Origin: Terriglobia bacterium | Lineage (GTDB): Bacteria; Acidobacteriota; Terriglobia; 20CM-2-55-15 | Assembly: GCA_965198225.1 (NCBI GenBank) | Contig: CBDAOY010000007.1 | Span: 256,001-320,000, forward strand | Reading direction: 5' to 3' | DNA length: 64,000 bases | In this document: piece after piece, positions 1 through 64,000 of the stretch | How the letters are laid out: each line of letters starts with the position of its first letter | How positions within the stretch are numbered: position 1 is the first letter of the stretch | Program-made: the position numbers and the translations under genes | Notes under the pieces: model-generated | Told to the model about the DNA's origin: nothing | Database searches by the model: none | What the model saw: only the letters and a program-made list of their open reading frames with translations

Positions 1-446
1 AGGATGGCCGCACCGGCCGCGTCAACGTCGAGGTGGCCTCCGGACACTGCAGCGCTTCCGCCATCCGGCCAAGGCGAACGTCGGATTCGTGGTACACGCC
101 ACCGGATCCTCCCAGGCCCGGGTGCTTCGCGTATTGGGCACCGGCGGGGAGCATGGCTCTATTCGGGGGCCGACCCAGGGGGATCCGGCGGCTTTCGAAC
201 TGTACGGGACGGCAATGCAACCGTGGAAAATCAGCGCGGGTTTGACCGCCGCCGTTGCAGGTGTGACCGTCCTCGCTGCTGGTTCGCGTCTGGACTATCT
301 GGCGCCATTCTGGCGGGTCATCCTCGCCGACCATGGCCTGGTCATCGCCTTGCATCTGGGCCTGGTGCTGGCCGCAGTGGCGGCTACGCTCTACGCGTGC
401 GCCCGGGCCGCCGGGCTGGCCGACCTGGGGCGGAGGGTCGTTCTAG

Positions 447-2071
447 GAGCCTGTCGGGAATAGATTCACGGATCGGAAGAGCAGTCCGGACCTGAGATGG
501 CTGAAGAGATTGGTAGAAAGAGGCATTATGAAATGCTTTCTGATCGACGATCTGGACCAGGGCTTGTTGATGCCGCCGTCGTTACACGACTGGCTACCGG
601 AGAATCACCTGGCGCGATTCGTGGTGGATTTGGTGGACACGTTGGATCTTTCGGCATTCTACCGGTCCTACGAGGAGAAGGACGGGAGGGGGCAGGCGGC
701 GTACCATCCAGTGATGATGGTGCGGTTGTTGATTTATGGCTATTGCACCGGAGTGGTCAGCTCGCGGCAGATCGAGAAGCGGACGTACGAGGATGTGGCG
801 TTTCGGTACCTGAGTGCGGATTCCCATCCGGATCACAGCACGGTGAGCGAGTTTCGGAAGCGGCATTTGGGAGCACTGGCGGGACTGTTCCTGCAAGCGC
901 TGCAATTGTGCCAGAAGGCGGGGCTGGTGAAACTGGGGCATGTGGCGGTGGACGGGAGCAAGGTGCAGGGGAACGCAAGCAAACACAAGGCGATGAGTTA
1001 CGGTCGGATGTGTGAATCCGAGGAGAAGTTGAAGGCCGAAGTGGAAGAGTTGCTCCGGCAGGCCGAAGCGGCGGATGCGGCCGAGGATGAGAAGGAACGG
1101 CGAGGACAGGCCGACAAGTTACCCGACGAGTTGGCCCGGCGTGAAAGTCGGCTGAAGAAGATCCGGGAGGCGAAGGCGGCACTGGAAGCCGAAGCCCAGC
1201 AGAAGGCCGAGGAGACGAAGGCGGCCGCGGAAGCCCGAACCGCCGAACGGCTCCAGAAGGAGGCTGAGACAGGTCGGAAGACTCCGGGACGCCCACCGCA
1301 GGTTCCCGATCCCGAGCAGGCGGTGCCGGAACCAAAGGCGCAACGGAACTTCACGGACCCGGACAGCCGGATCATGCCCGACGGGGCGCACAAAGGCAGC
1401 TTCGTACAGGCCTACAATGCACAGATTGCCGTGGATAGCGAAGCACAGATCATCGTGGCCGCCAACATCACGCAGCAGAGCAACGACAAACAACAACTGG
1501 CACCGATGTTGGAACAGGTGAAGCAGAATACGGGAGCCTCCCCGGTGGCGTGCAGTGCCGATACCGGCTATTGGAGCCCGGAGCAAGTCGCCGACAAGCG
1601 GGTTGAAGGCATCGACCTGCACGTGGCGACAGGCAGGGATAAACATGGCGCATCGGCCGCACCCATCCAGGTATCGGATGAAGGTGACCTTCTGCAGCAA
1701 ATGAGACAGAAACTCCAAAGCGAGGCCGGCCGGGCGGTTTACAAGATGCGCAAGGCGATTGTGGAACCGGTATTCGGACAGATCAAGGAATGCCGGCACT
1801 TCCGCCGGTTCAGTCTCCGCGGACTGGAGAACGTGCAGGCAGAGTGGACGCTGGTGTGCCTGACACACAATCTATTGAAACTGTATCGCGCGGGACGGGG
1901 TGATACAGATGTCGGCAGCATGAATCAAGGTCCAGGGTTCTTGGAAAGCAGCTTCTACAGACAACATACAGGCTGTCTCCGCTCCATTTGGATTGTCTGT
2001 GACTCTTTTCGCCGCCTCTTCATCCAATACGCCGCCTTGCATCCTTCAATAACCTTATTGCCGACAGGCTC
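447..2071 (+). mobile_element. IS1182-family insertion sequence, complete
   Basis: Terminal IRs GAGCCTGTCGG(G/C)AATA; CTAG direct repeats at 443-446 and 2072-2075. Confidence 0.92.
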
Positions 2072-2075
2072 CTAG
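528..2075 (+). CDS. IS1182-family DDE transposase
   Basis: LMPPSLHDWLPENHLA, YHPVMM..LLIYGY, AVDGSK..NAS, NFTDPDSRIM, YNAQ, ADTGY, RKAIVEPVFGQIK motifs; alternative TTG start at 510. Confidence 0.93.
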   Translation: MKCFLIDDLDQGLLMPPSLHDWLPENHLARFVVDLVDTLDLSAFYRSYEEKDGRGQAAYHPVMMVRLLIYGYCTGVVSSRQIEKRTYEDVAFRYLSADSHPDHSTVSEFRKRHLGALAGLFLQALQLCQKAGLVKLGHVAVDGSKVQGNASKHKAMSYGRMCESEEKLKAEVEELLRQAEAADAAEDEKERRGQADKLPDELARRESRLKKIREAKAALEAEAQQKAEETKAAAEARTAERLQKEAETGRKTPGRPPQVPDPEQAVPEPKAQRNFTDPDSRIMPDGAHKGSFVQAYNAQIAVDSEAQIIVAANITQQSNDKQQLAPMLEQVKQNTGASPVACSADTGYWSPEQVADKRVEGIDLHVATGRDKHGASAAPIQVSDEGDLLQQMRQKLQSEAGRAVYKMRKAIVEPVFGQIKECRHFRRFSLRGLENVQAEWTLVCLTHNLLKLYRAGRGDTDVGSMNQGPGFLESSFYRQHTGCLRSIWIVCDSFRRLFIQYAALHPSITLLPTGS

Positions 2076-2274
2076 TGGAGCGCTCGATCCGCCGTGGCGA
2101 AGGCGATCCGGAACTCGCCGGGGCCCTCCGGCGGGGCGCCGAAGGTGATTGGGAATGACCTCCGCACCCGGAGTTCTGCATTTCTGGGGCTTTTCTTTGA
2201 AATCGATCGCAGCAAGCCGAGCAGGCTAAGTGGGAAATGGTTTTTGACGGATTTTCTTGATCTCTGAGACAGCA

Positions 2275-2499
2275 ATGAATCCTGAATCAACATTCTCCGA
2301 GAACAATACGGAAGAGGTCCTTGAAGCGCTTCTCACCGTCGAGGAAGTTTCAGCTTTGCTCAAGGTTCCCAAGTCGTGGGTCTATGGCAAGACAAGACGG
2401 CGAGGTTTGGAGCGTCTTCCTCATTTGAAATTGGGCAAGTATCTCCGTTTTGAAGAACATGACGTTAAAGCGTTTCTTCAGCGATGCAAATCCCGATGA
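2275..2499 (+). CDS. Excisionase / HTH_17 DNA-binding protein
   Basis: LLTVEEVSALLKVPKSWVY...LPHLKLGKYLRF; lies directly upstream of an integrase. Confidence 0.85.
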   Translation: MNPESTFSENNTEEVLEALLTVEEVSALLKVPKSWVYGKTRRRGLERLPHLKLGKYLRFEEHDVKAFLQRCKSR

Positions 2500-2573
2500 C
2501 GATGTCTGCAGCAACCGGTACAATAGCCGGCGAACTAGAGCAAGAAGAGCCAACGGGAGAAAGGAAAACTCGT

Positions 2574-3719
2574 ATGGCTCGAAAGAAGCGGCCGTATGGA
2601 AGCGGCTGTGTCATCTCCACAGCCAATGGATTGGCGATTCGCTGGCGGGAAACAATTGTCAAGGACGGCAGACGACACCGGGTTCTACGTTATGAAGCGC
2701 TCGGTAACGTTTCCAGGAAGGAAGCAGCCAAGAAACTTCGGGAGAAACTCCAGACAGCGGATATTCCCAGACAGGCGCCAATCACATTCGAAGAACTGGC
2801 ATCAGAGTGGGTGAAGAGCATCGTGCCCATGTACAAGTACTCGACGCGCAAGAGCCACCGGCACATTCTCAACAAGCATCTGTTGCCAATGTTCGGAACG
2901 CTCGAATTAACGAAGCTCACCCGGCAACGGGTCCAGGGCTTTATCGCTGAGTTGAACAGGTTCGGCTATGCGCCGCATTCAATCCACCACTATCACGAGG
3001 TATTGAGCGCGGTGCTGCGGACCGCGGTGTCTTGGAACCATATCAGCGAGAATCCCGCGCAGGGCGTTTCATTGCCGAAACTCAAGCCTAAACGTCCGAA
3101 GACAGTGTTGACGCCGAAGCAGGCAGCGGACTTGCTGCTTGTATTACCCCTCAAGACCAAGACGATGGTTGCGCTGGCGATTCTCTCCGGATTGCGGAGG
3201 GGGGAATTGCTGGCCCTGCGGTGGAAAGCAGTCGATGAATCCGCTGGCTCCATCATCGTGTCGGAAGCCGTCTATGACGGCCGTTTCGACAGCCCGAAGA
3301 CCAAAGCGGGAAAACGGGCCGTCCCTGTGCCGGAGCATATGCTGGACCTGCTGATGGAATGGAAGGCGAAGGCTCGCCGAACGGATCCCGAGGACCTGGT
3401 GTTTGGCACCAGGAATGGAACTCCGGTTTCATCGAACAACTTGATGCGACGGCAGATTCTGCCTGCCTGTGAAAAGCTTGGACTGCCGCGCTCCACATGG
3501 CTGACGTTCAGGCGTACGTATTCCTCGTGGTCGCATCAGAATGGAGTGCCCGACAAGGTGATCGCCGAGCTGATGGGGCATGCGAACGTCTACACGACCC
3601 TCAATGTCTACACACAAGTGATGGACGAGTCCAGGCGTGCGGCTGCCGGCCGGATCGGAAGGGAATTGTTCAGTATTGTTCAGTTTCGGGGAAAATCAGC
3701 CAAAAAACAGACAGCTTGA
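2574..3719 (+). CDS. Tyrosine recombinase / phage-type integrase
   Basis: SGLRRGELLALRW, PKTKAG, TFRRTY, LMGH, YT catalytic motifs; N-terminal arm-binding and SAM-like regions; RBS AAAGGA. Confidence 0.93.
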   Translation: MARKKRPYGSGCVISTANGLAIRWRETIVKDGRRHRVLRYEALGNVSRKEAAKKLREKLQTADIPRQAPITFEELASEWVKSIVPMYKYSTRKSHRHILNKHLLPMFGTLELTKLTRQRVQGFIAELNRFGYAPHSIHHYHEVLSAVLRTAVSWNHISENPAQGVSLPKLKPKRPKTVLTPKQAADLLLVLPLKTKTMVALAILSGLRRGELLALRWKAVDESAGSIIVSEAVYDGRFDSPKTKAGKRAVPVPEHMLDLLMEWKAKARRTDPEDLVFGTRNGTPVSSNNLMRRQILPACEKLGLPRSTWLTFRRTYSSWSHQNGVPDKVIAELMGHANVYTTLNVYTQVMDESRRAAAGRIGRELFSIVQFRGKSAKKQTA

Positions 3720-3762
3720 GAAATGGCTAAAATAATAAAATAGAAGCGGTTATCCCCTCTAA

Positions 3763-3835
3763 GGGATCGTAGCTCAGTTGGAAGAGCGCCTGCTTCACAC
3801 GCAGGAGGTCATCGGTTCGAGCCCGGTCGGTCCCA
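3763..3835 (+). tRNA. tRNA-Val(CAC)
   Basis: Acceptor stem GGGATCG/CGGTCCC, D-arm AGCTCAGTTGGAAGAGC, anticodon arm CCTGC-TTCACAC-GCAGG, T-loop GGTTCGAGCCC; followed by CTA, not CCA. Confidence 0.93.
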
Positions 3836-3927
3836 CTATTTAACTTCTGTGTTTTCAACACCGATCTACCGTTCCTCTCGCTACTGAAGACGGAAACGTA
3901 AAGAAACTGTCAGAAAACTCGCCCTAG

Positions 3928-4035
3928 GAGTCTGCGCGGCAGAAGAAACCCGGTACTACATGTCGATGCTAAGTGCTGCGCACACACACTATGCTGTGGT
4001 CACAATGACCCAAAATCGTTCTACCGCGCAGACTC
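3928..4035. mobile_element. 108-bp MITE derived from the IS1182 at 4599-5765
   Basis: IRs GAGTCTGCGCGG(C/T)AGAA; CTAG repeats at 3924-3927 and 4036-4039; left IR matches the IS end at 5748-5765. Confidence 0.88.
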
Positions 4036-4599
4036 CTAGCCAGCCAGCGCCGTAAAGGAAGTCGCGCTGTGCTCGTTCGCCTGCCGATCGAGCTTCGACA
4101 GCGCTTCCCGCATCATGTTCAGCTTCGCTTGGCTGTAGCGCTTAAACACTTGCGAATCGCCTTGCCGAAGCATCTGCGTCACGAAATGATCCGCCACGCC
4201 CCCGGCACTGAGCCGGGTCGCAAACGTGTGACGCAACTCATATAGCGAAAAATGGGGCAGCTCGGCGCGCTTGAGTGTCCGGTCCCACAGCTTGCGCACC
4301 GTCGTAATGTGCGGCTTGCTCGACCCCATCCGCGGGCTCGGGAACAGGTAGTCGGAATCGCCGCTCTGTTTCATCTGTGCGGCGAACGCTTCGCGGGCAC
4401 TGTCCGTCATCGGCATGTCCGCGATGCCATTCACCGTCTTTGAATCCGGCAGATGCACGATCCCGTTCTCCAGATCGACCTGTTCCTTGCGCATCGGGAT
4501 CAACTCGCGATAGGGCCGCAGCCCCATCTCCACCATGATCACGATGATGTTGCCAAGGTAAGCAGGCGCGGAGGCTACCAGTCGGGCCTGCTCCGACCA
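4036..4599 (-). pseudogene. Tyrosine integrase, C-terminal catalytic half only
   Basis: WSEQARL..APAYL..MGLRPYREL, SKT, YELRHTFATRL, KRYS; N-terminus replaced by IS1182 sequence. Confidence 0.85.
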
Positions 4600-5711
4600 A
4601 CAGCGGTGTCTTTGGGTGGGAGTGGGGCACGGGCGAGATCCTTCTCGCGACCCATCGCAACATACCCGTCAATCTGACGTTGTTCCAACATCCCCAGATT
4701 TGACTCGGATCGATATCCCGCATCGGCCAGCACGCGGTCGGGACGCTCCCCCAGATTGTCGCTCAACGCATCCAGCGTGGGTTCCAACTGCCCCACATCC
4801 GATGCATTGTCAGTCACCGTTGTTGCCACGATGATCCGGGCCTGGGAATCCACCACCGCTTGCGCGTTGTAGCATTGCTGGAACCCTTCGGTGGAGGTCT
4901 TCATCATCCGGCTTTCCGGGTCGGTGAAGTTGTCCTGGGCCGTGGGTTTAGGTTCCCCCATGGGACGTTTGAATGGCTTCTTTCCGCATCCGGGTTTGTG
5001 ATCTTTGGTGTTCCGTCCCGCTTCCTTGTCCGCGGCCATCTGACGTTCTTCGAGCCGCTTCATGGCCGCCTGTATCGTGGCCAGGCGCTTCTTGCGCGTG
5101 GCCAACCCGTCGGGCAGTTCGTCTCCGCGCCGGTCCTTGCCGTATCGCTCGTCTTCGTCCTCATCGGTCGCCTCGGCCCGGTTCAACAGATCCCGAATCT
5201 GTTCACCCAATTCGGTCTCCTGCTTTTTCATGCGTTCGTAGCTCATCGCTTTGCGTTTGCTTGCATTCGCCCGCATCTTGGTCCCGTCCACCGCCACGGT
5301 TCCCATCTTCACCAGTCCCGCTTCCCGCGCCATCATCACCACTTGCACAAACAGGTTTCCGAACTCCTCAAGATGCAGTTTGCGAAAATCCGAGATCGTT
5401 CGGTGCGCCGGAAAGTTCTCCGCTCCCAACATCCGGAACGCTACGTCGTCGGTCAACTTCGCCGCGATCTTCCTGGACGAGAACACTCCGGTCGCGTACC
5501 CATAAATCAGCACCTTCACCATCATCCGCGGATCAAACGCCTGATTGCCCGGACCCTCGGTTCCATACCGCTGTTCGAACGCGCTCAAATCCATCGCGTC
5601 CACCGCGTCCGATATGAAGTACGACAGGTGATCTTCGGCCAACCAATCTCTCAACGACGGTGGCATCAGCAGTGTTTGTTCTGGGCTATAAGTCCGATAG
5701 GTTCGTGCCAT
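4575..5711 (-). pseudogene. IS1182-family transposase, C-terminally truncated (left IR at 5748-5765, right end lost)
   Basis: Same motifs as 528-2075 up to ADAGY, but lacks the RK..VEPVFG segment; fuses into integrase sequence near 4599. Confidence 0.88.
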
Positions 5712-5765
5712 GACATATCTTCGATCTTTATCCGCCCAATTCCGGTCCTTCTGCCGCGCAGACTC

Positions 5766-6261
5766 CTATAGCGCGAAGAAAGATGAAGATATCGATCCCA
5801 TTCATCTCTGGAGGCCGAACGTTGCTGGCCTTCTCCCAGGGAAGTGGTGGTCCCGTATTCCTCCAGAAAACGGATTCTGTCAGATTCCAACTAATGTTTT
5901 TCACATTCTTCGGTCACGGGAAAGATTGACGGTCCCTCAGGGAGTTGCAGTATATGCACGAGCGACCGATGAAGAAATCGGAGAGATGCGTATCCACTAT
6001 GCCGGGTTCGTGCACCCTCACTTTGGCCTCGGGCGACCCGATAAACGCGGGGGTACTCCACTGATTTTCGAGGTCCGCTGCCACAACTTGGATGTCGTTC
6101 TTAGGCAGGGTGAGGTTTTGGCGCGCTTGCAGTTCTACCGAATGTCTCAGGGAGAGGATCTCAGTACGCGGGACAAGGAGAAGATCGAGAATTTACAGGA
6201 CGATCCTTACGCAACTCAAGAGTTAAATCTCTCAAAGATATTCTCCACCAAATGGAACTAA
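5766..6261 (+). pseudogene. dcd: dCTP deaminase (DCD / trimeric dUTPase fold), C-terminal part, 5' end lost at the IS1182
   Basis: FHILRSRERL.VP, EIGEMRIHYAGFVHPHFG, GTPLIFEVR, LRQGEVLARLQFYRM. Confidence 0.75.
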
Positions 6262-6336
6262 GTAGGGCAAGATGTCGGTCGAGGAGATTCGTTGAAAGTG
6301 GTGGGACCCGAGGACATAAATCGCAAGTGATTCGTT

Positions 6337-7500
6337 GTGATCATCGTGGATAAGCATAATAGTGGGATGATGGCTCATGACAGCAGGCCGTCGTTTCAGT
6401 TACTTCGCATACGTCCAGACGATGCTCAGGGGCGTACGGATACTATATCTGTGTTGACCCGTGAGCTTGCAAAGCATGAGGAACACTACCCCAATATTGA
6501 GCGTTGGATTGATAAAAAAGTGATCCCTGGGCTACGGACTGGGGAACGTGTCGCGTACATTGGATTTAAGGACGATCAGGCCATCCTTGTAGCTATTTTA
6601 AAGCTTGGACAACGCAGTAAGTTCTGTCACCTAAGTATCAAGGAAGGTTTTAGAGATGGGAGATACGGGACTCTTCTGTTTTCGTTAATGGCCACTGAAG
6701 TAAGAAAGGTAGCCTCCGAAATCCACTTCACGTTGCCGGAGAGCCTGTGGATACAGGAGAAGGAATTCTTCCAGTCTTTCGGCTTCATGAATGCAGAGCT
6801 TGCTCACCAGCAGTATCGACTTTTCGAAGACGAGCTACGATGCTCGGCTAGATTCAAGGACGTTTGGTCGAAAGTGATGGGTCATTTGCCTGCAGTGTTG
6901 AGTAGCGCATCAATTGGCGGCTTCGGGTCAAGCGAGGGTGTCGTGCTCTCAGTACACGAGAAGCATGCAAAGGCAATCATGGAGGGCCGCAAGAAGGTAG
7001 AAGTACGTCGGCGGTTCTCGGAGCGGTGGTGTGGTCGGAGGGCGGGTGTATACGCAACGGGGGGGCTAGGTGCTCTCGTGGGGGAAGTTACGATCTCGGA
7101 CGTCGTTCGAGGGAGCCCGAGCGAGCTTTGGGAGCAGTTCGGACCGGAGATGGGATGCTCCTATCGAAGCTTCTCTCAGTACGTGGGTGGGCGAGCAGAG
7201 ATCTTCGCTATCAAGCTTTCCGATGCGAAGCCTTACATTGCACCCGTGTCGCTGCCTCAACTCGGCCACATATTGGGAGAGCATCTTCTGTCACCACCAC
7301 AATCTTACTGCACCTACGGGGACAATGATAAATGGGCCCAGGCTCTGACGGTGGCGGCTCTCCTACATGGGGTCGGAGATCTTCGAAGCTATCGTGGATC
7401 CATGTCTGGACTGTCCAATGTACGGTACTCGCCAAAAACAGGCGAAAGGCAGAAAAAAAACGTCGCGGTGGATGTAAAGCAGTATTCGCTGGACCTTTAA
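6337..7500 (+). CDS. GNAT acetyltransferase-ASCH (PUA-like) fusion protein
   Basis: N-half YPNIERWIDKKV...KFCHLSIKEGFRDGRYGTLLF...FFQSFGF; C-half LSVHEKHAKAIMEGRKKVEVRR...VYAT...LVGEVTI...PPQSY; start may be ATG 6367/6370. Confidence 0.8.
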   Translation: MIIVDKHNSGMMAHDSRPSFQLLRIRPDDAQGRTDTISVLTRELAKHEEHYPNIERWIDKKVIPGLRTGERVAYIGFKDDQAILVAILKLGQRSKFCHLSIKEGFRDGRYGTLLFSLMATEVRKVASEIHFTLPESLWIQEKEFFQSFGFMNAELAHQQYRLFEDELRCSARFKDVWSKVMGHLPAVLSSASIGGFGSSEGVVLSVHEKHAKAIMEGRKKVEVRRRFSERWCGRRAGVYATGGLGALVGEVTISDVVRGSPSELWEQFGPEMGCSYRSFSQYVGGRAEIFAIKLSDAKPYIAPVSLPQLGHILGEHLLSPPQSYCTYGDNDKWAQALTVAALLHGVGDLRSYRGSMSGLSNVRYSPKTGERQKKNVAVDVKQYSLDL

Positions 7501-7624
7501 CCTGAGATGTCTATGTTGCGGAATCTCACGAAAGTAGCCACCCAGAGCAGTAGTGTCCCAGCAAGTGGTGTATGTGACCTTCCCCCGATCTTAGGTCCGA
7601 CTCCAGAGTGAGGAATTTGGGGGA

Positions 7625-8479
7625 TTATCCCCGCCGTTGTGGCTGGGAAAGTGGGAAACTCGAAGAGTTTTCCACTTTCCCAGGGCCCACCTCGCCCGCG
7701 GCTCGAAACTGCTCTGGCGTAAGAAACCCCAGTGAGCTGTGCGGTCGGACGGTGTTGTAGTGGACACGCCATGCCTCGATCGTGCGCCGGGCGTCGGCCA
7801 GATCGACGAACCAGTGTTCATTCAGACAGGCAGCCCGGAACTTGCCGTTGAAGCTTTCGACCAGCGCGTTCTGGATCGGCTTGCCCGGCTGAATGAACCG
7901 CAGGGTCGCACCGATCCGTTGAGACCACAGATGCATCGCCTTGCTGATGAACTCGGGTCCGTTGTCGGTGACGATGGATTCGGGGACGGAAGGTTCCAAC
8001 ACGAGTTGATCCAGTAGCCGGCTGACCCGTTCCCCGGTGATCGCGGTGTCCACAATCTGGCCGATGCACTCCCGGCAGTAGTCGTCCAGGATGTTCAGCA
8101 CTCGGAATCGGCGGCCCGTGGCCAGTTGATCCGACACGAAGTCCATCGACCAGCGCTGGTTCGGCCCCTCGGGCATCGGCAGCGGAACTCGATCCCGCGC
8201 CAACAGGCGTTTTCGCCTCTTTCGCCGCACTTGGAGCTTCTCTTCGCGGTAGATTCGATACGTCTTCTTCTCGTTCACAACCAAACCCTCGGCCTTCAAC
8301 ATCCCGTGCAGCAGCTCGTACCCGTAGCGTGGATACTCGGTCGCCAATTCCTTCAGACGTTCCCGAAGCGCGCTGTCGTCTCCGCGTTGAGACGGGTGAC
8401 GGGCCACCGATCGGTGGATTCCCATGAGTCGGCAGACCCGCCGCTGACTCAACATCCCGAGCCCGACCCGATGGTCCAC
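7625..8479 (-). CDS. IS3 OrfB (rve DDE integrase core)
   Basis: WSMDFVSD, LNILDDY, TDNGPEF, PGKPIQNALVESFNG, YNTVRPHSSLG. Confidence 0.93.
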   Translation of the reverse strand: MDHRVGLGMLSQRRVCRLMGIHRSVARHPSQRGDDSALRERLKELATEYPRYGYELLHGMLKAEGLVVNEKKTYRIYREEKLQVRRKRRKRLLARDRVPLPMPEGPNQRWSMDFVSDQLATGRRFRVLNILDDYCRECIGQIVDTAITGERVSRLLDQLVLEPSVPESIVTDNGPEFISKAMHLWSQRIGATLRFIQPGKPIQNALVESFNGKFRAACLNEHWFVDLADARRTIEAWRVHYNTVRPHSSLGFLTPEQFRAAGEVGPGKVENSSSFPLSQPQRRG

Positions 8480-8502
8480 GGCTCGGCGGCGTGCAACGGG
8501 CC

Positions 8503-8769
8503 TTACCAGTTTTTTGAGAGCACCTCCTTCAGAGCGGCGTTATCCAGGTGCGCATCGGCCAGCAACTGCTTCAGCTTCCGGTTCTCAGCCTCGAGTCCCG
8601 TCAGCTTCTTGGCCTCCGACACCTGCATCCCGCCGTACTTGGACCGCCATCGGTAAAAGCTGTGTTCCGAGATCCCGTGCTTCCGGCAGAGCTCCTGCCT
8701 CTTCGCCCCGGCTTCAGCCTCTTTCAGGATCCCTATGATCTGTTCTTCGGTGAATCGCTTCCGCTTCAT
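8503..8769 (-). CDS. IS3 OrfA (HTH), probable -1 frameshift into OrfB
   Basis: MKRKRFTEEQIIGILKE...WRSKYGGM; ends in the AAAAAAC TGG TAA slippery site. Confidence 0.92.
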   Translation of the reverse strand: MKRKRFTEEQIIGILKEAEAGAKRQELCRKHGISEHSFYRWRSKYGGMQVSEAKKLTGLEAENRKLKQLLADAHLDNAALKEVLSKNW

Positions 8770-8840
8770 GGTGAATCCTCCTTGCCCGTTTTACCGGAAA
8801 ACTCACTCTCGAAGTGGACCGTTTTATGGGGGGAAGGTCA

Positions 8841-9047
8841 CTTCGACATCAAGGTCGTGGCATACGCCACGCGCGAAACCGACGCCACGTCGGCACGGAT
8901 TTCGAAGTTGTCGAGATCGACCCGGCGGAATACGATGCTTATGCTCAGCGGTGCGGGAAGCACCGAGATGGAAACGGGCACTCCGGTATGAAGTCCCATG
9001 CCGGAGAATTCAATGGAATCGGCAAGCGTTCGTACTTCTGCAAACAC
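8841..9047 (-). pseudogene. lpxC: LpxC N-terminal fragment cut by IS3
   Basis: RTL..SIEFSGMGLHTG.PV.I.VLPAP...IVFRRVDL...ATTL is the LpxC N-terminus. Confidence 0.8.
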
Positions 9048-9145
9048 TTACAGTAATTCGCAGTCCGAACAAGCTATGGAATGAGTCACTTGAATCTATG
9101 CCGGTCGGCGGAGTCGTGTCTGGCAGTACACACTTCTGCTCACGC

Positions 9146-10597
9146 ATGATCAAGCGCCCTTCACTGATGCTCGTCGACGCTATGTCGCAGGTATTCCGCG
9201 CCTACTATGCCATCCGGGGTCTGACCAACAGCAAGGGACTACCGACGAACGCAACATACGGGTTCGCGCTGATGCTCAACCGGGTGTTGGAGAAATTCCC
9301 TCCCGACTATGTCGCAATGGTCTTCGACTCGAGTGTGCCCACGCACCGCCACGAGCGGTATCCCGAATACAAAGCCAACCGCGAAAAGATGCCGCCGGAC
9401 CTTGCCGAACAGATCCCCTACATCAAGCAGTTCTGCGAAGCCATGCGGATCCCGATGCTGGAAGTTCCGGGCCAGGAAGCCGACGATGTGATCGGAACGT
9501 TGGCCCGGCGCGCGCCCCTGGAGGGGCTTCACCCCGTGATCGTCACGCTGGACAAAGACATGATGCAGTTGGTCACGGCGGACACGGTTGTGCTGAACAC
9601 ATCGAAGGACGACCGCATCATCGGACCCGATGAAGTCCAAGATCTCTTTGGTGTGACTCCAGACCAGATCATCGATCTGCTGGGGCTCTGGGGCGATTCC
9701 TCCGACAACGTGCCCGGCGCCCCCGGAATCGGCGAAAAGGGAGCGCGGGCGCTCGTCGAACGCTTCGGGTCGATTGAAGCCTGCCTCGAGCACGCCGGAG
9801 AAGTCAAAGCCAGGCGACAGCGTGAATCGCTGATCGAATACCGCGAGCAGATCCTTCTGAGCAAGGAATTGGTCACGATCAACACGGAAGTACCGATCGA
9901 AGTCGACTGGGAAGCGTTGAAACATCGACACCCGGACGACGAGACACTGATTCCGCTGCTCCGGGAGCTGGATTTCACCACGTTATTGAAAGCACAGTTG
10001 GAAGCCGGTGACGGTACGTCGGAGGACGGACTGGAAACCATCAAGACAGATGAGCCACCCGACGTTGGCGACGAATTTTCGGTATGGTTCGACGAAGATC
10101 GGGCATTTCTATGGGCGGGTGAAGGCGCGCTCTACGACATCCTCGTCGAGAAGACCGCGCCGCTGCTCTCCGATTCCGGCAAGCGCAAAATCCTCCATAA
10201 CGCGAAGGCCGCGATTCTTGCACTGCGTGCAAAGGGTCTGACGCTGGCGCCACCCTACGACGATGTGATGCTGATGGCCTATCTGCTCGATCCCAACAGC
10301 GGAAAGTATGAGGTGGCCGACCTGATGCGCGCCTCCTTCGGGAAGAACCTCGACGAGGAACAAACCGACGAGGCGGCCTGGATCCATCGTGTTCACGAAC
10401 TTCTGCGTCCCAGGATCCGGGAGGAACTTGAAGATCTCTATTCCCGCATCGAGTTGCCGCTGGTTCCCGTCCTTGCCGAAATCGAAGAGAACGGAATCAT
10501 GCTGGATGTGGGCGTGCTGGAAACGATGTCACGCGATATGGCCTTGGAACTGAACGGCCTGACTTCGCGCATCCATGAGCTGGCGGGCGAACACTTC
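9146..10597 (+). pseudogene. polA: DNA polymerase I N-terminal part (5'-3' exonuclease, degenerate 3'-5' exonuclease, start of polymerase domain)
   Basis: LMLVDAMSQVFRAYYA, EADDVIGT, DKDMMQL, GDSSDNVPGAPGIGEKGA, IELPLVPVLAEIEENGI, IHELAGEHF; polymerase motifs A/B/C absent. Confidence 0.9.
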
Positions 10598-10897
10598 GAT
10601 ACTGCCGAGCTCTGGAAGATCGGGTTTGGCGGCCCCGGATTTGACGTTTTTCAGGTGACCGCACACGAGATTGGCCATGCCATCGGACTGGGCCACGAGA
10701 TGGTCGCGACAGCACTCATGAACCCCTTCTACACCGAAGCCAATCCTCCCGGGCTACTGGCGGATGATATCGCCGGGGCGCAGTTTATATATGGCCCGGC
10801 TGTCTCGACTCCGGAACCCGACACGATGGTGCTGCTGGCTTTCGCACTTATCGTCGTCGTCGTGTGGCACAGACGGACGTCGTCGGGTCTGGTATAG
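10592..10897 (+). pseudogene. Matrixin (M10) metalloprotease C-terminus with PEP-CTERM tail, fused in frame to polA
   Basis: HFDTAELW, HEIGHAIGLGH zinc motif, ALMNPFY Met-turn, DDIAGAQFIYG, TPEPDTMVLL-TM-RR. Confidence 0.85.
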
Positions 10898-10917
10898 TCG
10901 CGATCCGGAGGGAAATA

Positions 10918-11745
10918 GTGCAGTGGGGCTTTACGGCGGCCTTGGTCGCGGCGGGTATGCAGTGGGCGCAATTCAGCCAGGCCGAACTGATCGCGCGGTC
11001 CGAGTTGATCGTTGTGGCCGAACTGACTGGTGTGACTCCCTCGCCCGATCGGACAGCCGCATCGTTCGGCGTACTGCTGGTTGAAGAGGTCCTGCGGGGC
11101 GCTATACCCTCGAGTTCGAAAGAGCTGCTTTTGATAGTGCCTTCTCCCGGGGGGCTGCGATCGAGTTCGGACATCTTTTATCGTAGAAGCCAGCGGGGAT
11201 TGTGGTTCCTGCGCGCCCGCACGCCCGGTGTTGAAGGTGGGCCTTACCTGGCCGATCATCCACAACGTTTTGTTTCGGCTGACGACAATCGTTTCGAAGA
11301 GCTCCGGAACACCCTGAAGAGCCACCAGGGCCGCTCCAGCCCGCTGCAAGGGTCTTGGAAACTTGAAGAGATTTCCGTCATTGGTGGACCAAATGCCGGT
11401 ACGAACAGCAGCCCCCAAGCCAGTCTCTGGATTTTCACCGAACGTCACTACAGCGAGTCGTATGTGAATAGCGCCGAACCAAGAGCCCTCATCGAAAATC
11501 AACCACCTACCGACGCGGAGAAGATCGCCGCTTACGATTCCTTTATCTTCAACGCGGGCACGTACGACTTGGAGGGTTCAACCGTGATGTTTCATCCGTC
11601 AGTGGCAAGGAATCCAAACTTCATGTCGGGAGGATCAAAGCAGTACGACTTCCGAGTCGAGGGAGACACCCTGTGGCTGATTCAGAAGCCGGGCCAGAAT
11701 CAGCAATTCACGGAGATTCGGAGGAAACTGACCCGTCTGGAATAA
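10918..11745 (+). CDS. Two-domain protein with a C-terminal lipocalin-like beta-barrel
   Basis: RBS GGAGGG before GTG; LQGSWKL...IFTERHYS...NAGTY...EGDTL, similar to 24317-24841. Confidence 0.65.
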   Translation: MQWGFTAALVAAGMQWAQFSQAELIARSELIVVAELTGVTPSPDRTAASFGVLLVEEVLRGAIPSSSKELLLIVPSPGGLRSSSDIFYRRSQRGLWFLRARTPGVEGGPYLADHPQRFVSADDNRFEELRNTLKSHQGRSSPLQGSWKLEEISVIGGPNAGTNSSPQASLWIFTERHYSESYVNSAEPRALIENQPPTDAEKIAAYDSFIFNAGTYDLEGSTVMFHPSVARNPNFMSGGSKQYDFRVEGDTLWLIQKPGQNQQFTEIRRKLTRLE

Positions 11746-11895
11746 GTTCTAAAGTCGAATTTGACCGCTAACCACACTGACGCTTCTGACGATAGATTTC
11801 CCATTTCTTCTGTTCAGGCCAAAGGAAGAAAGAGACAGCGATGTCATTCGGTCTCCGTCCCCGAATACCCGATCCCCGAATTCCCCAACAACTAG

Positions 11896-12162
11896 TGACC
11901 TGTAACAGTGCTATCGGTACCATCGTTCGGCGGAACGGCGTCGGATTCTAGGAGTGACGCCCGAGCCAATGCTGTTTCATTGCGAGGGCGTTACGACACC
12001 GAAGACGGCGCCGTTCCGCCGAACCCTTTGGGCCGATGGGGGTTGCGGGCGATCTCTTTGTCGGAAGCCGTCACCGATGAAAGAGCATCGCTTTCCGTCT
12101 CCCTCTTCGACCTCGCCCACAAGACCCATCGGCGATGGTACCGATAGCATTGTTACAGGCCA
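11896..12162. mobile_element. 267-bp MITE-like element
   Basis: 30-bp terminal IR TG(A/G)CCTGTAACA(G/A)TGCTATCGGTACCATCG; CTAG at 11892-11895 and 12163-12166; no credible ORF. Confidence 0.8.
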
Positions 12163-12218
12163 CTAGCCTTGGCGTCGGTGAGAAATGGGACTGCCCGAAC
12201 CTTCGTTAGAAGTTCGGG

Positions 12219-14420
12219 CTAGAAGCTCAACAGGTGAGTCATCTTGATGGCAAGCGCGCGATCCAGTATGGCGCTGCCGCCGACACCACGGGTTTCAGTG
12301 TAGACGACGAAGAAATCGCTCAGTGGGTGGTGGATGAAACGGAAACGAAAGTTGGACGTGACGGTTCGCGCCTCGCTGTTGTACTGGATGAGGTTCTCCA
12401 GGAACATCCGCGGGGAGAACGCGATGTTTGCCCGCAGCGACACCAGATCGGTCTCGAACAGTCCTTCGGCGAGATCGACGTTGTTTCGCGACCACGTCAA
12501 CTGGGTCAGAAAATGGATGCTGTGCCGATAGTTGAAGCCGACCCGATTCTGGCGCAGCGTGCCGGTCCAGAAATCTCCACGCTTGACGCTGGCGTTGAAG
12601 GCCACACGCCGCCCCCTTGAAGTCTGGAACTCCGCCTCCCAATCGTTGAACGCGTGATCTCCCGCGGGAACGTTGATACCGCCCCGGATTCGAAACGGCT
12701 CTTTCAGACGTTCAAACCGCATGTTGCGGTTGAGGTTGATCCTATCGCCGGCATGAAACTCGATGTTGGCGCCGATGCGATGCTCGCGCGTGAGCAACTC
12801 GTTGGACTGATCGGTGATGTAGCTGGACTCGAACTGCGGAAAGATCTGTCGCACGGGTCCCCGTCCCGGTCGCGGGCGAACGCCGGCAAGAAAATGCCTC
12901 TTTCGGATCGATTGGCGCGGCACGAAACCGAAGTCGTTGTGGAAACCATCCTCGATGGTCAGGTACGAGGTCCGCGCCGTAAAGAAGTTGTCCTGGTATG
13001 AGGTTTGGACCTGGCCGGCCAGGTTGTCTACGTCCTCGCCGTTCGTGTACGTCTTCATCGCAAACCCGGAAAAAGTGAGACGCTGACCGAGGAATCGAAA
13101 ATTGGCATCCGCGCCGCTCGCTCGATTCCAGTAACCCGTGTCGGCCGTCCTCCGGTTGAAGAAAAACGTGCCGACGTCGGAGTTTGCCAGCATCTCCCGC
13201 CTGAGACGAAGGATGCTCCAATTGTCCGCCGGGGTTTCTCCGTCCCGTCCCACCTGGATGTTCATGGCGCCGACGTCGAAACCGCCGAGCTTTCCGGTCA
13301 GGCGGGCGCCGCCTCGGATCGGTAACACTTGACCGCTCTCGGACAGTCCGATGCGTCGGCTGAAGAACGGAATCAGATCCCTGCTCCGGGCGCCACCACG
13401 TGCACCGCGGAATGTGCCCGTTGCCCCCCCGACATCGAAGAGTCCGGCGTTTTCGAGGAAGAACTCCCGCTTCTCGGGAAAGAAAAGGTTGAACCGCGTC
13501 AGGTTCACCTGCTGCTCGTCGACCTCCACCTGGGAAAAATCGGTGTTCACGGTCAGATCGAGGGTGAGATCGGCATTGAGGCCGTACTTCACGTCCAGCC
13601 CGGCATCCGAATCAGTGCGATCGTCGGGACGGTCGGGAAGGTAGTTCGAGACCGCGAAGGGCTTTATGTACAGGTTCGTTCCTTGCTTTACCCCTTCGAT
13701 ACCCTCGATCGTGCCGCCGAGAAAAACGTCCCAGAAACCGAATGGGCGCGGGCCCGGCACCCACAGGTGGCGTTCGTTTGAATAGCGGATGACACGCAAC
13801 ATGTTAAAGCCCCATCGCTGGACCGGCCGCGTGTCGTCAAACCGCAAAGTCCTGAACGGAATCGCGAACTCCGCAACCCAGCCGGACTCCCCGACACTGG
13901 TAGCCACATCGTAAACGCCATTCCAATCCGTGTTCTTGATGCCGGCCGCGATCTGATGATCCCGCTTGGCGCTGCCGGGGTTCGTTTGAAAGACGAAGCC
14001 ATCGCGATCGTTGTTGAAGGTATCGAACAACAGGCCAATGCCGTCTCCATCCGGCCACGAGAAATCACGCTTCATCTCGCTCACTATCGTGGTGCCGTCC
14101 TGGTACAGGATGACGCCGACGTAGACGTTGTCGTCGTCGTACAGGATGCGAAACACGGTCGGTTCCTTTACGGGGTCGCCGCGATTGGGCTCGTCCTGGT
14201 AAAAGTCCCCGCCGACCTCCGCCTCCTCCCAGGCCGCCTCGTCGATGACACCGTCGATCCTGATGACGCCACTCGTTCGGGTCGCCCGGTAGACCTTCTC
14301 AGCACGGACGGCTTCATAGTTCGCGACCGGTTCCGCGGAGGTGTCATCCAAAGCCTGCTGCCCGGCGAGGCTCACCGGACAGAAAACGCAGAGGACGAAC
14401 ACCGGCAAGAATCGATTCAT
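12219..14420 (-). CDS. CBM9-like / DUF5916 outer-membrane protein
   Basis: Signal peptide, IRIDGVIDEAAW, GWVAEFAIPF, LDLTVNTDFSQVEVD, FFPEKREFFLE, FFSRRIG; C-terminal Phe. Confidence 0.85.
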   Translation of the reverse strand: MNRFLPVFVLCVFCPVSLAGQQALDDTSAEPVANYEAVRAEKVYRATRTSGVIRIDGVIDEAAWEEAEVGGDFYQDEPNRGDPVKEPTVFRILYDDDNVYVGVILYQDGTTIVSEMKRDFSWPDGDGIGLLFDTFNNDRDGFVFQTNPGSAKRDHQIAAGIKNTDWNGVYDVATSVGESGWVAEFAIPFRTLRFDDTRPVQRWGFNMLRVIRYSNERHLWVPGPRPFGFWDVFLGGTIEGIEGVKQGTNLYIKPFAVSNYLPDRPDDRTDSDAGLDVKYGLNADLTLDLTVNTDFSQVEVDEQQVNLTRFNLFFPEKREFFLENAGLFDVGGATGTFRGARGGARSRDLIPFFSRRIGLSESGQVLPIRGGARLTGKLGGFDVGAMNIQVGRDGETPADNWSILRLRREMLANSDVGTFFFNRRTADTGYWNRASGADANFRFLGQRLTFSGFAMKTYTNGEDVDNLAGQVQTSYQDNFFTARTSYLTIEDGFHNDFGFVPRQSIRKRHFLAGVRPRPGRGPVRQIFPQFESSYITDQSNELLTREHRIGANIEFHAGDRINLNRNMRFERLKEPFRIRGGINVPAGDHAFNDWEAEFQTSRGRRVAFNASVKRGDFWTGTLRQNRVGFNYRHSIHFLTQLTWSRNNVDLAEGLFETDLVSLRANIAFSPRMFLENLIQYNSEARTVTSNFRFRFIHHPLSDFFVVYTETRGVGGSAILDRALAIKMTHLLSF

Positions 14421-14668
14421 GGCTCTCCCGACCTGATGGAACAAGGCGTAAAAATTTGGATGAATGGTATCACGCGGATGCATTGGAACAGGCACCTGCA
14501 CCTCATTAATGAGGACGCGGAATTTTCTGACTCGGAAAAATCGGGACAGAGGTGCCCGTCCCTGCTAAAATCAGGCAACGACTCGACATAGTAGGAGAAA
14601 GGGCTGAGCACGTCCTGTCGACGTGGATGTTGGTCGAGCCGTTTTTGGTCTTTCAACGGAGGCTAGTT

Positions 14669-17092
14669 TTGGCGAGACGATTCTTTGTGATCCTGGCCGT
14701 AACGGTTGTGTGCCTTGCCGCGGTTGCGGACATGAAACTGGCGCGAGAGCAGCCGACCCAGGCGGCTGCCGCCGGTGAGCAAACCGCCACTCTGTCGCTC
14801 GAGGCGCAACAGGCGGTGATCGACCAGTATTGTGTGTTCTGCCACGACGATGTCGAGATGTCGGGCAACATGACCTTGTCGGCGTTGGATCTCGCCCACG
14901 TGGATGAGAACCCGGAGCTGGCGGAGAAGGTGATACGCAAGCTGCGAGCGGGCATGATGCCTCCCCCGGGCCAGTCGCGGCCGGATCCGGACACGCGCAG
15001 GGCTCTTGCAGCATCGCTGGAATCGGCGATCGACCGGGCTGCTGCCGGCCAGCCGAATCCCGGAAACCGGAGCTTTCAACGACTCACTCGCACCGAGTAT
15101 GTTCGCTCGATCCGCGACCTGCTTGGGGTCGAAGTCGATGTCGCTCCGTTCCTTCCGCCCGACACGGTCAGCGACGGATTTGACAACATCGCCGACAACC
15201 AGTCTTCCTCGCCGACGTTGATGGAGGGATACATCCGGGCGGCCCACCGGATCAGCCGCGAGGCCTTGGGCGATCCGACCGGCGGCGCCACGGCGACCAC
15301 CTACAGGCCTCCGCGGACCGGCTCGCAGATGCGTCACGTCCAGGGTGCGCCGTACGGAACGCGCGGCGGGATGGTCGTCGAGCACAACTTCCCGGCCGAC
15401 GGCGAGTACGTCCTCAGGTTGTTGCTCTACGGCGCGCGTACCGGTGCGCTGTTTGGCAACGTCGTCCGTGGTGAGCAGATCGAGGTTGCGATCAACGGCG
15501 AGCGGGTGGCGCTGCTGGACATCGACCACACGCTGAGCCAATCGTCGCCCGACGGCTTGAACCTTCGGACAGGATCGATCGCGGTAGCGGCCGGCCCGCA
15601 GAAGGTGTCGGCCGCTTTCATCGAGGGATATTCGGGTCTCGTCGACGACCTGGTTTCGCCGATCGAACACACCCTGGCGGATCGCACGACAGGCACGCAG
15701 GTACAGATGACCCATCGGCCCCACCTCCGGGAGCTCGAGATCAAGGGCCCGTATACCGTGACCGGTATGTCGGAAACGCCCAGTCGGGCGAAGGTCTTTA
15801 CGTGTCGGCCTGCGGCTCCCAGCGAGGACGCTGCTTGTGCCGAGGAGATCATCACCCGGCTGGCACGCCAGGCTTTCCGGAGGCCTCCGACACCTGAAGA
15901 CCTGGAAGGGTTGATGACGCTGTATGAAAGCGGACTGGGCGACGGAGGTTTCGAGTCGGGAATTCGCACAGCTCTGCAAGCCATCCTGGCGAGCCCTCGC
16001 TTTCTGTTCCGGTTGGAAAGCGCGCCGGCCGACGCGAGACCGGGCGCCAGTTATCGGCTCGGTGACTTCGAGCTGGCGTCCCGCCTGTCGTATTTTCTGT
16101 GGGCCACCGCCCCGGATGACGAACTGATCAGCGTGGCAAGCCAGGGGCGGCTCCAGGATCCCGCGGTTCTCGAACGCCAGGTGCGACGCATGCTGGCCGA
16201 TCCCCGCGCGGAGTCGCTGTCGACGAAGTTCGGCGCGCAGTGGCTGCGGTTGTCGGACCTGGAGAAGCTCGACCCGGATTTCCTGATCTATCCCCAGTAC
16301 GACGCCCTGCTGGCTCAGGCGATGAAGCGCGAGACGGAGTTGTTCTTCGACAGCATCGTGCGCGAGGACCGCAGCGTCTTCGATCTCCTGACCGCGGACT
16401 ACACGTTCGTCAATGAACGCCTGGCCAGCCACTATGGCTTTCCAGACGTTCTGGGCCACGAGTTTCGTCGGGTCGTGTGGGATGACGAGAATCGGAGAGG
16501 TGTGCTTGGGCACGGCAGCATTCTGACATTGACTTCGATCGCCGATCGAACCTCGGCGGTGCAGCGCGGGAAATGGGTCATGGAAGTCCTCTTCGGGACG
16601 CCGCCTCCTCCTCCTCCTCCGAATGTGCCGGAGTTGGAGCAGACCGCAGGCGTCTTGGACGGCAAGGTACTGACGCTGTCCGAGCGTATGGAAATGCACC
16701 GCGCGAACCCCGCCTGCAACTCCTGTCACCGATTGATCGATCCGATCGGGCTGGCGCTGGAGAATTTCGACGTGACCGGAGCGTCGCGGATCAAAGACGG
16801 GACCCAAATGGTCGACACAAGGACGGAGTTGTTCGACGGGACAAAGGTGGATGGTCCGGCCGGCCTTCGTCAGGCGATCATGAACTATTCCGATGCGTTC
16901 GTCCTTACGTTGACGGAAAACCTTCTGACCTACGGCCTGGGTCGGAGGGTCGAATACCCGGACATGCCGATGGTCCGCACGATCATTCGAGAGGCGGCCG
17001 AAAACGACTACCGGTTCTCTTCACTGATCATGGGAATCGTCAAGAGTCCGGCGTTCCAGATGAATACGTTCGCAGAATCCGCGGAGAACTAG
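14669..17092 (+). CDS. Di-heme cytochrome c / DUF1587-1595-1592-1588-1585 protein, copy 1
   Basis: CVFCH and CNSCH motifs, MMPPPG, RLTRTEY, ELASRLSYFLW, TSAVQRGKWV, ALENFD; start approximate. Confidence 0.88.
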   Translation: MARRFFVILAVTVVCLAAVADMKLAREQPTQAAAAGEQTATLSLEAQQAVIDQYCVFCHDDVEMSGNMTLSALDLAHVDENPELAEKVIRKLRAGMMPPPGQSRPDPDTRRALAASLESAIDRAAAGQPNPGNRSFQRLTRTEYVRSIRDLLGVEVDVAPFLPPDTVSDGFDNIADNQSSSPTLMEGYIRAAHRISREALGDPTGGATATTYRPPRTGSQMRHVQGAPYGTRGGMVVEHNFPADGEYVLRLLLYGARTGALFGNVVRGEQIEVAINGERVALLDIDHTLSQSSPDGLNLRTGSIAVAAGPQKVSAAFIEGYSGLVDDLVSPIEHTLADRTTGTQVQMTHRPHLRELEIKGPYTVTGMSETPSRAKVFTCRPAAPSEDAACAEEIITRLARQAFRRPPTPEDLEGLMTLYESGLGDGGFESGIRTALQAILASPRFLFRLESAPADARPGASYRLGDFELASRLSYFLWATAPDDELISVASQGRLQDPAVLERQVRRMLADPRAESLSTKFGAQWLRLSDLEKLDPDFLIYPQYDALLAQAMKRETELFFDSIVREDRSVFDLLTADYTFVNERLASHYGFPDVLGHEFRRVVWDDENRRGVLGHGSILTLTSIADRTSAVQRGKWVMEVLFGTPPPPPPPNVPELEQTAGVLDGKVLTLSERMEMHRANPACNSCHRLIDPIGLALENFDVTGASRIKDGTQMVDTRTELFDGTKVDGPAGLRQAIMNYSDAFVLTLTENLLTYGLGRRVEYPDMPMVRTIIREAAENDYRFSSLIMGIVKSPAFQMNTFAESAEN

Positions 17093-17161
17093 AGTACTGG
17101 ATTGCTAGACGGCTTTTAAATTATCGAGATGAGTTGAAATAGGTTTCAGGGAGGCAACAGG

Positions 17162-18541
17162 ATGTTCATCACGAAAAAACACATTTCGCGCCGAACAATG
17201 CTTCGTGGGATGGGGGCTGCGGTAGCGCTCCCGTTCATGGAGTCGATGGTGCCCGCTCAGACGCCGGTGCGAAAGACGGCGGCGGTATCTCCCGCGCGCT
17301 TGACTTGCATCGAAATGGTGCACGGCTGTGCCGGCAGCAACGCCTACGGGATCAAGAAGAACATGTGGGCTCCAGCCGCCGTGGGTCGAGATTTCGATCT
17401 GACTCCCAGCGCCCTGTTGCCGCTGGAACCGTTCAGGGATTACCTGACGATCATCAGCAACATCAATGTTCCTGCGGCAGAGGCCCACTTCCCGGAAGAG
17501 GTGGGTGGCGACCACTATCGAACGGCCTGCACGATGTACACCCAGGCCCATCCCAAGCTGACGGTGGCTTCCGACATCTATTGCGGGATATCGCTGGATC
17601 AAGTCTACGCGCAGCGGTTTGGCCAGGACACGCCGATCGGGTCGATCCAGCTCAGCATCGAGAGTGTGGACCAGCAGGGTGGATGCGGCTACGGGTATTC
17701 CTGTGTCTACACCGACTCGATCGCCTGGGCGTCGCCCACCGATCCGCTTCCCATGGTGAGAGATCCGCGCGCGGTGTTCGAGCAGTTGTTCGGCGGAGGC
17801 AGCACGCCGGAACAGCGTGCCGCCCGCCTGCAGACGGATCGAAGTATTCTCGATTGGATTGCCCGCGATTTTGCCCGACTGAAGCAGGATCTGAGCCCGG
17901 TCGATCGCAGCAGGCTCAACGAGTATCTGGATGACATTCGCGATGTGGAGCAACGGATCCACAGGATCGAGGCACACAACTCTTCCGGTGGGGCCAGAGA
18001 GTTGCCGGATGCTCCGGTCGGGGTTCCGGATTCCTACGACGAGCACGTCAAGCTGATGTTCGACCTGCAGGCGTTGGCATTCACCGCGGGCATCACGCGC
18101 GTTTCGTCGTTCAAAATGAGTCGCGACAGCTCGGGCCGCGTCTGGCCGGAAACGGGTGTCCGGACCGGGTTCCATTCGGCGTCCCATCACGGAGCCAGGC
18201 CCGCCAGACTCGAGGACCTCAAGAAGATCAACACCTATCACGTCAGTCTGATCCCGTACTTCCTGGAGAAGTTGAAGAACACACCCGACGGCGACGGCAG
18301 CCTGCTGGACCATACCCTGCTCATCTACGGTTCCGCTATGGGCGATTCGAACCTCCACAACCACGTGCGGACCCCCCTGTTCATGGCAGGCGGTGGCAAT
18401 GGTCAGTTCAAAGGCGAGATGCACGTCAGAGCGGAAGATGGAACGAGCGTCGCCAATTCTTTCCTGACCGTGCTGCACAGGCTTGGTCTTGACGACGTGG
18501 ACAGCTTCGGCGACAGCACCGGAGAACTTACGACAATCTGA
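17162..18541 (+). CDS. DUF1552 (HxxSHH) Tat-exported protein, copy 1
   Basis: SRRTMLRGMGAAVALPFMESM twin-arginine signal; FHSASHH; LLDHTLLIYGS.MGDSNLH. Confidence 0.88.
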   Translation: MFITKKHISRRTMLRGMGAAVALPFMESMVPAQTPVRKTAAVSPARLTCIEMVHGCAGSNAYGIKKNMWAPAAVGRDFDLTPSALLPLEPFRDYLTIISNINVPAAEAHFPEEVGGDHYRTACTMYTQAHPKLTVASDIYCGISLDQVYAQRFGQDTPIGSIQLSIESVDQQGGCGYGYSCVYTDSIAWASPTDPLPMVRDPRAVFEQLFGGGSTPEQRAARLQTDRSILDWIARDFARLKQDLSPVDRSRLNEYLDDIRDVEQRIHRIEAHNSSGGARELPDAPVGVPDSYDEHVKLMFDLQALAFTAGITRVSSFKMSRDSSGRVWPETGVRTGFHSASHHGARPARLEDLKKINTYHVSLIPYFLEKLKNTPDGDGSLLDHTLLIYGSAMGDSNLHNHVRTPLFMAGGGNGQFKGEMHVRAEDGTSVANSFLTVLHRLGLDDVDSFGDSTGELTTI

Positions 18542-18573
18542 AGGTGAGACGCGTAGCGCGGAGGAAACAAAAG

Positions 18574-20112
18574 ATGTTGCGTAAGAGTGTAATCGGTAGC
18601 CTGTCGGTGGGCGTCGTCGGCGTCCTCTGTGTGACCGCGGTCCTTCTGGCGAGCCCTTCCAATGCGCCGGTCGCCGATGCGGCCATGCAGGGCGACACCG
18701 ACGCCGTGCGCTCCCTGCTCGGAGCGGGGGCGGATGTCAATGCAACCCAGGGGGATGGCATGACGGCGCTGCACTGGGCAGCAGTCCGTGGTGACGTCGA
18801 ATTGGCCGAGGTCCTGATTTCCGCCGGGGCGGAAGTGGCTGCCACGAACCGGTTGGGCGCCTATACTCCTCTGTTGCTGGCGAGCAAGAGCGGGAGCGCC
18901 CCGATGATCAACACTCTGTTGGTGGCCGGGGCAGAAGCGAATCCGGCTACGACGACCACCGAGATGACTCCTCTGATGCTGGCTGCCACCGCGGGCAGTG
19001 CCGACGCAGTGACACTTCTGCTCGAGCACGGCGCCGACGTGAACGCGACCGAATCCTCTCACGGACAGACGGCCTTGATGTTTGCGGCAGCCCTCAATCA
19101 CGTAGACGCGGTCGAGGCCCTGATGGAGTACGATGCGGACCCCGCGATCGCGACCGACGTCCGGATGCCTCCGACTCGTCCCCGTGAGGGTGGCGTCATT
19201 AATCGCAACTTTCAGCGCGAACGGGATAGGTCCGATCCTCTCGGTGGTTTGACGGCGTTGATTTACGCGGCGCGCCAGGGCCACACCGAATCGGCCCTTG
19301 CCCTGGTCGAGGCCGGGGCGGACATCGACCAGGTGAGCCCGGCGAACCGTGTCAGCCCACTGGTGATGGCCACGATCAACGGCCGTTTCGATCTGGCGAT
19401 GGCGCTGCTCGAACGCGGTGCGGACCCGAACCAGGCCAGCACATGGGGAATGACGCCCCTGTACGCCGTGATGAACGTGCAGTGGGCGCCCCACGCGTTT
19501 TATCCCACACCCAGTGCCGACCAGGAAAGGGCCACGCACATGGAGTTGGTCCGGACGCTGCTCGATCACGGTGCGGACCCGGACGCCAGGATGACCGCCC
19601 GCAGGCTCTGGTACAACGTTTACGCCTCGGGAGGAGTCGGCAACATCAATGAGTCGGGCGCAACGGCGTTCTGGAGAGCCGCGCAATCGAGTGACGTCGA
19701 GGCGATGCGTCTTCTGATGGCGTTCGGTGCGGACCCGAACATACCGACAACCGAGGGCACGTCTCCGTTGAACGTGGCGGCCGGCGCCGGCTGGCGCGGC
19801 AACTTGAACGTGAACGCGCCGGTCGGCTGGATGCCGGCCGTTCGGTACCTCGTCGAGGAGCTCGGCGCCGACGTGAGTGAGGGCAACGTCCACGGCTACA
19901 CACCGCTACACGCCGCAGCGGAAAGAGGAGACAACCAAATGATCCTCTACTTCGTAGGCAAGGGAGCCGACGTGAAGGCCGTGACCACTCGGGGCGAGAC
20001 CGTGACGGATATGGCGAACGGCCCGCGACAGCGAATTCGACCTTTCCGCCAGACGATAGCTCTTCTGGGCGCGCTGGGCGCGCCGTTCAGTCACAAGTGC
20101 ATATCCTGCTGA
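18574..20112 (+). CDS. Secreted ankyrin-repeat protein, copy 1
   Basis: Signal peptide; repeated G.TALH.AA / TPL..A / GAD.N units; C-terminal CISC. Confidence 0.9.
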   Translation: MLRKSVIGSLSVGVVGVLCVTAVLLASPSNAPVADAAMQGDTDAVRSLLGAGADVNATQGDGMTALHWAAVRGDVELAEVLISAGAEVAATNRLGAYTPLLLASKSGSAPMINTLLVAGAEANPATTTTEMTPLMLAATAGSADAVTLLLEHGADVNATESSHGQTALMFAAALNHVDAVEALMEYDADPAIATDVRMPPTRPREGGVINRNFQRERDRSDPLGGLTALIYAARQGHTESALALVEAGADIDQVSPANRVSPLVMATINGRFDLAMALLERGADPNQASTWGMTPLYAVMNVQWAPHAFYPTPSADQERATHMELVRTLLDHGADPDARMTARRLWYNVYASGGVGNINESGATAFWRAAQSSDVEAMRLLMAFGADPNIPTTEGTSPLNVAAGAGWRGNLNVNAPVGWMPAVRYLVEELGADVSEGNVHGYTPLHAAAERGDNQMILYFVGKGADVKAVTTRGETVTDMANGPRQRIRPFRQTIALLGALGAPFSHKCISC

Positions 20113-20246
20113 GAATCAGTCACCGCAAACGGGCGGCCGGCCGGGCAGGGGCCGCGGTCGCCCATTAATCCTCACCACAACGCCGCTCGAGACATTCGGT
20201 CAGGACTCGAACTATACAAAACAGGGGGCGGATCTCCTGAGGAGGT

Positions 20247-20514
20247 GTAGGTGCGGTCTATGACCGCACATTCTTCGGGCCGAAACGATGTGCGCTCATA
20301 CAAGCTGTGAACGAATGCCATTTGTTTGAGAATCGGGTGGCGGGGCTTTTCACCAAGAACCTGCGATCCTCAAGTGTAGGTGCGCTCCATGAGCGCACAA
20401 ATGCCCGCGGAACCACAAGTTGTGCGGTCATAGACCGCACCTACACGTGAAAAGCCCCGCCACCCGATTTTCCGTTCCCATAATTCGTTCACAGCTTCAT
20501 AGAGCGCACCTACA
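20247..20514. repeat. REPIN-like nested palindrome of GTAG-type REPs
   Basis: GTAGGTGCG(G/C)TCTATGA(C/G)CGCAC-type units at 20247, 20376, 20422 (inverted) and ~20497 (partial); near-identical copy at 43573-43841. Confidence 0.85.
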
Positions 20515-20558
20515 CCTGAGCCCCTCTTCGCAGAATCGGTGGGTGGCTACCAAGGCAG

Positions 20559-20586
20559 AAAAAAGGCGGGTCGAAACGACCCGCCT
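20559..20586 (-). terminator. Rho-independent terminator after the creatininase-like gene
   Basis: Minus strand AGGCGGGTCG-TTT-CGACCCGCCT followed by a T-run. Confidence 0.75.
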
Positions 20587-20635
20587 GTGCAAAATGAGAA
20601 GGCGACCCCGGAAAAAGACGGGCCGTCCACACTCT

Positions 20636-22429
20636 TTACCGCTGTTCCATGCTCCTTGCCGTGATCCTTTCACGGATCACGTTCGTCGTGCGTTTCGCAC
20701 GGGCGTCGGAGATGGCCTTGGCGAGCTCGAGCGACCGACTCAGATCGGCAATCGAGACCCCGTTGATGACCGCCTGCCCGGTCTTCACCCGCTGCGCCCA
20801 ACGGACGGAGTTGGGATCGTCGAGCATCATGTTGAGCGTGATGCCCGGGCTGTCGTGCAAACCGTCCCTGGGCATGTCATCGGTCGTGACACCCAGATCG
20901 CGCAGGACGTTCGGGGTGCCCGGAGGGGCCCGGTAGTACTCGCCGATGTGAAAGGCGGACGCCTCTGAGCCCCAGTTGGCGGTGAGCTTCTCGGCGACGT
21001 TCGCCTGGCCGCTCTGATTGCCGCCGCTGTCGCCGATGAAGATGATGTTCTTAAAGCCGTGCGCCTTGAGGCTCTCCGCCGTGTCGGTCAGCACTGCCTC
21101 AAAGGTCTCCTGGCGGAGACTCAGAGTGCCGGGGCTGCGCATGTGGCCGCTCTGCGGATCGATATTCCCTTCGGGAACCAGCTCCATCACCGGCGCGCAG
21201 AGCGCGTTGCCCAGTTCTTGCGCGATGGCGGGGCAGTTGGTTCGCAGCACGTAGTTGTGCTTGCCCGTCACGAGCCACGGGCCGTTCGGCTCGATGCCGC
21301 CGGTCGAGATAATGGCCGTTGTCTTGCCCTCATTCAGGGCATCCCGAACGTCCATCCACGTCATCTCTTCGATCCACACCGTATCCGCCTTGGGCAGCGG
21401 ATTGGGCGTGTCCGAGCAGTTGTACTCGTTCGCGTCGCAGCTGCCGCCGCCCATCGTCCGCGGGTTGGGAGCGGGTCTCTGCGCCTGCTGGCCGCCGCGA
21501 CCGCCACGACCTCCTCTCGCCTGTCGCTGGGGCGCCGGGAGAGTGCCCCTGTTCGCGATCGCCCTCTTGATCGCCGTCGCGGTCTGGTTCGCCCGGAAGT
21601 CGACGATATCTCTGGCGAGCTCGAGCGACTTCACACGGTCGGCGATCGAAAAGCCGTTGATGGTCGCTTTGCCGGCGGCAACCCGCTTTTCGTAACGCAC
21701 CGAGCTGGGGTCGGTGTGGAACATGTTCAGGGTGATAATGGGATCGTCGTGGAGCCCGTCGCTTTCAGTGGCCTCCAGACCCCTGTATGCCATGTACCTG
21801 CTGACACCCCCGTAGTCGTAGTACTCCTGCACGTGCGCCACGACGGCGGCGCCTCCAAACTGTGCGTTCAGTTTTTCGGCGACAGAGCGCTGGCCGCCCT
21901 GATTGCCACCGCTGTCGCCGATGAAGATGATGTTCCGGAAGCCGTGCATCTTCAGGCTGTGTGCGACATCGGTCAGCACCGCCTCGAAGGTGTCGCCGCG
22001 GAGGCTCAAGGTGCCGGGGCTGGTCATATGGCCACTGGGCGGATCGATCGAGCCTTCGGGAACAAACTTGATGATGGGCGTGCAGATCGCGTTACCGAGC
22101 TTGCGCGCGGTCGCGTCGCAGTTGGCGCGCAACACGTAGTTATGTTTGCCCGTCACGAGCCACGGGCCGTTCGGCTCCATGCCACCGGTAGGGACGATGG
22201 CCGTCGTCTTGCCGTCAGCCAGGGCATCGCGGACATCCGTCCACGTCATCTCCTCGAGCCACACCGTGTCGGGTGTGGGTAGCGGATTGGGCGTGTCCAC
22301 GCAGTTGTACACATTCGCATCGCAGTCGCCGCCGCCTATCGAGCGCGGATCGGGCGCAGGTCGCTCCTGCGCCTGCAGCGGCACGGCGACAAGAAGCACC
22401 ACAACGAGGGCTAGAATCGTCTTCTTCAT
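20636..22429 (-). CDS. Secreted protein with two tandem creatininase-like domains
   Basis: Signal peptide; twice W.EEMTW.DVRDAL..GKTTAI..TGG.EPNGP, PGTLSL, HGF.NIIFIGDSGGN. Confidence 0.82.
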   Translation of the reverse strand: MKKTILALVVVLLVAVPLQAQERPAPDPRSIGGGDCDANVYNCVDTPNPLPTPDTVWLEEMTWTDVRDALADGKTTAIVPTGGMEPNGPWLVTGKHNYVLRANCDATARKLGNAICTPIIKFVPEGSIDPPSGHMTSPGTLSLRGDTFEAVLTDVAHSLKMHGFRNIIFIGDSGGNQGGQRSVAEKLNAQFGGAAVVAHVQEYYDYGGVSRYMAYRGLEATESDGLHDDPIITLNMFHTDPSSVRYEKRVAAGKATINGFSIADRVKSLELARDIVDFRANQTATAIKRAIANRGTLPAPQRQARGGRGGRGGQQAQRPAPNPRTMGGGSCDANEYNCSDTPNPLPKADTVWIEEMTWMDVRDALNEGKTTAIISTGGIEPNGPWLVTGKHNYVLRTNCPAIAQELGNALCAPVMELVPEGNIDPQSGHMRSPGTLSLRQETFEAVLTDTAESLKAHGFKNIIFIGDSGGNQSGQANVAEKLTANWGSEASAFHIGEYYRAPPGTPNVLRDLGVTTDDMPRDGLHDSPGITLNMMLDDPNSVRWAQRVKTGQAVINGVSIADLSRSLELAKAISDARAKRTTNVIRERITARSMEQR

Positions 22430-22860
22430 GTTCCTCTCCGATTGGGCGAGCGTCTTACCGAGGCTTCGACCGAGCCATTCGGTGCGCCCGGGGGTTGATC
22501 CCGATTTGATGAAGAACCTCCCGCACTCGATGGTCCGTGCCAGAGCGGGAGCTCTTACACTGCGGACAAAGCGCGTCAGGCCGTGCATCGCTATGTATCC
22601 TCAATGGTAAGGCCGCGTGCTTTCGGTGGGGATTGTACCAATCCTCGGCGGCGGAGAGGAGAAATAAGAGACTAGTGGCTACAGGACGTCTAGACAACCT
22701 TGGGACGTCCAAGCCACGGGCACACTCGGACTTGGGTACTCCATTCTTTCACTCCGGCTGGCGATCCAAGTGGCAAGCGTATGTACGACACTTCGTCACG
22801 CGCATAGACCGTCTGGCGCAGCCACGTGTTATGCGGTATGGAGGAGTCCCTAGAAGACTT

Positions 22861-23205
22861 TCAGAACCACGGCTTTCGGCCCACGACATATGTCTGCTCG
22901 AACTCTTCATCCGATTTCGTAAGGTAAAGAATGCCTTCGATCAGCGCGATGATCGCAAGCGCGATGTTCGGGAGTCCTAGCAGAAAAATTGTCACGATCC
23001 ACCCAACCGTGTTGGTCAGAAGATAAATGAGACCCGGACCAATGTAGCCCAGATAGAATTTGTGAATTCCAAAGCCGCCAAGAAAAATCGCAAACAACCC
23101 TGCTGCGACTTTGCTCTTGGAGCCCGGAGTTACAGTACCGGTACCGCCCAGCGCCCTGTAGACCGCAACAGCATTGTTTCCTTGGACATCAAAGTCGACT
23201 GACAT
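22861..23205 (-). pseudogene. TM2-domain membrane protein, probably 5'-truncated cassette gene
   Basis: KSKVAAGLFAIFLGGFGIHKFYLG...IEGILYLTKSDEEF; abuts an attC half at 23223-23229. Confidence 0.75.
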
Positions 23206-23552
23206 CCCCGTCGCCTGCAGTGGTTAGGCGATCTCGCAGTCTAGCTATTGCAAGGCGAAAATAAATCCGTCCCCTTTTCTTTACGGACCTCGACCACGGT
23301 GACCCAGGGGGGCGGCTCTCTCCCGTACCTGGCAGGCCGTGGTTCGGTAGGTTGGCGTGCAAAACGACGACATCCAGGGGGGCGGAAAATCATCGTGATT
23401 CTCCTGCGTACCTGGTCACGAATCGAGGGATGTTCTCGCCGGATCGAACCACCCACACGCTGACGACATTGGCGCGTCCCGTCGGTCCATTCAGGGTAGC
23501 CCGAATCTAGAATCTCTGCCCATACGGCGTCGACGTCTCGCCATCGAACGTC

Positions 23553-24008
23553 CTACGCCGCATAGCCTTTGATTCGTACGACCTGCTCGGCGAGATCCAC
23601 CGTCCCCGTGGCCCAGATCTGAAGGGTGTTGACCCAGGCGTAGGCCTTTGAAGAGGTTGTCAGGGTTACGTTCTCGCGGAGATCAGCGATGGTGCTTCCT
23701 TCTCGCGGCGTGGCAACGCCGTCCGCGAAAAAGGCAATTCGCTCCCCGCCCTCCGTGGTGATCTCTGCATGAATGTGGAGCTGAAACCGGCCGTCCGCAC
23801 GAATCTGCAGGTAGTCGACGCCTTTGAGATTACCCTTGAGTCTCGGTCCAGTTGCCTCGCCCTCGAATGCGACATCGAATCGTGCCCCTTCTGCCGGTGG
23901 TGCGGCGTCCCCTGCCATCAGAGCGTCGAGACTAACGCCGTAGTCCGTCATGCCTGTGAACTTGACAGTGTATTCGTACAGCAGGTCTCCCACTTCAATC
24001 GTGCTCAT
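23553..24008 (-). CDS. DUF3237-like beta-barrel protein, cassette gene
   Basis: FEGEATGPRLKG...VDYLQIRADG...YAWVN; RBS GAGG; GTTAGGC core 38 bp upstream. Confidence 0.7.
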   Translation of the reverse strand: MSTIEVGDLLYEYTVKFTGMTDYGVSLDALMAGDAAPPAEGARFDVAFEGEATGPRLKGNLKGVDYLQIRADGRFQLHIHAEITTEGGERIAFFADGVATPREGSTIADLRENVTLTTSSKAYAWVNTLQIWATGTVDLAEQVVRIKGYAA

Positions 24009-24142
24009 TGGTGCTCCCTCCTCAAAGTTGGCAAGAAGACATGACGCCTAACGGATCACGATTGAGCTGCAGCGGCCGCTCAATCCTCGAAGAAGTAAAA
24101 GTCGCGATCGCTGTTATGGTTGCTGTTTCATCCAACATGGCC

Positions 24143-24247
24143 GCCTAACGGTTTGGCGATAACCCGCGCCGAGGAGCATTGCGCCGAGGGAACCGCTGAA
24201 CGGCCCGCAGCGCCGGAAGCGGCGCCGGGTTCATCGCCGTGTTAGGC
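24143..24247 (-). other. Integron attC site, complete
   Basis: Minus strand GCCTAAC-acggc-GATGAACCCGGCGCC...GGCGCGGGTTATC-gccaaacc-GTTAGGC with unpaired extrahelical G bases. Confidence 0.8.
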
Positions 24248-24316
24248 AGTTCCGTAGCCGAAGCAGCGCCGATTGCGTATGCTCACTAACCGGGAATGCC
24301 GTTTTCGATGTTCGGC

Positions 24317-24841
24317 CTACTCGATGCGCCGCAACGTCATCGAGGAGCCCGGTGCATTAGGGGCGGACACACTATCCACAGCCACGACACTCTCCTGAGT
24401 GAGAGTCAGCACGTCGCCGTCGATTTGGAAGTCCATCGTTCCCTGTCCGCCGACGCGTTCGGGACTCTTGGCGACCTGCGGCCGAAAGGTAATGGTGGAG
24501 CCGCTAACCTCATAAGCGCCCGTGTTGACGATGATCGTGTCGTATTGCGCGACCTTCTCTTCCGGCGTCGGGCCGAAGCTGGCTGCAGCCCGGGGACGCG
24601 GTTCCGCTCCGAGCGAGTGGACCGCGCTGTAGTGTCGCTCAGTGAAGATAAACAGACCTGGTTGCGAGGGTTCGATCGTCTCCCCCTCGCTTGAGGTCCT
24701 TGCGCTGACTGACCACACTCCGAGCAGCGGGTTGGGCGGTGCGGCTGGCTCCTCGGGCACCGGATCCGGAGCGCAGGACGCGATCGTTACCAGAATAACG
24801 AGCGCAGCAGTCCCCAACACCAACCGTGAACCTATTCGCAT
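24317..24841 (-). CDS. Lipoprotein with a lipocalin-like domain
   Basis: Lipobox IASC; LLGVWS, FIFTERHYS, NTGAYEVSG, DGDVLTL; RBS AAGGAGG. Confidence 0.75.
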   Translation of the reverse strand: MRIGSRLVLGTAALVILVTIASCAPDPVPEEPAAPPNPLLGVWSVSARTSSEGETIEPSQPGLFIFTERHYSAVHSLGAEPRPRAAASFGPTPEEKVAQYDTIIVNTGAYEVSGSTITFRPQVAKSPERVGGQGTMDFQIDGDVLTLTQESVVAVDSVSAPNAPGSSMTLRRIE

Positions 24842-24910
24842 GACAACATCCTCCTTATCTGCCTGACTACCATTAGACGACCTATCAGTTGCCGCTCGAA
24901 CCGAGAAGAC

Positions 24911-26128
24911 TCATCCCTTCGAAGTCCAGCCTGCACCTCCCGACAGGCCTGCCTGCTTCCCGAGCCAGGCGATCGCGTTCTCCACGAGCCGGATGTTGTC
25001 GCGCTGGCCCAGCGTGAGGATCTTCCAGGTTCCTGAGGCCACGACCCGTCCCTGGCCATATTGCCAGGCGGCGAGGATGGTGGGCTCGGATCGTGATGTC
25101 GGGACGTAGTCATGTATCTGGTGCAGGTATCCCTGGTCATCGGGTCGCCCAGTTGCTTCCACTACGACCGCCGAGTCAGCGCCGATCCGGATCTCGTACT
25201 CCGGCGTATCGATCGGCTCGATAGAGCAGGCAGAGAGGACCGCCAGCTCGCGAGCGCCGCGGCTAATTGGGTGATCATTGCTCGCTGGCAACTGGATCGC
25301 GACAGCGAATTCGCCGTTCGTATCGAAGCCCTGATCCTGGCACTCGCGGCGTGAGGTCCTCCCCCGCGGCATCACAATATCGTTTCGAAACGAAAACCCG
25401 AGCGCCCGGCCGAGAGAGCTAGGATTAGCAAGATGATGAATGTCCGCGAGGTAGAAGCCGAGCAGAAAGAGCCCACCGCCAGCCTGGACCCAGTCACGCA
25501 CGAGCATTACGTCCTCGCGGGAGAACTCGACGTGCCACCCGAGGGCCAACACCAGCACCCGGCAATCAGCCAAATCATCCATCTGCGCTGCGATGCCGGC
25601 GTCGAGTTCAAGCGCGTCGTCCTTGAGAATTCGCCCCGCGGCTGCCCTGAAGCCGTACCATTCGCGTTGGCCGTGAGAGACATCGAGGGCGACGGCCGGG
25701 TGTCGCCTCGCCTCCTAGGCCTTGTCGACCGCCGCCGCGATGGCCTGGGTCAGCGCCTCCGTCCCATCCCGCGTGCTACCGCAAACTAGCCCCCCTAGTA
25801 CTGGCGAGCGGCTCACGAGTTCCCTGTAGTCCATTTCGTGCAGCACCGGCAGGATCGTCTTCTTGTACTCTTGCATCGCCACAAGGCCCTGGAGTTCGGC
25901 CATAGTCCAGGACTTGTCAAAGAAGCTCTTGCTCAGGATCACGACTCCGAAGCGGCTCTTCTTGAGCCCGCCGTCGATCCCACTGAATAGCGGGTCGCCC
26001 AGCGTGAGCTCGCTCTCGTCGATCCACACGCGCAGGCCCTTCCGCTCAAGCGCGGCCGCGAGAGGTCTCGCGATAGTCGCCTTGTCCTCGCGCGCGTGGC
26101 TGATGAAGACGTCGTATTGTTTCGGCAT
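24911..26128 (-). pseudogene. TIR domain fused to a DUF4350/GIFT-like domain, with an in-frame TAG at 25715-25717
   Basis: YDVFISHAREDK...VWIDE...SKSFFDKSWTMAEL; both ORFs share a frame; linker reads VALDVSHGQ, then DWVQAGGGLFLLG...GQGRVVASG. Confidence 0.75.
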
Positions 26129-26699
26129 AGTGTTCCGCCAGTATATTCGACGCCAGATTGTTCACTCACGAAGCCGGGTCGCCCAGATCGTCTAACCACC
26201 ATTCTGCAGAACTACGTAACCACACATATCAGGCACCGTTAGCCAGGTATCAACAGCCGGCCTTTTCTAAACACGATGGAAACAAATCAGGTTCTGGAAA
26301 GCGCCTCGCACGATATGCTGCAGGAATTGTGATCATAAATCCACGAGTTTGCTGGGGTGGAGCGATCGGGCTGCATACTGCTGGATTAGCTTCACTAAAG
26401 CTGTTCCTCCTCTATGTTGGTCTCCCGCGTTTCGGCTAAATCGCGTTACTCACGAGTGTCTTCGATGATTCGGGTTGCTTGAAGGGGGTCTCTCGGTCAA
26501 GGCATGGTAGCCCGCGTTTCCGAATCCTGTGGTGATCGCGCATAGATACGGCTATTCGTGGTTGACGGGAATGCACATTGGCCGAGGTAGACGAAGAAAA
26601 GAGACAGGCCTGCAGCTTTGTCTTCAAGCCAACCCGAGAACCGCGTTCCGTAATCGAGACCGCGGTGGTCGGGCCACGTAATGTGTTAAAAAGACTTGC

Positions 26700-29323
26700 A
26701 TGATCAACTACCGCTGGATGCGAACCGTTCGATTCGCCACTGTCGCATTTCTGACTCTCATCTGCCATCCGGGTCCATGGTTTGGCGAGTCATCTCATGT
26801 GTACGCCCAGGGCACTGCAAACCCGGTCGTTCGTGTCGAGACAGCGGTGGGCAATTTTTCTATCGAGCTGTTCGAACAGACCACGCCGGTCACGGTGGCG
26901 AACTTTCTCAACTATGTGAGAGATGGGGACTATACAGGAACGTTCTTCCATCGGGTTGTCCCCAATTTTGTCGTGCAGGGAGGCGGTTTTCGACTGGATT
27001 CCAATGGCACAGCGGTCGAGATTTCTAAGGACCCACCGATTGTAAATGAGTACAACATCTCCAACACCCGCGGCACCGTGGCGATGGCCAAACTGGGAGG
27101 AGATCCCAATAGTGCGACCAACCAGTGGTTCGTCAACCTGGCCGATAACTCCGCGAATCTCGATTCTCAGAATGGCGGGTTTACGGTGTTCGGGCGGGTG
27201 ATTGACGACGGCATGGACGTGGTCGATGCGATCGCGGCATTGCCGCTGTTCAATTTCGGCGGCGCGTTTACCGCGACGCCAACTATCAACTTCAGCGGGG
27301 TGGGCAATGTTCAGGCCGAAAACCTGGTAATTATGAACAGGGTGACCGTGGTTGAAACGGTGCTGGCATCGACGGGGGCAGTCACCCCGGAATCCGTAGC
27401 CGCCGGAGCGTCCGCCCTGTTTACCGTAATCGTCACGCCGGCGGCGAATCCAGTCAGCACCGGAATCACCGTCACCGCGGATTTGTCGGCAATCGGCGGG
27501 TCCTCGACACAGTCCCTCGTCGACGACGGAACGAACGGTGACGCCACGTCCGGCGACAACACCTTTTCGTTCCAGGTGACGGTTCCCGCCACAACGTCCA
27601 CAGGAACCAAGACGATCGCGGCGACCGTCGCCGATGGACAGTCGCGAACCAGCAGCTCCTCGATCACGCTGACAGTCACAAGGGCAATCGGCACCCAAAC
27701 GTTTTCGGTCACGGACCGTGGCGCAACCTTGAACTTCAGCCAGGGGACGTCGGCGAACACGACGGTCGGCTATGGCCGGATACGGCCGGACTCTGGAATG
27801 ACGACACCTTCTGGTTTGGCGATATTCGGTTTTACCCAGGATGGCGTTCTGGTCGCCGAGGCCGGGGTTCCCGCAACGGCACCGATTCAGCAGGGCCGCA
27901 TCTTCGCGGAAGTGGCTGGTCCGGTAAACACGGGACTGGCCATCGCCAACCCCAATGACGTCGATGCGACGATTTCCTTCTACTTCACAAACCTCGAGGG
28001 AACGAACTTTGGAGAAGGCAGCCTGACGCTGGGCGCCAACCAGCAGACAGCGAAGTTCCTGGATCAGGCTCCCTTCAACGGGGTTTCGATCCTGGGCACC
28101 TTCACGTTTACGTCCTCGGTGCCCGTGTCCGCGGTCGCCCTTCGAGGGTTTACGAACCAGCGTTCGGAATTCTTGACCACGACGCTACCGGTTGCGCCGT
28201 TGTCGTCGGCATCGTCGGACACCATCTATTTTCCTCACTTCGCGGATGGCGGCGGGTGGACGACTCAAGTCATCCTCGTGAACCCGACCGACGTTACTAT
28301 ACAGGAAGCGTGGAATTCCTCGGGCAGGGAAGCGGTGCCATCGCCGCCGCGCCCGTTACCCTGACCTTGGACGATGCTGCCACAGGATCCAGCTTTCTCT
28401 ACGCGATCGCTCCGCGCAGTCGGCCTTCACGTTTACGTCCTCGGTGCCCGTGTCCGCGGTCGCCCTTCGAGGGTTTACGAACCAGCGTTCGGAATTCTTG
28501 ACCACGACGCACAGGAAGCGTGGAATTCCTCGGGCAGGGAAGCGGTGCCATCGCCGCCGCGCCCGTTACCCTGACCTTGGACGATGCTGCCACAGGATCC
28601 AGCTTTCTCTACGCGATCGCTCCGCGCACATCGAAGCGTTTCACTACCTCAAACCCCGTGGGTTCGGTGTCTGTGGGTTCGGTCCGCGCCACTCCCGATA
28701 GCGGTAGCTCAACCCCCTCGGGGGTGGGCGTCTTTTCCCTGACCAGTGGAGGGATCACGGTTTCTGAGGCGGGTGTGCCGGCTCTGCCGACCGGATCCGC
28801 GTTTCGAGTCTATGTCGAAGCGTCGGGAACGACGGGCCAGGTGGGGTCGATCCGCAGTGGGCTTGCGGTTACCGACACGTCCGCTACCGCGAACACGGTG
28901 ACGCTGGAATTGACGAGCCTGGACGGATCCACAGTAGGTGCTGCCGAGACGTTGTCGCTTCCCCCTTCGGGGCAGGTGGCACAGTTTATCGATGAATTGT
29001 TCTCTCTGCCCGCCGACTTCTCGGGAGTGCTGAGAGTCACTTCGACTTCAGATATTGCACTGGTCGGGCTGAGAGGCCGAACGAATCAGCGTTCCGATTT
29101 TCTCATTACAACGACACCGCCATCGAACGAGGTCAGCACGCCGGCGAGCGTCGATATCTACTTCCCGCACATAGCGGATTCAGGGGGGTGGGCCACCCAG
29201 TTCGTTCTGTTCAGCGGTACGGCGGGCCAGGCGTCCGCCGGGACTTTGAGCTTCATCGACCAGGCCGGGCAGCCACTCGACCTGTCGGTCTTGTCATCCA
29301 GCAGCATATCGGGCATCAACTGA
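26700..29323 (+). pseudogene. Cyclophilin-type PPIase fused to Ig-like and repeated surface domains, disrupted at 28300-28510
   Basis: TVANFLNYV..G.Y.GTFFHRVVPNFVVQGGG, RGTVAMAK, SATNQWFVNL; repeated YFPH.AD.GGW.TQ; frameshift plus mosaic duplication. Confidence 0.8.
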
Positions 29324-29389
29324 TTTTCGCCGAACGGTATCCGTGTTCTGAGATCTCGGATGTGAGAGGGCGAAACTTCAGGATCGGGT

Positions 29390-29455
29390 GTAGGTGCGCT
29401 CTATGAGCGCACGTTGTAGCGGTTTGAGGAATGTGCGGTCATAGACCGCACCTAC
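29390..29455. repeat. Inverted REP doublet
   Basis: GTAGGTGCGCTCTATGAGCGCAC plus inverted GTGCGGTCATAGACCGCACCTAC. Confidence 0.8.
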
Positions 29456-29474
29456 ACGTGGGCACCTTTAGATA

Positions 29475-30803
29475 ATGAAGCAGAGTGAGGCCATTCAAAA
29501 GCCGTTGACGCATCGGACCGTCCTTGCGATTGCTCTGTCGGTCATGATTTCCAACGTGTCGACTCCGCTCATCGGGGTTGTCGACACCGGCGTCGTCGGC
29601 CAGATCCCGGACCCGGTCTACATCGGAGCTGTCGCCATCGGTTCCCTGGTGTTCACGTTTCTCTTCTGGGCTTTCGGTTTCCTGCGGATGGGGACGACAG
29701 GGCTGACCGCGCAGGCGCTCGGTGCGGGGGACACCGACGAGTTGGTGGCGGGTCTCGGTCGCGCGTTGATGATCGCGGTCTCTGCGGGCGCCGGACTGCT
29801 CCTACTGCAGTGGCCTATCGGACAGGCCGCGTTCTTTCTGCTCGACGGCAGCCCGCAGGTCGAGCAACTCGCTCGTGACTATTTCGACATCCGAATCTGG
29901 TCGGCGCCCGCGGCATTCGCAAACTTCGCCTTGCTCGGCTGGTTCATCGGCCTCGGCCGCACCGACATCGGTCTGGTTTTGCAGCTCGTGTTGAACCTGA
30001 CCAACATGTCGCTGGATGCGCTGTTTGTGCTCGGTTTCGGTTGGGACGTCACCGGCGTCGCGCTCGGAACGCTGATCGCCGAAGTCGTCGCCGCAGCAGT
30101 CGGGCTTGCGGTCGCTGCCCGACATGTGCGGCGTCTCAGCGGGAGCTGGCCCATGGACAGGCTGCTGATCCCTGCACGGCTGCGGCGGACGATCGCTGTC
30201 AACGGAGACATCATGATCCGGTCGCTGGCGCTTGTTTTCGTGTTCGCCTGGTTCATGTCCGAAGGTGCACGGCAGGGGAATGTGATCCTGGCGGCAAATG
30301 CGGTTCTCATGCACTTCATCTCGATGGCAGCGTACTTCCTCGACGGGCTGGCGTTTGCTGCCGAAGCTCTGGTCGGTCGGTCGGTCGGGGCATCGCATCG
30401 GGCGGGCCTGAGGGCTGCGGCGCGTATGACCACGCTCTGGTCGGCGGGGGTCGCTGTGGCGATCTCCTCAGTCCTGGCCCTGCTCGGCACATTTTTTATC
30501 GATACGCTGACGGTTGACGCGGCGTCGCGTGCTGCGGCACGCACGTATCTGCCCTGGGCTGCAGCGGCGCCATTGCTTGGTGTCTGGGCGTTTCAGCTCG
30601 ACGGCATCTTCATCGGCGCAACCCGCTCGGTCGATATGCGAAATGCGATGCTCGCCTCACTCGCCATCTTTCTCGCCGCCTGGTGGCTGTTGACGCCGTA
30701 TGACAATCACGGACTCTGGGCCGCGCTTTACGTCCACTACGTGGCCCGTATCGGCACCTTGTCCTACTACTACCCGAGGTTGGTCCGTTCAGTCGAGGCG
30801 TGA
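29475..30803 (+). CDS. MATE-family efflux transporter (DinF-like)
   Basis: SNVSTPLIGVVDT, FGFLRMGTTGLTAQALGA, DG.A.AAE.LVG, LDGIFIGAT; about 12 TM segments. Confidence 0.92.
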   Translation: MKQSEAIQKPLTHRTVLAIALSVMISNVSTPLIGVVDTGVVGQIPDPVYIGAVAIGSLVFTFLFWAFGFLRMGTTGLTAQALGAGDTDELVAGLGRALMIAVSAGAGLLLLQWPIGQAAFFLLDGSPQVEQLARDYFDIRIWSAPAAFANFALLGWFIGLGRTDIGLVLQLVLNLTNMSLDALFVLGFGWDVTGVALGTLIAEVVAAAVGLAVAARHVRRLSGSWPMDRLLIPARLRRTIAVNGDIMIRSLALVFVFAWFMSEGARQGNVILAANAVLMHFISMAAYFLDGLAFAAEALVGRSVGASHRAGLRAAARMTTLWSAGVAVAISSVLALLGTFFIDTLTVDAASRAAARTYLPWAAAAPLLGVWAFQLDGIFIGATRSVDMRNAMLASLAIFLAAWWLLTPYDNHGLWAALYVHYVARIGTLSYYYPRLVRSVEA

Positions 30804-30832
30804 GGGGTATGGGCGAAACTTCAGGCTCAGGT

Positions 30833-30897
30833 GTAGGTGCGCTCTATGAGCGCACATGTTTCGGTTCGTAGAATGTGCGGTCATAGACCGCATCTAC
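30833..30897. repeat. Inverted REP doublet
   Basis: Same REP pair and same upstream GGGCGAAACTTCAGG as at 29368-29455. Confidence 0.8.
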
Positions 30898-30911
30898 ACG
30901 GCTGGAGGCCG

Positions 30912-30953
30912 AAAAAAGAGAACGGCCGGAAGAGCGCTATACTCTCCCGGCCG
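30912..30953 (-). terminator. Probable terminator between convergent genes
   Basis: CGGCCGGAAGAG...CTCTCCCGGCCG hairpin with an adjacent A-run. Confidence 0.5.
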
Positions 30954-30985
30954 CATTGATCTCAAGGGAATACTATTGCTTCGTC

Positions 30986-32353
30986 CTACCGATTCGGCCC
31001 CCCAGGCCCTTCGTCCTCGGTGGTCTTCATCGCCTCTCGCTTGGCGACCTCCTGATCGAACTCTTCCTGGCTCAGATAGGTGACGTCGACCCAGGCATGA
31101 GCCATTTCGTCGACCGTGCGGTCACCCCATCCGACCCACTGCGTGGGATCCGGGTTGTTGGGGTTGTTCTCCGTGTTGTCGTGCCAGGCCGTGATCACGA
31201 TCGTGGTACCTGCCGGCAGCAGCGGCGCCGCGTGGTCGGCATAGATGTAGTTGATGTGCCAGTTCCACTGGGGGTTGTCCGCCTGGCTCAGGATTTCGGT
31301 TCGTCCATCGGGATAGACCGCTTCCATCGTCATGGTCTTTCCACGCATGTGCATGTGGGGCTGGAAGTTCTCAAGTCGCGACGGCCACTTGAGGACGTGG
31401 AATTCCTGCGTCACCGCGACTTCACCCGGCGGGATGTCCAGGCCGTTGCGTCCCCTGGCGTCGAACATTCGTAATCGCGTACGGTTCGCGGGTTCGTTCC
31501 CCTTGTCATAGAACCAGACGCCCAGCTCGACGTAGCTGTCTTCCACGAGCTCGCCGATTGCGTGCATGTGGACTTCCCAGCGGATCTTGGAATCGGGCAG
31601 CATCACCTTGCCGGCGCCGTCAGGGAAGATCTCGCCGCGCTTTCCGACCGCCCACTCCATGAAGAGGCCTGGACCGCCCATCGCGCCCCGGCTGGTGGTC
31701 TGGACGCTTCCCGCACTCATTTCGCCTTCTTCCTCCTGCTGCTCGAGGAAGGCAAGTACATGGTGCATGATGGCCGTTCCTTGTTTGCCGATTGGCCGGA
31801 TTTCGATCGCCTTCACCCAACGCTCTTCAGTGAGCCCAGTCTCGTTCACCGGTCGGAACCACTTGTCCTGCGTCTGCGCCGCCAGCGTGTAAGGATCCGA
31901 GGCCACGACCAGGTCAGGCGCACCGAATTCCTCTTCGAACTGCCAGCCAAACGGATCGGGGAACTCGGCGGGCGGAGGCAGATCCTTCTCGTCACCGAAA
32001 GGGGTGTCGCTGTCCACCCACGTGACGATCGTTTCGATCTCTTGATCCGTCAGACCCCGATCGTTCTTGAACTCCTGGATTCCCACGGTCCGATCGATGT
32101 GCCAGGGAGGCATGATGCGATCCGCGACCTTTGATCGGACCCGATCGGCGTACTGGCGGACGTCCTCGAACTTCATCAACGACATAGGTGCGATCGAGCC
32201 CGGCTGATGACAGATCTGGCACTTCTGCTGGACAATGGGTGCGACGTCGCGCGCGTAGGTCACATCGTCCGGGACCTGGGCGGACACCCCCGTCACACTC
32301 AGCGTGAGTGTGGCAGCAAGTGCCAGCACTCTTCCCGCCGTTTTTCTGATCAT
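30986..32353 (-). CDS. Secreted c-type heme + copper type II (PHM/DBH-like) monooxygenase-like protein
   Basis: Signal peptide, CQICH, MPPW, MHH, WEVHMH, PHMHMRGK, DEM. Confidence 0.75.
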   Translation of the reverse strand: MIRKTAGRVLALAATLTLSVTGVSAQVPDDVTYARDVAPIVQQKCQICHQPGSIAPMSLMKFEDVRQYADRVRSKVADRIMPPWHIDRTVGIQEFKNDRGLTDQEIETIVTWVDSDTPFGDEKDLPPPAEFPDPFGWQFEEEFGAPDLVVASDPYTLAAQTQDKWFRPVNETGLTEERWVKAIEIRPIGKQGTAIMHHVLAFLEQQEEEGEMSAGSVQTTSRGAMGGPGLFMEWAVGKRGEIFPDGAGKVMLPDSKIRWEVHMHAIGELVEDSYVELGVWFYDKGNEPANRTRLRMFDARGRNGLDIPPGEVAVTQEFHVLKWPSRLENFQPHMHMRGKTMTMEAVYPDGRTEILSQADNPQWNWHINYIYADHAAPLLPAGTTIVITAWHDNTENNPNNPDPTQWVGWGDRTVDEMAHAWVDVTYLSQEEFDQEVAKREAMKTTEDEGPGGPNR

Positions 32354-32369
32354 GGCTGTCTCCCTCTTA

Positions 32370-33227
32370 TTAAGGGCTGATCGTGACCTTCACGAACCCG
32401 TTGGTCCAACAGCATTGGGAGTGGCCCGCTCCCGTTACGCCCGAAACGTCGTTGGCTCGCACCCGCAAAGTATATTTTCCCGGCTCGCCGAACGTGGCTT
32501 CCGTGGCCATCATTCCGCCCGCCACGGGAACTTCGCCGGATTCTTCCGCGAACGTGACCTCGCCCGGCCCGCTGTGTTTGAACCAGGTCAGCGTGACCGG
32601 GGCATCGGAGCTGCCGGGCCTGCGGACACTGCCGGATCTCCGACCATCATCCTTCGCCCAGACGCTTACCTTGACCGCCGTTCCGACGCGTCCGGAGAGT
32701 ACAGGGCCCATCAATCCGGCCGGCCCCGCCCCTTCTGGACCCGACTGGGAAAACGCGAGGACGGGCGGTTTGTTGCCGAACGTGGCTTCTCCTACGAGCG
32801 CATCGATCTGCCAGTCTGTCTTGAGCGCACCCGGTATCGAGTTCGTTTCCCCTCGGATTCTCAGGGTCCACACGACCTTCCCGCTGCCGAAGTCCGCGGG
32901 CACCTTCACTCCGAACACGCCCCAGTGACGCCTCGAGTTGAATTGCGTCGGTTGGCCGCCGTTGAACTCTGCGGGTTCGATGTAGTTGTCTTCGCCAACC
33001 GGTATATCGAGGGTTTCTTCCAGATTCCGATTGTGGTACCCGAATGACAGTGTGAAGGTGCCGTCGGGGTTCTCGTACCAACCCTCGTAAACGGGAGTCA
33101 CGGTCAGGCCGCGTGCACTCGTGATACCGAGGGGCACCTGAGCCGTGGCGGGCACCCATGCCGTCCAGCCGACGACCAGCGCTACGGCGCTCAGCACTAG
33201 GCAACGAGTTGTCTTCGGAATCCTCAT
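32370..33227 (-). CDS. Secreted hypothetical protein with an Ig/PKD-like C-terminus
   Basis: Signal peptide; PVYEGWYENPDG, GQPTQF, FGEPGKYTLRVRAND, CCWTN; 16 bp from the monooxygenase gene. Confidence 0.7.
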   Translation of the reverse strand: MRIPKTTRCLVLSAVALVVGWTAWVPATAQVPLGITSARGLTVTPVYEGWYENPDGTFTLSFGYHNRNLEETLDIPVGEDNYIEPAEFNGGQPTQFNSRRHWGVFGVKVPADFGSGKVVWTLRIRGETNSIPGALKTDWQIDALVGEATFGNKPPVLAFSQSGPEGAGPAGLMGPVLSGRVGTAVKVSVWAKDDGRRSGSVRRPGSSDAPVTLTWFKHSGPGEVTFAEESGEVPVAGGMMATEATFGEPGKYTLRVRANDVSGVTGAGHSQCCWTNGFVKVTISP

Positions 33228-33371
33228 AGTCACCGTTGTAGAAGGACTCGCACGCATCCGATAGTCGCTCTATCGGATATACCGGGAGAACCGGGGCGTG
33301 TCAAGAAGTACGCGGATCAAGAGCAACGTGTGGCTCTCCTTAGAGCCACCTGGATCAGGGGTTCGTTTTCG

Positions 33372-33400
33372 TTGACATCGAGCGGGTCGGTTCATACGCT
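33372..33400 (+). promoter_or_regulatory. Sigma70-like promoter, with a weaker divergent TTGACA on the minus strand at 33299-33304
   Basis: TTGACA-17 bp-TACGCT. Confidence 0.55.
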
Positions 33401-33530
33401 GGCCCAAAGCAAGACAGCCCTACATTTCAGATAAGGATGACGACGACCTCCTGGTCCCTGCGCTTTCGTGTGTCCTGAACAGACGGACCGGCAGTGCGTG
33501 ACCTAATCGGTAGCCGGTGGGAGCGACCTT

Positions 33531-34148
33531 ATGGAACCGAATATTGCTGATCGTGAATACAGAAAGCCGGAAGTCGTGTTTTCGGATGCCCGGCACCCAA
33601 GCAAAGAACAAGTGGCCCCGAAGATTCACAAGGAATGGTCACTGGTATACCTGGGCACCGTGGGTGCTCTGGCGGGTTTCCTGGGAAGCGTGACCAGCTT
33701 TGTGGCGAATGTCCTGGGCGCTTGGGCCCTCGACGTCGAGAGGCTCATGTTGTTGCGGGTTTACGCGACGATCTTCGAAGGGCCCGACGCACTGCTGCTT
33801 GAAGACACGCCGTTTGTTGCCGAAGTCCTGCTGGTCCACATCGTCGTTGGCGCGTTGTTCGGAGTCGTGTTCGTAGCGCTTACATCCCAATTTCCACAGA
33901 TCCGGCAGCCCGTGCACTACGCGGCGGCGGGTCTCGGTTTCGGTTTGCTGTTGTGGATTGGCAACTTCTACTTAGTCCTCAGTTGGCTTCAACCATTGAT
34001 CAGTGGGGAAGCGTATATCGTTGAGAACATCCCGTGGTGGGTGGCTGCCCTGACACACATCTGTTACGGTCTGACACTCGCAGCAGTCGCCTTTCCATTC
34101 CGATCGGACGTGGAAGCTCATACTCAGCAGCCAGTGGCAGAAGTCTGA
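33531..34148 (+). CDS. Four-TM membrane protein
   Basis: Four hydrophobic helices with intramembrane His (LVHIVVG, LTHICYG). Confidence 0.7.
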   Translation: MEPNIADREYRKPEVVFSDARHPSKEQVAPKIHKEWSLVYLGTVGALAGFLGSVTSFVANVLGAWALDVERLMLLRVYATIFEGPDALLLEDTPFVAEVLLVHIVVGALFGVVFVALTSQFPQIRQPVHYAAAGLGFGLLLWIGNFYLVLSWLQPLISGEAYIVENIPWWVAALTHICYGLTLAAVAFPFRSDVEAHTQQPVAEV

Positions 34149-34477
34149 TGGTTCGCGCGCATGGGTCTTGCGGGGCGGAGACGAGGCGCGAGGAGGAACT
34201 GATGCTGTTTCATCATGACGACGAGCAACAAAGTATCCGACCGCAATCCCCGTGCGCCCGGAGGGTTACGGCGGCGTCACACCATCTGCGTTGTTCCCGC
34301 GACTCAACGATGTACCCGCATCGCCGTCGGCGCGGCGCCTAGCATCTGGCGCAACGCCGCCGTAACGCGAGCCATCAGACTTCTGCCACGGGCTGCTAGG
34401 CCAGCCCGACCAGTACGACACCGACGAACTCCGCTACATTTTAGGGATCGGTTCTTTTTTCGGAGGGTCCTTCAAGA

Positions 34478-35568
34478 ATGCAAAGAATTGAATTCAAGCC
34501 TGGCACGATGATCGTCTGCTTTGTCCTGTTCCTGGCTCTGTCCGGTAACAGGACTCGATCTTTCGCATCGCGTCACAGTCGAAGGCGCTGGTAAGTGTCG
34601 CGACGATGATTCTTCAGGAAGAGGGCCGCCTCCTGATCACCGATTTCGTTGGCAAGTATCTTCCGGAGTTCCGGGAGACGAGGGTGGCCGTGTCGCGGGG
34701 TGACGGCCAATATGAAATCGTCGACGCGAACCGCCCGATTGCTGTCCGTGACCTCCTCACACATACCGCGGGGATCGGTTACGGCAGTGGCCCGGCGGGC
34801 GACCTCTGGGCAAAGGCGGGAATCCAGGGGTGGTATTTTGCCGACCGGGACGAGCCCATCGCTGCCACCGTCCGTCGGATCGCGGCGCTTCCGTTCGATG
34901 CCCAACCCGGCGAAGAATTCGTCTACGGGTACTCTACCGACATACTGGGGGCTGTGGTCGAGCGAGTCGCCGGCGTGCCCCTCGACGAGTACCTGCGGTC
35001 ACGCATACTGGAACCGCTGGGTATGGACGACACGCACTTCTACTTGCCGAGCGCAAAGCGGGGTCGTCTGGCCGCGGTGTATTCAGCTAGAGAGGATGGC
35101 GGTATCGAACGGGCTCCAGACCCGGGTCACATGGTGGGTCAGGGCGCCTACGTCGATGGGCCCCGGAAGAGCTTCTCAGGCGGAGCCGGACTCCTGTCGA
35201 CCGCAAGCGACTACGCTCGGTTCCTCCAGATGCTTCTGAACGGGGGAGAGCTCGACGGAGAACGAGTGCTCACTCCTAAGACGTTGGAACTGATGACGTC
35301 GGATCACCTCCGGGGAAAGCCGTTCCGCAACGGCCAGGGTTTCGGTCTCGGCTTCTCCGTGGTGAAGGATCTGGGAGCCCGCGGATGGCCGGGTTCTGTG
35401 GGCGAGTTCGGCTGGGGAGGCGCCTACCACTCGACATACTGGGTCGACCCTGAGGAGCAGTTGGTCGTCGTCTATTTCACGCAACTCATCCCCGCCCGCG
35501 GGCTCGACGACCAGGGCAAGCTGCGTGCCCTCGTCTATCAGTCCATCGTCGATGGTGGTGGGCGTTAG
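34478..35568 (+). pseudogene. Serine hydrolase (beta-lactamase-related) with an internal 5' deletion or frameshift
   Basis: [11 protein letters not shown] (SxxK) at 34552-34584 preceded by an in-frame TAA; signal peptide in another frame from 34478; LLTHTAG, YGYS, WGG. Confidence 0.8.
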
Positions 35569-35654
35569 CCCGAGCTTCTCATAATCAGGGGACGGAGACC
35601 GAATTCGGGTGAGGATTGAGATCGGGGACGGAGACCGAATTATTGGGAACCTAA

Positions 35655-37668
35655 CCCGACTTCCGCGGTTCGGCACGATTTTCATCTAATTTGGCCCATT
35701 TGGAGCACGAATCGCGTTTGTTTTCTGTGCCTTGACCTCCTGGGTGGGCGTGTAGTGCCGACCTACCCCCTTGATTAGTTTTTCGGATATGCCGACGATG
35801 CGTGCATGTTCGTGCGCTGCAAGAAGCGATTCAAGGACGGCAAGGAGCACCGCTACTGGAGTGTCGTCGAGAGCACCCGGGTCGGTGGCGGCCGTGTGGT
35901 CCAGCGCCAGCTTCTCTATCTCGGCGAGATCAACGACAGCCAGCGCGCCGAGTGGTGCCGCTCGATCGAGGTTCTCAGCGGCGGCGCGGCGCTGCAGCAG
36001 ATGGCGCTGTTTCCCGAGGACCGGCCCGCGCCGGTGTTGGATTGCGATGTCGTGCAGATCCAGCTCGACAAACTGGAACTGCGCGATCCGCGCCAGTGGG
36101 GCGCCTGCTGGCTGGCGCTGGCGTTGTGGGACCGTCTCGGGCTGGACCGTTTCTGGGGCCCGCGGCTGCCGCCCAGCCGCAAGGGCACCCGATGGCTCGA
36201 TATCCTCAAGGTGCAGGTCTGTTATCACCTGATCGATCCCGGCAGCGACTGGCGGCTGCACCGGCACTGGTATGAACACAGCGCGCTACGTGACCTGCTG
36301 GGCAGTGACCGCGTGATCTCCGACGACAAGCTCTACCGCTGTCTCGACCGGTTGCTCGACCACAAGCGCGAGTTCTTCTCGTTCCTCAAGGCGCGCTGGA
36401 GCACCCTGTTTGAGGCCCGGTTCGATGTTCTGCTCTACGATCTGACCAGCACCTATTTCGAGTCGGACCCGCCCTTGGCGGGCAAACGCCAGTTCGGCTA
36501 CAGCCGCGACAAGCGTCCCGACTGCGTCCAGGTGGTGATCGCGCTGATCATCACGCCCGACGGTTTCCCGCTGGCCTATGAGGTGATGCCGGGCAACACG
36601 GCCGACAACACCACGCTGGCCGCCTTCATCGACCGCATTGAGGCGCAATACGGTCGTTCCGACCGCATCTGGATCATGGATCGCGGCATTCCCACCGAGG
36701 AGACCCTGGCCGAGATGCGCGCCAGTGCCTCGGGCCTGCGCTATCTGGTTGGCACACCCAAAGGTCGGCTGACCCGTCTGGAGTCGTCCTTCCTCGATCT
36801 GCCCTGGCAGCAGGTTCGCCAGTCCGTTGACGTCAAGCTGCTGTCACGAGACGGCGAACTCTATGTGCTGGTCCGTAGCGAAAAACGGATCTCGAAGGAA
36901 CGCAGCATGCGGCGGCGACGGCTGAAGAAGCTGTGGAAACGCCTGCATGACCTGCAGCGACAATCCCTCAGCCGGGATGCGTTGCTGATCAAGCTGGGCG
37001 CCGCAAAGAAGGAGGCCGGACGCGCCTGGTATCTGGTCCGTATCGAGGTCCCAGAAAGCAATGGGGCACTGGCCCACAACGGCTTTGCCTTCACGCTCCG
37101 GCGCGACAAGCTCCGGGCCGCCTACCGGCGCGAAGGCCGCTACCTGCTGCGCTCCAACATGACCAGCGGTGACCCGGCACAGTTGTGGAGCCACTACATG
37201 CGATTGACCGAAATCGAGCAGGCGTTCAAGGAACTCAAGCACGACCTCGCGATCCGGCCGATCTTCCATCAGCACGACCACCGCATCGAAGCCCATATCT
37301 TCCTTGCCTTCATCGCCTGGTGCCTGCAGGTCACCCTGAAATCCCTCATCCGCCCCCACGCCCCGGGGCTGACACCCCGCGCAATCCTCGACACATTCTC
37401 GACCATACAGATGGTCGATGTTCATGTGCCGACCACCGACGGACGCCACCTCGTCCTGCCGCGCTACACCCAACCCAACAGGGACCATCTCTTGCTGCTG
37501 CATCATCTCGCCATGACGTTGCCGCAACAGCCGACACCGCGCATCGCCATCTGAGCGCCATGCCACGGCCCCGATCGCCGACAGCCTTGTAGTGCCGACC
37601 TTCGGGACCTCGATCTAATTAACTCAACAACTTAGGTCTACCAAACCTGCCGAACCGCGGAAGTCGGG
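35655..37668 (+). mobile_element. IS1634-family element, complete
   Basis: Perfect 21-bp IR CCCGACTTCCGCGGTTCGGCA; CTAA duplication; internal TGTAGTGCCGACCT at both ends. Confidence 0.92.
35806..37554 (+). CDS. IS1634-family transposase
   Basis: LLYDLTSTYFE, FGYSRDKRPD, MDRGI, IEQAFKELK...RPIFH, RIEAHI. Confidence 0.93.
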   Translation: MFVRCKKRFKDGKEHRYWSVVESTRVGGGRVVQRQLLYLGEINDSQRAEWCRSIEVLSGGAALQQMALFPEDRPAPVLDCDVVQIQLDKLELRDPRQWGACWLALALWDRLGLDRFWGPRLPPSRKGTRWLDILKVQVCYHLIDPGSDWRLHRHWYEHSALRDLLGSDRVISDDKLYRCLDRLLDHKREFFSFLKARWSTLFEARFDVLLYDLTSTYFESDPPLAGKRQFGYSRDKRPDCVQVVIALIITPDGFPLAYEVMPGNTADNTTLAAFIDRIEAQYGRSDRIWIMDRGIPTEETLAEMRASASGLRYLVGTPKGRLTRLESSFLDLPWQQVRQSVDVKLLSRDGELYVLVRSEKRISKERSMRRRRLKKLWKRLHDLQRQSLSRDALLIKLGAAKKEAGRAWYLVRIEVPESNGALAHNGFAFTLRRDKLRAAYRREGRYLLRSNMTSGDPAQLWSHYMRLTEIEQAFKELKHDLAIRPIFHQHDHRIEAHIFLAFIAWCLQVTLKSLIRPHAPGLTPRAILDTFSTIQMVDVHVPTTDGRHLVLPRYTQPNRDHLLLLHHLAMTLPQQPTPRIAI

Positions 37669-37816
37669 CTAAGGCCATGGTTTTCTGGTCCTGGCAATTC
37701 GGTCTCCGTCCCCGATCTCCTCGGTTTAGCGAATTCGGTCTCCGTCCCCGAATTCAACGCCGCGTCAGACGCGTCGCCGCGGTCGCTCTATTCGCGCGCG
37801 TTGACACCTTAAGAGT

Positions 37817-37845
37817 TTGACGTTTCGACGGGCTACTCCTATAAT
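37817..37845 (+). promoter_or_regulatory. Near-consensus sigma70 promoter of the second triad
   Basis: TTGACG-17 bp-TATAAT. Confidence 0.7.
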
Positions 37846-38042
37846 CCGTGTCATAGCTAAAGGCCGTATTTTCTAGGGCCTATGTGTGTTAGTGGTCTAT
37901 ATCTTTCAGGGTAGGGTGTATTTACCCGGTCCGATCGGGATTTTACTGCCGATTGGACAATGAGAGTTTGGTCGAAACGCTCCAGGCCGCGGCCGACGTT
38001 CGGTTGTGATCCAGTCTTGAGTTTCTGTAGTAGGAGAGTCCG

Positions 38043-40412
38043 ATGAAAGGCGTGCTGGTTTCCTGTTTCCTTATCCTGTCTGCGGGGATGGCCTTCGCCC
38101 AGAGCGACGACATGCCGGTTGAGCAGCAGCGTGCGCTGGTCAACGAATTCTGTGCGGGGTGCCATAACGATGCCGTCATGTCGGGAGACTTTTCCTGGAC
38201 TGAGGTGGACGTGGAGCATCCGGAGCAGAACGCCCAGCAGGTCGAGCGGGTGATCCGCAAGGTGCGCTCCGGCATGATGCCGCCGGTAGGCGCTCCGCGG
38301 CCCGAAGCAGCCACGCTGAAGGCTTTTGCATCCGCGTTTGAAGGGCGAATCGATCAGGCGGCCGCGGAGCAACCGCACATCGGCGCGCCCGATCTACACC
38401 GGGTCAATCGAACCGAGTACCGCAACTCGGTCCGCGATCTGCTCGGCATCGAAGTGGACATCACCGAACTCCTGCCTCCTGACAGCAGGAGCGGTGCGTT
38501 CGACAACATGGCGGACGCTCTGACGGTGACGCCGGCCCTCATGCAGGCCTACGCCCGAGCGGCGGAGAAGATCAGCCGCGAAGCCGTGGGCGACGTGGAG
38601 GCGAGCCCCGGTATGTCCTCCTATGCCGTCCAACGGGTCGCCAACCAGATGCGCCATGTCGAGGGCACCCCCTTCGGCACGCGTGGCGGCCTCTCCCTAC
38701 TGCACACTTTCCCGACCGACGGTGAATACGAGTTCAAGGTGGATCTCCATCACTGGTTTACCGGCAATATCATAGGTTCCAGACTGGCCGATCCGCTCCG
38801 GGATCAGGAGATCGAGATCTCGATCGACGGGGAGCGCGCGCTTCTCATCGCGATCGATCCGAACATGTTGGAGGAGGACGGCCCGATCGTCTCCGAACCC
38901 ATCCAGGTCGAAGCCGGTCAGCACAGGGTCGCGGCGGCGTTCCTCACGAAGTTCGACGGACCGATCCAGGACCCGTATCGCCTGATCGAGCACACCCTGG
39001 CCAGCACCGACATCGCCAATCATCCCCAGATGACGGCGATGCCCCACCTCAAGACCCTTTCCATAACGGGTCCGTTCGAGGCCACCGGCATTTCTGAGAC
39101 GCCGACGCGCCGCCGGATTTTCACGTGCCGGCCGTCCGGTGTCGCGGACGAAGTGGCCTGCGCCAGGGAGATACTGTCGCAGCTCACCCGACAGGCGTTT
39201 CGCCGGCCAGTGGAGACGGTGGATGTGGACAGGCTGATGGTCGCCTATGAAGCCGGCCGTGAGGGAGGGGACTTCGAGACGGGTGTCCGCACGGCACTGC
39301 AGGCCATCCTTGCCGATCCCGAATTCGTCTTCCGGTTCGAGCGCATACCGTCGAACGTCGCCCCGGGTGAAAGCTTTCGCTTGAGCGACCTGGAGTTGGC
39401 GTCCCGGCTTTCTTATTTCCTCTGGAGCAGCGCCCCGGATGAGGAGTTGCTCACACTGGCCGGTAATGGCGAGCTCGAGGATCGTAATGTTCTCCGGGAG
39501 CAAGTCGAGCGGATGCTGGCGGACCCGCGTTCCGAGCCCCTTGCGACGAACTTTGCCCGCCAGTGGCTGCGCTTGACGGGCATCCAGGAAATGATTCCGG
39601 AACCGACGCTCTTCCCGGCGTACTCAACGAACGTCGGCTTATCGATGCGCCGTGAAGTGGAGTTGTTCTTCGACAGCGTCATGCGCGAAGACCGCAGCAT
39701 CATGGATCTGCTCAACGCAGACTACACGTTCGTCGATGAGGTGATGGCCCGGCACTACGGGCTCCCCTCCGAGTTGGGGGAACGGTTCCGGCGAGTGGAG
39801 TTGACGGACCCGAACCGGTTCGGCCTGATCGGGAAGGCAGGCATCCTGATGATGACGTCTCTGGCGAACCGCACCTCACCGGTAGCGCGCGGTAAGTATG
39901 TGCTGGAAGTATTGATCGGCTCACCGCCGCCGAACCCACCTGCGGCCGTACCGCCGTTCAAGGAAGCCGTCGAAAACGCAGTAACTCTGTCCGTGCGCGA
40001 GCGCATGGAAGAGCATCGCGAAAACCCAGCCTGCAACGCCTGCCACCAGATAATGGATCCGATCGGACTGGCACTCGAGAATTTCGATGCCATCGGGAAG
40101 TGGCGGATCAACGACAGTGGTGCCGGCATCGACGCCTCCGGCGTCATGTATGACGGAACGGAGCTGGATGGGCCGGTGGGCTTGCGTCAGGCGATCCTGG
40201 ACCGATCCGAGGCGTTCGTTGGCAGCTTTGCGGAAAACCTCCTGGCGTACGGTCTGGGCCGCGTGCTGGATCACCGCGACATGCCGATGGTTCGTTCTAT
40301 TGCGCGCTCGGCGGCGGAGGAGGGCAACCGCTTCTCGTCATTCGTCATGGGTATCGTCGAGAGCCGGCCGTTCCAGATGAGGGTTGCAAGAAGAGAGACG
40401 GAAGTTCAGTAA
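38043..40412 (+). CDS. Di-heme cytochrome c / DUF1592-family protein, copy 2
   Basis: CAGCH, CNACH, MMPPVG, ELASRLSYFLW, TSPVARGKYV; RBS AGGAG. Confidence 0.9.
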   Translation: MKGVLVSCFLILSAGMAFAQSDDMPVEQQRALVNEFCAGCHNDAVMSGDFSWTEVDVEHPEQNAQQVERVIRKVRSGMMPPVGAPRPEAATLKAFASAFEGRIDQAAAEQPHIGAPDLHRVNRTEYRNSVRDLLGIEVDITELLPPDSRSGAFDNMADALTVTPALMQAYARAAEKISREAVGDVEASPGMSSYAVQRVANQMRHVEGTPFGTRGGLSLLHTFPTDGEYEFKVDLHHWFTGNIIGSRLADPLRDQEIEISIDGERALLIAIDPNMLEEDGPIVSEPIQVEAGQHRVAAAFLTKFDGPIQDPYRLIEHTLASTDIANHPQMTAMPHLKTLSITGPFEATGISETPTRRRIFTCRPSGVADEVACAREILSQLTRQAFRRPVETVDVDRLMVAYEAGREGGDFETGVRTALQAILADPEFVFRFERIPSNVAPGESFRLSDLELASRLSYFLWSSAPDEELLTLAGNGELEDRNVLREQVERMLADPRSEPLATNFARQWLRLTGIQEMIPEPTLFPAYSTNVGLSMRREVELFFDSVMREDRSIMDLLNADYTFVDEVMARHYGLPSELGERFRRVELTDPNRFGLIGKAGILMMTSLANRTSPVARGKYVLEVLIGSPPPNPPAAVPPFKEAVENAVTLSVRERMEEHRENPACNACHQIMDPIGLALENFDAIGKWRINDSGAGIDASGVMYDGTELDGPVGLRQAILDRSEAFVGSFAENLLAYGLGRVLDHRDMPMVRSIARSAAEEGNRFSSFVMGIVESRPFQMRVARRETEVQ

Positions 40413-40511
40413 CCAGCGCAGCCGAGCGTCGGCTGCATGGCACAGTACTAATTTTGGTTCAGTGATCTTTTAGTTGAAGTCGCAATTTCCTGAGAAGGGG
40501 AGCTAAGAATC

Positions 40512-41882
40512 ATGTTCATCACGAAAAAGCACATTTCCCGGCGTACAGTTCTTCGGGGCATGGGAGCAGCTGTCGCGCTGCCGTTCCTGGAGTCGATGGC
40601 CCCGGCCGCGACTCCGACACGCCAGACGGCGGCTTCACCCAGGAGTCGTTTCCTCGGTATCGAAGTCGTTCACGGTTGCGCCGGCAGCACGGAATGGGGG
40701 ACCAACGAAGCGCTTCTGATCCCTAAGAAAGAGGGGCGCGATTTCGACTTTGGCATGATCATCAAGCCGTTGTCGTACTTCAAGGACTACCTCACCACCA
40801 TCAGCATGACCGATTGCGGTGCGGCCGACCCCTGGACGCCCGAAGAGGTGGGAGCCGACCATTTCCGGTCTGCCGCGGTGTTCCTGACGGCTGCGCATCC
40901 CAAACAGACGGTCGGTTCGGATGTCTACTGCGGAACATCGCTCGATCAGATGTACGCGCAGGAGTACGGACAGGACACGCCGGTGCCGTCGATCCAACTG
41001 ACCACCGAAAACGCGGATGCGGCCGGCAATTGCGGATGGATGTACAGCTGTTGGTACATGAACACGATAAGCTGGTCCTCGCCGACAACCCCATTGCCGA
41101 TGACCCTGAACCCGCGGCTGGCTTTCGAGCAACTGTTCGGGACCGGTGGCTCTGCCGAGGACCGCGCCACGCGCCGGCGGTTGAATCGGAGCATCCTGGA
41201 CGGTATTGGCGAAAAAGTCGCCTCGTTGCGGGGAGATCTGGATGGCCCGGACCGGAACAGGTTCGACTCTTATCTGGACAATGTCCGGGAAATCGAGCGG
41301 CGGATCGAGGGCATCGAGAAATACAACGCCGCCAATCCGGACAGGGAACTGCCATCGGCCCCGGTCGGCGTGCCTGACTCGTGGGATGACCACACCAGGC
41401 TCCAGTACGATCTTATCGCCCTAGGGTTTGCGTCCGAGACGACGCGTGTCGCGACGTTAAAGATAGGACGGGACACGTCCAACCGTGTCTTCCCAGAAAG
41501 CGGCAGCACGACGCCGTTCCACACCGCCTCACACCACCAGGATGTGCCATCGAAGATCATGGACCTGGCCAAGATCAACCGGTACCACATCAGCCTGCTG
41601 GCGTCCTTCCTGAACAAGCTGAAGAACACCGACGACGGCGACGGCAACCTGTTGGACAATTCCCTGGTGTTCTACGGAAGCGGCATGGGCAACTCCAATG
41701 TCCACGGGCACAAGCGCGTACCGGCGATTATCGCGGGCCACGCGGGCGGGAAGATCGCGGGGAACCTGCATGTTCGCGCCAAGGAGGACACGCCGCAGGC
41801 CAACATACTGCTGACCCTTGCGAACAAGATAGGCCTGAACCGCGAAACGGTGGGCGACAGTACCGACACGTTTGCGATCTGA
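40512..41882 (+). CDS. DUF1552 Tat-exported protein, copy 2
   Basis: MFITKKHISRRTVLRGMG, FHTASHH; paralog of 17162-18541. Confidence 0.9.
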   Translation: MFITKKHISRRTVLRGMGAAVALPFLESMAPAATPTRQTAASPRSRFLGIEVVHGCAGSTEWGTNEALLIPKKEGRDFDFGMIIKPLSYFKDYLTTISMTDCGAADPWTPEEVGADHFRSAAVFLTAAHPKQTVGSDVYCGTSLDQMYAQEYGQDTPVPSIQLTTENADAAGNCGWMYSCWYMNTISWSSPTTPLPMTLNPRLAFEQLFGTGGSAEDRATRRRLNRSILDGIGEKVASLRGDLDGPDRNRFDSYLDNVREIERRIEGIEKYNAANPDRELPSAPVGVPDSWDDHTRLQYDLIALGFASETTRVATLKIGRDTSNRVFPESGSTTPFHTASHHQDVPSKIMDLAKINRYHISLLASFLNKLKNTDDGDGNLLDNSLVFYGSGMGNSNVHGHKRVPAIIAGHAGGKIAGNLHVRAKEDTPQANILLTLANKIGLNRETVGDSTDTFAI

Positions 41883-41904
41883 AAACTAAAGAGGGAGACT
41901 CGAG

Positions 41905-43476
41905 ATGATAGTAAGCCTGTTACTGGCGATGCTGATGGTACCCGCCGTCGACGCCCTGGTGGCCGATGCGGCCATGCGGGGGGATTTGGGTCAGGTGCGG
42001 TCGCTGCTGGCCGAGAACGCGGACGTGAACCAAGCCCAGGGGGACGGCACCACCGCGCTTCACTGGGCCGCCTACCGTGACGATTCGGAGATGGCACAGG
42101 TGCTGCTCGATGCGGGCGCCACCGTGGGAACCAAGACCCGGAACGGCGACTTTACGCCTCTCTTTATGGCTGCCCGGAACGGGAGCGCGGCGATCATCGA
42201 GCTTCTGCTGGACGGCGGATCCGACCTGAATGCTCCAAATACAGCCGGAACCACCCCGCTCATGCTGGCAGCAGCGGCAGGGAAGCCCGATGCCGTCCAG
42301 TTGTTGCTGGAACGTGGAGCCGACGTGGCGGCCAGGGACACGATCAACGGTCAGACTGCCGCGATGTTTGCGGCGGCGACGAACTCCGGTGCAGCGATCA
42401 AGGTTCTGGTCGAGCACGGCGCGGACCTCAACGCCGTTTCGAACGTCCTCCATCCCCGGAACCGGAGTGAAGACCTGGACTTTACTGACAGGGACAGGCG
42501 GCAGAATCGCGGGCCGTGGCTTGGAGGGTTGACGCCCTTGCACTTTGCCGCCCGGGAAGGCCAGATGGACGCGGTCCGTCAACTCGTGGCTTCAGGAGCG
42601 GACGTCAACGTCGTGGCCACTACAGATCAAACTCCTGCGATGACGACGGCTATCATTAACGGCCACTTCGACATCGGGAAGTTCCTGCTCGACAACGGGG
42701 CCGATCCGAACCTTGCGAACTCCGGTGATCTGACCGCCTTGTTTGCCACGATCGACCAGGGTTGGGTGGCCAGAACCTGGTATCCGGGTGCGAATTCCGA
42801 GCAGGAGACGGTGGGCCATCTTGAGTTGATGGAAGCCCTACTGACCGCCGGCGCCGATCCGAACGGGCGAATGGGTCCGAAGTTGTGGTTCCGGACGTTC
42901 CATGGGGACTGGGTGGACTCGGACGGTGCGACAGCTTTCTGGCGCGCCGCACAATCGAATGACATCCCGGCGATGCGCCTCCTGGTTTCGGAGGGCGCGG
43001 ATCCGAGCATCCCGACCAGACCCGGGGGTTCACCACTCCAGGTCGCCGCCGGCTTCGGCTACCAGCCCCAGACCAGCAACTTTGCGCCGGACGCGCGGCT
43101 CGCGACCATGAAGTACCTGGTGGAAGAGCTCGGCGCCGATGTCAATGTGAAGGACGATAAAGGCTACACGCCTCTGCACGGCGCGGCGCTGATGGACGAC
43201 CTGGAGTTGATCGACTACCTCGTTTCCAAAGGCGCCGACGTGACAGCCCGTGCGAGCCACATCTACGGTCGGAACGACGATACGAACGAGAACGTCGAAG
43301 AGGGCATGGGGGACAGCGTCGCGGATTTTGCGAATGGTCCGCGAGAGTGGAACCTGCAGTATCCCGACATCGTCGACCACCTTCTGGAAATGGGCTCGGA
43401 CTTTACTGACGATTGCAAAGCGGCTCAATGCACTCAGAAGACGCGTCCGGAGCGCTTCCCTAAGAACAATAACTAA
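41905..43476 (+). CDS. Secreted ankyrin-repeat protein, copy 2
   Basis: Ankyrin repeats; GATAFWRAAQS.D and ANGPR shared with copy 1; C-terminal Cys pair. Confidence 0.9.
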   Translation: MIVSLLLAMLMVPAVDALVADAAMRGDLGQVRSLLAENADVNQAQGDGTTALHWAAYRDDSEMAQVLLDAGATVGTKTRNGDFTPLFMAARNGSAAIIELLLDGGSDLNAPNTAGTTPLMLAAAAGKPDAVQLLLERGADVAARDTINGQTAAMFAAATNSGAAIKVLVEHGADLNAVSNVLHPRNRSEDLDFTDRDRRQNRGPWLGGLTPLHFAAREGQMDAVRQLVASGADVNVVATTDQTPAMTTAIINGHFDIGKFLLDNGADPNLANSGDLTALFATIDQGWVARTWYPGANSEQETVGHLELMEALLTAGADPNGRMGPKLWFRTFHGDWVDSDGATAFWRAAQSNDIPAMRLLVSEGADPSIPTRPGGSPLQVAAGFGYQPQTSNFAPDARLATMKYLVEELGADVNVKDDKGYTPLHGAALMDDLELIDYLVSKGADVTARASHIYGRNDDTNENVEEGMGDSVADFANGPREWNLQYPDIVDHLLEMGSDFTDDCKAAQCTQKTRPERFPKNNN

Positions 43477-43482
43477 TGATCT

Positions 43483-43841
43483 GTAGGTGCGGTCTATGAC
43501 CGCACATTGTTTCAGGCGGGCCCCGACGGCCCGCCTTTTTTCTCGCCCGTACCCGCCCGCTTCGCGAAAGGTGCAGGTGCGGTCTATGACCGCACATCCC
43601 TCGGACCGAAACAACGTGCGCTCATACAAGCTGTGAACGAATGCCATCTGTTTGAGAATCGGGTGGCGGGGTTTTTCACGAAGAACGTGCGATCCTCAAG
43701 TGTAGGTGCGCTCTATGAGCGCACAAATGCCCGGGGGACCACAAGTTGTGCGGTCATAGACCGCACCTACAAGTGAAAAGCCCCGCCACCCGATTTTCCG
43801 TTCCCATAATTCGTTCACAGCTTCATAGAGCGCACCTACAC
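43483..43841. repeat. REP plus REPIN, copy of 20247-20514
   Basis: REPs at 43483, 43573, 43702, 43748 (inverted) and ~43823 (partial), with the same spacer palindromes. Confidence 0.85.
43514..43541 (+). terminator. Rho-independent terminator
   Basis: AGGCGGGCC-CCGAC-GGCCCGCCT followed by TTTTT. Confidence 0.8.
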
Positions 43842-43868
43842 CTCGATCAGGACTCGTACCCGCCTGTC

Positions 43869-44768
43869 TCACCACAGCAGTTTTCTTGATGACGCAAAGC
43901 TCCGCGGTTTTCCGCTCAGCGGATCGACGAACGACAATCGCTTCGCCAGGAGTTGAAGCGGTGGATCTCCTTCCCGTTTGTCCGTGGCGTTGGGATAGAG
44001 AGCATCACCGACGATCCCAAATCCGATAGACGCCATGTGCACCCGGATCTGGTGTTTCCTCCCGGTCTTCGAGCGGATCCGGAAGAGCCCAACATCTTCT
44101 CGCACGTCGAGGAGTTCGATGTCCGTGATCGCGTTCGCCGCTCCATCGACGATCTGCCGTCGATACCAGGGATCGCCTTCCTCGATCCGGTTTTCCACGA
44201 TCCATTTCTTCTGGTCCGGGGCGTCGACAAGGCGGGCCACGGCAAGATACTCCCTATCGAGGGTGCCCTCTGCGAAGAGCCGGTGGTAATGATGCCGGGC
44301 AGCCCGCTTGACGATGAGCAGGACAACTCCCGCAGTGTCCCGGTCGAGCCGATGGGCCGGCGTGAGCGTGCCGAGTCCGGTGCTCCTCTGCAGGCGGACC
44401 AGTAACGAACGCTCCACGTGGTCCCCGGCCGGTGTCACGACCATCCCGTGCGGCTTGTCGGCAACCAGAATTTCCTCATCCCGGTACAGGACCACCTCCT
44501 CATCGAGCGGATCCGGCTCCGAGGGGACCTCCTTGCGGTAGAAGATCGTGACGCCGTGGCGATAAGCAGAATCTTCCCGCACCCTCGTCCCGTCGTCGCG
44601 CGTCACGAGACCGCGCGTGACTCGCTCACGCCAGATGTGTGGGGCCACCTGCGGAAAATGCTCGATCAGGTGCGCGAGGATGGTTGCCGGGGGAGACTCG
44701 ATCTTGGGGAGATGGAGCCGGGATGGCGGGGGGAGGAAACCGTGGTCGGGATTGGGGTCGTTGTTCAT
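43869..44768 (-). CDS. RluA-family pseudouridine synthase
   Basis: VADKPHG, HRLDRDTAG, TGRKHQIRVH, IVGDALY. Confidence 0.92.
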   Translation of the reverse strand: MNNDPNPDHGFLPPPSRLHLPKIESPPATILAHLIEHFPQVAPHIWRERVTRGLVTRDDGTRVREDSAYRHGVTIFYRKEVPSEPDPLDEEVVLYRDEEILVADKPHGMVVTPAGDHVERSLLVRLQRSTGLGTLTPAHRLDRDTAGVVLLIVKRAARHHYHRLFAEGTLDREYLAVARLVDAPDQKKWIVENRIEEGDPWYRRQIVDGAANAITDIELLDVREDVGLFRIRSKTGRKHQIRVHMASIGFGIVGDALYPNATDKREGDPPLQLLAKRLSFVDPLSGKPRSFASSRKLLW

Positions 44769-44785
44769 GCGAGCGTTTGGATCGT

Positions 44786-45949
44786 TCAAACCCGCTGTGC
44801 GTCCTTCCGATTGCTTCCCGCCACGAGCTTGTACTCGAAAAGCCGGCAGTCGAGCGCGCCGTTGAACAGGGGTGTACGTCTCGACGCGCTCAGCCGGATC
44901 AGCCTGGGCAGGCGCATGTCGGCGGAGAAGATGTAGGCTCTCCATCCGCTGTAGTTTTTCTTCAGTACATCGCCCAGCCGGGGATAGAACCTGGCCAGCC
45001 GCTTCTGCTCGTCCATGCGTACGCCGTAGGGCGGGTTCGTGACGATGATTCCGGACGGCGCCGGCGCCGGCATCTCCAGAACATCGGCTTTTCGGAGGCG
45101 GACCACTTGTTTCATGCCGAGGGCAGCGAGATTGGCGCGTGCCCGACGCACTGCATCGCCGTCGCGGTCGCTTCCGTAGATGGTCTGCGCCATTGTTCTC
45201 TCTTCGCGAGTTCGCACGCGGTAACGCAGCTCCTTCCAGGCTCTGCGGTCATGGCATTTGAGCTTCTCAAAGCCGAAACTGCGGTTCGCGCCCGGAGCGA
45301 TGTTACCGGCAATCATGGCGGCTTCGGTCAGAAGCGTGCCGCTCCCGCACATCGGGTCGAGCAGCGGGATTCCCGGCTCCCAACCGCTGAGGCGCAGGAT
45401 GCCGGCGGCGAGGTTCTCCCGCATCGGCGCCTCGCCTCCGGCGGCGCGGTATCCGCGCATGAACAGCGGATCGCCCGAAGTGTCGAGATAGAGTGTCAAG
45501 TCGCCGGCGCTCAGGAAGGCATGGATGCGGACGTCGGGGTCGCGGGTGTCGACATCGGGTCGTCTTCTGGTGGCGGCCCGAAACACGTCGCAGATGGCAT
45601 CCTTGATCCGCAGTGTCGCGAAATCGAGGCTCTTCAGGGGGCTCTTGATCGCAGCCACGTTCACTCGAATGGTACGCTGGGGGCCGAACCAGTCCGGCCA
45701 CGGCAGCCCATGTGCGATCTGATATATGTCCCGCTCGCTGCGGTAGCGGCCGTGACCGATTTGCCAGAGCACCCGGCTCGCGATGCGGCTTTCGAGATTG
45801 ATCGTGTAGCACGTCAGGTAGGGGCCGCTGAACTCGACACCGCCCTTGAGGGCCTGGACGCTCTCCGCAGCAAGCGTCTCCAACTCCCGGGCAAGTGTGG
45901 TTTCGAGGCCGCGCGGGCAGGGTGCGAAGAAATGCTCTGTCGTACTCAC
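44786..45949 (-). CDS. THUMP-domain rRNA methyltransferase (RlmL/YpsC-like)
   Basis: LDTSG.PL..RGYR, APMRENLAA, LDPMCGSGT, NPPYG. Confidence 0.92.
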   Translation of the reverse strand: MSTTEHFFAPCPRGLETTLARELETLAAESVQALKGGVEFSGPYLTCYTINLESRIASRVLWQIGHGRYRSERDIYQIAHGLPWPDWFGPQRTIRVNVAAIKSPLKSLDFATLRIKDAICDVFRAATRRRPDVDTRDPDVRIHAFLSAGDLTLYLDTSGDPLFMRGYRAAGGEAPMRENLAAGILRLSGWEPGIPLLDPMCGSGTLLTEAAMIAGNIAPGANRSFGFEKLKCHDRRAWKELRYRVRTREERTMAQTIYGSDRDGDAVRRARANLAALGMKQVVRLRKADVLEMPAPAPSGIIVTNPPYGVRMDEQKRLARFYPRLGDVLKKNYSGWRAYIFSADMRLPRLIRLSASRRTPLFNGALDCRLFEYKLVAGSNRKDAQRV

Positions 45950-45952
45950 TGT

Positions 45953-46175
45953 TGATTCTTGAATTCTAGTTCCCCAGCGTGACTAGCTGACGCGGGTCTC
46001 TGCCAGCTGGGGACGAAGGCCACGGATTACACAGATTGCACGGACAGGAAGAAGCCTGTGGTCTGCTGTCCGAAAGGCCACTGCCTGATCCGATAAATCC
46101 GCGTAATCCGTGGCCGGATTTATCCGCTGATTCTCGAATTCTAGTTTCCCGCGTGACTAACCTGACACGGGTCTC
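45953..46175. repeat. About 48-bp imperfect direct repeats enclosing a 20-bp inverted repeat
   Basis: TGATTCTYGAATTCTAGTT...GTGACTA..CTGAC.CGGGTCTC at 45953 and 46128; GGCCACGGATTAC IR at 46018 and 46096-46115. Confidence 0.65.
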
Positions 46176-46246
46176 GGCTCATCCGTTATACTTTCTGAAT
46201 ATTAGCGAACTGTCTCTATGAATCTTTCACGGTTAAGGTGGCATCC

Positions 46247-46765
46247 ATGTCTGCACTGAAGTTTTCCCATCTTCCCGATACTGCCCGAGTCTGGATCTAC
46301 GGCGCGGAGCAACCCTTGACTGAGGACCAGGTCCGTGGGCTCGATGGTCACATGGGGCAGTTTCTGGCCCAGTGGCATTCCCACGAACGTCCGGTCACGC
46401 CCGCCTGGCAGCTCGAGCATGACCGGTTTGTCATCATCGGCGCCGACGAATCGGCGGCGGGCCTGTCGGGGTGCTCCATCGACAGCATGGTCCGAAACCT
46501 GAAAGACTTCGACAACTCGACGGGACTGAATTTCCTCGGCACCGGCGGCCAGGTGTTCTACAGAGATGCTGCCGGCTCGATTCAGTGCGTGGACCGACCG
46601 GCCTTTGCCCATCTTGCAACCCAGGGCGCGATCGATGGCCAGACTGTCGTGTTCAACAATGTCATCGGGACCGTCGGCGAATTCCGTGCCGGGCGATGGG
46701 AAATTCCGATGCGGGATTCCTGGCACATGGATGTCTTCGGCAAGTCCCTAGCGTCCTCGTCCTGA
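46247..46765 (+). CDS. Conserved hypothetical protein
   Basis: ARVWIYG...W.SH...SGCSID...VFNN...SW pattern of a widespread uncharacterised family. Confidence 0.7.
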   Translation: MSALKFSHLPDTARVWIYGAEQPLTEDQVRGLDGHMGQFLAQWHSHERPVTPAWQLEHDRFVIIGADESAAGLSGCSIDSMVRNLKDFDNSTGLNFLGTGGQVFYRDAAGSIQCVDRPAFAHLATQGAIDGQTVVFNNVIGTVGEFRAGRWEIPMRDSWHMDVFGKSLASSS

Positions 46766-46841
46766 ACGCGAACAGAATCCCATCGAGAACTCTGCAGTTC
46801 GATTTAGCAGCCGGATGCTAATGCTGCCTCAAGGCACTGGC

Positions 46842-47468
46842 TCACCCAGCTGACAATGGGCCGGCATCCTTCGCGAAGCGTTTGTGAAGCCCCGCAGTCG
46901 TGAGATGCGGTGGAAGATGTCCGACGTCGTTGTAGCATTCCACCCACATCCGCCCGTTGGCTTCGATGGTAACGGCGCTGATACCGCAGTTCAACGTTCG
47001 CAGATTCAACCAAGCGTAGTCGGGTGCCGCAAGCGCGCGACAAGTCAGATACCGGATCAAGTTGCCGTGAGAGACGATGATTTCGTGCTTATCCCGCCCG
47101 CGAGCGGGTCTGAAGTGTCTGGCAAAGGCCGCTTCCGCCTGCGCCCTTCCAGCCTCGATAACCTCTGGTGGGATGCGGGCGAAGACCGATGGGGGGGGCA
47201 CATGGTTGGGCATAGACGGGGTACACTCGCGAAGCGTTCGACTCTTTTCGTGACCGATCCCCTCAAACTCGCCGCGAATGATCTCGGCCGTTTCGACCGC
47301 TCGCCGTAAGTCGCTGGAGTATATGGCCGTGGCGGGCAGGGTTCGGAGTCTCCTGGCCGTCAGTCGGGCCTGCTTCCGTCCGCGACGCGTCAACCCCTTG
47401 TGGGGGGTTGGCTGATCGTCCCAATCATATTCACCATGCCGGATGAGGTAGAGGGTTCGCGTCGCCAT
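46842..47468 (-). CDS. Histidine phosphatase (PGAM family)
   Basis: LYLIRHGE, LT..GRKQA, YSSDL.RA.ETA, VSHGNLIR. Confidence 0.92.
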   Translation of the reverse strand: MATRTLYLIRHGEYDWDDQPTPHKGLTRRGRKQARLTARRLRTLPATAIYSSDLRRAVETAEIIRGEFEGIGHEKSRTLRECTPSMPNHVPPPSVFARIPPEVIEAGRAQAEAAFARHFRPARGRDKHEIIVSHGNLIRYLTCRALAAPDYAWLNLRTLNCGISAVTIEANGRMWVECYNDVGHLPPHLTTAGLHKRFAKDAGPLSAG

Positions 47469-47762
47469 GCGCTCTCCTTTTCTTCTCGAGATGATGTCAG
47501 CAGGAAGCTGTCAGGATGGTACCCCGAAAGCTCGCATGACATGTAATTGCACCGGTGTGGACCCCAACCTCTCTTCCCGCTCCAGGAATAAGAAAAATCA
47601 CTCTTATTCTTTTGTGCTTACCTGCGGCTATAATCCCGGAATCGCCAATTTTGTTCGCGTCTCAGGTACCTCGCCTGAGGGCACCTACGTCTGTGACGCC
47701 GATCGGCGATATATCGCAGCCAGCAGCCTTCTGCCACGGGCCGCTCACATTCAGGAGGAAAG

Positions 47763-49844
47763 ATGTCGCGAAGATTCATAACCCTGAGCCTGACTTTCAT
47801 GTTATTCGCCGGACTCACGGCGGTGGCGACCGAGCGGCCGGGCCAGGACCTCGATACCAGCAACGGGGAGTGGCCGCACTACACGGCAGACATAGCAGGC
47901 AGCAAGTATTCGCCCCTGGACCAGATCAATGCCGACAACTTCGATAAGCTCGAGGTCGCGTGGAGCTTCAAGACCGACAGTTTTGGGCCGCGGCCCGAGA
48001 ACAAGCTGGAAGGGACCCCGTTGATGGTCAACGGAGTGGTCTACACGACCGCGGGCACGCGCCGGGCAGCCGTGGCTCTCGACGCGGAGACTGGCGAGTT
48101 GCTCTGGGCGTACCGGATGGATGAAGGGCGTCGGGCGGATATGGCGCCGAGGAAACTTTCCGGGCGCGGCCTTGCCTACTGGACCGACGGCCAGGGCGAC
48201 GAGCGCATCATCCTGGTCACGATCGGCTACAGGATGGTGGCCCTTGACGCCAAGACCGGCATACCCGTTCCCTCGTTCGGTCGCGACGGCGTCGTCGATC
48301 TGAAAGTCGGTGTCATCATCGGCAAGGACAAACAGGTCGATCTCGAGATGGGTGAAGTCGGCCTGCACTCGACCGCCGCCATAGTCGGCGACAAGATCAT
48401 CGTTGGCTCATCGATGGCGGAAGGCCTGGGATACCGGTACAGCATCAATGCAAAGGGCGTCGTCCGTGCCTTCGACGCCAGGAGCGGCGACCTGCTCTGG
48501 GGCTTCGACGGCGTTCCCGGTCCGGGACAATTCGGGAACGACACCTGGGAGGGCGGCTCCTGGGAGTGGACCGGCAACAATGGCGTATGGACCGAAATCA
48601 CGGTCGATCCCGAGGCCGGAATCGCCTACCTGCCCATCGAGACCCCGACGATCGACGAGTACGGAGGAAATCGGCTGGGTGACAACCTGTTCGCCGAAAC
48701 CCTCGTCGCGGTCGACCTCGAGAGCGGTGAGCGGCTGTGGCACTTCCAGCTCGTGCACCATCCGATCTGGGACCATGATATCTCTGCGGCGCCCCTGCTG
48801 ATGGACGTGACGATCGACGGCCGCGACCGCAAGATCGTGGCTCAGCCCGGAAAGCAGGGCTGGCTCTACGTGTTCGACCGGATTACGGGAGAACCGATCT
48901 GGCCGATCCCCGAGGTGCCCGTCCCTCAGACCGACGTCCCGGGCGAGAAGACCGCGCCGACCCAGCCCATGCCGACCAAACCACCGCCGTATTCGCGAAC
49001 CCACCTGGAGATAGATGACCTCATCGACTTCACGCCGGAGCTGCGGGCGCGGGCTCTGGAGAACCTGAAGAAGTACCGCTGGGAACCCATCGCCTACATT
49101 CCCCACGTGGGTCCGGACAGCGAGTACCTCGGAGCGGTCAACGTCGGCACCACGCTCGGTGGCATCAACTGGCCGGGAGCCTCGTTCGACCCGGAAACCG
49201 GCATTTTTTACGGGCAGGCCCACAACTCCCAGATCCGGGCGACCAAGTTCACCCAGGAATACTTCGACACCGTCAAACCTGAGACGCAGGCCGCCAACCG
49301 CATCCCGATATGGGAGGACGAGCGGGAAGAGGTCCGAGGTCGCAGGGGGCGTCGAGGTCGTCGCGGACCCCGTCTGAACGACGGGTTGGAAGGCCTGTCC
49401 ATCGTGAAACCGCCGTACGGTGTGCTGACCGCACTCGATCTCAACACGGGTGAGCGTGTGTTCCAGGTGCCGCATGGAGACACGACTGACGACGTTCGGG
49501 CGAACCTGGAGCGGCTCGGCCTGGAAGTTCCCGAAAAGGCCGGACAAGGTTACAGCGTCGGGCTCATAGTGACGAAAACCCTGGTCATCCTCGGCGATCC
49601 CCGCGTCACGTCGCCCCCGGGTCGGGAGCGTGGGGCTATGCTTCGCGCTTACGACAAGCAGACCGGCGAGGAAGTCGGAGCCGTCTGGATGCCGGCCCAG
49701 CAGAGCGGTTCGCCCATGACCTACATGGTCAACGGACGCCAGTACATCATCGTGGCGGTCAGCGGTGGGAGTTACTCGGGCGAGTACATCGCCTTCACCC
49801 TGCCGGACGAAGAGATCACCGGCGCGGGAGGTGGTCTGCAGTAA
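47763..49844 (+). CDS. PQQ-dependent (glucose/quinate-type) dehydrogenase
   Basis: YSPLDQIN..N, TPLMVNG, WHFQLVHH.IWDHD, KQGWLYVFDR.TGEP, SPMTYMVNGRQYI. Confidence 0.9.
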   Translation: MSRRFITLSLTFMLFAGLTAVATERPGQDLDTSNGEWPHYTADIAGSKYSPLDQINADNFDKLEVAWSFKTDSFGPRPENKLEGTPLMVNGVVYTTAGTRRAAVALDAETGELLWAYRMDEGRRADMAPRKLSGRGLAYWTDGQGDERIILVTIGYRMVALDAKTGIPVPSFGRDGVVDLKVGVIIGKDKQVDLEMGEVGLHSTAAIVGDKIIVGSSMAEGLGYRYSINAKGVVRAFDARSGDLLWGFDGVPGPGQFGNDTWEGGSWEWTGNNGVWTEITVDPEAGIAYLPIETPTIDEYGGNRLGDNLFAETLVAVDLESGERLWHFQLVHHPIWDHDISAAPLLMDVTIDGRDRKIVAQPGKQGWLYVFDRITGEPIWPIPEVPVPQTDVPGEKTAPTQPMPTKPPPYSRTHLEIDDLIDFTPELRARALENLKKYRWEPIAYIPHVGPDSEYLGAVNVGTTLGGINWPGASFDPETGIFYGQAHNSQIRATKFTQEYFDTVKPETQAANRIPIWEDEREEVRGRRGRRGRRGPRLNDGLEGLSIVKPPYGVLTALDLNTGERVFQVPHGDTTDDVRANLERLGLEVPEKAGQGYSVGLIVTKTLVILGDPRVTSPPGRERGAMLRAYDKQTGEEVGAVWMPAQQSGSPMTYMVNGRQYIIVAVSGGSYSGEYIAFTLPDEEITGAGGGLQ

Positions 49845-49957
49845 GTCGGAGGTCAGGACAGGCGGGCGGTTCTCAATGGTGTCCCGCACCACCCGCCGTT
49901 CCCATTTGAACGTAATCCGCGAGCACAGTCATTCGGCGGAAGCGTTGAGGAGAAGCC

Positions 49958-50911
49958 ATGAAACCTTTTGTCGCGATTCTTGTGATCACCCTCGGCCTGG
50001 TCGCCGCAGATCCGGGGCTGCTGGGCGAGACAGAACAACGCGGACGTGGGCAGGGCAGAGGGGGCCAGCCTCAACCGCCCCGGCGTCTGGCGTGGGTGGA
50101 TCGAACCGGGGAGGTTCAGGGCAACGTCGGCCCACAGATGACCTCGATCCTGGACCCGTCGATCTCGCCTGACGGCACCAAGGTAGCGGTCCGCGGAAGG
50201 GAAAACCAGGGCGAAACTGACGCCCTCTGGATCCTCGAAGGTGAGACCAAGCGGCGCGTCACAACCAACGAGGGCGCCGAACGTCACATGATCTGGTCGC
50301 CGGACGGCCGACGTATTCTGTACTCGCTGCAAAACCAGGGCGGGGTGTCGAATCTGTACATCCGCAACGCCGACGGAAGCGGAGAAGACCAGCCGCTGGT
50401 CGTCAGCGAGGGAATACACAAGTGGTATCCCTCATGGTCTCCCGATGCTGGAACCGTCGTCTTCCACACGAACGACCCGGAGACGCAGGCAAGGGATCTC
50501 GGGTTCGTCAACGTCGCCAGCGGCACGACCGGAATCCTCGTCGGCGATCCCGAAATCCAGGCGCTTGCCCGGATGTCTCTCGACGGGCGTTTCGTAGCCT
50601 ACCAGTCGAACCAGGATGGCCAGATGGAGATCTACGTCACGACCTTTCCGAGATCCGAGCAGAGGTGGAAGGTTTCCCCAAACGGGGGAACCTGGGCCAA
50701 GTGGAGCACGAATGAACTTTTCTACTGGGAGGGAAACACTCTCATGGCCGTCGAGTTCAGCGATGAGGGCGGTTTCACTGCCGGGACGCCTCAGAAGTTG
50801 TTCACCGGCGCACAGGCCGGCATGGGCGCCAACAACATGACCTCATACAATCCGGAATACGACGTCACTCCAGACGGGACCCGATTCATCGTCTCGCAAC
50901 GCGTGAACTGA
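49958..50911 (+). CDS. TolB-like / PD40 beta-propeller secreted protein
   Basis: Signal peptide; SPDG / WSPD repeats, FVAYQSN..G..EIYV, YDVTPDG.RF. Confidence 0.8.
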   Translation: MKPFVAILVITLGLVAADPGLLGETEQRGRGQGRGGQPQPPRRLAWVDRTGEVQGNVGPQMTSILDPSISPDGTKVAVRGRENQGETDALWILEGETKRRVTTNEGAERHMIWSPDGRRILYSLQNQGGVSNLYIRNADGSGEDQPLVVSEGIHKWYPSWSPDAGTVVFHTNDPETQARDLGFVNVASGTTGILVGDPEIQALARMSLDGRFVAYQSNQDGQMEIYVTTFPRSEQRWKVSPNGGTWAKWSTNELFYWEGNTLMAVEFSDEGGFTAGTPQKLFTGAQAGMGANNMTSYNPEYDVTPDGTRFIVSQRVN

Positions 50912-50951
50912 TTTCCGCAGGCGCGGGGAAACGCTTTCACGATAATCGGGT

Positions 50952-50974
50952 GTAGGTGCGCTCTATGAGCGCAC
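50952..50974. repeat. Single REP
   Basis: GTAGGTGCGCTCTATGAGCGCAC. Confidence 0.75.
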
Positions 50975-51048
50975 CCTAGCGGGCAAAATGCTGCTGGCAA
51001 GTCCGTCAGCTACATCTACCAAGCGTTTGAAGCTGCTCGAGCTGATTC

Positions 51049-51357
51049 CTAAGGCTCAGAAGCTGCGCCCAAGATTGCGGCACCCGTTAGCAGCTCCGAC
51101 ACCGCAACTATAGTGCGAGAACGCGTGGTAATAATGAAGTTCCCGTTACCGTCGATGCTGCTCTCATCGATCGTCTCGGGGTCGCCGGCCGTGACGGTAA
51201 GGGCTGTTGCGGTGATAGCCGATCCTGAATCTTTCCTGGACTTGTCGGACTTCTTCGATGACCCGGCCGCGAGAAGTTCACTGGCAGTCGGAAACTGCAG
51301 GCTCGCCGCCATCACGATGGCCAGCAGCATGAAAATACACAACCGTCGAATCCACAT
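51049..51357 (-). CDS. Short secreted hypothetical protein, possibly truncated
   Basis: RBS AAGGAGG and a signal-peptide-like N-terminus. Confidence 0.45.
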   Translation of the reverse strand: MWIRRLCIFMLLAIVMAASLQFPTASELLAAGSSKKSDKSRKDSGSAITATALTVTAGDPETIDESSIDGNGNFIITTRSRTIVAVSELLTGAAILGAASEP

Positions 51358-52094
51358 GACTGTCCTCCTTCTGGATTTCCCTCCGATTTTTCCGGTGCGT
51401 ATCCCTGACTAACATGGGGCCCGGTAGGAGCAGAAGACAAAAGAGGACTTTTCTTTTCCCGTTCTTCACAATTTGGGGGACCTCCGAGCATTTGCAGACC
51501 TGCTTCCTCTGGGTTTGCTTTTTCACCGTTTGTTCCAGGGATCGTCAAATGGTCCGGCCCATGCGCGGTGTGCAGTTGTCATGTGCGCCGTTCGCGTGTC
51601 CCAGACAACGCTTCGGTCATTCGGATGCCGGGTTCCCCTATCAAACACAGCGTCTTTTATTGCTTATGCGGCGTCCGCTCATCGAAAACCGCTGTACACG
51701 AGGAATGGACGAGCAAAACGATAAAAAACAAAGGAGAGTGCACTCGTCTTTTCATCTCATCGATTTCTACTTTCAAAGAATCGGTTGCACGGCTGAGAAA
51801 AGCGGTGGGCAGCTTCAGAATTTGCGAAGTGACTTTCAAAGTTCGAGCATGACCTTCAAGATCCGCTTCACGACATTCCGGAATCGCCGCTATCGGGGAC
51901 CGTTTGGCCGATAAGTAAAACAAGCGGGGTTCTGCTGTGCAGGGGGTGGCAAGTCGCACGGCGGAACTGTCGCCGTTGGACTGTTATGTTGAGGTGCAGG
52001 AGGCAGAAGACTGGACTCAGACGAAGAATCGCGCCGCCAAGAAGAATCGCACGGGCCGAAGCACAAGAATCCCGCGAGGGCTTTTGAGCGGTCG

Positions 52095-52370
52095 TCAGAA
52101 CCAGTCCGGTTGAGTGGGATGCATGGAGGCGGCCGGGGCAATGGGTGGCGCACGCGACGGTAGACCGAGGCAGTCCAGGATTTTCTGTGTCGCCTCGGGA
52201 GGATGAATTGCTGCGAGGATTCGCATGCGGCTCAGGCATCGGGGGCATTCCAGGACATCCAAGGACCAGACGCGTTTCATCAGTTCCGCCCAGGAAAGTT
52301 CCGCCTCCCTCCCGTGCTCCCCCCATCGTGCCCGCGTCCATGACGAAGGAGAACTGGAATGGGCCTGAGC
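52095..52370. mobile_element. IS91-family transposase C-terminal remnants in opposite orientations
   Basis: Minus strand WAELMKRVWSLDVLECPRC..RMRILAAI...LGLPSRAPP; plus strand LPSRAPPIVPA. Confidence 0.65.
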
Positions 52371-52837
52371 TCACCGTTGGAATGATCCTGATCCGGAAGG
52401 ATCACTTCACCAAAGGAGATCTGCGCCCGAACCTCGGTTACCTTGTCTTCCTCCTCGGTCGTCACGTCTTCCTGCCCCGCGGCCAGCCTGCATTAAACCG
52501 CATAGCGGAATTCTTCGGCAGGTCCGCGGCTGCTTTGGGCTGTGAAGTTCACCCAGCGGGCGGCGCCACCACCTCGCGAACCGGTTAAATTCTCATCAAC
52601 TCATCCCTCATAGTGGGGCGTGATGACAAAAGGGCTTCTTGTTTTTCCTATGCTCAGCCTATGCTGGACGACGTGTTCGGACTCGCGCGAAAGCTGATCG
52701 ACCAGCACTGAGAATCCGAACGACTCATCACCGATGCGCGGACAGCTTACTCCCCGGGCTTCCAGTCGCCACTGAGAAATTGCTATAGTGCTCGGAACCA
52801 ACTCTGTGGACATCCCATACCTGTAGGAGCAGCATCG

Positions 52838-53440
52838 GTGGCCCAGTTCGAGCACGCTTGTTTCATCAGCTACAAACATCCTCCTCCAGCGCTGGCGTCG
52901 GTCAAACACAGTTGGCTGGAATTCATCGAGGCGTTCGAAAGACGGCTACAGTCGTTTCTGACGGTCAACTTGCCCGTCTACAGGGATGAACAGCTCGACG
53001 ACGAACCCGGTGCCCCCTACCCCACCGAGCTGTCTACGAGGATGTGCAAGAGCGTTTGTATGGTTGCCTTTCTGGTCCCGCAATACCTGGAGAGCAGCTG
53101 GTGCGTCGATGAATGGAAAGCGATGGAAAAGCTGGAGGTCCACAGACTTGGAAACGACAAGGGACTCATCCTTCCGATCGTGATGCATGGTCAGAAGGAG
53201 AGCTTCGAGCAGTTCGTCGGAGAACGCCATGTCGCCGACTTTTCACATATCGTCGCGCCAAAGCAGCAGCTGAAAACAGTCGGCAACAGCAAGCGCATCA
53301 AGAAGATGGCGGAACGGATTAGCCGGTTCAGTAGCAGTCTGGGGGGACCGAGTGTCGATTGCGGAACATTCACCATTACGGAAGGAACCGAGCGCGTGAT
53401 CCCTTCGCCTGACGCCGATCCCGATCCGCTGGCCCAGTAA
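52838..53440 (+). CDS. Stand-alone TIR-domain protein (FxsC-like)
   Basis: CFISYKH, VYRDE, VAFLVPQYLESSWCVDEW, ILPIV; RBS AGGAG. Confidence 0.8.
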   Translation: MAQFEHACFISYKHPPPALASVKHSWLEFIEAFERRLQSFLTVNLPVYRDEQLDDEPGAPYPTELSTRMCKSVCMVAFLVPQYLESSWCVDEWKAMEKLEVHRLGNDKGLILPIVMHGQKESFEQFVGERHVADFSHIVAPKQQLKTVGNSKRIKKMAERISRFSSSLGGPSVDCGTFTITEGTERVIPSPDADPDPLAQ

Positions 53441-55083
53441 TGCCCAACAAGTTCGGAAAGATCATCACATTCTACTCCTATAAGGGTGGCACGGGCCGCT
53501 CGATGGTGTTGGCAAACGTCGCCTATCTGTTGGCCAAATCCGAACATGTCTCCAAGGGCGTCCTCGTTATCGACTGGGACCTGGAAGCACCGGGGCTTCA
53601 AAGTTTCTTCTACAACCGCTTTCAAAAACAGTTCGGATCGAGCACACGCCCAAGTTACGCCGCGGAGCTGAACGGTGCTCAAGGCCTGATCGACTTCCTG
53701 ACCGACGTCAAGACCCACTACCGCAAAAGCCATCCCCTATCTGACGATGGGAAACTGGAGGCTCTTCCAGAAAGCACGGCCGATCAGGCGCTGACCTCGC
53801 GAATCTTCGAAGAAGCACTGGAAAAACACCCTTTGAAGAAATACCGGTTGGATCTGGACGAACTGCCGATGTTGTCGGTGATGAAGGCGGGCAGCCAGCA
53901 GACGGATCGCGGTGACGAAGACACCTATTGGACCAAGGTGAAGGGTTTCGACTGGAGCGAATTCTACCGTCAGTACGGGAGCTTCTTTACCCACTTCCGC
54001 GAGCACTTGATGAAGACCTTCGACTTCGTTTTGATCGATTCTCGTACCGGGCTGACCGACATCGGCGGCATCTGCACGCGGGTGATGCCTGAGACGCTCG
54101 TCGCGGTCTTTGCGCCGAATCATCAGAACATCGCGGGCGTCGAACGCGTTGTCCGAAAGTCGGTCGGCTACCGCCGGCGTTCGCGGGATCCGCGTCCGCT
54201 GAGCGCTTTTCCCTTGGCCTCCCGAATCGATGCGTCGGCCTCGCGACTTCGAAAGATCTGGTGGCGTGGTGGGGAATTGGGTGGCGAGCAGATCACCGGA
54301 TACCAGGCGACGTTCGAAAAGCTGTTTAAAGAGCTCTACGAGTTGGAGGAATGCGACCTTGGACCGTACTTCGACGCGACCCAGGTTCCACACGACAGCG
54401 ATTTCGCATATGGCGAATCGGTGGCCGCCATGGAGCAGGGCACCGAGGACCGTTTCTCGATTGGCCACGCCTGCGAGGAGCTGATGGAACGCCTGGTCCA
54501 GACTCCTTTTCCGTGGGAGCCACTGGGAACCTCCGAAGCCCGCGGGGGAGTGTACGTTAGCTATCGCCGCAAGGATTCCGCACATCAGGCTCGGCTCTTG
54601 CATGACGCGCTGGTTGAGCGAGTCGGTGCGGGATGGGTCTACATGGACGTGGACCACATGGCTATCGGAACGAGTTTCAGGGAGACAATGGCCGCGATGC
54701 TGGATCGAGCCGCGCTCATGCTGGTGGTGATCGGTCCGGAGTGGCTCAGCACAGGCTCATCAGAAACGCCAACGATCGCCGACCCAGGCGATTTCGTCCA
54801 CCACGAGATCGCGGAGGCTCTCAGACGCGACATGCGGATCGTTCCCTTGCTGGTCGACAACGCCAAGATGCCCCGCCCCGAAGTGCTGCCCCCGGACCTG
54901 TTCGGCCTGATGCAATTCAACGCTTTCGAGATCACCAACGATCAGTGGGACGCCGACTTGGCCGGGCTTTTCCAAGCCCTCGACGACATCTTGCCAAGCG
55001 CACAGATTCTGACGCGATGGGAGCTTTTTGTCCGGATACTGAAACGATTCTGGAAGTCTCTCCGCGAGGCTCTGTCAGGTTAA
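53440..55083 (+). CDS. ParA/MinD-like NTPase (KGGxGR variant) with a C-terminal TIR
   Basis: TFYSYKGGTGRS, VLVIDWDLEAPGL, FVLIDSRTG; C-terminal VYVSYRRKDS...YMDVD...VVIGPEW...FVHHEIAEAL. Confidence 0.88.
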   Translation: MPNKFGKIITFYSYKGGTGRSMVLANVAYLLAKSEHVSKGVLVIDWDLEAPGLQSFFYNRFQKQFGSSTRPSYAAELNGAQGLIDFLTDVKTHYRKSHPLSDDGKLEALPESTADQALTSRIFEEALEKHPLKKYRLDLDELPMLSVMKAGSQQTDRGDEDTYWTKVKGFDWSEFYRQYGSFFTHFREHLMKTFDFVLIDSRTGLTDIGGICTRVMPETLVAVFAPNHQNIAGVERVVRKSVGYRRRSRDPRPLSAFPLASRIDASASRLRKIWWRGGELGGEQITGYQATFEKLFKELYELEECDLGPYFDATQVPHDSDFAYGESVAAMEQGTEDRFSIGHACEELMERLVQTPFPWEPLGTSEARGGVYVSYRRKDSAHQARLLHDALVERVGAGWVYMDVDHMAIGTSFRETMAAMLDRAALMLVVIGPEWLSTGSSETPTIADPGDFVHHEIAEALRRDMRIVPLLVDNAKMPRPEVLPPDLFGLMQFNAFEITNDQWDADLAGLFQALDDILPSAQILTRWELFVRILKRFWKSLREALSG

Positions 55084-55153
55084 CTGGCCGCATGGCACAA
55101 TTCATTTGCGGACCGAAATGCGTCCTCGATCTCCGGGCCTGCGTATCGTCGTC

Positions 55154-58000
55154 ATGAGCAAAGTATTTCTCTCATACTCCCGAGAAGACAAGGACTTCGC
55201 ACGCCGGTTGGCGGGCGAGCTGACCGAACAGGGTCAGGACGTATGGATCGATCTCGACGATATTCCTCCAAGCGCAGAATGGAAGTCAGAGATACGCTCG
55301 GCGATAGAGGCTGCAGACAACTGTGGTTTTGTACTTAGTCCCGGATTTGTCGCATCCGAAATCTGTGCTGAGGAGCTTGCGCACGCCATCGAGCATAACA
55401 AGCGCATCGTTCCTTTGCTGTATCGAGACGTGGAGCCGAGCAGTTTGGACAAAGCGCTCGCGTCACTGAACTGGATTGTCTGCCGGAACGAAGAAGGCCT
55501 ATCCGGCGTGGTTACCCAGGTGATGGCGGCGCTGACGACAGACCTTGAATGGGTGCGAGCACATACTCGTCTGCTCGTGCGGGCGCTTGAGTGGGAAAGA
55601 GCCGATCACAACCGCAGCTATCTTCTCCGGGGTGACGATCTCAGCACGGCGGAACAGTCGGTACAAAATGCCAGCGCCAAGGAGCCACAACCAAGCGAGT
55701 CGCAGTCGAGGTATCTGAACGCCAGCCGAAGAGCTGTTACCCGACGTTTGCGCAACACAATTGCTTCGCTCGCCGTTGCGCTGGTAGTCACTGCAGCGTT
55801 GGGCGTGACGGCGTGGATTCAGCGAGAGGCGAAGGAAGAACAGCGCCTAGTTGCTGTAGCTCGACAGGCCGCCGCGCGCGCTGAACTGCTGCTCGACCAG
55901 GAACCTCGACTGCTCCAATACTCGCTGTTTTTGGCGGCGGTTTCCCTGCGGGATTCCCCGACCCTTGAAGGCGAGCGCGCATTACGTAGATCCGTAGACT
56001 TGCAGCCGAAAGCAGTGATGAAGCTCCCTCTCGAGGGCGACGCGGCAGTTGTGGTCTTTGAGTCCGACAATCGATTCTTGGTGATTGGTGGTGAACTTGG
56101 CATTCGAGTATTCGACGTATCCCTTGACACCGAGGTGCTGTCGCTCTGGGATCAATACCCAGTTCACTTGGTGGCAGTGAGCCCGGATGGACGATGGGTA
56201 GGAGCGGCGAGCGGTAGCGAAGCTCGGATCTTCGCATTCGACACGGGCAGGGTTGTGGCGAGGCTGCCGCATCGGAACACTGTGCGTGCCTTGGTCTTCA
56301 GCCCCGACAGCGCTTCGCTAGCAACAGCGGCCGAAGGCAATGAGGCTCGAGTTTGGGTGTCTGAAACTGGGACTTTCTCCTACCAGTTAGACGGGGCGGT
56401 ATCGGCGACCCTTGCTTTCAGCCCCGACGGAAGATGGATCGCGGGAGGCTCGATTGCCGGCGTTGAGGTCTGGAAGGCAGCGACTGGCGAACTAGTGACC
56501 GAGATCCAAACAGCGGGTGGAGTGGGATCTCTAGCGTTTGGTCCGGAGGGAGTACAGCTTGCGATAGGAAGTGCGACTTCGTCCTCAGGGTCCAATTATT
56601 ACGCAGCCATAATGAATGTGGAAACGGGCGATGTCTCAACACGTGTGCGACACAAGAATCCGGTTCGCACCGTGGCCTTCAGTCCCGATGGCGACTACGT
56701 CGCAAGCGGGAGTGATGGTTTCAACCTCCGTGTCTGGGACCCGAGAACAGGCGCCGTTGTCGCCGAAATGCGACACGGAGACGAGATAAGAAAGGTGGCC
56801 TTCAACTCCAGTGGGAGCCGGGTTGTCACTCTGAGTCTGGATGGAACGGCGCGAGTATGGCAGGCAGCGACGGGCGACGAGGTGGCTCGGGTGGGGCACG
56901 AAAGAGGCGTGGCGGATGTGGACCTTAGTCCGGATGGTCGGTGGCTGGCCACCGCAAGTGGGAACGAGGTCGTTGTGTGGGAAGCGGCGGCAAGGGGGGA
57001 GTCAACACGCATGGAAACTGGGGACGTGCGCGTGGCTGCGCTCGCCTTCGGCGATGACAGCCGGACGCTGATCGCGATAACGGCCGGCGGTTCTGCCCCG
57101 CTCGCTAGAACCTACAAGATCGATACCGCCGAGGAGGTAGGGCAGACTGCACTCAGCAACTACGCCCAGTGGTTCGCAATTAGCTCAAACTCAAGGTGGG
57201 TCGCGTCAACTGCGGGTAGCAGCGTTGATGTCTTTGACGTTGTCGAGGGGGAATGGGCAGCACAGTTCTATCACCAGGGCATGGCGTTGTATCTGACGTT
57301 CAGTGCTGATGGTCGATGGCTGGCAATCGGCGGGACGAACGACGGGGTTGTCAGGATTTGGGACGTGTCCGACGGATTTGATCGCGGGCGAACGCCAGTG
57401 GTACGCATGCCGCATCAGAACTGGGTGAACGCAGTGGCATTCAGCCATGACGGTAGATTGGTGGCAACGGGGGACTATCTCAAGGCCCGAGTTTGGGGAG
57501 TTGAGACGGGCGATCAAGTTGCCGAGTTCAGTCATCCATCCGCCGTGGACGCGTTGGCTCTGAGCCGCGACAACCGGTTGTTAGCATCAGCCAGCAGCGG
57601 AACCGTTTATCTTTGGGATGTCGCGGCAGAAGAAGAAGTTGCGCGAATAGTACACGGAGGGCCCGTCCGGGCCTTGGCATTCAGCGAAGAGGGTCACCTT
57701 GCGACCGCGGGCGGACCAGTTGCGCGAATCTGGGACATTGGAAGCGGGCTAGAGTTAAACCGCGTGGTGCACGAGGGCCGGATCGATAGTTTGGCCTTTA
57801 GTCGCGATGGCCGATGGCTCGCGACGGGGTCTCTCGACGGGACGGCCCGGGTGTGGGCTCGCACGCTGGAAAGAAACGATCTTATCCTGGAAGCGTGTAA
57901 TCGAATTGTCCACGAGCTCAACGCGGATACACTGCGAAGATACTTTGGCGAGATGCCGGTTTCGACGCCATGCCAGGAGTTCCGAGGCGACGACGGGTGA
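55154..58000 (+). CDS. TIR - helical - TM - WD40 repeat protein
   Basis: VFLSYSRED...VLSPGFVASEICAEEL; TM IASLAVALVVTAALGVTAWI; many FSPDG..LA...RVW repeats. Confidence 0.9.
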   Translation: MSKVFLSYSREDKDFARRLAGELTEQGQDVWIDLDDIPPSAEWKSEIRSAIEAADNCGFVLSPGFVASEICAEELAHAIEHNKRIVPLLYRDVEPSSLDKALASLNWIVCRNEEGLSGVVTQVMAALTTDLEWVRAHTRLLVRALEWERADHNRSYLLRGDDLSTAEQSVQNASAKEPQPSESQSRYLNASRRAVTRRLRNTIASLAVALVVTAALGVTAWIQREAKEEQRLVAVARQAAARAELLLDQEPRLLQYSLFLAAVSLRDSPTLEGERALRRSVDLQPKAVMKLPLEGDAAVVVFESDNRFLVIGGELGIRVFDVSLDTEVLSLWDQYPVHLVAVSPDGRWVGAASGSEARIFAFDTGRVVARLPHRNTVRALVFSPDSASLATAAEGNEARVWVSETGTFSYQLDGAVSATLAFSPDGRWIAGGSIAGVEVWKAATGELVTEIQTAGGVGSLAFGPEGVQLAIGSATSSSGSNYYAAIMNVETGDVSTRVRHKNPVRTVAFSPDGDYVASGSDGFNLRVWDPRTGAVVAEMRHGDEIRKVAFNSSGSRVVTLSLDGTARVWQAATGDEVARVGHERGVADVDLSPDGRWLATASGNEVVVWEAAARGESTRMETGDVRVAALAFGDDSRTLIAITAGGSAPLARTYKIDTAEEVGQTALSNYAQWFAISSNSRWVASTAGSSVDVFDVVEGEWAAQFYHQGMALYLTFSADGRWLAIGGTNDGVVRIWDVSDGFDRGRTPVVRMPHQNWVNAVAFSHDGRLVATGDYLKARVWGVETGDQVAEFSHPSAVDALALSRDNRLLASASSGTVYLWDVAAEEEVARIVHGGPVRALAFSEEGHLATAGGPVARIWDIGSGLELNRVVHEGRIDSLAFSRDGRWLATGSLDGTARVWARTLERNDLILEACNRIVHELNADTLRRYFGEMPVSTPCQEFRGDDG

Positions 58001-58014
58001 CGTGGAGTCAGGGT

Positions 58015-58111
58015 GCCCGAGGAGCTTGAGCGAGAGAACGCCCGCCTGAACCTGGAGAGGTTGGCGACGGAGGCGATGCTGGACAACCCATCTTGAAAGA
58101 GGGTGTTGTCG
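58015..58111 (+). mobile_element. Degenerate IS3 OrfA remnant
   Basis: ELERENARL...EAMLDN, resembling the C-terminus of 8503-8769. Confidence 0.45.
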
Positions 58112-58209
58112 CAGTATGAAAGGACGCCCCTTATCTGGGGTTTGTTGAGAGAAAACTCTCAACAAACCTGATCAACGTTGGCGCGTTGATCCCAGAAAGG
58201 AGCGTTGTA

Positions 58210-59271
58210 ATGAAACGAGACAAGTATGTGGGGATGGATGTCCACCAGTCAATGACAGTGGTGGCGGTGATGAATGCCGAAGGGAAGATCGTGCTGGAGA
58301 CCATGGTGCCCACGGCAGCGTCGCCGATCCGTGAGTTGATCGAGAGTCTGAGCGGGCGGTTGCATGTGACGCTGGAGGAGGGCACGCAGGCCCAGTGGTT
58401 ACACGAGGTGATTGGCGACCTGGCAAAGGAAATCGTGGTGTGTGATCCCAAACGGAACAAACTCCTAACGGAAGGCTCGAAGGGAGACAAGCCCGATGCG
58501 CGGAAACTGGCGGAGCTTCTACGGGTCGGAATGCTGCGATCGGTATGGCACGGGCACGAGCAGACACGTGGTTTGAAACAGATGGTTCGGGCCTATGAGA
58601 CCTTCACCATCGACACGAAGCGGACAATGCTTCGGATTAAGGCCATCTACCGGGGTCGTGGCATTCGGACGGGGGGATCGGGAGTCTACCAGGCGACACA
58701 GCGCGAGCAGTGGCTGGGACAGATCCCTGAGACGGGAATGCGGCAACGCGCGGCCTGGCTGTATGAACAGTTGGATCAGGTTCGGAAACTACGCAAGCAG
58801 GCCAAGGCTGGCATGCTGGAGGAGAGCCGCCATCACCAGGCCGTCGCTCTGCTGCGAAGCATTCCCCAACTGGGTCCGATCCGAGCGGCTCAGATTGTGG
58901 CCACGGCCGATACGCCACACCGGTTCCGAACCAAGCGGCAGTTCTGGAGCTATAGCGGCCTGGCGGTAGTCACCCACAGCAGCGCGGAATATGAGTTTCA
59001 GGCGGGTCGGGTCGTGCGGCGATCCAAACCAGTGGCCACACGGGGATTGAACCGGAACTGCAACCGGCGCCTGAAATCGGTCTTCGTTTCGGCAGCCACT
59101 GCGGGAGGTAGGAGCGATCCCTGGCGGGAGTATCTGGAGAGTCTCAAAGAGAAAGGTATGCGGCCAGAGATGGCTCGGCTCACTCTGGCGCGGAAGATTG
59201 CAACCGTCGCTCTGACGATTTGGAAGAAAGGAGAAACATTCGATCCTAAGAAACTGAACGCGACACCATAG
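58210..59271 (+). CDS. IS110-family DEDD recombinase
   Basis: YVGMDVH (D), LEEG (E), KGDKPDA (DD), IPQLGPI, SYSGL..HSS catalytic-Ser region, ARKI. Confidence 0.92.
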   Translation: MKRDKYVGMDVHQSMTVVAVMNAEGKIVLETMVPTAASPIRELIESLSGRLHVTLEEGTQAQWLHEVIGDLAKEIVVCDPKRNKLLTEGSKGDKPDARKLAELLRVGMLRSVWHGHEQTRGLKQMVRAYETFTIDTKRTMLRIKAIYRGRGIRTGGSGVYQATQREQWLGQIPETGMRQRAAWLYEQLDQVRKLRKQAKAGMLEESRHHQAVALLRSIPQLGPIRAAQIVATADTPHRFRTKRQFWSYSGLAVVTHSSAEYEFQAGRVVRRSKPVATRGLNRNCNRRLKSVFVSAATAGGRSDPWREYLESLKEKGMRPEMARLTLARKIATVALTIWKKGETFDPKKLNATP

Positions 59272-59631
59272 CCGTTTTCGAGTCCACTGCCGGCGGAACA
59301 GGTACGGCCGACAGAACAGGAAACGGCGCGGATCGAGGGTGAGGATCTGGCTAACTTGTCGTCCACGGACTCCGTCCAAAGGACACGTACTGTCTCTATC
59401 CCCCCTCGCAGGACCGGAAACAGCGATAGCCTTCGAGGCTCAGATAGATCTATGGTCGGCACTGGTCGTCCCAAACCTGCTGTTCAGTTTCCGAACTCCG
59501 TCACGGTGTTGCACTGCCCGTTCTTGAATTGCTGGAACGTTCTTGCGTAACGGAAAATGGGGCTGGCTGCCTCGACAATCACCCCGGTGTCGGGGCTGCA
59601 ACCCGTCGGGGAGTTGTTTCTCTTGACATCC
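59272..59631 (+). ncRNA. Candidate bridge/seek RNA region of the IS110 element
   Basis: Inferred from position: about 360 nt non-coding between the stop codon and the right IR; structure not verified. Confidence 0.4.
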
Positions 59632-59689
59632 CCTTTCATAGATCAAGTTAACTTCGCTGCCGCGCTGTCGGTCATCCGCCGTCCGCCGC

Positions 59690-60000
59690 AAGCTACCATC
59701 TATGAGGAAATCCCTGACTGGCAACCCTGGGTCATCTTCTTTCTCAAGGCGCTGAAAGAGCAAAGAACACGGCTGGACGCAAAGATCAGGCGGGAACGGA
59801 TAATATCGGGGACATTGCCGCCCCTATCCGTTCAAATCCTGGGGATTACCCGCGAACACGGCCAGGTTGCTGATGCCCAGCCAAAGTCACCTGCGCGAGC
59901 GGCAACACGATAAAGGACCATATCAAGGCACTAGCGGCAAACGGCCATCTGCACTGGCACGGCGGGGGTTGGAGTGCATGGTACTCCCTGGCTGGGACCG
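59690..60000 (+). pseudogene. Fic-family protein C-terminal remnant
   Basis: PDWQPWVIFFLKAL..Q..RL...LS.QIL...HG, then frameshifted TIKDHIKAL...HL..HG.G. Confidence 0.55.
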
Positions 60001-60255
60001 GCTGACACTGCGGCGCGCCGAGCAGGGCCAACGGCCCGGTCCATGCGGACACTCCCAGCTGGCGGAGCTTCTGGAATCTAAGCCTTGCGTTTCGAAACCT
60101 GTTGGGGAGGATTCGGCTTCAGCCGAAGCAAGGCGCATCAGCCGTACGTACAACGTGGCGAGCTCCAATCTCCAGGTCCTCACTCTTCTGGAAGGGGACC
60201 TGGGAGACGGCTCGGAGGATGGGTGTTGCGGTTCGAAGAATGTGCGGTCATAGAC

Positions 60256-61670
60256 CATTCCGTCCAAGATAGGTCCTGAGCCGACCCCCTAGAAAAGTAA
60301 AAAGCCCTCCTCAACCCTTGCCGGGGCATCCGTGTGTGTGTACATGCACCCGGCAATTCCAAAGGAGGGCTCCGCCATGGTAGCTGTCGCGAGCTTGTTC
60401 AATCAATTGTTGCAACACTTCCCCCGAACCGAATTCGAGAGTCTGGTCCAACTGCACCAAGCCGAACGCCATGCCAAGGGGTTTGCCTGCTGGACCCAAT
60501 TCGTATCCATGCTGTTCTGCCAGCTCGCCCATACCGATTCCCTGCGTGAAATCTGCAACGGGCTGAACTGTTGTCTGGGCAAGCTGATTCACCTGGGCAT
60601 TTCACACGGCCCGAAAAAGTCGACTCTGTCCTATGCGAACCGGCACCGGCCGGCGGCCTTGTTCGAACATCTGTTCTGGACCGCCCTGGGACGATTTCGC
60701 CAACAACAACTGTTGGGCCGCCGGTCGCATCGGTTTCGATTCCGAAACAAGTTGCTCACGATGGATTCCACCACGATTGGCCTCTGTCTGAACCTGTTCC
60801 CATGGGCGCGCTTCAAGGCCGATAAAGGCGGCATCAAGGCCCATGTCCTGCTCGACCACGACGACTACATGCCCCGCTTCCTGCGCCTCACCGATGCCAA
60901 AGGCAGCGACGTCCAGATGGCCCACCATATGCCGCTCAATCCCGGTTCCATCGTCGTGGGCGACCGCGCCTATATCGACTTCTCTCTGTTCGAAAATGGA
61001 CGCTCGGCGGCATCTTCTTCGTTGCTCGATCCCACTACAACTTACGCTACCGCGTCTTGGATGACCGTCCGCTTCCTCAGAAGCGCCGCATCCTCTCCGA
61101 TCAACTGATCCGTCTCACCGGCCGGGGCACTCATGGCCGCTGTCGTCAACCCCTACGGCGCATCGTCATCCAACGCCTCGATTATCCTGACGATCCGTTG
61201 GTCTTGCTGACCAACCACTTGACGTTTGGCTCATCCACCATCGCCGCTATCTACAAGGATCGCTGGCAGATCGAGGTCTTCTTCAAAACCCTCAAGCAGA
61301 ACCTGAAAATCAAAACCTTCATCGGAACGACCGAAAATGCGCTCCGCATTCAGATTTGGACAGCCTTGATCGCCCTGCTGTTGTTGAAATGGCTCCACTT
61401 CCTCTCCCGATGGTCCCTCTCCAACCTCGCCTCCATGCTCCGCCTGAACCTTTTTACCTACCGCAATTTGCGCGACTGGCTCGACGATCCCTTTCTCACT
61501 CCACCCCTGGAGCCGCTCCCCGCTCAACTTTCCCTACAACTCCACTGATTTTGGACAGGCTCCATGATTCGAAAAGGCAGACCTCCTCCCGGAAATCCCT
61601 TTTCTGTCTCCATAACCGATGTCCTATCAATCTCCGGTGGGTCAACCCTGTCCTATTTTGGACAGCTGTG
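60256..61670 (+). mobile_element. IS4-family element inserted into a REP
   Basis: CA...TG ends with GTCCAA(G/A)ATAGG IR; 9-bp duplication GTCATAGAC at 60247-60255 and 61671-61679. Confidence 0.88.
60377..61548 (+). pseudogene. IS4-family transposase (DUF4372 + DDE), frameshift near 60995
   Basis: QFVSMLFCQL, MDSTTI, GIKAH, GDRAY, YKDRWQIEVFFKTLKQ; adding one A to GAAAATGG restores FEKWTLGGIFFV. Confidence 0.88.
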
Positions 61671-61721
61671 GTCATAGACCGCACCTACACCTTCTCGGGC
61701 ACTGTTGCTTACCTGCGAGAT

Positions 61722-61744
61722 GTGCGGTCATAGACCGTACCTAC
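61722..61744. repeat. Inverted REP
   Basis: GTGCGGTCATAGACCGTACCTAC. Confidence 0.7.
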
Positions 61745-61775
61745 ACGAAACGTCCCGTCTTCTATTCCGGTTCCC

Positions 61776-63569
61776 TCAACCATCCAGGCTCGGCTCTCGC
61801 AGGTGGAAACCGGCTGCGTCCTGGTAGGCCTTTGCCAGCGCCAGTAGTTCGTGCTCCCGGAAAGGCCGGGCGAAGAACGTCACGTTCGTCGGCGTGCCGC
61901 CTTCGGTGAAACCGTTCGGGACGTTGATGGCGGGATAACAGGCCAGGTTCGCCATGCTCGAATGCCGGCGTGCAGGCGTCTGAGGCCTGGGCGGGGCGCC
62001 ACCTCTGCCGCCGCGGCCGCCACCCCTTGCTCCTGCCGGTGCCGTCCCTCCGCGCCCGCCTCGACCACCGCGACCCCCGCCGCGACGTGGGCTCGCCCCC
62101 ACGACATACACGTCGATGCCCTCGGTGGCCTTGGCCAGTTCGGTCATTGTCATCATTCGCGAGCGTTGGGATTGAAGGTATTCCACGGCGGGGATCAGCC
62201 GGCTCGAGTGCCGGGCGCCACGGCGGGCTTTCTCCATCTGTCCGGTCCGGGACTTCTCGTCGAAGAACACCGTGGACTCCACTCCGATCGCACCCTGGTT
62301 GGTGGGGACATCGGGCACGGCCATCGGAATGAAGTCGGAAACTCCGACCGACCGCAGCGTCTCGAGCGTTGCTTCAGCGTTCCGCTTGACGACCGGATCC
62401 GGGATTTCATCGAAGGATTCTTTGATGTAGCCCACACGCAGCGTCCTGATGTCGAGCGTCGCATCCCAGTTGAATGGGAGGTCCGACACGCTCATATCCC
62501 GTCCGTCGGGTTTCGCGATCGCCTGCATCACGATGGCGCAATCCTCGGCATAGCGGCACATCGGCCCGAGGCGATCCTGGGTCCAGGAAAGCGCCATAAC
62601 GCCGTACCGGCTGATACGTCCGAATGTCGGGCGAAGGCCGGCCAGTCCGCATCGCGCCGAAGGACTCAAGATCGATCCGCTGGTTTCCGAGCCAATAGCG
62701 AACCCGACGCACCCCCCTGCCGTCGCTGAACCCGGTCCCGCAGAAGAGCCACTCGATCCCTGCTCCGGATCCCACGGGTTCTTGGTCTGACCGCCGAACC
62801 AGTTGTCGCCGGAGGCCAGTTCGCCGGTCGCCAGTTTTGCGATCAGTACCGCCCCGGCGTCGCGCAGCATCTCGACGACGCTGGCGTCGTAGTCGAACAC
62901 CTGGTCACGGAATGCTTCGGAACCCCAGGTCGTGGTGAACCCTTCGACCGAGATGATGTCCTTGGCGCCCCACGGGATGCCGTGTAGCGGGCCCTTGTAG
63001 TGACCGGCTGCGATCTCGCTGTCGGCCTGTCGGGCCTGTTCCAGGCCCACCTCATCGAGAAAAGTGACCACGAAGTTCAGCGTTGGCTGGTAACGATGGA
63101 GCCGATCCAGGTACATCCGCGTCAGCTCCAGCGAAGTAACCTGTCGTGTGCGGATCAACTCCGCCAGGTTCCGGACCGGCCAGAAGGCGACGCTTTCCAG
63201 GTTTGCCGGACGCCTTACTGCGGGCGGATCACTGAGACGGAACGGACGTCGGGTCCTGTCGACTTCGATACCCGGGACGATCGAGCTGAAGTGGAAGGGA
63301 GGGGACACATCGTTGGGGATGTGAACTTCCCGTCGTTCCTCGTAGTTCTCCAGGTTGTTGTTGGCGGTATCCACCAGGTCGTCGAGCTGTTCTTCGCTCA
63401 ACTCGATCCCGGAGAGTTTCATGGCGTCCGACACCATGTCCAGCGTGATGCGCTGCTCTCCATTGTCCTGCATGCGCGCCCAAATGATGCCGGGCACGAG
63501 CGTCGATCCCAGGCCGATGGCGGCGAAGTGCGCCATGAATCGTCGTCGAGCTTCAATGAAGTTGGCCAT
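61776..63569 (-). CDS. Amidase signature family protein with a Tat-like leader
   Basis: GPLHGIPWGAKD, GSSGSSAG, IGSETSGSILSPS, GLRPTFGRISRYG; ARRRFM leader. Confidence 0.92.
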   Translation of the reverse strand: MANFIEARRRFMAHFAAIGLGSTLVPGIIWARMQDNGEQRITLDMVSDAMKLSGIELSEEQLDDLVDTANNNLENYEERREVHIPNDVSPPFHFSSIVPGIEVDRTRRPFRLSDPPAVRRPANLESVAFWPVRNLAELIRTRQVTSLELTRMYLDRLHRYQPTLNFVVTFLDEVGLEQARQADSEIAAGHYKGPLHGIPWGAKDIISVEGFTTTWGSEAFRDQVFDYDASVVEMLRDAGAVLIAKLATGELASGDNWFGGQTKNPWDPEQGSSGSSAGPGSATAGGCVGFAIGSETSGSILSPSARCGLAGLRPTFGRISRYGVMALSWTQDRLGPMCRYAEDCAIVMQAIAKPDGRDMSVSDLPFNWDATLDIRTLRVGYIKESFDEIPDPVVKRNAEATLETLRSVGVSDFIPMAVPDVPTNQGAIGVESTVFFDEKSRTGQMEKARRGARHSSRLIPAVEYLQSQRSRMMTMTELAKATEGIDVYVVGASPRRGGGRGGRGGRGGTAPAGARGGGRGGRGGAPPRPQTPARRHSSMANLACYPAINVPNGFTEGGTPTNVTFFARPFREHELLALAKAYQDAAGFHLREPSLDG

Positions 63570-63625
63570 TGCTGATCCTCCTCCGATCATAGAAGACCTA
63601 TCCAACCGTCCCAACGTTACCCGCC

Positions 63626-64000
63626 TTACGGCCCGAAAGAGTCGATCTTGATCCGTCTCAGGATTCGTGGCCGGGACGCCAGTTCCGACTCTCCGGCAGG
63701 GAAGCGGTTCTCGCCGAGAATCAGGCTCAGGATATCGGAGATCTGCTGTCGCGAGAGTGATCTCGGTTTATCGGGAGGCATCGTCGTGCGGATTCGATCG
63801 GACAGCTCCCCGAGAGTCAGCCCGTTCCAGTCCGACAGAAACGCACCTCCGGTCAGCGCGGGAGCTTCCTCGCCGCCTTCCAGCTCGTATCCATGGCAGA
63901 AAGAGCATTCCTCATCGAAGGTGGCCCGGCCCCGTTCTAACTGTTCCTGGGTATAGACCCCGTCCCGCACCGACCGCGTTTCGTCCGTCTGCTGAGCCTC
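63626..64000 (-). CDS. Mono-heme cytochrome c, 5' end outside the window
   Basis: DGVYTQEQ..RG...CSFCHG..L.G...MP, FPAG..EL. Confidence 0.85.
   Translation of the reverse strand, partial: EAQQTDETRSVRDGVYTQEQLERGRATFDEECSFCHGYELEGGEEAPALTGGAFLSDWNGLTLGELSDRIRTTMPPDKPRSLSRQQISDILSLILGENRFPAGESELASRPRILRRIKIDSFGP

What the first reader, a model, noticed from the sequence alone, without database searches (positions are those of the whole stretch)
52838..58000. Triple-TIR operon: TIR + KGGxGR ParA/MinD-like NTPase-TIR + TIR-TM-WD40, candidate new immune or signalling system
Seen: three co-oriented genes, the first two coupled by TAATG and the third 70 bp downstream. Each has a TIR domain retaining the Glu of the alphaC motif (WCVDE, VHHE, ICAEE). 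Gene 2 has a deviant Walker A (YKGGTGRS, Arg in place of Lys). Gene 3 has the helical segment usually found after a STAND NTPase (HTRLLVRALEW...YLLRG), a TM helix and a large WD40 propeller, but no NTPase. The block lies between IS91, IS3, IS110 and Fic remnants. Known: bacterial TIRs act as NADases or signal producers in Thoeris, CBASS, Pycsar and short-Argonaute systems, and KGGxGR-type ATPases occur beside FxsC-like TIRs in FxSxx-COOH loci. Inference: a split NLR/Toll-like receptor, in which an extracytoplasmic WD40 sensor recruits an NTPase switch and an effector through TIR-TIR contacts. I know no characterised system with this exact composition.
Basis: partly seen in the sequence, partly recalled or inferred. 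Interest (0 to 1): 0.82.

Follow-up and report, generated by a model that had tools for sequence, protein, structure and literature searches.

The report
TIR-ParA immune pair plus TIR-WD40 neighbour
Two of the three genes belong to a widespread bacterial "TIR-ParA" cell-suicide defence family that has been predicted but never tested, and the third gene, a membrane TIR-WD40 protein, may or may not be its sensor.

Summary
The three genes are real. Gene 1 (52838-53440) is a 200-aa TIR. Gene 2 (53440-55083) is a ParA-like NTPase with Walker A KGGTGRS, fused to a SARM1-like TIR. Gene 3 (55154-58000) is TIR, one TM helix, then about 14 WD40 repeats. All three TIRs keep the catalytic-position Glu.

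Genes 1+2 are not a new kind of system. In 150 of 151 related loci a TIR gene sits directly upstream of this ParA. This dyad is the "TIR-ParA apoptosis system" (ConB2 ParA clade, FxsC/FxsT relatives) described computationally in a preprint of October 2026. I found no experimental work on it.

Two features are specific to this locus. First, the ParA carries no sensor domain, and its fused TIR retains the SARM1 E642-equivalent Glu, whereas the preprint calls the fused TIR inactive. Second, a TIR-TM-WD40 gene lies 70 bp downstream.

Gene 3 was next to none of 160 related dyads. Its relatives stand alone in 4 of 4 places checked. Its GC3 (0.62) differs from genes 1-2 (0.70-0.73). However, analogous three-TIR triads with a separate LRR-Roc-COR-TIR protein recur in six loci.

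Verdict: a member of a known predicted family with a possibly new trans-sensor variant. Interest is moderate.

The parts
52838..53440 (+). Gene 1: 200-aa stand-alone TIR (TIR-FC type). The catalytic-position Glu E92 is encoded at 53111-53113.
   Evidence: ORF. Pfam TIR_2 E 3.6e-10. AF2 model pLDDT 89.5, with Foldseek top hits to the plant TIR NADases RUN1, RPP1 and RPS4 and to AbTir. E92 is invariant in 27 of 27 homologues. A homologous TIR gene lies directly upstream of the ParA in 150 of 151 loci.
53440..54525 (+). Gene 2, N-terminal part (residues 1-362): ParA/MinD-like NTPase of the KGGVGR (ConB2) type. Walker A K15-S21 is encoded at 53482-53502. It also has D45-W-D47 followed by P51-G52, and Walker B D195..D200.
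   Evidence: NCBIfam NF047398 at 128.4 bits, cut-off 90. The motif residues are invariant in 14 of 14 homologues. The model matches Soj, ParA and MinD structures with TMt 0.6-0.71.
54526..55083 (+). Gene 2, C-terminal part (residues 363-547): SARM1-like TIR. Glu E456 is encoded at 54805-54807.
   Evidence: Pfam TIR_2 E 1.1e-11. phmmer against PDB gives SARM1 TIR as best hit, E 1.6e-9, with E456 aligned on SARM1 E642 (E642 is catalytic according to passages of PMC7282519). Foldseek TMt 0.78-0.84 to SARM1 TIR.
55154..58000 (+). Gene 3: 948 aa from ATG 55154 (an alternative TTG lies at 55106). TIR at 55163-55492, with Glu at 55373-55375. Conserved helical block. TM helix at 55760-55828. About 14 WD40 repeats at 56138-57997.
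   Evidence: The start is set by the alignment with 25 homologues.
52098..52370 (-). C-terminal remnant of an IS91/ISCR-type transposase. It is multicopy sequence that bounds the three-gene block on the left.
   Evidence: NCBIfam ISCR_clade_Ia, E 2.4e-7, profile positions 431-485 of 509. Raised contig depth at 52005-52405, and contig ends at about 52181-52231.
58186..59271 (+). Intact IS110-family transposase. It is multicopy and bounds the block on the right.
   Evidence: Pfam DEDD_Tnp_IS110 and Transposase_20. Depth is 47-223 against 5-15 over the three genes, and contigs end at 58135-58136.
60332..61548 (+). Broken IS4-like transposase (DUF4372 + DDE_Tnp_1), split into two overlapping frames.
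50949..50973 (.). A 25-nt multicopy repeat. Inverted copies lie at 61667-61691 and 61723-61746, and another copy at 60240-60261. Together they bracket the low-GC island.
   Evidence: the repeat finder I2, D2 and D5. Very high contig depth and many joints at these places. GC dips to 0.54-0.60 between about 50.5 and 61.5 kb.

Best explanation
Genes 1 and 2 are a TIR-ParA dyad on a small mobile island. Gene 1 is a small TIR with an NADase-type active-site Glu. It is translationally coupled to gene 2, a ParA-like NTPase of the KGGxGR (ConB2) clade. Gene 2 carries no sensor domain; instead it is fused to a SARM1-like TIR that also keeps the catalytic Glu.

The most likely mechanism, which is inferred and not shown, is as follows. 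The ParA part works as a nucleotide-dependent dimerisation or oligomerisation switch. Once triggered, it brings the TIR domains of genes 1 and 2 together into an active assembly. That assembly cleaves NAD+ (or makes an NAD-derived signal) and stops or kills the infected cell, which is abortive infection.

Gene 3 (TIR, TM helix, extracytoplasmic WD40 propellers) belongs to a separate, widespread family that elsewhere stands alone. Here it is most likely an independently acquired neighbour on the same island, not an obligatory third subunit.
For: Family membership: NF047398 scores above its cut-off. The ConB2 hallmarks are all invariant: Arg in Walker A, and a PG motif after the DxD. They match the description in sections 10 and 12 of the preprint.

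Dyad: TAATG overlap. A TIR gene lies directly upstream on the same strand in 150 of 151 loci with enough upstream sequence (130 of 151 with single-sequence phmmer). These loci span Acidobacteriota, Bacteroidota, Burkholderiales, Cyanobacteria, Chloroflexota and Actinomycetes.

Domain shuffling typical of conflict systems: the C-terminal part of the ParA protein varies among TIR, TPR, WD40, peptidase S8, peroxidase, CHASE2, discoidin, FGE-sulfatase, NACHT and NB-ARC.

Active sites: gene 1 E92 is invariant in 27 of 27, and gene 1 has a TIR fold. Gene 2 E456 is invariant in 14 of 14 and aligns with SARM1 E642.

Sporadic distribution and mobility: no full-length orthologue was found in 400 other genomes of the same phylum. 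The island has low GC. IS elements lie on both sides.

Gene 3 as a separate module: no gene 3-like gene lies beside any of 160 dyads. None of 4 gene 3-like genes in other genomes has a ParA or a second TIR within 14-16.5 kb. GC3 is 0.61-0.63 for gene 3 against 0.70-0.73 for genes 1-2 and 0.75-0.80 for host genes. In addition, 14 of 19 short ParA dyads have no third TIR gene, so a dyad without a sensor can exist alone.
Against: No experiment exists for any TIR-ParA system. Searches for KGGVGR, PDC-M28, FxSxx-COOH and FxsC/FxsT/TIR-ParA found only the computational preprint and Kaur et al. 2020.

NADase activity, ATP binding by the Arg-variant P-loop and any defence phenotype are all inferred. 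Kaur et al. 2020 (passages) called related MinD/ParA-like domains inactive.

A dyad without any sensor domain leaves the trigger unexplained.

Several facts fit co-transcription and coupling of gene 3. It lies only 70 nt downstream on the same strand, with no terminator-like site between. It travels with genes 1-2 on single contigs in other samples, although those are near-identical DNA and so not independent evidence.

The neighbourhood scan gave only scattered defence-type hits, the top family matching 5 of 111 neighbour ORFs, and it had no baseline.
Confidence: 0.5

Rival explanations
1. Integrated three-gene, three-TIR system. Gene 3 is the sensor supplied in trans. Its extracytoplasmic WD40 propellers detect an envelope or phage cue. 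Its cytoplasmic TIR then clusters and nucleates the ParA-TIR and the small TIR by homotypic TIR contacts, much as a Toll-like receptor recruits TIR adaptors. ParA sets the threshold.
For: Same strand, 70-nt gap, and no terminator-like site. The block sits in one piece between repeats in contigs of two other runs. The ParA of gene 2 lacks the sensor domain that most family members carry. A separate TIR-tagged sensor gene of at least 250 aa lies within 600 bp on the same strand in 5 of 19 short-ParA loci, against 5 of 72 long-ParA loci. These include six LRR-Roc-COR-TIR + small TIR + ParA triads (L033, L034, L044, L050, L052, L056). The C-terminal extension of the ParA in these triads is a weak Pfam TIR in 4 of 6. 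Other examples are GAF-cyclase-TIR (L092), TIR-NB-ARC-TPR (L083), and TIR plus nSTAND1-WD40 genes (L079). The TM topology places the TIR inside and the WD40 outside.
Against: No gene 3-like gene lies beside any of 160 related dyads. Gene 3-like genes stand alone in 4 of 4 other places. The GC3 of gene 3 differs from genes 1-2 by about 0.1. The five short-ParA cases are all one related ROCO type, so they are not independent. L090, the one near relative of the gene 2 architecture with downstream sequence, has no such gene within 3.3 kb.
Confidence: 0.35
2. Not anti-phage. The genes form a signalling or developmental module, for example envelope-stress or kin/cell-contact signalling through NAD-derived messengers, in a bacterium with social behaviour.
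For: The preprint reports enrichment of TIR-ParA systems in multicellular bacteria (section 26). TIR domains can make signals rather than deplete NAD+ (established for Thoeris and plant TIRs; recalled). Defence-type neighbours are sparse.
Against: The genes lie on an IS-flanked, low-GC island and are sporadically distributed. The domain shuffling is typical of conflict systems.
Confidence: 0.1
3. Inert cargo: a decaying remnant of a mobile island with no current function.
For: It is surrounded by broken IS elements. No RNA data are available.
Against: All three ORFs are intact, with every family-invariant residue in place. The sequence is held at 97-100% of sampled words in runs of four studies.
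Confidence: 0.05

Closest known systems
TIR-ParA 'apoptosis' systems of the ConB2 ParA clade (Li, Burroughs & Aravind, bioRxiv 10.64898/2026.10.19.760177; I read the abstract, sections 12, 23, 25, 26 and 41, and passages)
   Same: An upstream TIR with an active-site Glu, followed by a ParA with Arg in place of the Walker A Lys and a PG motif after sensor-1. The gene order is conserved. A subset has a TIR fused behind the ParA. The predicted logic is sensor, then ParA switch, then TIR NADase.
   Different: Here the ParA protein ends after the TIR and has no sensor domain. The fused TIR is SARM1-like and keeps the Glu, whereas the paper describes the fused TIR (TIR-FT) as having lost the site. 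A separate TIR-TM-WD40 gene follows. The main text does not mention such trans-encoded TIR-tagged sensors: the terms Roc, LRR, WD40 and 'in trans' occur 0 times. I could not see its figures or supplements (S8, S9), which may show them.
FxsC / FxsT of actinomycete FxSxx-COOH loci (NCBIfam NF040588 and others)
   Same: A TIR protein followed by a KGGVGR-type ParA protein. L069 and L083 (Phytohabitans) show ParA-TIR-NB-ARC-TPR behind a TIR protein of about 440 aa.
   Different: Gene 1 scores 29 bits against the FxsC_Nterm cut-off of 130 and lacks the second (FxsC-C) domain. There is no NB-ARC or TPR module. No radical-SAM or peptide genes occur among the island's ORFs. At the Glu position the FxsT-type TIR of L083 has Leu.
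SARM1 TIR NADase
   Same: The TIR of gene 2 is its closest solved relative (E 1.6e-9, 24-26% identity, TMt 0.78-0.84). The catalytic Glu aligns, and a Phe sits at the Trp638 position by my count on the alignment.
   Different: No ARM or SAM domains are present; oligomerisation would have to come from ParA. Activity is untested.
Thoeris (ThsA/ThsB)
   Same: Bacterial TIR proteins in defence. There are weak ThsB-model hits.
   Different: Scores are far below the curated cut-offs: ThcB4 gives 18-42 bits against 220. No ThsA-type partner occurs among the island's ORFs.
PADLOC candidate system PDC-M28
   Same: The ParA domain of gene 2 hits model PDC-M28B (E 7e-18), as do the family's other ParA domains (1e-16 to 6e-23).
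   Different: Only part of the profile (from about position 126) is matched. No PDC-M28A match was found for gene 1 or its homologues at E up to 1. I found no paper on PDC-M28.
Toll-like receptor / TIR-adaptor signalling and plant TNL receptors
   Same: Gene 3 has the layout of a receptor: repeat ectodomain, one TM helix, cytoplasmic TIR. Several TIR proteins are encoded together.
   Different: The ectodomain is WD40, not LRR. The order is N-terminal TIR inside and C-terminal sensor outside. No STAND NTPase is present. Homotypic recruitment is only a hypothesis here.

Membership tests
TIR-ParA system (ConB2 ParA clade) | ParA with Walker A KGGxGR[ST] (Arg in place of the second Lys) | tested here: met
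   YKGGTGRS. K15, G16, G17, T18, G19, R20 and S21 are invariant in 14 of 14. The hallmark is stated in preprint section 12.
TIR-ParA system (ConB2 ParA clade) | PG motif downstream of the sensor-1 DxD, and a DhhhhD Walker B | tested here: met
   D45-W-D47-L-E-A-P51-G52 and D195..D200 are invariant.
TIR-ParA system (ConB2 ParA clade) | A gene for a TIR with an active-site Glu directly upstream of the ParA gene, on the same strand | tested here: met
   TAATG overlap. E92 is invariant in 27 of 27. The same arrangement is found in 150 of 151 related loci.
TIR-ParA system (ConB2 ParA clade) | Hallmark, not strictly defining: a sensor domain fused to the ParA protein | tested here: not met
   The 547-aa protein holds only ParA and one TIR.
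TIR-ParA system, TIR-FT subset | Subset feature, not defining for the system: the TIR fused to ParA has lost the NADase Glu | tested here: not met
   E456 aligns with SARM1 E642 and is invariant in 14 of 14. In an HMM alignment, 26 of 36 ParA-fused TIRs in the loci also have Glu at this column.
NCBIfam NF047398 AAA_KGGVGR | Score at or above the curated cut-off (90 bits) | tested here: met
   128.4 bits, residues 7-240.
FxsC (NF040588) / FxSxx-COOH system | FxsC_Nterm score at or above 130 bits, and FxsA/FxsB peptide and radical-SAM genes nearby | tested here: not met
   29.2 bits. The island's ORFs hold no such genes.
Thoeris | ThsB-type TIR above cut-off together with a ThsA-type effector | tested here: not met
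   ThcB4 gives 17.7, 23.7 and 41.5 bits against a cut-off of 220. PADLOC ThsB E-values are 0.005 to 1e-10. No ThsA-like ORF lies in the island.
PADLOC PDC-M28 | Both the A and the B components | tested here: not met
   B gives only a partial match, E 7e-18. A is not matched at E up to 1.
STAND/NLR receptor (gene 3) | A central NACHT, NB-ARC or nSTAND NTPase | tested here: not met
   Residues 131-345 give no NTPase family at E up to 1. The top-25 limit hides weaker hits elsewhere in the protein.
TIR NADase (enzymatic activity) | NAD+ cleavage that depends on the conserved Glu | not testable with these tools
   Only the residue and the fold are shown.

The most novel reading that the evidence does not exclude
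ParA-TIR dyads without a sensor domain use the TIR domain as a homotypic adaptor to plug in separately encoded, TIR-tagged sensors. The sensor here is a membrane receptor with extracytoplasmic WD40 propellers. Elsewhere it is an LRR-Roc-COR GTPase, a GAF-cyclase or an NB-ARC-TPR protein. On this reading the locus would be a bacterial analogue of a Toll-like receptor pathway: outside sensor, TM helix, cytoplasmic TIR, TIR adaptor/switch, TIR NADase executioner. It would have two catalytically competent TIRs, one of them SARM1-like, gated by a ParA ATP switch.
Probability: 0.3. Interest if true: 0.8.

Novelty: new variant of a known kind. Interest (0 to 1): 0.45.

Why it matters
No TIR-ParA system has been tested at the bench, so the family's mechanism is still open: how a ParA-type ATPase with an Arg P-loop would gate TIR NADases. 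This locus is a compact 5.2-kb candidate with intact genes.

It bears on two specific points. First, is the TIR fused to ParA always a dead scaffold? Here it looks like a competent SARM1-type enzyme. Second, can sensors be supplied in trans through TIR-TIR contacts?

If the second holds, it would show receptor-adaptor-effector signalling by TIR domains across the bacterial membrane. That would be a direct parallel to animal Toll-like receptor signalling. If it does not hold, the locus is simply one more member of a large predicted family lying next to a common TIR-WD40 gene.

Tried and rejected
1. Complex prediction. I submitted gene 2 (alignment A1), gene 1 (A2) and gene 3 residues 1-200 (A3) as partner. 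The verdict was 'no answer', score 0.00. It counts neither for nor against binding.

2. Expression. No RNA holder was listed, so nothing can be said about transcription. Laid contigs show only that genes 1-3 are contiguous in near-identical DNA from other samples.

3. Context of the closest full-length gene 2 homologues (P0002-P0014, 47-52% identity). I then tried matching 'longest_contig' lengths between hit lists. This paired four gene 1 homologues with ParA proteins (5552, 105605, 3742, 206054). It found no partner, either gene 1-like or gene 3-like, for the P0002-P0014 contigs, so it is uninformative for them.

4. The helical block of gene 3 against the nSTAND1-WD40 protein of L079 by BLASTP showed no similarity.

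5. Defence-island enrichment. PADLOC at E 1e-10 on 111 neighbour ORFs from 29 non-redundant loci gave 56 families. Each matched few members: PDC-M50A 5, MTase_II 2, ThsB 2, mad2 2, and others 1. With no baseline set, no enrichment is claimed. These 111 were the first of 167 candidate ORFs from 43 loci, cut by the tool's residue limit.

6. The promoter/terminator scan was uninformative: counts were within the shuffle expectation.

9. Same-phylum searches. Beside the window's own genome, 11 of 400 genomes matched gene 2. Eight matched only its TIR part, three matched the ParA part, and none matched full length. Two of 400 matched the N-terminal part of gene 3. This reads as sporadic occurrence among the genomes sampled, not as absence.

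10. I considered and rejected filing the locus under Thoeris, FxSxx-COOH or PDC-M28 (see the membership rows).

Full report
WHAT IS THERE. The window holds three intact, co-oriented ORFs at 52838-53440 (200 aa), 53440-55083 (547 aa) and 55106-58000. The first two overlap in TAATG. For gene 3, the alignment with 25 homologues starts at MSKVF.., so the true start is ATG 55154. That makes it 948 aa and leaves 70 nt after the stop of gene 2.

Pfam finds TIR_2 in all three (E 3.6e-10, 1.1e-11, 6.7e-26), and WD40 repeats fill the last ~620 residues of gene 3. NCBIfam places residues 7-240 of gene 2 in NF047398, 'KGGVGR-motif variant AAA ATPase', at 128 bits against a cut-off of 90.

Gene 3 has one strong hydrophobic helix (Kyte-Doolittle 2.1, residues 219-241 in TTG numbering). 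An Arg-rich stretch precedes it and a mixed or acidic one follows. This puts the TIR in the cytoplasm and the roughly 14 WD40 repeats outside. The stretch between TIR and TM is a strongly conserved helical block in the family but matches no Pfam family.

ACTIVE-SITE RESIDUES. Gene 1: the Glu of SSWCVDEW (E92) is invariant in 27 of 27 homologues. The AF2 model (pLDDT 89.5) is a TIR fold whose best Foldseek matches are the plant TIR NADases RUN1, RPP1 and RPS4, followed by AbTir.

Gene 2: the C-terminal TIR is most similar to human SARM1 TIR by sequence (E 1.6e-9) and by predicted fold (TMt 0.78-0.84, 24-26% identity). In the HMMER alignment DFVHHE lies on SARM1 DWVHKE. Counting from the full-length chain numbering, E456 falls on E642, the catalytic Glu of SARM1 (passages of PMC7282519). 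E456 is invariant in 14 of 14 close homologues.

Gene 3: the Glu of ICAEE (E74, ATG numbering) is invariant in 26 of 26 and aligns with the WCxxE Glu position of TLR1.

ParA part of gene 2: K15-G-G-T-G-R20-S21, D45-W-D47, P51-G52 and D195..D200 are all invariant. The model matches Soj, ParA and MinD (TMt 0.6-0.71).

THE DYAD IS A LARGE, KNOWN FAMILY. Gene 2 has at least 2675 homologues. The ParA module (about residues 1-360) is joined to many different C-terminal parts: TIR, TPR, WD40, peptidase S8, haem peroxidase, CHASE2, discoidin/NADase_transloc, FGE-sulfatase, NACHT and NB-ARC-TPR.

All 160 loci have the ParA, and 151 have at least 650 bp upstream. Of those, 137 have a TIR ORF under 420 aa ending at the ParA start on the same strand. 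Thirteen more have a 266-510-aa TIR ORF there; most of these are 423-510 aa, the two-domain FxsC-like form. The one remaining locus (L071) is at a contig edge. That gives 150 of 151. With the window's gene 1 alone as phmmer query the count was 130 of 151. The hosts span Acidobacteriota, Bacteroidota, Burkholderiales (Duganella, Janthinobacterium), Cyanobacteria, Chloroflexota, Planctomycetota and Actinomycetes.

LITERATURE. A preprint of 22 Oct 2026 (Li, Burroughs, Aravind; bioRxiv 10.64898/2026.10.19.760177) describes exactly this arrangement. I read the abstract, sections 12, 23, 25, 26 and 41, and passages. It calls them 'TIR-ParA apoptosis systems' in ParA clade ConB2. The clade is marked by Arg in place of the Walker A Lys and a PG motif after sensor-1. 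The systems have an upstream active TIR (TIR-FC, the TIR of FxsC). In a subset a further TIR is fused behind ParA (TIR-FT, as in FxsT), said to have lost the NADase site. Variable sensor modules are attached (STAND, ligand-binding, or receptor-like with a TM helix).

Their model is that the sensor signals to the ParA switch, which triggers the TIR-FC NADase and cell death. They report enrichment in multicellular bacteria. The work is purely computational.

Kaur et al. 2020 (PMC7159879, passages) had noted an 'inactive MinD/ParA-like domain' beside AP-ATPases near FxSxx-COOH peptide systems. Searches for KGGVGR, PDC-M28, FxSxx-COOH and FxsC/FxsT/TIR-ParA found nothing else relevant. I therefore found no experimental work in the library searched.

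WHAT IS PARTICULAR HERE. (a) Gene 2 ends after its TIR and has no sensor domain. (b) That TIR is SARM1-like and keeps the Glu. In an HMM alignment of the 36 of 160 ParA proteins that carry a TIR, 26 have Glu at the WCxxE column. The exceptions include the FxsT-type L083 (Leu). So 'inactive TIR-FT' does not describe the fused TIRs in general, and does not describe this one. A Glu alone does not prove activity. (c) A TIR-TM-WD40 gene follows.

IS GENE 3 PART OF THE SYSTEM? Evidence against:
- No gene 3-like ORF (TIR plus its helical block, or TIR plus WD40) lies beside the dyad in any of the 160 loci. L008 has a 467-aa relative 3 kb away on the other strand.
- Gene 3 belongs to a big family of ~900-1000-aa TIR-TM-WD40 proteins (196 hits at E<=0.001).
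- In the four places where relatives were found in two other genomes of the phylum, no ParA and no second TIR ORF lies within the 14-16.5 kb fetched.
- GC3 is 0.61-0.63 for gene 3, against 0.70 and 0.73 for genes 1 and 2 and 0.75-0.80 for flanking host genes. This suggests a different history.
- L090, the nearest relative of the gene 2 architecture that has downstream sequence, shows no such gene within 3.3 kb.

Evidence for:
- The gap is 70 nt on the same strand, with no terminator-like site.
- Single contigs of two other runs span 52.2-58.135 kb, with repeats at both ends. This is near-identical DNA and so not independent.
- There is a recurring analogy. Of 91 loci that could be judged, a third TIR-bearing gene of at least 250 aa lies within 600 bp on the same strand in 5 of 19 with a short ParA (<=560 aa), against 5 of 72 with a long ParA.
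- Those five, plus L056 (not among the 91), are LRR-Roc-COR-TIR + small TIR + ParA triads. The ~130-aa tail of the ParA is a weak Pfam TIR in 4 of 6. They come from five Bacteroidota loci and one Thermoanaerobaculia locus.
- Other third genes are GAF-cyclase-TIR (L092), TIR-NB-ARC-TPR (L083), a 528-aa TIR protein (L022), a 309-aa TIR protein (L070), and TIR, WD40 and nSTAND1-WD40 genes (L079).

The ROCO cases are related to each other, so these numbers are descriptive only. The main text of the preprint does not mention Roc, LRR, WD40 or sensors in trans (0 occurrences each). Its figures and supplements were not visible to me.

CONTEXT. The block lies in a stretch of lower GC (0.54-0.60 from about 50.5 to 61.5 kb, against 0.62-0.65 outside). 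To the left is an IS91/ISCR-type transposase remnant (52098-52370, minus strand, E 2.4e-7). To the right are an intact, multicopy IS110 transposase (58186-59271) and a broken IS4-like one (60332-61548). A 25-nt multicopy repeat brackets the whole island.

In 400 other genomes sampled from the same phylum, none has a full-length gene 2 orthologue and three have a ParA-part match. Two have a match to the N-terminal part of gene 3. So the genes are sporadic there and probably arrived by horizontal transfer.

PADLOC models give only a partial PDC-M28B match for the ParA and weak TIR matches. The locus is not a system that PADLOC 2.0 defines.

HOW IT MOST LIKELY WORKS. Shown: the domain make-up, the conserved catalytic-position residues, the tight and near-universal TIR-ParA gene pair, the shuffling of sensor modules, and the mobile context. 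Everything functional is inferred.

I take the ParA as an ATP-dependent dimerisation or oligomerisation switch, as in ParA, MinD and Soj, which is established for the family. The Arg variant is untested. On a trigger it brings the small TIR and its own SARM1-like TIR into the oligomeric arrangement that TIR NADases need (established for SARM1, AbTir and plant TIRs; recalled). NAD+ loss or an NAD-derived signal then stops the infected cell.

I put 0.5 on this with gene 3 as an independent neighbour, 0.35 on gene 3 being the trans sensor, 0.1 on a non-defence signalling role, and 0.05 on an inert relic.

VERDICT. The locus is a member of a known, computationally predicted family. It has a variant architecture: a ParA without a sensor domain, a SARM1-like TIR that looks competent, and a possible trans sensor. 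That architecture is worth a bench test.

Noticed in passing
L033:4833-9410, L034:4714-9410, L044:4861-9437, L050:4388-9446, L052:2636-7252, L056:463-5116: A conserved three-gene array: LRR-Roc-COR-A-COR-B-TIR (805-968 aa), then a small TIR, then a short ParA (470-482 aa). The C-terminal ~130 aa of the ParA is a weak Pfam TIR in 4 of 6. Gaps between the genes are small or the frames overlap. Five loci are from Bacteroidota MAGs and one from Thermoanaerobaculia. L033 holds a second such array downstream. The main text of the TIR-ParA preprint does not mention this.
   Followed up: partly
L092:7222-12016: A TIR-ParA dyad is followed 117 bp downstream by a GAF-nucleotide cyclase-TIR protein (582 aa).
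   Followed up: partly
L097:1290-9437: A dyad (short ParA with TIR) lies directly downstream of a DUF1156 methyltransferase-like gene and a PLD-SNF2 helicase gene. This looks like a restriction or DISARM-like defence neighbourhood; that name is from recall.
   Followed up: no
L004:7821-9608, L084:1568-3328; L005:7980-11582, L086:7935-11675: The relatives with the closest ParA domain (51-55% identity) carry different C-terminal modules. Two have a discoidin/'NADase_transloc' F5/8 type C domain. Two are ~1200-aa proteins with a weak cytochrome c-like motif.
   Followed up: no
window 50949-50973, 60240-60261, 61667-61691, 61723-61746: A ~25-nt repeat is present in very many copies in the organism. 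Contig depth there is 70-500 against 5-15 elsewhere, and many contigs join or end at these places. One copy is inverted relative to the others, and together they bracket the low-GC island. Two direct copies flank the broken IS4-like element.
   Followed up: partly
window 58186-59271: The IS110-family element is multicopy and polymorphic in all four runs laid: depth 47-223, with many variant letters.
   Followed up: no
G000:C4:32768-33205 (L002) and G000:C7:50125-50556 (L003): The same genome holds two further ORFs (349 and 390 aa, stop to stop) with TIRs 31-35% identical to the SARM1-like TIR of gene 2. Similar TIRs occur in 8 of 400 other genomes of the phylum.
   Followed up: partly
window 51000-52100: About 1.1 kb of the lowest GC in the region (0.54) has no ORF that matches Pfam or NCBIfam. 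Its content is unexplained.
   Followed up: partly
P0001, P0241, P0121: The database representatives of genes 1 and 2 differ from the window by one residue each. The representative for gene 3 is only 650 aa at 100% identity. Near-identical copies therefore exist in other assemblies. In two of the four runs laid (X1 and X6), contigs break inside the WD40 repeats at about 56.47-56.50 and 56.90-56.91 kb.
   Followed up: no
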